Notes: generated by a model not told the origin, from the letters alone. Numbered from the stretch's first letter, positions 1 to 64,000 are shown. The stretch: 64,000 bases of DNA from Ylistrum balloti (GCF_031769215.1 NW_026782064.1:310001-374000), one strand, 5' to 3'. Program-made: numbers and translations.

Positions 1-12700: not shown

Positions 12701-15700
12701 GAAATGATACACCGAGATAACTGATAACATCCTTGATGGTAGTTTTCAGAATTCGTAACAAAAAGCGAGAGGTGGCTGTCTTAATAATTATGGTTACTCG
12801 GTAATGAAATACTTGAAAATGCATATTGGGTTCTCTGATGTTATTTTGATCACTAATTCTGATGTATGTAGCAGATATGTTATCGAATTTCTGTATTCGT
12901 TTAGTAATATTTCCTGAAAATTTCAATTTCCGCTAAACATTAGAACGCCTTGTCATAAAACACGAACGGAATTTAAAAAAAAAACAACATAAACAGGCAC
13001 CAAGAAAAGACATGGCGACTAGCCGAGCACGCTCTGACGTATTAAGACAATGAGAGCCGAAACAAAGCATCGTAAAAAATGCTACAACGAATTAGGACGA
13101 CGTCAACAATAAATTAGCTCGATAAAAAGCACGTGCTCCTGTGGTCAGCGGGAAATTCAAGTAGCTAATTGGCTTCATTAAATGGATCTATCGACAAATG
13201 CAAGCGATTGGGAAATGTTTACGACCAAATCATCGGATTTGTAAAATAAAGCATATTGTTTGAATAGGACTTTGAAGCTTTTGTTTGTCTTAAATAACAC
13301 TATCAGAGATTTATTAGCGTGTTGAAAACCTCAGAATATTATAACAAAAATGGCAACTACCAAAATAGCCGTCTTAATAATTGAAGGTAGAAGCGGTCGT
13401 AATTTACAAATTTAATATTGCTTTAAATAATTGAACCATCCAAGTCTGTTTTCTGTTATACGGGCAGGAGATTTCCCCCAGAAATATACAAAAAAAGTTG
13501 GCTATTTAAGGCATTTGGTAACGTCTTTTTTCTGAGATTTACAAAAAACCTGATCTAATTTTTGTGATCTACAAACAAGATACTTTTGTCATTTAACACA
13601 CACCGCCGGATATCTACATATTGGTTAGGTTCTAGCACGCAGTAATTGAAGGCTGAAAATTGGCCTTGTTTCTGTACATACACGACTTAGATGTATTGTG
13701 AAGCAAGTGTAGGTCCAATTTGATATAGTTGAGCCATTTTACTAAAAACAGAATACCCTAACCCTAACCTCAAACTATAGTGTAATTGTAACGGAACTTT
13801 TTTGTGTTTGAAATGGTAGTTATTGCTACTATAACAAGAAAAACATCGCCCGGAAACCAATCGCGAGAAAAGATATTTTGCATTGAAAAGATATAGAACA
13901 TTTTGATTTTTGTGTCGTTTTTAGCTGCAGAAATATCAACAATGACGTAAATTTAAATCTAACTAAATAAACAAAACAAATATCAACCTCTGAACTGTCC
14001 ATTCGGTGTTTTTGTATGTCCAAATGGAACATTATATCTATCTCTACAGCCTGTAGTGAAAACAAACAAAAACAACAAAAAACAAGAACAAAAAAAAAAA
14101 AAAAAGTATTCATTTGAACAGAAGATATATGTTTAAACAAATTCCTCTTAATCAAGAAGATCGAGTCATAGAGGTAATTCCATCTAAAACATTTAGGATG
14201 AAAGACAAAAAAAATGTTTGTAGATATCACAACCAAGATGACTTGTCTGGTATGAATAACTTACATAAAAAATGGCTTACTGCATTTACAGCATTTGCTG
14301 AAGATGTTACTAAAACATGCGTTTTGTGAAATATCGTTCAATTTTGACTTTTAATCAACTCCCAAACAGCCCTTTAAGCCAACTTCGAACATAAATTCTC
14401 ATTTGTGAAAGTAGAATATCTCATTTTTAAACTTTTAATCTTATGATACTTCAATGCATTTTTCTGAAATAAGTTTCGATGATGATTAATTTGATACTCT
14501 GACTTACGAGCGCAACAAAAGCTAATGCTTTTTAGCATTATATCGTTTTAGCGTGATAGTGTCTACGGCAGGTAAATCGGTACAGTTAAATCACTGATAC
14601 AGTGTTACACAAGAGGTTGGCATTACTCTTCAATGCTAATCCAGTAAAAATTGGATTTCGGGGATTTAGATTTCTCTAGAAATCCTCTTAATACTAAAAT
14701 TCATGTTATATAAAATATTCGAGGATATGTTGATTTAAATTTCCCACGAAATCAGCTAAAATGAATCCTCCGCTAAACGTATTAATCTCTTTTTGAGATG
14801 ATTAAGCGTTACAAACAACAGCAACCTTGACGTTTGTCCTATTGTAGTGTTCAACAATCGGTGTTAATCCTGGATTTAGGACACTGCAATGGTAGGCTAG
14901 ACATAGGCCCGAATGGAGTAAAAGTTGGTCCGGATTTAGGACACTGCAATGGTAGGTTAGACATTGGCCCGAATTGAGTAAAAGTTGGTCCGCATTTAGG
15001 ACACTGCAATGGTAGGTTAGACAAAGGCCCGGATGGAGTAAAAGTTGGTCCGAATTTAGGACACTGCAATGGTAGGTTAGACAAAGGCCCGAATGGAGTA
15101 AAAGTTGGTCCGGATTTAGGACACTGCAATGGTAGGTTAAGTATAGGCCCGAATGGAGTAAAAGTTGGTCCGGATTTAGGACACTGCAATGGTAGGTTAA
15201 GTATAGGCCCGAATGGAGTAAAAGTTGGTTCGGATTTAGGACACTGCAATGGTAGGTTAGACATAGGCCCGAATGGAGTAAAAGTTGGTCCGGATTTAGG
15301 ACACTGCAATGGTAGGTTAAGTATAGGCCCGAATGGAGTAAAAGTTGGTCCGGATTTAGGACACTGCAATGGTAGGTTAAGTATAGGCCCGAATGGAGTA
15401 AAAGTTGGTCCGAATTTAGGACACTGCAATGGTAGGTTAGACAAAGGCCCGAATGGAGCAAAAGTTGGTCCGCATTTAGGACACTGCAATGGTAGGTTAA
15501 GTATAGGCCCGAATGGAGTAAAAGTTGGTCCGGATTTAGGACACTGCAATGGTAGGTTAAGTATAGGCCCGAATGGAGTAAAAGTTGGTTCGGATTTAGG
15601 ACACTGCAATGGTAGGTTAGACATAGGCCCGAATGGAGCAAAAGTTGGTCCGGATTAAGGACACTGCAATGGTAGGTCAGACAAAGGCCCGAATGGAGTA

Positions 15701-18700
15701 AAAGTTGGTCCGGATTTAGGACACTGCAATGGTAGGTTAGACAAAGGCCCGAATTGATTAAAAGTTGGTCCGCATTTAGGACACTGCAATGGTAAGTTAG
15801 ACAAAGGCCCGAATGCAGCAAAAGTTGGTCCGCATTTAGGACACTGCAATGGTAGGTCAGACAAAGGCCCGAATGGAGTAAAAGTTGGTTCGGATTTAGG
15901 ACACTGCAATGGTAGGTTAGACATAGGCCCGAATGGAGTAAACGTTGGTTCGGATTTAGGACACTGCAATGGTAGGTTAGACATAGGCCCGAATGGAGCA
16001 AAAGTTGGTCCGGATTAAGGACACTGCAATGGTTGGTTAGACATAGGCCCGAATGGAGTAAAAGTTGGTTCGGATTTAGGACACTGCAATGGTAGGTTAG
16101 ACATAGGCCCGAATGGAGTAAACGTTGGTCCGGATTAAGGACACTGCAATGGTAGGTCAGACAAAGGCCCGAATGGAGTAAAAGTTGGTCCGGATTTAGG
16201 ACACTGCAATGGTAGGTTAGACAAAGGCCCGAATTGATTAAAAGTTGGTCCGCATTTAGGACACTGCAATGGTAAGTTAGACAAAGGCCCGAATGCAGCA
16301 AAAGTTGGTCCGCATTTAGGACACTGCAATGGTAGGTCAGACAAAGGCCCGAATGGAGTAAAAGTTGGTTCGGATTTAGGACACTGCAATGGTAGGTTAG
16401 ACATAGGCCCGAATGGAGTAAACGTTGGTTCGGATTTAGGACACTGCAATGGTAGGTTAGACATAGGCCCGAATGGAGCAAAAGTTGGTCCGGATTAAGG
16501 ACACTGCAATGGTTGGTTAGACATAGGCCCGAATGGAGTAAAAGTTGGTTCGGATTTAGGACACTGCAATGGTAGGTTAGACATAGGCCCGAATGGAGCA
16601 AAAGTTGGTCCGCATTTAGGACACTGCAATGGTAGGTTAGACAAAGGCCCGAATGGAGTAAACGTTGGTTCGGATTTAGGACACTGCAATGGTAGGTCAG
16701 ACATAGGCCCGAATGGAGTAAACGTTGGTCCGGATTTAGGACACTGCAATGGTAGGTTAGACATAGGCCCGAATGGAGCAAAAGTTGGTCCGGATTTAGG
16801 ACACTGCAATGGTAGGTCAGACAAAGGCCCGAATGGAGTAAAAGTTGGTTCAATATTAGGACACTACAATGGTAGGTTAGACATAGGCCCGAATGGAGTA
16901 AAAGGTGGTCCGGATTTAGGACACTGCAATGGTAGGTTAGACATAGGCCCGAATGGAGTAAAAGTTGGTCCGGATTTAGGACACTGCAATGGTTGGTTAG
17001 ACATAGGCCCGAATGGAGTAAAAGTTGGTTCGGATTTAGGACACTGCAATGGTAGGTTAGACATAGGCCCGAATGGAGTAAACGTTGGTTCGGATTTAGG
17101 ACACTGCAATGGTAGGTTAGACATAGGCCCAAATGGAGTAAAAGTTGGTCCGGATTTAGGAATTGCAATTGTAGGTTCAGCATAGGCCCGAATGGAGAAA
17201 AAGTTGGTCCGGATTTAGGAATTGCAATTGTAGGTTAGACAAAGGCACGAATTGAGTAAAAGTTGGTCCGGATTTAGGACACCAAATTGAGTAAAAGTTT
17301 GCGCGGATTTGGGACACTGCAACTTTAGCGTTAAACTATAGTGTCGGCAAATGATATTTGTTTTAAACGATGAGAGCAAATTTCATACCTACGAATTAAC
17401 ATTCCAACGTCATATCTGGAACACGTCAATTAAAAGTAACAATGGATACAAGAAACACCCCGTGTACAATGGACAGGACATGTTGTTTTCTACGTCAGCA
17501 GGCATCGTCTCGCCTAGTTATAAAATAAAGAACAAAACGTTGTGAAGTCCATAGAACACTTTATGGAGAGGTGTGGAATGGACCAGGGTGGGGCAAGGGG
17601 AGAGTTGACTCTGTAAGGAATGTCAGAGATTCTAAATGAAGCCTGGAGGAATGATCGAGGAGGGAAATTTAATAATCAGTCACGGATAAAGGATGTTAGC
17701 CCTGATTTAGTACCGAAAGGAAGATATGATGCTGGCCCTGATTTAGTACCGAAAGGAAGATATAATGCTGGCCCTGATTTAGTACCGAAAGGAAGATATA
17801 ATGCTGGCCCTGATTTAGTACCGAAAGGAAGACATGATGCTGGCCCTGATTTAGTACCGAAAGGAAGACATGATGCTGGCCCTGATTTAGTACCGAAAGG
17901 AAGACATGATGCTGGCCCTGATTTAGTACCGAAAGGAAGACATAATGCTGGCCCTGATTTAGTACCGAAAGGAAGATATGATGCTGGCCCTGATTTAGTA
18001 CCGAAAGGAAGATATGATGCTGGCCCTGATTTAGTACCGAAAGGAAGATATGATGCTGGCCCTGATTTAGTACCGAAAGGAAGACATGATGCTGGCCCTG
18101 ATTTAGTACCGAAAGGAAGATATAATGCTGGCCCTGATTTAGTACCGAAAGGAAGATATAATGCTGGCCCTGATTTAGTACCGAACAAGAAGACATGATG
18201 CTGGCCCTGATTTAGTACGGAACAAGAAGACATGATGCTGGCCCTGATTTAGTACCGAACAAGAAGACATGATGCTGGCCCTGATTTAGTACCGAACAAG
18301 AAGACATGATGCTGGCCCTGATTTAGTACCGAACAAGAAGACATGATGCTGGCCCTGATTTAGTACCGAACAAGAAGACATGATGCTGGCCCTGATTTAG
18401 TACAGAACAAGAAGACATGATGCTGGTCCTGATTTAGTACCGAACAAGAAGACATGATGCTGGCCCTGATTTAGTACGGAACAAGAAGACATGATGCTGG
18501 CCCTGATTTAGTACCGAACAGGAAGACATGATGCTGGCCCTGATTTAGTACCGAACAAGAAGACATGATGCTGGCCCTGATTTAGTACCGAACAAGAAGA
18601 CATGATGCTGGCCCTGATTTAGTACCGAACAAGAAGATATGATGCTGGTCCTGATTTAGTACCGAACAAGAAGACATGATGCTGGCCCTGATTTAGTACG

Positions 18701-21700
18701 GAACAAGAAGACATGATGCTGGCCCTGATTTAGTACCGAACAAGAAGACATGATGCTGGCCCTGATTTAGTACCGAACAAGAAGACATGATGCTGGCCCT
18801 GATTTAGTACCGAACAAGAAGACATGATGCTGGCCCTGATTTAGTACGGAACAAGAAGACATGATGCTGGCCCTGATTTAGTACGGAACAAGAAGACATG
18901 ATGCTGGCCCTGATTTAGTACCGAAAGGAAGACATGATGCTGGCCCTGATTTAGTACCGAACAAGAAGACATGATGCTGGCCCTGATTTAGTACCGAACA
19001 AGAAGACATGATGCTGGCCCTGATTTAGTACCGAACAAGAAGACATGATGCTGGCCCTGATTTAGTACCGAACAGGAAGACATGATGTTAGCCCTGATTT
19101 AGTACCGAAAGGAAGATATGATGCTGGCCCTGATTTAGTACCGAAAGGAAGATATGATGCTGGCCCTGATTTAGTACCGAACAAGAAGACATGATGCTGG
19201 CCCTGATTTAGTACGGAACAAGAAGACATTATGCTGGCCCTGATTTAGTACGGAACAAGAAGACATGACATTATGCTGGCCCTGATTTAGTACGGAACAA
19301 GAAGACATGATGCTGGCCCTGATTTAGTACCGAAAGGAAGATATGATGCTGGCCCTGATTTAGTACCGAACAAGAAGACATGATGCTGGCCCTGATTTAG
19401 TACCGAACAAGAAGACATGATGCTGGCCCTGATTTAGTACGGAACAAGAAGACATGATGCTGGCCCTGATTTAGTACCGAAAGGAAGATATGATGCTGGC
19501 CCTGATTTAGTACGGAACAAGAAGACATGATGCTGGCCCTGATTTAGTACCGAACAAGAAGACATGATGCTGGTCCTGATTTAGTACCGAACAAGAAGAC
19601 ATGATGCTGGCCCTGATTTAGTACCGAACAGGAAGACATGATGTTAGCCCTGATTTAGTACCGAACAAGAAGACATGATGCTGGCCCTGATTTAGTACCG
19701 AACAAGAAGACATGATGCTGGCCCTGATTTTAGACATGATGCTGGCCCGAACAAGAAGACATGATGCTGGGAACAAGAAGACATGATGCTGGCCCTGATT
19801 TAGTACGGAACAAGAAGACATGATGCTGGCCCTGATTTAGTACCGAACAAGAAGACATGATGCTGGCCCTGATTTAGTACGGAACAAGAAGACATGATGC
19901 TGGCCCTGATTTAGTACCGAACAAGAAGACATGATGCTGGCCCTGATTTAGTACCGAACAAGAAGACATGATGCTGGCCCTGATTTAGTACCGAACAAGA
20001 AGACATGATGCTGGCCCTGATTTAGTACCGAACAAGAAGACATGATGCTGGCCCTGATTTAGTACCGAACAAGAAGACATGATGCTGGCCCTGATTTAGT
20101 ACCGAACAAGAAGACATGATGCTGGCCCTGATTTAGTACCGAACAAGAAGATGCTGGCCCTGATGCTGACATGATGCTGGTCCTGCCAAGAAGACATGAT
20201 GCTGGCCCTGATTTAGTACCGAAATGAAGATATGATGCTGGCCCTGATTTAGTACCGAACAAGAAGACATGATGCTGGCCCTGATTTAGTACCGAACAAG
20301 AAGACCTGATTTAGTACCGAACAAGAAGACATGATGCTGGCCCTGATTTAGTACCGAACAAGAAGACATGATGCTGGCCCTGATTTAGTACCGAACAAGA
20401 AGACATGATGCTGGCCCTGATTTAGTACCGAACAAGAAGACATGATGCTGGCCCTGATTTAGTACGGAACAAGAAGACATGATGCTGGCCCTGATTTAGT
20501 ACGGAACAAGAAGACATGATGCTGGCCCTGATTTAGTACGGAACAAGAAGACATGGTGCTCGCCCTGACTCAATACTCGACAGCACACAAACACTAGAAG
20601 TTAGCCTCGAACTAGTACGCATTAGTGGGGCACTTGACCAAGGTTCCGGTTTAGGACAAATAAGAGAAGAAATTCATCCTGATGTAGAACAGATGTATAT
20701 GCATTTTGTCTTCTCTATACGTTTGCTGACTCTCATTTAGTACACAGCAATCAGCATTATACGTTGGCCCTGAATCGGTACAAATTAATGGTGACTTTAA
20801 ATACTGGCTTGAGTTTACTCGAAAGCCATTTTACCGCGTTTAAGCTACATTTATCTTAATTTGGTTGAATTAAGACTGAGAATTTTGGCCCCGAGTACAA
20901 ATTAACACGCAATGGATGAAGGTCCGTTCAAACATGACTGGATTATGTATAAATGAAGCATGGTTCGATATTTACCAAGATTAAATTCACAAAAATTGGG
21001 ACAAAAAATAAATAAGTTAAATAAAACATACTTTACTTTGCTCATATTTTGGACAAAAAGATTAGATCCGGATACTAGCCAATATTCAGATATCTATCAG
21101 GGTTTCGATCAGAGTTGAACGTAAGAAATTATATATCTAGAGATTTGCCCAGATATATTCAAATATTAGTCCGGATTGAGTACATGAGAAATGGCATCCT
21201 GCTATTTGCCAGGACTGAGTACGATTGAACTTGTATATTTATATATTGTTCCAGAATACACACGATATCATATCTCTAGATATTGGCCCGGATTAAACAC
21301 ACGACATCATCTCTCTAGATATTGGCCCGGATTAAACACACGACATCATCTCTCTAGATATTGGCCCGGATTAAACACACGACATCATATCTCTAGATAT
21401 TGGCCCGGATTAAACACACGACATCATCTCTCTAGATATTGGCCCGGATTAAACACACGATACCATATCTCTAGATATTGGCCCGGATTAAACACACGAT
21501 ATCATATCTCTAGATATTGGCCCGGATTAAACACACGACATCATATCTCTAGATATTGGCCCGGATTAAACACACGACATCATATCTCTAGATATTGGCC
21601 CGGATTAAACACACGACATCATATCTCTAAATATTGGCCCGGATTAAACACACGACATCATATCTCTAGATATTGGCCCGGATTAAACACACGACATCAT

Positions 21701-24700
21701 ATCTCTAGATATTGGCCCGGATTAAACACACGACATCATATCTCTAGATATTGGCCCGGATTAAACACACGACATCATATCTCTTGATATTGGCCCGGAT
21801 TAAACACACGACATCATATCTCTAGATATTGGCCCGGATTAATCACACGACATCATATCTCTAAATACTGACCCGGATTAAGAATACAAACTGAATTTAT
21901 ATTCAGATATTGTCCCGTATTTAAGCACACAGATAATTAAAATCCGCCGCCAATAATTTCTCGGTTAATACGGTACGTGCATTACGAATTCACCACGTGA
22001 TGTTTAGATTTCCGAGGATTTGTCGAAACACCTCAAATATCGATATTGTAAAACTTGTTTGGCGAAACACCTAAGATATCGATATTGTAAAACTTGTTTG
22101 GCGAAACACCTCAAATATCGATATTGTAAAAGCTTTTTTGGAGATTAATCTCTGAGAGTGACATGCTGTGTTGAGCCTTCGTCCTGTACGTTTAGTGTAA
22201 ACATATTTTATTTGGAAAATTCAAAAGGAATTGGACAGTTCTATAGTATGAGCGTGTTTTAGTACAACGGTTCATCTAGATTCCGCGGATGTCGTCATGA
22301 GATATTCTTATGTTGAAAAATGAAAATTAATAAACCCGCGTGACCTTTAACTCACACTGGTTAAATAGTTTGTTTATTCGCACGGACGCTTATTAGTTGG
22401 TGGCTACCTCGCTGAACAACGTACAGGAGGCCCGTCGCATTATCTCCACAGCGACTGGGGTGAAGAGTCTAGTCAAAATACGCAACAATGATAGCAAGGA
22501 CCTGGCCGTTTCCCAGGGATGGAGCGCCAAACCACACACATAGAATTTTCATCTACCCAAGTTTTAATGCATAATAATACGCAAATGGATCGGACGTAAG
22601 TTATCAATGTCCTCTCGATAGGCAGATGACAATATATGCTAACCCGTATTTAGTAAAATAAGAAACAAGGCTGTCTTGAAATGAAACATCTATGTTATGT
22701 ATTTCAACGCTTTTGGAAACCTAAAGTGTGTACATTCAGTAAATATAACGAATTACACACCAAATTGGTTTGAAAGAATTGTATTGATATGTTTAAAGTA
22801 GAATATATCGTAATAAGGCACCTGTTTACCAATATATACTGTACCGTGACCTTTCACTAAAACATACAAGTTCGCGGAAACGTTTAGCAACCTTATTTGT
22901 TGTAAGATCCGCGATAAAATAAATCTATTTTTAGTAACCGCTGATTGTATGATCTCCCTACAGGAAGCATGCCAAGAAAACACGTGAGTTTTTTAACTTA
23001 CTACCTACCGACGAGAAGGCCAGTTCAGAGCTTATGATAGAAAATTGTGTTTAACTATCTGTCACAGGTATTTGTTATTAACCGGAAGTACCGGTCTACT
23101 GTCACAGACAAGTTACGTAGGGATATTGACCGACCTTATGTTCTTACACAAACATACATACGCGCGTGTTTGTTTTGCTAATTGATGTTTTGGTAAAGGA
23201 TCGGAGAAGACAACAAATCCGATATTTTGTTTATTTATCAACACCATTATTTACTTACGATATGTAAATGAACTTCTGACAGCTGTATCAATTACAGACA
23301 TATACTGATAACAAAGAGTTAGAGAGTGACGATAGCCAATTTATCAGTTACATAAATAGTGTTATTGATACTTGTTATCCGGCGAAAGAATAGAATTTCC
23401 AACTGAAGCCATTCGAGATGTATTAAACGTCCCACCATTGTTTTCTTCTTTTATGTTCGCTTATGATAACTAATATAAGATAGATTCGTTTCACAAATTT
23501 TTGAAAGTTCAACCAGATTTCATTTGTGGCTTTATCTCCCTGTGCACATTTTGATGCAGCTCAGAGTAGTAGCTGAGTGAAACCCCACTGAACAACATTT
23601 GAGAGGCCCGTCGCATGCTATCTACAGAAATTAAGGTAACGTACATTGCTTAAAGATATAAAACGGACTTTAAATGAGAAAGGATACAAGAAAAAATGTA
23701 AGCCTTCGGAAATTTCTGTCATAGTTCAATTGCATGACGACATAGAGATCCCATAAACATCACATTAACATACTAATAGCTTATATTTATGTTATAGTTA
23801 TGTGGCTACATTATTGATGACGATGAACCAACCGGTCGATTAAGATATCAAATTACATACTGCAATTTGTTTGATGAAGGTTAAAGACTACTTATAGTAT
23901 TATACATATCGAACCAAACTGGATCTGCTATATGTGCCTTTTCATGCAAAATACAACTCCCTAAAAAGGGGGAAAACAAAACAAAAAAAACAAAAAACAA
24001 AAGGCAAACAAAACAAAAATCAAGAAAAAGAATACACTGAGGTTAAATAATTAACATCTATACATGACATTGAGAAGACTGTAAATGCCGTTTCCTGTTG
24101 ATAATGATTGTGTCGTGATTATAACCTACGAGTCTCCAGTACGTAATGCTGTCACGATTTTTTTATCTCTTTTTTTTAATTTATGTATTGTTTTGATTTT
24201 TGTGATAAATCATATTGAATCTGGGTACAAAACCAAACGTTTAGATACATAGCAAGGTGTGGTGTTTGCATGTAAAGCTGTGACATTTATATTGAGTGTA
24301 AATGTAATATGAAGACAGTATAATGATTTACATTTCGCTTGATATGTTCGCCTGCTTTGGGAAATGCGTGTCCGGGTTATAAAATTTCAGCTAGATGACG
24401 GCATTTTGTTGCAATGTATGTGAAACAAAACCAACCAAAAGAAAAATAAATAAATGAATAAGCATGTTTTTTGTGTATTTCCGTTTATACGAATTATTCT
24501 TAATGCAGGTATCACGAGTCAATAGTCGCCGCAAAGTTAAACTGGAAATTAAGCGTGCGCGAAGTTAAACAATTTGTGTAAAATTCATTCTTCCTCATGA
24601 TTATATGCCATTTATGTTATTATTTCACACTCAATAAAATTACATGGTAGACCTATCACTCGCTAAATCACTAATCATATCATCAACTTCCTTCCTACTC

Positions 24701-25167
24701 TATCAGAGTAATTCGCGTGGACGTTTATTGTATTCGTGTCTGTACATACGATAAAAGTTTTAGAACCAGACATTTCTTCACCTACACGAAACCAGATCCA
24801 TTTTCTGTTTACTTCTTGATAAACACAAATCAATCACACAAATAAGATTTCGAAATAAAATTTGTTACAAATTTCCTATGTTAAAGAAAACCGAAGTCAA
24901 TGACTATTTCCAACTTTTAATGCCAAATTATTTTTATTTACAGCAGATATCTAACTAACATGGCTTTAAAAGCTCATTAGCATTACATCTATGTTGTTGA
25001 TAAAGAGTGGCAAATACAAAATCTGAATATATGTAATAAATAAGTAAAAGTGAGAAGATGAGACTCACCTGTCCCTGCGAAATGGACAATCTGTGAAAGA
25101 TTACATTGATAGTAAAAACACCAGTCCATATTGTTCTGATAAAAGATCTTTCCCAAGACATATCCAT
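632..25167 (-). CDS. Secreted trypsin-like (S1A) serine protease with two N-terminal F5/8 type C (discoidin/FA58C) domains; 8 exons in window, 3' part continues beyond position 1
   Basis: Manually spliced exons 25167-25069, 11660-11496, 8583-8440, 8299-8161, 7849-7659, 6286-6160, 5239-4975, 771-632. All introns are GT-AG and phases are mutually consistent (0,0,0,1,0,1,2). Product has a hydrophobic leader, FA58C motifs (CTTPLG..ARLNG..W; [16 protein letters not shown]), RHKR|VVGG, GEWPW, CGASL, TAAHC and VLIGEHN. Catalytic Asp and Ser lie outside the window. Confidence 0.9.
2267..2968. repeat. 17/18-bp minisatellite (ctatactgccaacc-ctct/atcc/tcc), about 40 copies, intronic
   Basis: Unit directly visible; spacing of ctatactg is 18, 18, 17 bp and so on. 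Confidence 0.97.
4975..5239 (-). CDS. Serine protease exon 7: linker, activation site and catalytic His
   Basis: TTTTGTTTCGCAG acceptor and GA|GTAAGT donor; encodes SCG...[25 protein letters not shown]...[20 protein letters not shown]. Confidence 0.95.
6160..6286 (-). CDS. Serine protease exon 6: C-half of second FA58C-like domain
   Basis: ATCAG acceptor and G|GTACGT donor; [42 protein letters not shown] parallels exon 4 (VF...KCVRLIP...LRVELIGC). Confidence 0.85.
7659..7849 (-). CDS. Serine protease exon 5: N-half of second, divergent FA58C-like domain
   Basis: TCTCTTTCCTCCAAAG acceptor and AAG|GTAAAT donor; phase 1 to 0 fits both neighbours; C-terminal [21 protein letters not shown] parallels exon 3 [21 protein letters not shown]. 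The acceptor position is inferred. Confidence 0.75.
8161..8299 (-). CDS. Serine protease exon 4: C-half of first FA58C domain
   Basis: TTCTTGTAG acceptor and T|GTAAGT donor; [46 protein letters not shown]. Confidence 0.92.
8440..8583 (-). CDS. Serine protease exon 3: middle of first FA58C domain
   Basis: TTCTGACTTCAG acceptor and CAG|GTGGGT donor; [48 protein letters not shown] (V.G...QG....WVTS..V.YS motif). Confidence 0.92.
9150..9480 (-). mobile_element. Penelope-like retroelement RT C-terminal/3' fragment (decayed)
   Basis: Minus-strand [12 protein letters not shown] resembles the Penelope-like [20 protein letters not shown] motif; shares a 3' segment (ggagactcctga...gttcc..taagcgtcttctgcttca) with copies at about 25.8 kb and 43.8 kb. 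Confidence 0.7.
10725..10775 (+). mobile_element. CORE-SINE-like box remnant
   Basis: tgtccttgggtaagacaattaacccc resembles the conserved CORE segment (ttgggcaagtcacttaacc); no A/B boxes convincingly identified. Confidence 0.4.
10987..11500. repeat. 54-bp (51/66-bp variants) minisatellite starting exactly at the exon 2 splice donor, 9 units
   Basis: acctacctgt recurs at 11037, 11091, 11145, 11199, 11253, 11307, 11373, 11424 and 11490. Confidence 0.97.
11496..11660 (-). CDS. Serine protease exon 2: N-terminus of first FA58C domain
   Basis: Long pyrimidine tract TTCTTCTCTCTCTTTCTCAG and CAG|GTAGGT donor; [55 protein letters not shown]. Confidence 0.92.
14870..17310. repeat. 60-bp tandem repeat, about 40 copies
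   Basis: Unit ggatttaggacactgcaatggtaggttagacataggcccgaatggagtaaaagttggtcc aligns line by line in the 60-nt display. Confidence 0.99.
17690..20560. repeat. 36-bp/37-bp tandem repeat, about 78 copies
   Basis: gctggccctgatttagtaccgaaaggaagatatgat (36 bp) runs to about 18185, then mainly gctggccctgatttagtaccgaacaagaagacatgat (37 bp). Confidence 0.99.
21255..21885. repeat. 39-bp tandem repeat, about 16 copies
   Basis: Unit tctctagatattggcccggattaaacacacgacatcata. Confidence 0.99.
22025..22130. repeat. Short 39-bp tandem, about 3 copies, containing palindrome aatatcgatatt
   Basis: cgaaacacctcaaatatcgatattgtaaaacttgtttgg repeated. Confidence 0.9.
25069..25167 (-). CDS. Probable first coding exon (signal peptide) of the FA58C-serine protease
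   Basis: [33 protein letters not shown] ends at a strong phase-0 donor CAG|GTGAGT that matches the phase-0 acceptor at 11660. The link across a 13.4-kb intron is inferred. Confidence 0.65.
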
Positions 25168-25799
25168 GTCGTTGATGGAGCTGGTTGATACTTTTTCAGA
25201 TGTTGCGACTATTTGCCTCCACAGTTAAACATCCTTTCTGTCAGCATGTCACCAGTGGGAGCACGCGACTTGTGTGAGCGCTAACGGTATCCGCTGTTAT
25301 TGATAGCGGAAGATCCATAAATACGTCATCAGTTCTCGGCTTCAGTGACCATGGTGACTATCGTCAGGGACCCTAACTGAGAGTTTCACGGGGGTAGGAC
25401 TTAAGTTACACAACGACACAATTATATAAAGAAAAACCACACGACCTACATCTGGTTTGTTAAAACTATTTGAATAAGGTTACTTGGATAGACACAATCC
25501 GGATAGTTTATATACCAGTTGAGCAATAATTTATTTCTTAACCAACATATTAGTTACATCTATTGTTATTCACTGTACTCAACTTCCGGACATGGACAGG
25601 TACTCAACTTCCGGACATGGACAGGTATATCGGAGTCAGCTGCTCAAGGGACTGATACATTCCACGGGTAGTTTGGTTTTCTCTACAAAATGGTAAATCT
25701 CCACATTTTGAGAAAAAAACAAAAAACCAGCAAGAAAATACCAACGTGTAAACATAACGATAATCCAAATTTAATAAAACTGAAGCAAAATATTAACAG

Positions 25800-25900
25800 A
25801 ATAAAGACTTACATGGAGACTCCTGAAAAATAAACAGAGGGAAAATAAGACGAGGTGTTCCGGAAGAATAAACATCTTCTGTTTCATTGAAAAATAAACA
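25800..25900 (-). mobile_element. Penelope-like 3' terminal remnant
   Basis: ggagactcctgaaaa...gaggtgttccggaagaataaacatcttctgtttca is similar to the ends of the 9.2-kb and 43.8-kb fragments. Confidence 0.5.
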
Positions 25901-27890
25901 GTCCAAGGATGAAAATAAAGCCATCTTCTCGAACACAAGGATGGTGTTCTTTTCGCAATGAGACCAATATATGGTAGGAATATCCCCACAAATACCGAAC
26001 CACTGCTCTTTCAGCGATTTTGTCCATTTTGCAAAAGTCATTTGCCTGGTTACTTTAGAGTGCTACCTCTTTGACAAAAACTGACCAAATGACACCAGTC
26101 TTCGGGTACACAACCTTAAATAGTCTGGGAATAGTAGTGCTGAAAAAGGACACCAATCAGCCCTAGTACATGGAATAGTAACGTACGACTTTCCATTGGT
26201 CATGAAATGTAAATGGAGAGATATGATATTTTCATATTTTGAAAATTTCAGTGACAAAACTCTACGTCTTCCAGACAGTTACTCAATGTATAAGAGATAT
26301 ATTCTGAACTTATAAATTGTGGCTGTGCGAGATCTCGTGATACCCGAGGTATTTCCCAAAGAGTTATAAAGTATGATTATACAAAAGTAACCCAGATAAA
26401 CCAATTTTAAACTGACAGGCAGTACTCATAGCCGAGACTTTGAGATATGCCTCCATCCTTTGTACAGCTGACACATGAATAAAGTGAAAAATGGACAACA
26501 AATCGATTTGTTTGCATAATTTGTGGGGTGGGGGTGTTATTAAACACAAATCAACAACTGATGTTAAAAGTACTTATCTCGCTGCAGAATAGGCCCATAT
26601 CAAGCACACATAATGTATCAAATATTTAAAAATCTCTGTGTATCCATTAAAAATCTTACCCATTTTCGCTTCTGTATAAAGTGTCCCTCTCCTGCTGATT
26701 GTAGCTGTTTCACGGTGCATTTTTTTTTGCAGTTTTGTTTTTCCTTGGATTAGATGAACCCTCGATAAATATAAGTTTTCTGGGGATGAGAGGTCTCCCT
26801 ATTAATCTCTTTAAAGTTCAATGGATATATAAAATTGTGCACATGGATTAGACTGTGGTTATAAGAGTTTTAAACCAGATCCCCCATATTCTGTAACTAA
26901 CGCCACGACTTTCCTACAAGTGAAGAACTTTCACTTCTTTATTTGCTTATCTGGGGATACATGGAGTTTAGTCTCAAATATACCCCTCGACCCCCCCCCC
27001 CTACCCCACCCCCCACCCCACCCCCACACACAAATAAAAAAATAGAAATAAATAAAAATAATAAAACGTATCAATGAACAAAAATGATCTCACAAGTGTA
27101 GGTTTGTTCAGGAAGAAAACATCTGACTCTAAGGTTATAAATAAAGTAAAAAGCTGGGGGTTATTTTCCAGCCTGCCTATAATGGTAGAGTGATGATGCT
27201 ATATCTCCGACGAAACATTACATATATACTGTTTAATCAACAATTCTTTAATTGCTGTCGAAATATATAGAATAAGCAAAGCATATCAACATCATATCCG
27301 TACACATCTATCCTTAATTGGTGTTATAACGTACGATTTAGTGTGATTATTTTGATATAATGTCGACACAAATAAATCTACCGGTCAAAGAATCGTTCGA
27401 CATCACAAAATAATTCCTGGGTATATCTATACAACATCGAGGTCAATAGACGTCACACGTTTCAACTAAACGTCAACACCGATTGAAATCTTCGTAATGT
27501 TGGGCCGAAACACCGTAAGTCAATTTCCACCGTGAATGATATCGGAGAAACCGTGAATTACTATTAATATTTCTGCTACCCTGGCTATCGTACGCTGTGC
27601 TAAGTAGGGTCGTTATACGGTATCACAACAATAAGGGCTTGTAAATTGATATTTGTTAGGTTAACGATGATTATCAGCTAATCATAAATCATTGTCACCA
27701 CCTAAGGGATACAAAAGGGGAACAACAGGCTGTCTGAGGCTGTGCGAGTGTGTGGTAGAGCAGGAAAACCACGGTCTACAGTTGTCAGTGTAACGTAAAA
27801 TACATTATTGTTTCCAATATAAAGAAAAAACTCTTTGTCACTGTATAATAAAATATCTAATTGCAGAAAACAGAAATTGAAGTTGTCCCT

Positions 27891-28167
27891 GTAGAGAAAT
27901 GATAAAGATGATGTCATTGTAGAGAAATGGTAAAGATGATGTCATTGTAGAGAAATGGTAAAAATGATGTCATTGTAGAGAAATGGTAAAGATGATGTCA
28001 TTGTAGAGAAATGGTAAAGATGATGTCATTGTAGAGAAATGGTAAAAATGATGTCATTGTAGAGAAATGGTAAAGATGATGTCATTGTAGAGAAATGGTA
28101 AAGATGATGTCACTGTAGAGAAATGGTAAAGATGATGCCCTTATAGAGAAATGGTAAAGATGATGTC
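27891..28167. repeat. 28-bp minisatellite, about 10 copies
   Basis: Unit gtagagaaatggtaaagatgatgtcatt. Confidence 0.98.
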
Positions 28168-28719
28168 GTGTCACACTTTCGACTTGAAACTGACATTTGA
28201 TATTCAAATACTTCACCATAGCAAAAGAAAATGATGATTCAACGATGTGGCATTTTTCTCTAAATCACAACGATATAGTAAAAATAATAATTAATATTAC
28301 AATACACTTTTAGTACCATTGTATAAATCTGATACAATTGGATAATCTGGATGTGATGTTAAGATAAACATCACAGTTAAAGGTGTCTCGTTACATTAAG
28401 CTGTGGTACATTGCATTCCAGTTCTTTACGTCATGTTTCACACTTCAAAGAAGTTTCTTAACAAAAATGTGGTATTTACATGAGAATGACTCGTCATTAC
28501 CACGGATTATGACACAATAGAGTTTACATATAAGTCTGTATAATGTAAGGGATGATATATCAGACATTATAAACCTCTCTGACCCGTGATACATCAGTCT
28601 TTGTGTGTTGACCTATGTAACCGCAGATAAAATCCCGACAAGCGTAGTGTTCGAAGCACTTTACCTATAATGGTTTGTGTTGCTCAGAAAACTGCCAAAT
28701 GGACTAGTCTGTGTTGTTG

Positions 28720-28900
28720 AGGTTGTGTTCTTTGGCAAGACACTTAACCCTAATTGCTGTGGATGGCACGTGATGAGTCTCCCGTATGGTGTTCTGTGAG
28801 GAAGCCACCATCTAGCACAAAGACGATCCTGCCACACCATGTTCCTGGCTGTACAAAGGGTAATACACACAGGAAACACGTCTGTCTGACCACACTTGAA
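28720..28900 (+). mobile_element. CORE-SINE-like remnant
   Basis: gtgttctttggcaagacacttaaccctaattgc resembles the CORE segment and the box at 10725; the 3' extent is a guess. Confidence 0.4.
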
Positions 28901-29211
28901 GCTTTTAAATTTTTAAAAGAGAGACTGTCGAACTCAGTTTATTTGACCCAAACCTTAAACAAAGTCCTAACTTACCATTTGTGGTTATTCCAACGCCTTC
29001 GCTACCGTGGGAATACATGGTACCATTAGTGCATTATGTCAAGTATTAGTGTTAAAATATCTCAAACTCAGAAATAGAAGTAACATACACCCTCACACAC
29101 GCAGTGACATTAAAATTTTCAAAAAAATAATCACCACAATTACATCCTATCATAACGTTGATATCAGGAATCAATGAGGTAGTACTATAGTGAACTAAGC
29201 TGTAGGACATT

Positions 29212-32200
29212 CACAGTATACCAGACAGACCATGGAAAACATTCACAGTATCCCAGACAGACCATGGAAAATATTCACAGTATGGAAAATATTCACAGTA
29301 TCCCAGACAGACCATGGAAAATATTCACATATCCCAGACAGACCCTAGTATCCCAGACAGACCATGGAAAATATTCACAGTATCCCAGACAGACCATGGA
29401 AAATATTCACAGTATCCCAGACAGACCCTGGAAAATATTCACAGTATCCCAGACAGACCATGGAAAATATTCACAGTATCCCAGACAGGAAAATATTCAC
29501 AGTATCCCAGACAGACCATGGAAAATATTCACAGTATCCCAGACAGACCCTGGAAAATATTCACAGTATCCCAGACAGACCCTGGAAAACATTCACAGCA
29601 TCCCAGACAGGAAAATATTCACAGTATCCCAGACAGACCCTAGAAAATATTCACAGTATCCCAGACAGACCCTGGAAAACATTCACAGTATCCCAGACAG
29701 ACCATGGAAAATATTCACAGTATCCCAGACAGGAAAATATTCACAGTATCCCAGACAGACCCTGGAAAATATTCACAGTATCCCAGACAGACCCTGGAAA
29801 ATATTCACAGTATCCCAGACAGACCATGGAAAATATTCACACTATCCCAGACAGACACAGTATCCCTGGATTCACAGTATCCCAGACAGACCCTGGAAAA
29901 CATTCACAGTATCCCAGACAGAGGAAAACATTCACAGTATCCCAGACAGACCCTAGAAAATATTCACAGTATCCCAGACAGACCCTGGAAAATATTCACA
30001 GTATCCCAGACAGACCCTGGAAAACATTCACAGTATCCCAGACATACCCTGGAAAATATTCACAGTATCCCAGACAGGAAAATATTCACAGTATCCCAGA
30101 CAGACTCTGGAAAATATTCACAGTATCCCAGACAGACCCTAGAAAATATTCACAGTATCCCAGACAGACCCTGGAAAACATTCACAGTATCCCAGACAGA
30201 CCCTGGAAAATATTCACAGTATCCCAGACAGACCCTGGAAAATATTCACAGTATCCCAGACAGACCCTGGAAAATATTCACAGTATCCCAGACAGACCCT
30301 AGAAAATATTCACAGTATCCCAGACAGACCCTAGAAAATATTCACAGTATCCCAGACAGACCCTGGAAAACATTCACAGTATCCCAGACAGACCATGGAA
30401 AATATTCACAGTATCCCAGACAGACCATGGAAAATATTCACAGTATCCCAGACAGACTCTGGAAAATATTCACAGTATCCCAGACAGACCCTGGAAAACA
30501 TTCACAGCATCCCAGACTCTGGAAAATATTCACAGTATCCCAGACAGACCATGGAAAATATTTACAGTATCCCAGACAGACCCTGGAAAACATTCACAGT
30601 ATCCCAGACAGACCATGGAAAATATTTACAGTATCCCAGACAGACCCTGGAAAACATTCACAGTATCCCAGACAGACCATGGAAAATATTCACAGTATCC
30701 CAGACAGACCCTGGAAAACATTCACAGTATCCCAGACAGACCATGGAAAATATTCACAGGATCCCAGATAGACCCTAGAAAATATTCACAGTATCCCAGA
30801 CAGACTCTGGAAAATATTCACAGTATCCCAGACTGACCCTGGAAAATATTCACAGTATCCCAGACAGGAAAATATTCACAGGATCCCAGACAGGAAAATA
30901 TTCACAGTATCCCAGACTGACCCTAGAAAACATTCACAGTATCCCAGACAGATCCTGGAAAATATTCACAGTATCCCAGATAGACCCTAGAAAATATTCA
31001 CAGTATCCCAGACAGACCCTGGAAAACATTCACAGTATCCCAGACATACCCTGGAAAATATTCACAGTATCCCAGACAGACCCTGGAAAACATTCACAGC
31101 ATCCCAGACAGGAAAATATTCACAGTATCCCAGACAGATCATGGCAAATATTCACAGTATCCCAGACAGACCCTAGAAAATATTCACAGTATCCCAGACA
31201 GACTCTGGAAAATATTCACAGTATCCCAGACAGACCCTGGAAAATATTCACAGTATCCCAGACAGACCCTGGAAAATATTCACAGTATCCCAGACAGACC
31301 ATGGAAAATATTCACAGTATCCCAGACAGACCCTGGAAAACATTCACAGTATCCCAGACAGACCATGGAAAATATTTACAGTATCCCAGACAGACCCTGG
31401 AAAACATTCACAGCATCCCAGACAGGAAAATATTCACAGTATCCCAGACAGACCATGGAAAATATTCACAGTATCCCAGACAGACCCTGCAAAATATTCA
31501 CAGTATCCTAGCTAGACCCTGGAAAATATTCACAGTATCCTAGCTAGACCCTGGAAAATATTCACAGTATCCCAGACAGACCCAGTATCCCAGACAGACC
31601 CTGGAAAATATTCACAGTATCCCAGACAGACCCTAGAAAATATTCACAGTATCCCAGACAGACCCTGGAAAACATTCACAGTATCCCAGACAGACCATGG
31701 AAAATATTCACAGGATCCCAGATAGACCCTAGAAAACATTCACAGTATCCCAGACAGGAAAATATTCACAGTATCCCAGACAGAACCTAGAAAATATTCA
31801 CAGTATCCCAGACAGACCCTGGAAAATATTCACAGTATCCCAGACAGACCCTGGAAAATATTCACAGGATCCCAGACAGACCCTGGAAAATATTCACAGT
31901 ATCCCAGACAGACCCTGGAAAACATTCACAGCATCCCAGACAGGAAAATATTCACAGTATCCCAGACAGACCCTAGAAAATATTCACAGTATCCCAGACA
32001 GATCCCCAGGAAAATATTCACAGTATCCCAGACAGACCCTGGAAAATATTCACAGTATCCATGACAGACCCTGGAAAACATTCACAGTATCCCAGACAGA
32101 CCCTGGAAAATATTCACAGTATCCCAGACAGACCCTGGAAAACATTCACAGTATCCCAGACAGACCCTGGAAAACATTCACAGCATCCCAGACAGGAAAA

Positions 32201-32830
32201 TATTCACAGTATCCCAGACAGACCCTGGAAAATATTCACAGTATCCCAGACAGACCCTGGAAAATATTCACAGTATCCCAGACAGACTCTGGAAAATATT
32301 CACAGGATCCCAGACAGACCCTGGAAAACATTCACAGTATCCCAGACAGACCCTGGAAAACATTCACAGTATCCCAGACAGACCCTGGAAAACATTCACA
32401 GTATACCAGACAGACTCTGGAAAATATTCACAGTATCCCAGACAGACCATGGAAAATATTTACAGTATCCCAGACAGACCCTGGAAAACATTCACAGTAT
32501 CCCAGACAGACCCAGGAAAATATTCACAGTACAGACAGACCCTGGAAAATATTCACAGTATCCCAGACACACCCTTGAAAATATTCACATTATCCAACCC
32601 AGACCTCGGAAAATATTCACAGTATCCCAGACAGACCCTGGAAAATATTCACAGTATCCCCCTGGAAAATATTCACAGTACAGACCCTGGAAAATATTCA
32701 CAGTATCCCAGACTGACCCTGGAAAATATTCACAGGATCCCAGACAGGAAAATATTCACAGTATCCCAGACAGACCCTGGAAAATATTACAGATCATTTA
32801 TCCCAGACAGAACATGGAAAATATTTATAT
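29212..32830. repeat. 32-bp minisatellite with interspersed 26-bp deletion variants, about 110 copies
   Basis: cagtatcccagacagaccctggaaaatattca (32 bp) and cagtatcccagacaggaaaatattca (26 bp). Confidence 0.99.
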
Positions 32831-33127
32831 ACAGGTCTGTATATCATTTATACAGTATCCAACAGACCCTGGAAAAATTTATACAGAACATCAACATTGT
32901 AGCAGTATTTATATACAGGTCTGTATATCATTTATACAGAACATCAACATGGTATAAAAACCATTGACTCTCTAATAATAATGTTTACTTTTGATCCAAA
33001 GAAATCACTGAACTTTTCGATATTGCTCTGAATTTGTTACGTTTTTGTAATATCTTTACTTCTGTGACCTCTGTCTGACCTTTTACCCAATCTGTTTTTA
33101 ACACGCTCTTCTAAAAACATTCCTTAT

Positions 33128-33535
33128 ATAAAGCTATTTGATGTTTCCACCCTGTACACCACCATACCCCAATTATTCATTCGTTCTCTTGATATGAGGG
33201 CTTTCTTTTCAAAGAAAGATGATCGGCGGTATAGATATACGAGTGCGAACAATACAGGAGCGTATCTCGTTAAGCAATATGTCCAAAACAAAGGAGAGAT
33301 ACATGCAGGACGAGTTCATAAAAATAATCGAGTTTTTGGTAGACAACATCTTCGTCGATCTTTGAGGTAAGATCTTCCAACAGACTATTGACATTACTAT
33401 GTGAACTTACCGTGCCCCTTTGTTGACTGACATGTTTTTGTTTTCATACCAGGTTGAATTTTTCGAAGAACTTATCTAAACAGGTCACAAGTACCTTGCA
33501 AAGTCGTTTGATATTACTTTCAGATATGTCGTTGT
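33128..33535 (+). mobile_element. Penelope-like retroelement reverse transcriptase fragment (pseudogenised)
   Basis: Conceptual translation IKLFDVSTLYTTIP ... KKDDRRYRY ... [44 protein letters not shown] ... FDITFRYV matches Penelope RT motifs (FDFSTLYTTIP; FQQ.IGIPMGT..APLLA.LFL; TFRYIDD), with stops and frameshifts. Confidence 0.85.
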
Positions 33536-34118
33536 TGTTTGTTTGGATTTTTTTTAAAGCCATTGTCTTTGAGTGAAAACATTTAGGGTGTAAACGACGT
33601 GACGTGTTTATCACCTAACTTCTGTTCAACCGACTTAAACTACAAGTGACCATACTGGTGTTGGTAGAGGCATTGTACATGAACAAGGTCGAGTCTTTGG
33701 GTCAAACGGTTGAAGTTCTAGTAGATAACATTTCACCTGTAATTTCACATGTTCTGTACGTCATCGCTATCAAAATAAAGGTTGTCACGATTTCTGCACT
33801 ACTTTTGTTTTTCTTTATCAGCAAATCGATAACATAGAATTTTCCATTTTCGTGGAAAATTAATTTTTAAAGATAAGATATTTAAATGTTAATAGTGGTT
33901 ATTGGTTTAAAAAGTACATTATTGTAAAGCAAAATAAAAATCAATGAAATGAAGGTGAAACATTACCACAGAAATATTGACATGCAGGCTCTAAGACAAA
34001 GAGAAAAAGTCAAAGGGGTCCGGAAGTAAAAACGCCATCCGTTTCATCGACTACACCGGGTACTTGGTTTATTCACGTTACGAAAATCTTCGTTTATATT
34101 CATATTTGTTTTGGTTAT

Positions 34119-34338
34119 TGTGATGTATCCGGAAAGTCAATCGGTTCCGCCGGTCGACTCCGGCATTTAGTATCGCCGTAGAAAGCATTGTTATGAGCCG
34201 CCATGTTTGACGCTGTGTGTTCAGCGCGGTTTACGGATGTTTGCAAAGTGTAATACGTAGAGATACACCACGAATCTTTTACCCTCACTGGAGGATGGAT
34301 TAAACATTAAACCTAGAAGAGTTGTTTGTTCTCGCACA
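34119..34338 (+). repeat. 5' LTR of BEL/Pao element
   Basis: tgtgatgtatcc...ttctcgcaca, 220 bp, 9 substitutions versus the 3' LTR by eye. Confidence 0.97.
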
Positions 34339-34378
34339 GTAAAAGATTCGTGACGTTATCATCGAGCTACAGGTCAAC

Positions 34379-34450
34379 ATGAGTGTGCATTCGGAACCAG
34401 GTATGAGATCTCTCCGCACTAGAACATTGACATTACCAGCTTTGGATATG
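34379..34450 (+). pseudogene. N-terminal 24 codons of BEL gag, separated from the rest by the hAT insertion
   Basis: MSVHSEPGMRSLRTRTLTLPALDM joins in frame to YHDKVKTYYEK at 37498 when 34451-37497 is removed. Confidence 0.88.
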
Positions 34451-37400
34451 CAGTGTTCCCACTCACTTTTCAAACTGGGGGTATTCATACCCCACCTTCC
34501 AAAAACTGGGGGTATGAAGTTAAAAAGTGGGGGTATGATTGATGTTATAGGTATATAGGGTCAAATTCCATGTTTCTTTTCAGTTCATATTAGTTAATGT
34601 GTTCTTTATGGAATATGAGGATGAGTATGTTTGATTTATTGTTCTGATTTTATTGTTTCACTGAAAATAAAATAAAATACAAATATCACTGAATGAAATG
34701 TTTTTTTTTTATTATCATCGATCCAATGGCATCAAACTGTTTTTGTTATAATACTGTTGTAAACGTTTTTCTTGGAAACATACTATGTAGCACTTGTATT
34801 AATAACAAGGCCAATGATAAGTAACATTAAAGGTTTTACAACACAGAGTTGAGACAGTACTAGCGAAATATTGCTTTTACAATATTTTGTCACAAGCTCG
34901 GTGGACAATTTCCTCTGGATCAAAGTCATCTTTGTTTGAATAATATCCAATGACCATTCTGTCCTCAACAGTAGAAACACTTCTTTTATTTGTCGAGGCA
35001 GAATGGTGACGGTTTTGGAGTGAAAATCCCCTTTCACAGGGGACTGAAGTTAATGGCACAGTCATGAATATACCAGCTAGAACACAAAAGTCTGGAAATT
35101 CCTCAGTGTAGTCATTTGTGATCTTTAAACACATGTCTGTTACCTCAAAATGTCTGTTAACATTTAGCAAAAATTTGAACTGCAGATACTCATCTCTGGT
35201 TCTATTAGGATCAATGAGATTGTCACCTTCACCCCCTCCATATTTCTCTATCACTCTCTCAAGGGATTCTGTGCCATGGTTAACAATACCTGCATGGTTC
35301 ACTGGCAGTATTTTCGGATTAAGAACATCATTCAGGTCTTTCAAGTCCCTCATATTGTCTTCTGGAAAGCGTTCATTAAATTCTGACACCAAGTTTCTGA
35401 CAAAAGCTCGCTTAACATCTCTGAATACAATCCTATCCCTAATAGAACATGTAAGTGGAATCCCTTTGTACTCATCAGATTCCTCAATAGTGTCTAACAA
35501 ATCAACTACAGTTGGAGGGTCAGTATGGTAAAAAGATTGTATGGTATCTCGAGCTGAGATAACCATAGATGTGACCTGCTGAATATCAATAATGTCTCTC
35601 TGGAATGTTCTGGATAATTTACAAAATATGTTCTGTATATCCTTCAATAGACATAATACTGAAATGAATTTGAATGTCTTGATGTCTCTCCCTATCCCTT
35701 TTGCTTTTGCTCCACCCTCAGTTCTGGGAGCATTGGCGGCTTCATGTTCCATTCCTAAGATGAGTACAGACCAGTTTTCATAGACTGCAATTATTGCATC
35801 TTGTAGTGATAACCACCGAACCTCTGTTGGTTTTTTAAACTTCTTAACCTTTTCTTTCATGATTTTTTTCAATTCCCAAAGTTTGTTATAACGTGGAGCT
35901 GAAAATTCATAATAATAATAAATTGCTATTAACAGCTCCTGTACTTTTCTTAAGTATGGAACTTTCTTAGCAGCCCAATGTGCCACCAAAGACAACCTAT
36001 GTGCTGCACACCATACATGAATTATGTGAGGATTCTGTGCCCTTAACTTCACTCCAACACCTGAAAGTCTACCAGTCATCACTGCTGCTCCGTCACTTCC
36101 AAATCCAGAAATGTTCTTGAAGCTAATGCCAACATCGTCCATCCAATTTACAATAGCATTATATATTGTATCTGCTTTTCCATCACTTACAGTTACATTT
36201 GCACAGAACTCTATTTTGATTTGACCAGCATGTACAATTTTACAAAACATAATAAGTTTTTTATTTGTGGCAATATCCATGGATTCATCTACCATAAGAC
36301 CAACAAATGGACTATCTCTCACTCGGACAATGGTCAATTCTCTCAACACGTCTGCCAGTGCTCTTTGCATATCACTAGGTGCCTGATGATTTGTATAAAT
36401 CCCACTTGATGAAGTTGAACTCCTTCCCGCGGAACTCTTTTGAAATACTGTTGATCCATTTGAAATCTGATTAAAAAATGAAATAATAAATTACTGGTAG
36501 TGGTATTCTTTAGTTTGTTTTATTCATAGATCATTTTAAAATGTTAATGTTAAATGACATGAATTTATTTTTAATTATTTACTATTAACTAGTTAAAATT
36601 TGTTATTTATCCAAATTAAAACTAAGAATGAAATCCTAACAATTTGTTTAATAACATGTCTCCAGTATAGTCACGTGTACAATGTATTTTGTGATTTTGT
36701 TTTTTATCCACATTGACAATATTCATAACAATGGTAATCCTTCCCACTGTTCTGACCATTAATCAAATTTCTTACACTAATGAAATAACCACCTGCAGAT
36801 CTACTAAGCTTATAAACTTGCGGTTAGCAATGTTCTCCTTGGCCAGCCACAGTGCCGTCTTCAGTTGAGCCTCGAGTATACGCTGATAATTCTTTTTCAA
36901 GCATGTTTTGGCAGCGTTCATGTACACCTTTTGTCGTTTTGTCTGAATCGATAGTAGATGATCTTTTGACTGCTGATGTCGCACAAGCGCTGATCTCTGA
37001 AAATTTTTGGTTCCTTTACAAAACGGCGAAAATTTACAGTGCGGCATTTCCTTACATAGGGAACAGAACATACCGGAATCTTCTTTTCTCAGCCAATCGA
37101 ATTCTAACAGCCATTTCTGTTGAAAAGTTTTTGGATATTGTGCCGATGATGTTTTAGTATGTTTTCTTGTTTCAGACGAGCTGTCTATTTCATCATCATC
37201 TCTACTTTTTCGTTTGTTTCTGCTAACAGCAGACGATTCCCAAAAGCTATTGAGTGTCACCTGCGCCATTTTGTGTATACATCTATGCATTCGGGTATCT
37301 CGGTTCTAGGCATAATCCGCATAAAGCGGCCCGACACGTTCCGAAGGATTATCATAAGTCTGACGGGTTGAGGGGCAAGAATTAGTGATTCATAAATGTG

Positions 37401-37492
37401 CGTGAATATTACGTATATCTCTGTATTTTCTTACGTGGGAATTTACATTTTAAACGTGAATTACGTACATATGTGCGTGAATGGGAACACTG
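34451..37492 (-). mobile_element. hAT-superfamily DNA transposon (hAT5-like, 5-bp TSD), 3042 bp
   Basis: TIRs cagtgttcccactcac (34451-34466) and gtgaatgggaacactg (37477-37492), 15/16 match; TSD ATATG at 34446-34450 and 37493-37497; encodes a ZNF862-like hAT transposase. Confidence 0.93.
34877..37269 (-). CDS. Two-exon hAT transposase (ZNF862/DUF4371-type with N-terminal zinc finger), about 689 aa; exons 37269-36793 and 36466-34877
   Basis: Phase-0 intron CAG|GTGGTT ... TTTTTTAATCAG|ATT. Motifs: W..EF.WL and CSLC...H zinc finger, LMVDESMD, GSDGAAVM, CAAH, RW and SVPCERGFS. No internal stops or frameshifts. Confidence 0.9.
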
Positions 37493-37497
37493 ATATG

Positions 37498-40400
37498 TAT
37501 CACGATAAGGTTAAAACATACTATGAGAAGTTAAACGATATCAAGAATGAGCTAAGGTCACTGCCAGACGACATAGAGGGAGGAAAAAATGACAAAGATA
37601 CTTTACTAGCTCTCGATAAACTAGTTTCATGTGTCGAAGTATCATACTTCAAAAGCGCCGATATATTTCGCGACTTCTTACGGAAAACCAGATCAGTTGA
37701 AAGTGTAAATGAACTCACGCAACTAGATACAGAAAGAAACTTGTTCTTTGCAAAATCAAACGCAATACGAAAAACAATAAAAACATATGTACAGCAGTTA
37801 GAGCTTGATATTTCCGAGAGTGAGTGTACTTCACAGTCGGGTTCTGCATCTCACCATTCCGGGTCTCGCCATTCCTCACAAAGAACTGCCGATAGTTCAA
37901 TATTGCGCAGGAAAGAAGCTAAACTTGAAGCCCAGCGTGTACGATTGCAACATTTGGAGGAAGAATTGGCTTTAAAAGCTCAACTAAAGCAGTTGCGAGC
38001 AAAGCGTGATTTAGAAATGATTGAAAGAGAAGTGAATGTACTCAAGGAACCTCCGTATTCAATATTTAGCGAAGTTGCGAGTAGGGTAAACAGTGCAGAA
38101 CGTACCCGAGATTATGTGGAGAACTTGCCGCAAAGCTCTGCTGTAGGACCGGAAACTGCAGACCCCATAATTTCTACTCTTGACCCTGCAATCCCCCCCT
38201 TTGTGCCTAAAGCTCCGACACGGGCTGATACCCAGAGTGGAATCGTCGACACATTCACAAAACATCTCGTAAAACGAGAACTGATTACGACAAGGTTGGC
38301 CAAGTATGACGATGACCCTATGAGGTTTCTCTCCTGGAAAATTAGTTTTCAAGGGATAATGAAAGATGTGGAGGCTACCAAGACCGAGGAGTTAGAATTA
38401 TTGTGCGAATTTTGGGTCCAGAATCTTCCATACAAGCGAAGAAGATACAAGGTTATGGCGTGCATGATCCAGATCTAGCATGCAAGAAAATCTGGGAGAG
38501 ACTTGAAAGGCGCTATGGTGCACCGGAAATGGTTGAAGCTCGTCTTCACAGCAGAAACTGTCGACAAATATCGTCTTCTGTATGATCTGACCGACTTGGC
38601 TATGGAAATCTCTTCTATCAACCGCAGTTTGGAGCGTTATTCGCGTATGTCCACTCCAAAAAGGGCGTGAATGAACTTGTCGAGAAGTTACCTTGGAATG
38701 TCAAGGAGAAATGGACCTCTGCAGCTACACGCTATAAGCAACAGAAAAATGTTCTGTATCCTCCATTTGAGTTCTTCGTCAAGTTTATTGAGAATATGGC
38801 TAGCATGGGGAACGACCCTGCCTTTCAGTTTGAATCCAAGGCTCCTCGACAAAATAATCCGAATTCGAAGTCGCCATCCTCTACAAAGCGAAACGTAACC
38901 GTTATGAAGGTCAATGCCCAAGAATGGCCTGAGGACTCTGAAATCTGTCCGCTTCACAAGAACGGTAAGCACGTCCTCAACGAATGTAAACCGTTTAGAC
39001 AAAAGTCTATCGACGAACTGAAAAAGATCATACTCTTGAGTGGTATATGTTTCCGTTGTTGTTCTGGAAAGAAACATCGAGCGAGAAATTGTAAGACCCA
39101 AGTGAAGTGTAACATCTGTCAAGCTGCAACTCATCCTACTGCTCTGCATGAAGAGAAAGGCTTAAGTTCTTCCCAGGTCTTCAATCCCAATACTTCATCA
39201 GGTTCTCAAAACTACGAAGGGGAGAGAAAGCCTGCAGAGACTGCTACATCAATGTGCGCTCAAATCACCGGCGTATGCAAATCATGCGCCAAAATAATTC
39301 CAGTGCGTGTATTTCGCGAGTCCATTCCCGAAGAATCCGTCATCGTTTACGCGACTATCGATGACCAAAGTAATCAGTCGTTAGGAACGTCGGTATTATT
39401 CAACCGTTTCAATGAGTCCTGCAAAGATATTCCCTACACTCTAGTGTCTTGTTCCGGCGCAGTCGCTGCTGCGGGCAGGATGTGCACTGGCTATAAGGTT
39501 CAATCTCTCGACGGAAGTTGCGAACTTGCTATTCCTAGTCTGTTGGAATGCAACAACATTCCTAGTAGCAGGGATGAGATTCCATCTCCCGAGGTAGCTA
39601 TCTGAGACACGTAGCACCGCTTATTCCGCATGTCATTGAAGATGATGACATGGAGCTCCTTCTTGGCAGGGACGTTATTCGTGCCCACGTTGTTGAGGAC
39701 CAGATATTGGGAGAAGAGGATCAGCCTTTTGCTCAGAAGCTACCGTTAGGATGGGTGATTGTCGGACAAGTTTGTTTTGGTGGAGCACATATTTCTGAAG
39801 TCCGAACTATGAAAAGCTACATACTAGGAAATGGTAGACATTCTAGGTTTTCACCATGCGAAAACGAGCTTTCCGTGCAAAGAGATTTGTTTGAGAAGAC
39901 TGATCAGGACGAGAGAATAGGTTTGTCGGCAGAGGATCGTACCTTTTTTGAGGTTATGGAACAATCATTTGCGAAAGATGAGAATGGCCGTTGGGAAGCG
40001 CCTTTTCCATTCAAGAAGGATAGGACGCGATTATCGAATAACAAATGTCAAGCACTCAGACGAGCTAGATCCTTCGATCGTTGTTTGCATCATAACGAGC
40101 AAAAATGTGCCCACGTGAAGGACTTTATGAAAACATTGTTCGCCAGAGGTCACGCAGAAAAGGCTCCCGATTTACCCGATGACGCAGAATGTTGGTTCCT
40201 CCCTTTGTTCGGGGTCTACCATTCTAAAAAACCGAGTTCCATAAGGGTCGTATTTGATTCCTCTGCCCAGCACGAAGGGATATCCCTTAACGATGTGATG
40301 ATTAAGGGTCCTGATTTCGCCAACAACTTGCAGGGTATATTGATGAGATTCCGCCAAGAGGAAATCGCGGTTGTGGCTGACGTGGAACAAATGTTCCACA

Positions 40401-43112
40401 ACTTTCGAGTTGTTGAACCTCACCGCGATTACCTCCGTTTTTTTCTGGCACACGAACAATGACTTGGATTCTCCCTTGAAGGTGTTTAGGATAACGGTAC
40501 ACGTGTTTGGAAACCGAACCTCTCCCGCGGTTGCGAACTATGGCCTTCGTAAGTCGGTGTCATCTGCTGATCCGGATGTGCAGAGGTTTGTGTCGGACAA
40601 TTTTTATGTGGATGACGGAATGATGAGTTTTCCGAGCGTTGAAAGGGCTGTTAGTTTGGTACAGAGAACGCAGACAGCGTTGTACGATGGCGGAAGATTG
40701 AGGCTCCATAAGATCGCTTCCAATTCGACGGAGGTATTGGAACTGTTCCCCAAAGAGGATTTAGCGAAAGATCTTAAAGATCTAGATCTAGGTCAAGACT
40801 GCTTACCTGAACAGAGGAGTTTGGGGATTTGCTGGGATATTGTTTCCGACCGTTTCTTGTTTCGCGCAGACAAAGACCTGAAACCATTTACGCGTAGAGG
40901 CGTGTTATCCGTGATTAACAGTCTATTCGATCCTATTAGTTTTACGGCTCCCGTGACAGTCGAAGGAAGGATACTCATGCGGGAGGCCATGTCGTCAAAG
41001 TGTGGCTGGGACGAGTTGCTTCCGTAAACGTTGAGGATCCATTGGGAAAGGTGGGTTGACGAACTTGTTCACCTTCAGGACTTCACCATTCCACGTATGC
41101 ACTGTTCGTTGTCTGTGGAGATGTCATCGCGTGTTGAAGTTCATGTATTTTCCGACGCATCGAAAGAGGCTGTTGCCGCAGTGGCATTTATCAAAGTGTT
41201 TTCTGAAGACTCTAGTGAGATTGGGTTTCTTACCGGGAAGGCGAAGGTGGCACCTGCACATGGCCACACGATACCGAGATTAGAACTGTGTGCTTCGCTT
41301 CTCGCGGTCGACATTGCAGAGAATATTAGAGAGCAACTCGATGTACCCAAAGACATGTTTACATTCTACACGGACAGCCGCGTTGTGTTGGGCTATATTT
41401 CGAATGAATCCAAAAGGTTTCACGTGTATGTCGCGAATCGGGTGAGCAGAATCCGATCCTTTTGTGGACCTCATTCCTGGAAATACGTCGCATCGAGTGA
41501 AAATCCCGCCGATATAGCTACTCGCGGTTGTAGCGCTTTCGAACTTCCGAATAGCCTGTGGATTAATGGCCCTTCTTTTCTTCGCAAGGGTCAAGACATC
41601 GGTGACGCGTCGTTTACTTGGTTGTGAACGTTTCGAACGGTTCTCAATGTGGACAAGCTTAGTGCGAGCGATAATGTTCTTGAAACGGGTGATAAGGAAA
41701 CGGAAATCTTGCGATGTAAACGCCGTTGAACTCAGAGCTGAAGCAGAGCGTTTCATCATTCGGCAAGCACAACAAGAGGCTTTCGCAGCAGAGATTAGCG
41801 CAATCAGTACCGGAAAGAGTCCCCCGAGAGATAGTTCTTTGTCGACACTTTGTCCCATCTTGGATCCAGAAGGCATTTTACGTGTAAATGGACGTCTCAG
41901 ACAGATGAGAGTAAATGACGATAATCCTTCTTTGCGTAACCACCCTATTGTCATTCCTAAGGGACATCATGTTGGGAAACTGCTTACGCGACAGTATCAC
42001 GCTGAAGTTCACCATCAGGGGAGGCACCTTACGGAAGGTGCGCTCCGTTCTGCAGGTTATTGGGTTGTTGGTGGACGTCGCTTACTCAATTCCGTTATTC
42101 ATTCTTGCGTTACATGCAGGAGGTTGCGAGGCAAGTTTGGATGGACACATATGGCACAACTTCCTCCGGATAAAGTGGAATCTTGCCCGCCATTTTCCTT
42201 CGTAGGAGTGGATGTTTTTGGCCACTGGCCAGTTGTCGTGAAAAGATCACTTCGTGGAAGTACTACCAGCGCTAAACGCTGGGGCGTTCTATTCACCTGT
42301 CTTGTGTCTAGAGGTGTACATATAGAAGAGATGAGTAGTTGTCAGTTTATCAACGCCCTTCGCAGATTTACCGCTATTATGGTCCTGTGCGTCAGTTTAG
42401 GTCCGACCGCGGATCTAATTTTGTTGGTGCCGTTAAAGAGTTGGGCATCAGTGCTTCATTCATCGAGGACCGACCGATCCAGGAATTTCTCGAGAACGCT
42501 GGCAGTTCTTGGTTGTTTAATCCGCCGTACGCACACCATTTTGGAGGAGCCTGGGAGCGGATGGTGGGTTCATGTCGGCGTATATTGGACGGTCTTCTGT
42601 TGGAGAACAAGTCGAAGGATTTGATGCATGATACACTTGCAACGTTTATGGCAGAGGTGTCCGCCATCATGAACTCACGACCGTTGTTGCCAGTATCTAC
42701 GGATCCAGAGTCGATTCTTTCGCCGTCGCTTATTCTTACTCAGAAACCTCAGGATAGCGTTTCACCCCTCGACCTAACAGGTTTTGGTTCGAAGGATGCT
42801 CTAAGGAGTCAGTGGAAATTCGTGCAACGTATGGCCGACGAATTCTGGCGTCGTTGGAAACGGGACTATCTTCATCATTTGCAAGTTTGTCAAAAATGGT
42901 AAGGGCGTGGAGTTTCCTTCAAAAAGAATGACATTGTGTTGATGAGGGATGACACCAATCGCAATAATTGGCCGATTGGAATAGTTGAGGAAGTCTATCC
43001 GAGTAAAGACTCCGTAGTACGAAAAGTGAAACTGTCAGTTGTTCGTGGAGATACTCGTGTATCATATGTTCGACCTATTTCGGGACTTGTTCGATTAGTT
43101 GCTTTCGAATGA
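37498..43112 (+). pseudogene. BEL/Pao gag-pol, disrupted
   Basis: Domains are spread over ORFs 37396-38478, 38667-39605, 39650-40462, 40371-41027, 41031-41627, 41566-42624 and 42339-42902, plus a C-terminal tail to TGA at 43110-43112; at least seven frameshifts or stops. Confidence 0.93.
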
Positions 43113-43358
43113 ACTGATAAACATTTTCATGTGTAGCGGACACATCTGACTTTGATGTAAACATTTGAACTTTCTGTGAATTCGTATGTTTGTGTTCTTA
43201 TGATCAACATTATTTAATTTTAGGGTCCGACAGAAGTAGGCCGATGGTTGAAGTAATTGTATTTCATTGTGATATATGTTTATAAGTACTCTTATTGCAG
43301 TAACATTCAATTCTATGTAACACTTATTGGCGATTTCCTTTGTAAATCGGAAGGGGAG

Positions 43359-43578
43359 TGTGATGTATCCGGAAAGTCAATCGGTTCCGCCGGTCGACCC
43401 TGGCATTTAGTATCGCCGTAGAAAGCATTGCTATGAGCCGCCATGTTTGACGCTGTTTGTTCAGCGCGGTTTACGGATGTATGCAAAGTGCAATACATAG
43501 AGATACACCACGAATCTTTCATCCTCACTGGAGGATGGATTAAACATTAAACCTAGAAGAGTTGTTTGTTCTCGCACA
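43359..43578 (+). repeat. 3' LTR of BEL/Pao element
   Basis: Direct repeat of 34119-34338, preceded by a polypurine tract. Confidence 0.97.
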
Positions 43579-43789
43579 ATTATTATTATTACCATCATTT
43601 ATTTATCTATGTTTAAACAGATGGGCTAATGACATGAATTTTGAATGAAACTTCTATCATAAATGCGAAGATGTTACATTATGTATTAATATAAAAAACG
43701 CTACAGCCGATACGTAGCAATAATAAAACAGTAGGAAAATACCAACATGTCAACAGAACCATATTCCAAACTCAAATCCAATAAAACTA

Positions 43790-44300
43790 AAGCAAATTAG
43801 GAATAAAATAAAGATTTACACGGAGACTCCTGAAAACGTACAAGGAGAATATGACCAGCGAACAAGACGACATGCGCCATGTAAACCTTGGTCAACCCAA
43901 GTAAGTTATTTGACGTCCTCAAATGATAACAAGGTAAACAACATCAGAACCACCAGGCAAACTAACGAGCATCAACCACGTACAGCATAACACAGTATAT
44001 TTCTTAATGAGATCACTACGATTTAAATCTTCCCCATACTTTTCATCACGAATCTTTTGAAATCCTGTATTACGAGTTTGTCCGTCAATGGGAACAGACA
44101 CTTGAATATCGAATCACCTGCGACATGTAAACACCATAGGTTGGGGATGCAGGAATATTGCTACCTAGGAATGGAAAATTCACAACAGGGAAGTTTAAAT
44201 CGTCATGCTAAGTGATAAGCTGTTCATGTTGGTTTCGATGCAGGGAAAGATCGAGATAAACGGATGATGTAGAAGAGTGTGTAGTGTCCTTGAATTGGGT
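43790..44300 (-). mobile_element. Penelope-like RT C-terminal fragment (decayed)
   Basis: Minus-strand VYLDLSL ... HDDLNFPVVNFPFLGSNIPASPTYGVYMSQVIRYSSVCS matches the Penelope motif SYLDL...DDFNFPIVNFP.LSSNIP.SPAYGVY.SQLIRY.RACS. Confidence 0.82.
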
Positions 44301-45826
44301 ATATGCGATAAACGTGATAAATAAATCTCTTGTTAATTAATAAAAAGACGACATCAATATAGCCAAAAGTGAAACTGAATGACATGGAAAGGTCTTTGTG
44401 ACATGCTTTGATAATATCTTCGAAAAATTCAGCCTTTTATGAAAACAAAAACATTTCAGCCAACAGAGGGGCACAGTTACTTCCCAGGAGAATGACAATA
44501 GTCTTATGCTTAAACAATCAAATTGATATGCAAAGACAAGAAATAAACCCGTGAATTATGGGTGGTGTCAGTTTTGTGGTTTTCATATTCCTTTTTTCCA
44601 GGCTAATGGTAACCATAACAACGTATAAACAAGTAAGTGTTTCTCTGATGGGTATTTGTTAGATTTGCGTTAATAGGTAGGATGTTTTGCTTCTGTACAA
44701 TTACGGAAAACAATGAAACATAAAACGTAAAATTATCTAAAACATAATTCAACAATGCAATGGTAAGTGAAACGAAAGAAACAAAATCATGTAACTGTGC
44801 AATGTTTAAAAAAAGTCCTCAAGATCCACCATTTTCACCACTATTTAGACCCATTTGTTAAGACCTGGTTAGTGTCAATAGTCCTGGAAGGACGAAATAG
44901 CTGTATGACGCAGTTTAATTCATTATTTGAAATTCAAAATTTGTATGAAACGGTGCTATTCATTTTTGTGTCTTTTGTACAATTTTATACATATTATGAC
45001 GGCTAATTAATGAAGACCGCATATGTTCATAAATAAAAGGCCTTTATTCTTATTTTTTAAAATGTTTTGCATCGTTGAAGTCGCAAAACCTAGACTGTGA
45101 AAGTAGATTTGATTAAAAATGTTGATCATCTATGTGATAATGCCATTTTAGATAAAGTAAGAAGACTGTCTGCTTTTAAATTGAATTTCACGTAAATGAG
45201 AATCTAGAGGTCGTGTGGCAGTACATCTCAATCTTGTTCAATTAGAGCTTGATGCACTCCTTTCTGGAAGGCAAGACTTGATAAATGCTCCGATGTCAGT
45301 GAGTTTATGATGTGCAGTAATAATTGTTCAGTATTAAACTTATGGTATACTTGTGTAAGCAGTGTTGGAGAAGAAACACTTTATTTCAGGTTTCGAAGGA
45401 GCAATAAAGACAACAAGTCTTCCTTTGAAGTGAACCAGTCGAAGATAACAGAGTTTATTACTATTGTAAAACGGTCAACCTCATCATAACACAGGGACTC
45501 AACGAACGGACCCAAATATCGTAGTTTCTCAAAAATACTCGTTTTTGTTTACATTGGATTTCCTTAATAAATCTCACGAAATGCAGCTGTACAATCATTC
45601 GTGGATTAAGGGGTAACAACGAATTCAACGAAAATAAAGGATTTCATAGTCAACCGGCCATGGAATTAGGAACGGAATCGTTATGTTTTTAAAGAAAATA
45701 AACTACTCAAAAGGATAAAGGTTTTATTACAGTGCTGATAAACTAAAGCTGATTGTAAAGTAAGAAAAATCTCTATGTAGATATGTTCAGATATGTTTTT
45801 ATGTATAAAAGACTTCATTTCACCTG

Positions 45827-45830
<4 letters not shown>

Positions 45831-45912
<82 letters not shown>
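45831..45912. repeat. (GA)n microsatellite, about 40 units
   Basis: Pure gagaga run. Confidence 0.99.
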
Positions 45913-45917
<5 letters not shown>

Positions 45918-45980
45918 TATTATAATCAATTAAACGAATGTACAGAAAAAAGATATATACAAAGAAACTTTACTAGTATT

Positions 45981-45994
45981 TTTATTGTTTTATT
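45981..45994 (-). terminator. Candidate polyadenylation signals (two AATAAA) of the astacin gene
   Basis: tttatt at 45981-45986 and 45989-45994 on +, 36-49 nt downstream of the TAA stop; the AT-rich background lowers specificity. Confidence 0.5.
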
Positions 45995-46029
45995 GTATAA
46001 TAAATAATACATGATAATTTGCATAATTT

Positions 46030-46119
46030 TTAATGAGTACATTGACCAGGGGTAACCTGAACATCATCAATAGCTAAGTCACCGTGGAAATTTCCTCCAG
46101 TTGCACCTTCAAGCTCGAA
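46030..46119 (-). CDS. MAM domain terminal exon with stop
   Basis: CTTCCGTTTCAG|[29 protein letters not shown]. Confidence 0.95.
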   Translation of the reverse strand, partial: FELEGATGGNFHGDLAIDDVQVTPGQCTH

Positions 46120-49100
46120 CTGAAACGGAAGTCAACATCATCAGAAACAATTTGACTGATCGAAACAAAAGCAACAAGCATTTTAAGGTTTCTTTGTCAA
46201 GTAATTATGTTTTATATGGCATTCATATTCAGATTTATGCAATATAACTGGCTATTTTCACGATGATATTTTCATTATTTTGCAGAATAATAATGTCATC
46301 GTGAACATTTAAAAATGAAAAGTGAGATACGTATGATTAGATGTCATTTCAATTGCTTGAAATATTATCCGATTGTTTTAAAAGAAAATCGTGAACATTT
46401 TCACCTTTGGAAATCATAAGCTGTACTGTAGATTTTCTTTGGTTACAATGACTATTTAACGGTTTATTAATGAATGAATGAAGGCAAGAAGCCAGATTAA
46501 CGAATTCTGAATGAATGAAGGCAAGAAGCCAGATTAACGAATTCTGAATGAATGAAGGCAAGAAGCCAGATTAACGAATTCTTAATGAATGAGGGCACGA
46601 AGTCAGATTAACGAATTCTTAATGAATGAGGCCGCGAAGTCAGATTAACGAATTCTTAATGAATGAGGCCGCGAAGTCAGATTAACGAATTCTGAATGAA
46701 TGAGGCCACGAAGTCAGATTAACGAATTCTTAATGAATGAGGCCGCGAAGTCAGATTAACGAATTCTTAATGAATGAGGCCGCGAAGTCAGATTAACGAA
46801 TTCTGAATGAATGAGGCCGCGAAGTCAGATTAACGAATTCTGAATGAATGAGGCCGCGAAGTCAGATTGACGAATTCTGAATGAAAGAAGGCAAGAAGCC
46901 AGATTAACGAATTCTTAATGAATGAGGCCACGAAGTCAGATTAACGAATTCTGAATGAATGAGGCCACGAAGTCAGATTAACGAATTCTGAATGAATGAG
47001 GCCACGAAGTCAGATTAACGAATTCTGAATGAATGAGGCCGCGAAGTCAGATTAACGAATTCTGAATGAATGAGGCCACGAAGTCAGATTAACGAATTAT
47101 TAATGAATGAGGCCACGAAGTCAGATTAACGAATTCTGAATGAATGAGGCCACGAAGTCAGATTAACGAATTATTAATGAATGAGGGCACGAAGTCAGAT
47201 TAACGAATTCAGATTAACGAATTCTGAATGAATGAGGCCACGAAGTCAGATTAACGAATTCTGAATGAATGAGGCCACGAAGTCAGATTAACGAATTATT
47301 AATGAATGAGGGCACGAAGTCAGATTAACGAATTATTAATGAATAAAGACACAAAGTCATGAGTCATATATAAGTATCAATCATGACACAGATTTAGGTT
47401 ACTGACTTAATAACGATATGTCAGAATAACGGATCTTTTTTGATGATCATTAATTTCCGTTTTATTTGTGAGAAACAAAGTGGCAAAAGAAACACTGTTT
47501 TTAAGAATTCCAGGTCTAGACTTGTACCCCGTTTCAATTCTTATATGTAATCGTATCTTGTATGGAAAATAATTGGTCTTATAAAAATACGATAAAACTG
47601 TTCTCCCCCAGTAGCTGTGACCCGGCTGGTATTTTTGATAATTAGTTGATTTGTGTTTAGGTGAATCATCGTTATCCGATAAAGTATTCGTTGCTAGACA
47701 AAAGCTATCTTTTGCTGACTCAACAGATGCAAATTAATTTCATATGACCAGCAATGATGACATAAACTTTGATTTAGAAACTTGAAATGCAAGCTCATCT
47801 AGACATTTCTGTTCATTTCGACACACACTTCCTTGTATCAGCGGTTCTTTGAAGTTTACTTACGTGGAAGTTGGAAGACCCTCCAATTCTGAGGTGCATG
47901 GTGGCATGATGCCAAATGTCGTTATGGTTACCAGACACCGTCCTCATAAGAGTTCGGTGAGAACCATGTACGAAGTACATCTTTAAGGAGCCGATACCAT
48001 CACCGTTCATGTTGTACCAAAACCTGAAGCAGTATTCACCGGCCCGATAGGATGGCGAAACAAGGACTGCTGTCTTATGGTAGTGGCGGGAAGACTCCAG
48101 GAAAAGGTACTTAGCTTTACAAAAAGAAAACAGTGTGAATTTTAGTACGAAAAGAAAGCATCGAAATAGCCTTAAGAATGGAAAGTTATTGACTCTTGAA
48201 ATGGAGAACACCAATGCTAATTAAGAACATTATTCACTGATATTTAAGAATGGGAAATTGAGAGAAAAATTCGTGAATTTAAATCCAGTTTGAAAATCAA
48301 TTTCATGAATATTGTTTTCTTATTTTAACAGTATGTTTCAAATGTAAATCATCGAAGACTTCACGAACCAACTGTATGAAGATAGTAAACAGTAAAACTA
48401 ATTTGAATAATAAAGCATAAATGTCGATCAGAGTAAATTAATTTACGTTTTATCGGTGAGTCAGCTGCAGACATCACGGTCAGTACTTCAATATATGTTA
48501 TTTTTATCAAAAACCAGAATAGATAATAACCACGGTCCTCCACCAAAAAAAACCCCTCTACAATTATATATAAATAATATGATCTTGCAAGCCAACTTTT
48601 GTGGCCACGCTAGCCTTAGCAAGCCAATGCAGTGCTCGTGTATGGTGGATTCATACCAGAGGCGCTGTTGTCGTGATCAGCATGCGGTCCAGTGTTACGA
48701 CTAGGGGTAGAACCATGACCAACTGACCAGTCCAAAGTGTCAGTGTGTGACTGTGTCCATCCGCAGAGACCATGGTCAAAACTACAGGTAGTAGCTAGAA
48801 AAGAATCCGAATCAGAATATAAAATATTTAAGGAGGAGCTTCATTTTATAAAATGCATTTTCGTTGTAAATTTTTTGGCGTTGCATTTAGATGAACGATT
48901 TGTAAGTATAATTTAGGTATCGATATATATATATATATTCTTTCTTAAAATTTGCCGAGGGCTCAGCGAAACGTTTTTGTCACATTGATCAATTATTAGT
49001 CATTTAACGTTTTATTACTCTATATCTATTGAAAGTTGTCGTTCATTTGTACGTCTTTTGTACGATCATTTGAAATGACTGTGACCGCAGTCACGGCAAA

Positions 49101-52100
49101 TGCTGTTTGTTGACATTTGTGGTCAATTTAAAAAGCATTGACCGTTATGTGAATAACAAATATAATTAAGTTGTAACCCGACGAAGGTATTAACTACAAT
49201 GAATGCTAATTGGCGAATGTCATACGATGGTAACCTGATTGTTCGGGAAATATATTGGTACATCATACATATCCATGAGTGAAGAAATCTGATAATCATG
49301 ATACTGATAAAATAGTATGAAATATTAACATATAAAGGATACATGCTAACTGAAACGTATGTATTTTGCCTCAAAGTTATATATGTTACATATGTTATGA
49401 AAATTATGTGATGATAAGACAATTACTACAAATAAAGAATTATGCAACTACCATGTAATCTACATAGAAAGCTTTACTTAAAAGGAAGGTTTTAAGAAAT
49501 TTTGTTTGCATCTGATAAAATAGAGAAATAGATCATCTTCAGGTTTCATTCACCCTTAAAATGCTAATACATATTTTAGGTTAGTTTCTCTAGCTACGCT
49601 CTACTACGTACCTCCATTGGTGACCGGATCTGTAAACGTAAAAGAAAATGACGTCATCGATAAATTAAAATTTAAGACTCATCATTTCATCTAAAAACCT
49701 ACATGTATAAGATAATCTTATATAAGATAAGATATGTTAAGATAAGATACGATAAGATATATGGTATACCATATAAAGACTTTCTCCTAAAGTGATAGAC
49801 AGTCAGACTATTGTAGGCATAAACATGACTGATTACGAATTCGTGATTATCATTAACAAATCGTACAACAATGAAGACAAATATAAGTAAAAAGTATAGA
49901 TTTTAAATGGATTAAAAATCATCAAAACCTGTCATTGTTTTATATGTTGTGAAATGTTTTAAAGGAACTTATTATAAATCTATCCCAGGTAAAATACCCT
50001 TTATTGAACAGCGAAAAGAACAAAACATATCGCACTGTTAAATGTATTTTAACAGTACAATTGGCTTCAACAGAAATAGGTTTTAAGGTAATATTACGTC
50101 ATACATACGGGGTGATGCTGTAATGTGAGTGATAACAGGTTTGTGGGTTGTGACTGGAGCAGATGTATGGTGAGGTGCTGAAGTGTGATGTGGTGACGAA
50201 GTGGTGCCAGAGAACTGGTGTGGAACGACCGTGTTATGGTTGTCGGGACGTGCAACACATCCGTAATAAATTTGGACTTCCTTTGCGTCTTGGTCACTAA
50301 GTCGAACTCGCTGACCGATGGTCACGCCGCTCTGTTTTGGGATAATGGTCATCTTGCTCCTGTCGACAGCGAAGGCGTAAGCACTGTAGTGCATGACGGA
50401 TCCGTAGTCATAAGGCATTCCCAGATGGTCGATGTTACGTCCAAGCTCATACTTATTAAAGTTGCTTTCGTGGCCTGTGTCCAGCAAAAATGTGTGTTTA
50501 TATTCAACATTTGATCATCATTCATTTAAACCTCATATTCATACTCAAATAACTAACAGTCCGATGACACTTTATCACGACGCCATTCGGGATCCTTTCT
50601 GATGTTATGTTACGTCAACGTGAAGCAGGTTACAACACAATATCAAACCTTTCTTAAGTACTATCAAACAAACAGAAAGGACAAGAACAATATGGCCTCG
50701 ATCTTTCGATCTGGGGCATAAAAATATATATTTCAAAATAACAAATGCTCGATCCATAAGACCTTTTGTTACAATACATCTCTCTGTCTGACAAGCACTC
50801 TTTGAATTACTGATTTGAGACGTTCGATACAAAGTATCAACCTAAGTAATTATTCAACCTTTGAATTTTTTACCGTGTTGAATGTTGCTCCAGTTGATGG
50901 TTACGTAGTTGTCACGATCAGCACGGCTTTGTTCGTGCCAGAATCCGAGCGCGTGCAAGATTTCGTGTATGACGGTGCCGTGGCGTAAACATCCGCGTCC
51001 AAGTGTGACATCAGACCTGTGCCTGTGCATGTATCCGATTGGCGTATGGCAGCTATTTGGAGATTACAAAACAAATAAGATCAAATAAGAAAAAGGACAT
51101 TGCAGACATACTTGACTCTTGAAAACACAAAACGAATTGTTCACTTAGTTGCTTTTACTTACGTTAAGTACTATTATCTCATTATAAGAACTATTAACGA
51201 AGTGAAAGTGAAATCTAATCACACGTTGATTAACTTACCCAGATCCTGAAGTAAATTGGATGTATGTATCCTCATTGGTACGTGGAACAAATGTGATACA
51301 GCTTTGACCGTTGACCTTGGTTTTGTTCATGATTTCTCCCATGGCCTTGGCAAAGATTGCTCTGTCGGATGCCGCTGATCACAAGCAAAACGTATTAATA
51401 TTACAGAAGGTAATTCTATATAACACAATGCCGAACTCCTTTATATCGTCAATACGATAATACGACCTGCTTAGTGTCTTCAAACAACATCGGATGCTTT
51501 ATCCGTTCAGTTGCACTTAACTTTTGATTTCATATGCAATAATGTCGATGTAATAGTTCATTAATCATTTCCAGTATTTTTAACAATATATCTATAAATT
51601 TGTGCAACCCCATTTAAAAAATACAAACATTTCTTGGACACACTTAGTTGGAAGGGGAATGAAAGGTAAGGACTTACAACTGTGAGAGGAATGGACGGTG
51701 TAAGGAACAATTCCATTGGGCCAATGATGGTAGCTTCCAATGATGGCGTTTTTGTGCTGTAATGAATTCACAAATGTACCATAGGATTCGAAAGTAAATA
51801 ATTCTTTAGGACATTGTACCTTTACCTTCTTGTATCATAAAACTACTTTTTTTAATTAACAATTGATAATATATGAATTCAAAGTACCTACTATGGGAGT
51901 TCCGCATATATTACCAACATGATGCAATATTTATAACCATTTGTGACTTTAAGAATGTATATTTTGTTAAATATGGGACAGGTACACTTACAGTCTGGTC
52001 TCCTCTGAGAACAATATCACCCTCAAACAGACCTATAGGCAAAGCAAGCATAGTAGTGTACTTATGGTTTTGTATAATTTCAAGGTTTATCATAATATTG

Positions 52101-53274
52101 TAGTATAATAACATTTCACAAGTTTGTCCTTACTTTTTCACTTAGGATAATATCAAAACAAAGCAAAAGTATAGCAAAGTAATAACTTTTCCGATTATTT
52201 GAATATTTACTGGGTTTTTTCGTTTATTGATAAAAAGCGTTAATCGTGGCTTATGAAAATCTTAGAAAAATCACCTGGATTCTCTTCAGGGTAAAAGTCA
52301 TCTAAATCATCTCCAAGGTTATCTGCTCAACGAAGATTAGATATCACAATTAAATCCACGTCTGAATATTTTGAAGTTAGAATTTAACATTCCTTCAATT
52401 AGCTTTGCTGTAATCGAGTTAAGTTTATCAATGCAGTATGCCCAATGATAAATATGATACTTAAATATGCGTTTTGATACCAAGATGTAAAACATACTAT
52501 TGAGATATAGCATGCATAGCATAAACCATACGGATGTGCCTTAAGGTCGACATCATACAACGATGTTTGCCTTCAAAACCGTATTACAAGAACTACTTAT
52601 GACATATTATGAGTAACAGCTATAATCATATTAAATATTTGTAAGTTTTCTGTAAACCAAGACCACATTTAAATTGCGTTTGCCATGCTTTTATTATTGA
52701 TGTCATCCACATTATAAGCTTTACCAATCCATTATATAAGATAGGAATTGACATACAGCATTAATGAATATATAAGATGTCGCTAACATATCCAAATTGG
52801 GTTTTATCAAAATATCAATTTACATAAACGTTAATATGTATATATACAATATACAGCTGTTTTATGTAATACAAATTTTACTTACTAAACGTATCAACCT
52901 ACAAATATAAGAATCATGTATCAGCCTGCCATCGAAAAAAATGTCGTGGTTTTTTATTATCGCTTGTACTCAAACATATTCAAATTGATGTATGATAAAC
53001 AAAACAAAATGAAAAGGTTTTCCTTTTAACAAATGAATCTATAAATTTGGACTTTACCGAAGATTTTCTCTAAATAGTATTAAGAGACACCTGATGAACC
53101 AGGAACTTAAATGTTATCGTTACAATAAAATTCAAAGTATTTGGAACAATGCATAAAACAATGAAGATAATTCTAGCTTTCAAAATAACCATTAACAAAA
53201 AAATGTCGAACCTGATCGACAGGCAATGCTGCCACAGAGCCGAAGAGAACAACGCACAGAGCTACTAGGTGCAT
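46030..53274 (-). CDS. Secreted astacin-family (M12A) zinc metalloprotease with C-terminal MAM domain, complete, 473 aa (477 with optional 12-nt exon)
   Basis: Exons 53274-53212, (53069-53058), 52898-52886, 52322-52275, 52032-51992, 51756-51678, 51374-51239, 51052-50874, 50474-50109, 49629-49612, 48794-48657, 48114-47864 and 46119-46030 sum to 1422 nt (without the 12-nt exon) with consistent phases. Motifs: signal peptide, EENPGLFEGDI, K|[36 protein letters not shown] Met-turn; [42 protein letters not shown]. Confidence 0.95.
46470..47350. repeat. 37-bp minisatellite, about 23 copies, in the last astacin intron
   Basis: Unit gaagtcagattaacgaattctgaatgaatgaggccac. Confidence 0.98.
47864..48114 (-). 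CDS. MAM domain exon 2
   Basis: KYLFLESS...[19 protein letters not shown]...W. Confidence 0.95.
48657..48794 (-). CDS. MAM domain exon 1
   Basis: [45 protein letters not shown]. Confidence 0.95.
49612..49629 (-). CDS. Astacin 18-nt symmetric microexon (phase 1-1) in the linker
   Basis: TTTTCTTTTACGTTTACAG|ATCCGGTCACCAATGGAG|GTACGT; frame-neutral, so the splice signals are the only support. Confidence 0.65.
50109..50474 (-). CDS. Astacin Met-turn exon plus Thr/Ser/His-rich linker
   Basis: HESNFNKY...[14 protein letters not shown]...IGQR..LS..D...YGC, then [13 protein letters not shown]. Confidence 0.96.
50874..51052 (-). CDS. Astacin zinc-binding exon
   Basis: [29 protein letters not shown]. 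Confidence 0.97.
51239..51374 (-). CDS. Astacin catalytic-domain exon (ASDRAIF...[21 protein letters not shown])
   Basis: GATCAG acceptor and GTAAGT donor; CI.F.PR motif. Confidence 0.95.
51678..51756 (-). CDS. Astacin exon with mature N-terminus (HK|[19 protein letters not shown])
   Basis: TTACAG acceptor and GTAAGT donor; WP.G.VPY motif. Confidence 0.95.
51992..52032 (-). CDS. Astacin prodomain exon ([14 protein letters not shown])
   Basis: TTTGCCTATAG acceptor and GTAAGT donor; FEGDI motif. Confidence 0.93.
52275..52322 (-). CDS. Astacin prodomain exon ([15 protein letters not shown])
   Basis: GAGCAG acceptor and G|GTGATT donor; in frame with the GLFEGDI exon. Confidence 0.85.
52886..52898 (-). 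CDS. Astacin 13-nt microexon (VDTF+1)
   Basis: TTCTTATATTTGTAG|GTTGATACGTTTA|GTAAGT; supplies the phase 0 to 1 shift needed to join exon 1 to the 52322 exon. Confidence 0.75.
53212..53274 (-). CDS. Astacin exon 1 (signal peptide [21 protein letters not shown])
   Basis: AAAATG start context and CAG|GTTCGA donor. Confidence 0.88.
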
Positions 53275-53300
53275 TTTGAGTCCTTTCTGCTTCTTAGACG

Positions 53301-53335
53301 AACTGACAAGGACGCGTTTGAGATAACCTTTTATA
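53301..53335 (-). promoter_or_regulatory. Astacin core promoter: TATA box plus Initiator
   Basis: Minus-strand TATAAAA at 53335-53329 and TCAGTT at 53306-53301; 31 nt from the TATA T to the Inr A, which lies about 30 nt upstream of the ATG. Confidence 0.7.
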
Positions 53336-56300
53336 GTGTTTCCATTCCAGGTCATAATATGGAGATCCATAATGAACAAAGTATAGACAAAATGTGTCCA
53401 GTTCAAGGCCGCCATGTCCAGAACTTCAAAGTGAGAAAAAGTTCCATGTCATAGTCTGCAACATCTTTGCCATTGCTTTGTAAATGAACACGACCGGATT
53501 GTGGCGGCAACCATTTCATGGGATTCTTGATCATCAAGGTTATATTACTATGTGTATTATTCCAGAACTTAGAATGTTGTACGACATCTGTCAAACAAGT
53601 TTTGAAAATCACTTAACAATAAACTATCTATTGTCGACTGAATTTCTTCATTGCTATGACTTTATGAATGAAAATTTCAATATCGTCTCAAAAAGGGCAT
53701 TGAGAGTTGGAAAAATAACGGGTAGAAAACGAGTATACAGTGTAGAACCGATCAAACTCGATACTAAACGTGTAAACGTGCGAAGTGTGTCCCCTTCTCC
53801 CCCCATTTCATAATTATAAAGTGATGCTCCCATAGAGATCAGCCACACCCGGATTCCTTTCAAATTTTGTATGTTAGTTGTTCTATAAATATCAACACAA
53901 CATATACATTTGAATGTTCACCTTTTAGTTTAAAATCCCCTTAGGACTCACATGTTAAGCTAACTGACCAAATATCACAGCAAAGCATACATCCATGACA
54001 CTCTTTGTACCATCTTTTTTATGAATTCATATTTTGTTTCCTTCCTAAAACATTCATTATTTTCCATCAAATTTGTATTAGTATATTGGCATACAGACAG
54101 TTAAAGGAGTCAAAATGGCTACTTTTAAAATTTACAAAACAATCTAGGCTATCAACAAAATATAAAATGATTAACTTTCAAAATAGCTTCAATAGGTGTT
54201 TTATTGAAAGGGGAAATTTGAAAAAAAAATGAAAAAACACAGGATAATTGTTTTTCAACTACTTGAACGTTAATGGTGCAAAATTATTGATTAGAGAAAG
54301 TGTCTCTAGTTTTAAATTACTAAACGGGGTAACTTACAGCATATTACGTAAGTATTTGATCATTATGAGGTGTATATATAGTTTGTTAATAACTTTAGAA
54401 ACAGCATAATTCTATAATGAAAATATATACCGAATAATTTTGAACATTAGAAAAATCAACTGGTCACAGCATAAGAATGTATTAACACTCAATATGCCAA
54501 TATTTCTTTATTTTACAAGTCAATATCCAACTTTGTTATCAATAATAGTTTAATGGGGACTGAAATCATAACTACACTGGTCTTTGTTGAGCAACACGTA
54601 AACATATGTAATTCCACATATGAGTACGCCCTAGTGTTGTTTCTCATTGTACCTACACGTGTATTATTTTAAATGAAGGCAAAAAGGGCACACTTGCCAA
54701 TGTCTACAGTTTAAATTTTAGTATGTATAATAAGGATGTTAGTAAATTATTGAACAACTGAATTAAATTGATATTAATTACATAATCATTTATTAGGTCC
54801 ACCTCTCCCTTGTTATAGGACTGTGCCTCTCGCTATTCCAAAAAGTTACATGGATGCTGGCGGAAATGTATCAATGTGTTTCATATTAGGGTCACCCAAA
54901 CAAGGCATATTAATGGATAGACACCAGACAACTTAACCATGCACGAATTTAAAAACTGACTCCATTGACTTACAAAATTTTATATCATTACTTACGTTAA
55001 AATTATATATAACTTTAATTAATACTAAATTTTCTCTACCTATTATTACATGTATATTATATTGTGTCATATTCACAGGAATTATTTTCATGTAGATTCT
55101 TACGGTCTATTTTACATAAAAAATGACCTCATTTCTATAACTACACGCTATCAGTCTTCATAATGCTAGGAATCTATTTTCCAGATTTTTTTTTCTCTCC
55201 GAAATCACCGGTGTGTACAATATATATCTATTTTTGAAATGGTTTTAAATAGTCAACAAAGTTGACTTCTAAGTAAAGTTATCATTCCAACATGACAATT
55301 ATTGATGTGAGATGAAGTATCAAATGTCTTCAGCAAATCTGAGACAATATATATGTCCTTTACTGTAGACAAGGGATATTTTAGCATCACTTGTATCCTA
55401 AAACGCTTTTTAAACATACTATGATGATAAATATTAATTGACTACTTTCTTGGACAATGATAAAAGGGGTTGAATTCAGTAATGCAAATTTTCATTAAGC
55501 ACGACATGCAATAACTGTAGGTGTTATATTAAGATAACTATGTGTACTAAGGGTACTGGTTATTTACCAAATACAGGAACTCACACGCCTTTGTCTGAAA
55601 TATCTACACACTCTCTACTGTTCATTGGTCTGATGTTGCTACCTTAGTTTCACTAATCGTTTGAATGACGGTCTTGCCCGCATTATAGATACCGAAGTAC
55701 CATATACATTTAATAAAATTTTTACTGGATGTAGATGAAGCTCTCTCTAACTGTAACTATTATGCAGATCTCTAAGACAATATTTCATAATAGGGAAAAA
55801 TAGACAACAAAATGCTAACATGTCAACATAATTATAATCCAGATCCAATCAAACTAAGGTAATATATGAAAGATTTCCAAGAAGACTTCTGAAAAAAGTA
55901 TAAGAATAAGACCAAAAGAGTAAGGGTTTCCTACTTCAGCGATGGCGCCTTCTGACTCGGAATATGTAGCATATTTGATCGTCAGCTACTATTTAAAGTT
56001 TTTTTATTAGTGTGATCTCATAAGAAATGAAATGTTAATAAATGGATAACCCTTTCCAAAGTACACGAAAGCTAATATGAGTTTCCTTATGAGCAATGGT
56101 TTAATAAGCACAAAATACATTCTTACAGACAATTGCAAAGCTTTGGAGAAGTATAATAGGTAGCAAGTTCATAGAACACTGGAACCTAAAGGTCCTAGGT
56201 CCCTGTGAACGCATTTTAAGACGTTTACTACTAAAGCCACGAATATTCGAGTGTTTGTTAGACTGATAATAAAAGGCATTCCAAGTATCAAAAGTTAATA

Positions 56301-57984
56301 CGGTTTTCAAAGAGGACCAAGGTTAAGAAAAATATCTAGCACGTCGCAAGGATAGCTAAAAACGTCGATTTTGCCGAAATTGCCTTCAAATAGGTCATAC
56401 TAAGATTAACTTTTTGGAGATCAATGAACCATTATGTGTTTGTTCAGTTGTGAATAGCATATCACACACGATTAACAAATAATGAAAGAAGGGAAAATAT
56501 CTTTAAGATATAGTGACACATTAATTTGTAACCGAATATCTAAGCCACGCAAGAGTTTGATGTTGACCAAGTCTACCATAGTTTGATTGTGTTTAGTTTA
56601 GCATTGTATAACGTGATTGTGATGTATTCCAACACCAAGTTCACAGGTGTATGGCCTATATTTAAATATATCACCAATTATCTACAATGCAAACAATGGT
56701 GACTTTGTGGTGCACTTAATCTTCGAAGGTTTCACACAGTGAAAAATATTAACCTATATTTTGGGTTGTTTTTCAGTGGGATACCGTACATATTTTGATC
56801 ATTATATAAAATTTAATATCGAACAAAGTATGATTTTTTGTTCAATCCACATAAACTGCTTATATCTTTGCTTTGAATTTTCCTTTCTCATATTTGATAT
56901 GATGTCCATTTTGTTTGTAGGCTAGTCGGTTTATGAACTCTTATCTAAGATAAATAAACATCTGATCTAAAACTCGGTTCTGCTAACAATTGTTTACATT
57001 ATATACTTTTTTATCTTTCCAGTGGCAGAAATAGCAAACTAAATCTTAATTTTCTTTTTTTATCCTAGAAGGACGAGACAACAGTTTACTTTGTTATTAG
57101 GCTATTCTGCAGCTCATTCTAAACAGGTATGGCGTGGTACCGCCTGATTCCAGATAAATTTGGTCAACTATGAAATGGAAAAATAACTCTCTATTTCGAT
57201 GAATTCAGATAGGTAATCTCAGTGAGCAAGTTTCAAATACCAATCATTAGAAAAGATATACCGATTATTAAAAAAAAAAAAAAAACATCTTGGATATATG
57301 CCATGTCTTATTTTTACAAAGAGACAACCCCACTTGTACATGGAGTCAGTGCACACATGTACCAACTTTTAGGCAACTGAACCTTATCCAGTATGATCAA
57401 AATTAACTAAAATTTTCGAAAATTGGTACAAGTATGCGCTGATTCCGAAAAATTGATAAATCAGATTGGACCAAAATTGTTCAGTGCTTATGCTTTTAAC
57501 ATTGAATTCATGATTGCAATGCTGCTGACTTCTTCATCAATGCCTACAGCACAGACGGTAAGACGCTGGGGTTGCACGTTCGATCTCATGAATTCAATGA
57601 TAATACTAGTGGCACAGAGTCATAATTGGAAGTGTTTGAGACATGATAGAATGTCATCTCAATGTTCAATGTATTTTCAGAATTATAAAAGGTCACATAC
57701 TAAGGAGTAATCCAGCCAATGAATTAATCTTTTGTTTTGCCTATTCTTGTACATTTCTCAACTTTTAATCGAAATATCGCCCGCAACATACACATTAAAC
57801 GCACCACTTTCCGGACGTGCATGTTCTATATTTAGGCATGGTGACTTCGAATGCATGTTTACCTGTCGGTATTAATCATGTGTTTTAAGATCGACCAAGG
57901 CGATGAACTGAAAAAGGTGTTCCGCCACGGTGAAACGTCATACCTCTTTGTACTGAATGTTGCTGTTCACTTGTGTATTTTTTA

Positions 57985-59040
57985 TACAATATTTGTGATT
58001 GCACGTGGTAGACACTCCTGGCGGACCTGTGTCCGTGTGACTGCAGGTGGTAGACACTGCTGGTGGACTTGTATCCGTATGATTGCAGGTAGTAGACACT
58101 GCTGATGGACCCGTGTCCGTGTGATTGCAGGTGGTAGACACTGTTGGTGGACCTGTGTATGTGTGATTGCAGATGGTAGACATTGCTGGCTGACATGTGT
58201 CCGTGTGTTTGTAGGTGGTAGACAGTGCTGGTGGACCTGTGTCTGTGTGATTGCAGGTGGTAGGCACTGCTGGTGGACCTCTTTCCGTGTGATTGCAGGT
58301 AGTAGACACTGTTGGTGGACTTGTATCCGTGTGATTGCAGGTAGTAGACACTGCTGGTGGACCCGTGTCCGTGTGATTGCAAGTGGTAGACACTGTTGGT
58401 GGACCTGTGTATGTGTGATTGCAGGTGGTAGGCATTGCTGGTGGACTTGTATCGGTGTGATTGCAGGTAGTAGACACTGCTGGTGGACTCGTGTCCGTGT
58501 GGTTGCAGGTGATAGACACTGCTGGTGGACCCGTGTCCGTGTGATTGCAGGTGGTAGACATTGTTGGTGGACCTGTGTATGTGTGATTGCAGGTGGTAGA
58601 CACTGTTGGTGGACCTGTGTCCGTGTGATTGCAGGTGATAGACACTCCTGGTGGACCTGTGTCTGTGTGATTGCAGGTGGTAGACACTGCTGGCGGACCT
58701 GTGTCCGTGTGATTGCAGGTGGTAGACACTGCTGGTGGACCTGTATCCGTGTGATTGTAGGTGGTAACAGTGCTGGTGGACCTGTGTCCGTGTGCTTGCA
58801 GGTGGTAGACAGTGCTGGTGGACCTGTATCCGTGTGATTGTAGGTGGTAGCCAGTGCTGGTGGACCTGTGTCCGTGTGATTGTAGGTGGTAGCCAGTGCT
58901 GGTGGACCTGTGTCTGTGTGCTTGCAGGTGGTAGGCACTGCTGCTGGACCTGTGTCTGTGTGATTGCAGGTAGTAGACACTGCTGGAGAGCCCGTGTCCG
59001 TGTGATTGCAGGTGGTAGACACTGCTGGCGGACTTGTGTT
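57985..59040. repeat. 42-bp minisatellite, about 25 copies
   Basis: Unit gtgtccgtgtgattgcaggtggtagacactgctggtggacct. Confidence 0.98.
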
Positions 59041-59841
59041 CGCGAGAGCCTACCTTCATCTACATTCCATCCCATATACCTGACGATCTTTCAAAGTCAT
59101 CCAATATCGAAAGTGATGATTTTTTGGAGCTGGAGTATCTTGCAGGTTTTCCCACCTTATTTTGATTCCAATCGTCCCCTACGTGAATACTTTTTCACCT
59201 CTTACACACGTATGCCCTTTTGGTAAGAGGTGAGTGGACAAACTAAGAAGCCAAACGACCGACAACGTATTATATACACTTGGCTAAACATTTTATGTAT
59301 ATAACCTTCATTATGCATTTTTTAACTAAAAATGATTTTTTCTTTCGTAAAAATAAACCTTGTTAGTAAAGCACAAAGATTGCCATGGCTCGGGTAAGTA
59401 TTGAAAAACCAGAATGACCTTGCAAAGAGGGAAAGCTGCAATTTAAAACGAATAAAAAATTATGGAATTATGGTAGAATGCTTTGGCCCTGGGAAACGCT
59501 CCATAGTACCTCCACAGACTCTGACATGAAGGTTGACGGGATGAGAGAGAGGTGGTAAACGAACATTTTCCGGAACATCCAAATATTCAACTCGTTACTT
59601 CAATTACTTGCCCAATCAAAACACCTGGACAATGGCCACATGAGGGACAGGAATTGCAGCAAATACTACGAGAGCTGACAGATAGGTTGTGACCCTTGTA
59701 TTGAAGAAGTTAAACAGAGATGTCCTTTTTCTGCTCTACTATTCCCCGACTATTTAAGGTTGTGTACCCGAAGACTGGTGCCATTTGGTCAATTAATGTC
59801 AAAGAGGTAGCACTCTAAAGTAAACAAGTGACTTTTGTAAA

Positions 59842-60760
59842 ATGGACAAAATCGCTGAAAGAGCAGTGCAGTGATATATCAATATTTGAAAGGTCTAGCA
59901 TACTGATATGGTAGCAAAACTAGGGAATGATGTCCCTTCATATTCTACAGCGAAAGTGTGTGTGACGGGATTTAAGCATGGCAGGCAGAGTATTGAGGAT
60001 GACGCCGGTCACTGTTGCAACCCTTGAAATAGTCAATAAAGTCCATGATAGTGTTATGGCTGACAGGCAAGTGACAGAGGGATATATAGCCAGTACATTT
60101 TGGATTTCACAGGAAAGAATTCATGCCATTCTTACGGAAGATCTTGAAATGAGAAAGCACTCAGCCTGTTGGGTACCCAGACTTCTGACAGCTGAGCAGA
60201 AGCACACCAGGCGGACTTTGTTGATTTCTAATCTGAACCTGTTAGGTGCAGATCCTGCTACCTGTCAGCAGAGGTTTGTGATTATGGATGAAATGTGAGT
60301 CCATCAATTTACCCAACAGTTGAAACTATGGCAGCACCCTGGTTCAATCCTTCTTAAGAAGGTAAAAGGTGGTTTATCAGCTGGAAAGGTTATGGCCTCG
60401 GTTTTCTAGGTTGCTTATAGTATTCTGATGGTAGGACAAACAATCAATGTCACATATTATGCATCACTTATTAGCCAGTTAAGATAAAATATTGAACTCA
60501 ATGCCGTAGCAAACTCAGTAAAGGTGTGTTGTTCCACCAGGATAATGCCCCTGTTCACAAGTCTGTCATTGTCATGGCTATCATAATGATAACAATCTGG
60601 CTTCATCAGACTTTCATCTATTTCGAAAATCGAAAAAGGCCACTACTGGTACCGACTTTTGCTTAGATGATGACTTTATACATGCTGTAGAGGACTCTCT
60701 GAATGGTCAAGAAAAAAGAACTTCTTTATATGTGGCATTGAGGCCCTTACACTCAAAAAT
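59842..60760 (+). mobile_element. Decayed mariner (DD34D-type) transposase
   Basis: MDKIAERAV start; ILTEDLEMRKHSACWVPRLLT, RFVIMDEM*VH, SAGKVMASVF and cag-gat-aat-gcc-cct (QDNAP) match mariner motifs WVPRLL, TMDETWVH, SAGKVMASVFWD and HQDNAP; several stops and frameshifts; TIRs not found. Confidence 0.9.
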
Positions 60761-63119
60761 CACCTTGTCATTTGTGTTTACAACCCTCAACACGCTATCT
60801 ATCAACAATATTATCTATGACATCTTTCCAAAGGCAGGCAATGTTCAATTAAAATTAATTTTGGTATCACTGATTAACTCATCATACGAGACTTTCTAAG
60901 TCTCACATCTCTAAAATGGACTTATGTGGTGAGGGTTTGGCCAGTCCAAGTCCTATGGTTGGTCATAGACCACACATACCGAAGAGCCGTCCTCACTTTC
61001 ACGTAAACACATTCTGCCTCCAGGAATGAACTTGTAAAGACAAAGGACAGAACACGATGGTATAACAATAAGATGAAAGAATGAAATGACAAATGATTGG
61101 TGACTGTTATTTAAGAAAACTTAAGAGAAGATTTAAGAGTATATTGTGTTAAATGATATACTTTATTTAAGGAATATTATTTTTGTAGTAAGCATAAACT
61201 ATTGGTCAAGAATTACATTGGGTGGGTAAACAGAGACAAATTCTTTAAATTACAGTTTTATACTACAATTTTTTAATTTTAGGTGTGTTTATGACTTAGT
61301 TTTAGATCAGCATTACTGGTCATTATTCTGTTTTAGTGAACATAAGACACAGAAAAGTGATTGACAATGACTAGTTAGTAGTATATCAACAACATTGATC
61401 TGGTGATTACTTCCTTAAAACACCACATGCAACTAGTTTACGGAAAGTGGCTGGTATCAAACTATCTTTTTCTTTTGTCTGCATCGAAATGTAGACATCA
61501 AAATGTAGACATGGCAAAACCAAGAGTGTAGTCTTTTATCTCTGATACAAAGTTGTTTTTTTAAGCATCTTCCAATGCATCTAACTGACTTATGAATAAT
61601 ACTTGAAGAAATGTCACACTACTGTGTCAAGTCTATATTATAACGTTCAGACTTGCTCCATCACATGTGGACATGATCTACATATGGCTTCCAGGGTTTA
61701 AAACTCTCAAGAAATGACATACTGCTTATATTATGTTGCTTTGTTTCTGTGTTCTACAATCCTAAAACTATCTGGATAGAAACACAATGAAGTTTAAACT
61801 GAAAATGTGCTCTTCAGGTAAAAAGTCAGAAAGTTGTCAGTTTGTTAGCAGTAACTGTATTTTAGGATTTTTTCTTTGTGTAGCTGAACCAATCAGTAAG
61901 ATTTTATTCATTATTTTATCTCAATGTGTCTCCACACTTTTATACTGTATTTAATGGGGCTCAGCTGCCAGAGCAGAGTTTTTTGAGTTTTTGATGTACA
62001 CTTATATAACTCCCATTTACATGCAGGTTCGAGTAATCCACCAAAAATAAAACCGAGATATCTTTTCCTGTCCAAAACTCTGCTTATTTCCATCCAGCAG
62101 GGTAGACTGTACCTCTTTCCACTGATCTTACTTGAAGGAATATCAGTACCCTTCTCATTTGTAACATCTGTTGTAATCACCTGATCCCACATCTCATACA
62201 TACAGTTTCACATATTATTCTCTCTAACAAGTCTTGAGATTGACAATCTCCATCTTTTGACTGTCAAGCCTTCTGGTAGCTTTCTCTCTTATTATATCTG
62301 TTTGTTAGGTCACATTCTTCTCCAAAACAACATTTCATCAATCTTTTAATGGCCCTAAAGACCTTATCTGTGTTGCTGGATTATAGACCAATCACCATCA
62401 TAAATTACTAACACAACACCAAACAATATATTTCTATTTTTATTTTTATGTGATATTTTACTCATCGTCATCATTCTATACATATTAATTTTACTAAACA
62501 GTATATATATATGTATGTTTGGTTAATCTCAGGATGTTAACTTAAAAATCATCATATATTCTCAGTTACATGTTAAAAGTACAAATTCAGCCAAGGATAA
62601 CACAGTCAAAATGACCTTCATCTTTACAATGGGAAACCCTATTCCACTTATTAGTAAGTTCAAGTACTTGTCCTTTCATCATTTATTTGAACTTTTCTTG
62701 GAATTTCAACATCCATCTAATGACTTTCTAACATCAATTGTAATGACTTGTTCTCATGTCGATTCCATACACATCTTTTTGTCTTCTATCAACAATTTTG
62801 AATTTCATCATCTTTGTCTTTTTACAAGTCTTTCAATATCTTTCCCTTTGATTTTATTCATTCTGTTTCTCCCCTGGGTTTTACTGTAATTAGCTATAGC
62901 ATCCAATATTTTTTAAATTCAAGCATTTAATTCTATCATTTTTTGTTTCCCCATCCTCACAACAAATTTCATCATCCCTTTTTGTCTTTTATCAGATATT
63001 TATAAACTTATCCCTGGCCCTTCTATCTATTCCTTAAGTCTCTTGGTTTAAAAAAAACTCTTTGAGGTCTGGTTCCAAGTCTTTCCCATGAGATTTTTAT
63101 TGCCTGAAGAAGCATAAGT

Positions 63120-63728
63120 CTTCTATGTCAGGTAGCCTTAAAGCATACCAAAGGTCTTCTATATCTGTGTAGCCTTATGACATACAGAAGGTCATCTATG
63201 TCTGTGTAGCCTTATGACATACAGGTCTTCTATGTTTGTGTAGCCTTATGACATACAGAAGGTCATCTATGTCTGTGTAGCCTTATGACATACAGGTCTT
63301 CTATGTTTGTGTAGCCTTATGACATACAGAAGGTCATCTATGTCTGTGTAGCCTTATGACATACAGAAGGTCTTCTATGTCTGTGTAGCCTTATGACATA
63401 CAGGTCTTCTATGTTTGTGTAGCCTTATGACATACAGAAGGTCTTCTATGTCTGTGTAGCCTTATGACATACAGAAAGCCTTCTATGTCTGTGTAGCCTT
63501 ATGACATACAGGTCTTCTATGTCTGTTTAGCCTTATGACATACAGAAGGTCTTCTATGTCTGTGTAGCCTTATGACATACAGAAAGCCTTCTATGTCTGT
63601 GTAGCCTTATGACATACAGAAGGTCTTCTATGTCTGTGTAGCCTTATGACATACAGAAAGCCTTCTATGTCTGTGTAGCCTTATGACATACAGAAGGTCT
63701 TCTATGTCTGTGTAGCCTTATGACATAC
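63120..63728. repeat. 37-bp minisatellite (34-bp variants), about 17 copies
   Basis: Unit ttctatgtctgtgtagccttatgacatacagaaggtc. Confidence 0.98.
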
Positions 63729-64000
63729 AAACAGGCAATATTGCAATGAAAATTCAAACAAAAACTGCACTTTCAAGCTTCATGTAATTGCAAATTGTTC
63801 TTTTGTAAATCTGTATTAAGCTTTGAAATAATATACACAAAAAAGACTTGGGTCTTCTTTCAATTGATTTTTATCCTAAAACTAGTAATTTACTTATACA
63901 ATACAGGTGATTATTACTAACAATTTTCAGGATGTGAAAAATAATTTGAAATTATTTCTTGAAAGAAAACCATTTATCTAAATCTTTGATGTCTATCATG

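What the first reader, a model, noticed from the sequence alone, without database searches (positions are those of the whole stretch)
34446..37497. Apparently autonomous hAT-like element with a non-canonical 5-bp TSD and intact spliced transposase
Seen: a perfect 5-bp TSD (ATATG) with no 8-bp match, 16-bp TIRs starting CAGTG, and a 689-codon two-exon ORF with all hAT catalytic motifs (DESMD, SDGA, CAAH, RW, CERGFS) and no lesions, inside a host element riddled with lesions. Established: canonical hATs make 8-bp TSDs, a minor hAT5 group is defined by 5-bp TSDs, and ZNF862-like genes are domesticated relatives of such transposases. Inference: a young, possibly active member of a poorly characterised hAT lineage, useful for studying what sets TSD length and as a candidate transgenesis tool for molluscs.
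Basis: partly seen in the sequence, partly recalled or inferred. Interest (0 to 1): 0.7.

Follow-up and report, generated by a model that had tools for sequence, protein, structure and literature searches.

The report
Young hAT5 transposon in a scallop
This is a real, recently mobile cut-and-paste DNA transposon of the known hAT5 group (hAT elements that duplicate 5 bp rather than 8 bp of target). It sits inside a dead retrotransposon of a scallop genome, so it is a new family of a known kind, and this copy's transposase is open but carries suspicious amino-acid changes.

Summary
Window 34451-37492 is a 3042-bp element with 16-bp terminal inverted repeats (CAGTGTTCCCA[C/T]TCAC) and a 5-bp duplication, ATATG. 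A paralogous uninterrupted copy of the host repeat carries ATATG once, which fixes the ends to the base.

The genome, probably Ylistrum balloti, holds exactly 12 termini, meaning 7 copies. Two are full length, two are truncated or rearranged, and three are short deletion derivatives. Two of the derivatives share one deletion junction but lie at different sites.

- **Duplication length in this species:** 5 bp in five insertions, 6 bp in one and 9 bp in one.
- **Duplication length in relatives:** Mercenaria, Haliotis and Branchiostoma relatives also make 5-bp duplications.
- **Polymorphism:** resequenced animals carry insertions and deletion forms that the assembly lacks.

The two-exon transposase has a zf-C17orf113 finger, DUF4371 and a hAT dimerisation domain. 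It folds like Hermes and keeps D, D, E, CxxH and RW. An intronless homologue supports the splice junction residue for residue.

Caveats:
- Only the window copy has open frames.
- Nine of its ten private coding changes are non-synonymous. One is L278Q at a position invariant in 24 homologues.
- No RNA data exist for this species in the runs on offer.

hAT5 has been described since 2007 and is already annotated in molluscs. The scan also noted a mini copy of this family elsewhere in the genome.

The parts
34446..34450 (.). Left copy of the 5-bp target-site duplication, ATATG
   Evidence: Read directly. The empty paralogous site on C117 carries it once.
34451..34466 (+). Terminal inverted repeat CAGTGTTCCCACTCAC, at the end 3' of the transposase gene
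   Evidence: pair I3. The same terminus occurs in 5 further copies.
34470..34538 (+). Three subterminal direct repeats of about 17 nt with core ACTGGGGGTAT. Inferred to be transposase-binding motifs.
   Evidence: family D1. Copy C473b has lost 31 bp between two of these repeats. The binding role is inference.
34877..36466 (-). Transposase exon 2: 529 codons plus the stop at 34877-34879. It holds DUF4371, the RNase-H-like DDE core (D60, D125, E478), CxxH, RW and the hAT dimerisation domain.
   Evidence: Pfam; conservation; AlphaFold model pLDDT 88; Hermes is the top fold match; profile hit to Hermes in PDB, E 1e-12.
36467..36792 (-). 326-nt intron with GT..AG ends
   Evidence: Splice signals read. 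The last residue of exon 1 aligns to residue 167, and the first residue of exon 2 to residue 168, of the intronless homologue P0007. No RNA evidence.
36793..37290 (-). Transposase exon 1 with the zf-C17orf113 zinc finger. The likely start is the second ATG, at 37269.
   Evidence: Pfam PF25431, E 9.6e-14. The alignment to P0007 begins at its residue 3, opposite residue 9 here.
37396..37482 (+). Subterminal direct repeats at the 5' end: ATGTGCGTGAAT twice and ATTACGTAYAT twice
   Evidence: families D16 and D10. Any function is inferred.
37477..37492 (-). Terminal inverted repeat CAGTGTTCCCATTCAC, at the end 5' of the transposase gene
   Evidence: pair I3.
37493..37497 (.). Right copy of the target-site duplication, ATATG
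37498..42902 (+). Host element: a decayed BEL/Pao LTR retrotransposon, with its gag-like frame interrupted by the insertion and pol in several frames. Its upstream part lies left of 34446.
   Evidence: Peptidase_A17 is split between ORFs 40371-41027 and 41031-41627, with Integrase_H2C2 and DUF5641 in further frames. A paralogue on C117 is 95-96% identical.

Best explanation
Window 34451-37492 is one copy of a young, low-copy family of the hAT5 group of hAT DNA transposons, in a pectinid scallop genome (probably Ylistrum balloti).

Inferred mechanism, from the Hermes-like fold and conserved residues: the spliced mRNA encodes a protein of about 688 aa. An N-terminal zinc finger recognises the element ends and subterminal repeats. 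A DDE RNase-H-like core, interrupted by an alpha-helical insertion domain that carries the RW motif, cuts the element out. A C-terminal hAT domain builds the oligomer. The two freed 3'-OH ends attack the target 5 bp apart instead of 8, and repair gives the 5-bp duplication.

Shown here: the family transposed recently. Deletion derivatives were mobilised in trans, one of them to a second site 106 kb away. Insertion sites differ between individuals.

The window copy is the only one in this assembly with open transposase frames. It evolves like a neutral, decaying copy, so it may be impaired. I put about 0.3 on this copy encoding a fully active enzyme.
For: Ends and TSD:
- The empty paralogous site carries a single ATATG.
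- The genome holds exactly 12 termini, against 0 for the reversed control pattern.
- 5-bp TSDs: GACAT, ACTAT and CTTCA, and ACATC, which has a reference empty site.

Transposase:
- Pfam finds zf-C17orf113, DUF4371 and Dimer_Tnp_hAT.
- D, D, E, CxxH and RW are invariant or nearly so across 25 relatives.
- The model has pLDDT 88, and its eleven best PDB matches are all Hermes chains, about 500-525 aligned columns, TM 0.50-0.65.
- The profile hits Hermes across the catalytic-E region.
- The splice junction abuts residues 167 and 168 of an intronless homologue.

The 5-bp TSD is clade-wide:
- Mercenaria ATACT, Haliotis ACATG, Branchiostoma TACAG and TTATG.
- The TIRs are related: CAGTGTTCCC in the molluscs, CAGGGTTC in Branchiostoma.

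Recent mobility:
- Each copy is 0-0.64% from the state the others share.
- Copies C473a and C473b have an identical deletion junction but different TSDs.
- Runs X1-X5 show insertions and deletion junctions that the assembly lacks.

Known group: hAT5 is defined by 5-bp TSDs.
Against: - TSD length is not uniform. One copy has a 6-bp duplication (CCCTAT). One polymorphic insertion has a 9-bp duplication (CCTATAAGG), checked against the reference empty site.
- No RNA run was available, so transcription and splicing are unproven.
- The window copy has about 13 private substitutions. Of the ten in coding sequence, nine are non-synonymous, including L278Q (L in 24 of 24 homologues) and R197W (R or K in 21 of 24).
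- None of these private letters appears in the contigs of four other animals.
- The other two coding copies are frameshifted.
- I could not place the protein in a tree with reference hAT5, hAT6, Blackjack, Buster, Ac or Tip sequences, because none was available.
Confidence: 0.88

Rival explanations
1. The family is extinct. The window copy is a dead copy whose frame has stayed open by chance, and the insertion differences between animals are old segregating polymorphisms rather than ongoing transposition.
For: The private coding changes run 9 non-synonymous to 1 synonymous, and invariant L278 is replaced. All other coding copies are broken. Copies differ from the shared state by up to 0.6%. 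From general knowledge, that is within the allelic diversity usual for marine bivalves, so polymorphic insertions need not be recent.
Against: Copy C473a has no private substitution in 817 sites. Several insertion sites and two further deletion forms exist in only some of four animals. In X1, one 3036-nt contig lies along the element without any indel inside the coding region, though it may be a collapsed path through several copies.
Confidence: 0.45
2. It is a domesticated host gene (ZNF862, C17orf113 or KIAA1586-like, as NCBI names its relatives) that only looks like a transposon.
For: Database names of the homologues. The open frame in the window copy.
Against: There are seven copies bounded by the same TIRs, with different flanks and TSDs. 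An empty site exists. Insertions are polymorphic. The element lies inside a dead retrotransposon. There is no sign of purifying selection.
Confidence: 0.02
3. The true ends are mis-called, and the element is a canonical 8-bp-TSD hAT or belongs to another 5-bp-TSD superfamily such as Transib or CACTA.
For: One insertion shows a 9-bp duplication and one a 6-bp duplication.
Against: The empty sites define the ends to the base. Similarity between the two Branchiostoma copies stops exactly at the TIRs. The protein is a Hermes-like hAT by Pfam, by profile and by fold.
Confidence: 0.02

Closest known systems
hAT5 group of hAT transposons (Kapitonov & Jurka 2007, Repbase Reports 7:1188; reported in invertebrates including Nematostella (Putnam et al. 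2007) and in fish; a Hydra Repbase entry, hAT-13_HM, is classed as hAT5; RepeatMasker class DNA/hAT-hAT5)
   Same: A hAT transposase combined with 5-bp target-site duplications, short TIRs and an animal host. hAT5 has also been reported in a mollusc, Lymnaea.
   Different: This is a new family in a scallop. I could not compare it with the reference hAT5 proteins. Here the TSD is occasionally 6 or 9 bp.
Hermes (Musca domestica hAT transposase; PDB 2BW3, 4D1Q, 6DWW, 8SJD)
   Same: Same overall fold over about 500 residues. Same catalytic D, D, E, the CxxH and RW motifs, and the C-terminal hAT domain.
   Different: About 15% sequence identity. Hermes makes 8-bp TSDs and has a BED finger. This protein has a zf-C17orf113 finger and a DUF4371-type N-terminal half of the core.
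Vertebrate ZNF862, C17orf113 and KIAA1586-type genes (names NCBI gives the homologues)
   Same: Same domain set: zf-C17orf113, DUF4371, FAM200-ZBED5 RNase-like and hAT dimerisation.
   Different: Those are taken to be single-copy host genes. This is a multi-copy mobile element with TIRs and TSDs. The direct relationship was not tested, because no vertebrate reference genes were fetched.
Ac/Ds of maize (autonomous element plus internal-deletion derivatives, with transposition to linked sites)
   Same: One coding element alongside short internal-deletion derivatives that keep both ends. Two copies of one derivative lie 106 kb apart on one contig.
   Different: A different hAT lineage, 8-bp TSDs and a plant host.

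Membership tests
hAT superfamily | DDE RNase-H-like catalytic core with an inserted alpha-helical domain, Hermes-like fold | tested here: met
   The model has pLDDT 88. Its eleven best PDB matches are all Hermes chains, E down to 2e-11, about 500-525 aligned columns.
hAT superfamily | C-terminal hAT dimerisation domain (PF05699) carrying the catalytic E | tested here: met
   PF05699 scores 23.2 bits against a cutoff of 21.4. The profile aligns CERGFS with Hermes SERTFS. E478 is invariant.
hAT superfamily | Conserved D, D, CxxH and RW motifs | tested here: met
   D60, C153, H156, R217 and W218 are invariant, and D125 is D in 23 of 24.
hAT superfamily | Short TIRs (about 10-25 bp), typically starting CAG or TAG | tested here: met
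   16-nt TIRs starting CAGTG.
hAT superfamily (canonical) | 8-bp target-site duplication | tested here: not met
   TSDs are 5 bp in five insertions, 6 bp in one and 9 bp in one; none is 8 bp. The accepted subgroups hAT5, hAT6 and hAT7 are defined by exactly this departure.
hAT5 group | 5-bp target-site duplication made by a hAT transposase | tested here: met
   ATATG, GACAT, ACTAT, CTTCA and ACATC. Two of these are checked against empty sites. Relatives in three other species do the same.
hAT5 group | Transposase clusters with the reference hAT5 proteins (Repbase or Dfam) in a hAT phylogeny | not testable with these tools
   No Repbase or Dfam sequences are available here. The only indirect support is that the DUF4371 and FAM200-ZBED5 RNase-like domains fit the animal Buster/Blackjack-side lineage in which Kojima 2025 places hAT5.
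Autonomous (active) element | Uninterrupted transposase frame with catalytic residues | tested here: met
   This holds only for the window copy. C1081 has a 16-bp frameshifting deletion. C208 has a 1-nt insertion and lacks the 5' end.
Autonomous (active) element | No damaging substitutions; evidence of selection on the frame | tested here: not met
   Nine of ten private coding changes are non-synonymous. L278Q falls at an invariant position and R197W at an R/K position.
Autonomous (active) element | Transcribed and spliced mRNA | not testable with these tools
   No RNA run holds the sequence. The junction is supported only by homology.
Domesticated ZNF862/C17orf113-like gene | Single copy at a conserved locus, without TIRs or TSDs | tested here: not met
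   Seven copies with TIRs and TSDs, an empty site, and polymorphic insertions.

The most novel reading that the evidence does not exclude
The whole animal clade of transposases built as zf-C17orf113 + DUF4371 + hAT (named ZNF862-, C17orf113- or KIAA1586-like in databases) is the hAT5 group, and the vertebrate host genes of those names are domesticated hAT5 transposases. The scallop family would still be mobile in living populations, with a target stagger that is mostly 5 bp but can slip to 6 or 9. That would make it a natural system for asking what fixes TSD length in hAT transpososomes.
Probability: 0.3. Interest if true: 0.55.

Novelty: new member of a known kind. Interest (0 to 1): 0.35.

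Why it matters
To my knowledge no hAT5 transposase has been studied biochemically, so a near-intact, recently mobile family gives a concrete substrate for testing why this lineage spaces its two strand-transfer events 5 bp apart rather than 8. The substrate comes with defined ends, natural deletion derivatives and empty sites.

It also documents insertion polymorphism of a DNA transposon in a commercially fished scallop. It shows that proteins annotated as 'ZNF862-like', 'C17orf113-like' or 'KIAA1586-like' in mollusc and amphioxus genomes are transposon genes rather than host genes.

As biology it is expected. hAT5 has been known since 2007 and is routinely annotated.

Tried and rejected
- **RNA evidence.** The look-up of sequencing runs offered only DNA contig runs, so the junction could not be tested on transcripts.
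- **Empty allele at this locus.** All four runs hold a contig that skips exactly 3047 bp (34444 to 37492). That contig shares its variant letters with the C117 paralogue. It therefore cannot be counted as an empty allele of this locus. I leave open whether the window insertion is polymorphic.
- **TIR/TSD scans around homologues.**
  - Ptychodera (L037) and the fish Cololabis (L042) gave nothing convincing.
  - The ENA element L036 sits in a TA microsatellite, so its TSD cannot be read.
  - Glandiceps (L043) gave only an 8-kb candidate with a 7-bp duplication that I do not trust.
  - The Acropora protein was not on record.
- **Argopecten irradians relative.** It has the same TIR but an ambiguous TSD: TTTAT on one side and A+TTTAT on the other.
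- **Phylogeny.** A tree with Ac, Buster, Tip, hAT19 and hAT5 references was not possible, because no reference sequences are reachable.
- **Joined protein.** All searches, the alignment and the fold used exon 2 or exon 1 alone.
- **Large protein search.** The large representative search was not used, because the family scans and the word search already settled the identity.
- **Rejected readings.** Mis-called ends, a domesticated gene, and another superfamily with 5-bp TSDs.

Full report
**1. Is it there?**

Yes. The element occupies window 34451-37492 (3042 bp).

- Its ends are 16-nt inverted repeats, CAGTGTTCCCACTCAC and CAGTGTTCCCATTCAC, with 15 of 16 positions complementary (pair I3).
- ATATG stands immediately outside both ends, at 34446-34450 and 37493-37497. 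The flanking 8-mers do not match.
- The flanks belong to a repeat that has an uninterrupted paralogue on contig C117. There the left-flank and right-flank matches overlap by exactly five bases, and the sequence reads ...ctttgg ATATG tatcac....
- This empty site fixes both boundaries to the base and shows that 5 bp were duplicated.

**2. The gene**

On the minus strand, exon 1 (37290, or the second ATG at 37269, down to 36793) ends in CAG|GT. Exon 2 (36466-34880, stop at 34879-34877) follows an AG.

- Exon 1 matches Pfam zf-C17orf113 (E 9.6e-14).
- Exon 2 matches DUF4371 and Dimer_Tnp_hAT.
Instead I compared each with P0007, a 689-aa homologue encoded without an intron.
- Exon 1 ends opposite its residue 167 and exon 2 starts opposite residue 168. 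The alignment of exon 1 starts at the second methionine.
- The predicted junction and the product of about 688 aa are therefore supported by homology. No RNA run was available.

In an alignment of exon 2 with 24 relatives, the first D (D60), C153 and H156, R217 and W218, and E478 are invariant. The second D (D125) is present in 23 of 24.

An AlphaFold model of exon 2 has mean pLDDT 88.1. Its eleven best PDB matches are all Hermes transposase chains, with about 500-525 aligned columns and TM 0.50-0.65. A sequence profile also reaches Hermes across the catalytic-E region.

**3. The family in this genome**

The best protein hit, P0001, is named for Ylistrum balloti. It is 100% identical to the translation of the C208 copy, so the genome is very probably that scallop.

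A search for the terminus pattern finds exactly 12 sites and none for the reversed control. That makes seven copies:

| Copy | State |
|---|---|
| Window | Full length, open frames |
| C1081 | Full length, but with a 16-bp frameshifting deletion and a 6-bp deletion in exon 2 |
| C208 | One inserted base in exon 2; cut off at element position 2833 |
| C1179 | Rearranged; one end only |
| C230 | Short derivative, 839 bp |
| C473a | Short derivative, 817 bp |
| C473b | Short derivative, 787 bp |

- A protein search of the genome finds no other close relative. The next hit is only 30% identical.
- Each copy differs from the state shared by the others at 0-0.64% of sites, a star-like pattern.
- C473a and C473b share an identical deletion junction (...cactgaaaa|TTTTCAAGC...). 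They lie 106 kb apart in opposite orientation and have different TSDs. A non-autonomous derivative was therefore mobilised in trans after the deletion arose.

**4. Target-site duplications**

In this assembly the TSDs are ATATG, GACAT, ACTAT and CTTCA (5 bp) and CCCTAT (6 bp).

I laid the contigs of four resequenced animals on the region. They show element ends joined to flanks that the assembly lacks.

- One pair of flanks gives the TSD ACATC. The reference carries the corresponding empty site on C117 with ACATC once.
- Another pair carries CCTATAAGG on both sides, and the reference empty site on C150 has it once. That is a 9-bp duplication.

The rule is therefore 5 bp (five of seven insertions), with outliers I cannot explain.

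The same runs also hold two deletion junctions absent from the assembly: 35377/36971 with filler CA, and 35502/36443 with filler AA.

All four runs contain a contig that skips the element exactly. It shares its variants with the C117 paralogue, so I do not count it as an empty allele of this locus.

**5. Is 5 bp a property of the lineage?**

I fetched the loci of homologues and looked for TIRs with flanking duplications.

| Species | Protein identity | TIR | TSD |
|---|---|---|---|
| Mercenaria mercenaria | 58% | CAGAGTTCCCAC / CAGTGTTCCCAC | ATACT |
| Haliotis rubra | 34% | CAGTGTTCCCG | ACATG |
| Branchiostoma, two copies | 31% | CAGGGTTCTAGC | TACAG and TTATG |
| Argopecten irradians | 78% | Same as here | Ambiguous: TTTAT versus A+TTTAT |

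For the two Branchiostoma copies, similarity ends exactly at the TIRs. Other loci were uninformative.

So the animal clade carrying zf-C17orf113 + DUF4371 + hAT domains generally makes 5-bp TSDs. Automatic annotation names its members ZNF862-like, C17orf113-like or KIAA1586-like.

**6. Comparison with the known**

- The literature states that hATs with 5-bp TSDs were described and named hAT5 by Kapitonov and Jurka in 2007, and hAT6 for 6 bp (PMC12730594).
- The same paper places hAT5 and hAT6 within an animal lineage that includes Blackjack.
- hAT5 occurs in invertebrates and fish and is unusual in its 5-bp TSD (PMC9004415).
- hAT5 is a standard RepeatMasker class and has been reported as enriched in piRNA clusters of the snail Lymnaea (PMC6128900).

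The element meets the operational definition of hAT5. Its placement among reference hAT5 proteins could not be tested here.

**7. Is this copy active?**

Its frames are open, and it is the only such copy. Compared with the state shared by the other two coding copies and by the contigs of four other animals, it has ten private coding substitutions, nine of them non-synonymous.

- One is L278Q, where all 24 homologues have L.
- One is R197W, where 21 of 24 have R or K.
- A third, at exon-1 residue 137, replaces a P that P0007 also has.

This is what neutral decay looks like, so the open frame may be luck. I put roughly 0.3 on this copy encoding a fully active enzyme. I put roughly 0.55 on the family still being mobile somewhere in the population.

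**8. Verdict**

It is a real, young hAT5-group element, not domesticated and not mis-bounded. It is a new family of a known kind. Its interest is moderate-to-low for novelty, and somewhat higher as a practical starting point for studying hAT5 transposition.

Noticed in passing
L006:1501-2317, L007:1313-2099, L005:1501-2339 (G000 C473 twice, C230): The short deletion derivatives keep an open N-terminal frame of 142 aa (both C473 copies) or 165 aa (C230). That frame contains the zinc finger but no catalytic domain. Such finger-only products could compete for the ends, as the KP repressor does for P elements. This is speculation.
   Followed up: partly
G000 C473:485335-486151 and C473:591352-592138: Two copies of the same deletion derivative lie 106 kb apart on one contig, in opposite orientation and with different TSDs. 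This is consistent with the short-range transposition known for Ac-type elements.
   Followed up: partly
G000 C473:485335-486151; G000 C150 near 932970; L038:2295-5826: TSD outliers: a perfect 6-bp duplication (CCCTAT), a 9-bp duplication (CCTATAAGG) in a non-reference insertion, and a 5+1 pattern in Argopecten. In the 6-bp and Argopecten cases the extra base lies next to the end that is 3' of the transposase gene.
   Followed up: partly
G000 C158:677159, C706:744538, C759:405719, C238 (two sites), C472, C904, C1290, C325, C112:20601 and others: A different DUF4371-type hAT-like family, about 26% identical to this one, is present in at least ten copies. Their open frames of about 701 aa give near-identical scores, so it looks like another young family.
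   Followed up: no
window 37498-42902 and the flank left of 34446; paralogue at G000 C117:586344-587071: The host is a frame-broken BEL/Pao retrotransposon (Peptidase_A17, integrase and DUF5641 in different frames). The hAT5 element sits in its gag-like frame.
   Followed up: partly
protein P0118: A 361-aa relative, 30% identical, is filed under a bacterial MAG, 'Candidatus Thiodiazotropha sp.'. By general knowledge that genus comprises bivalve gill symbionts, so this is probably host DNA binned into the MAG.
   Followed up: no
L043:2085-10106 (Glandiceps talaboti): The hemichordate homologue lies inside an 8-kb stretch bounded by CATAGACCC inverted repeats with a 7-bp duplication (ATCACTT). 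This may be a different element carrying it, or a chance match.
   Followed up: no
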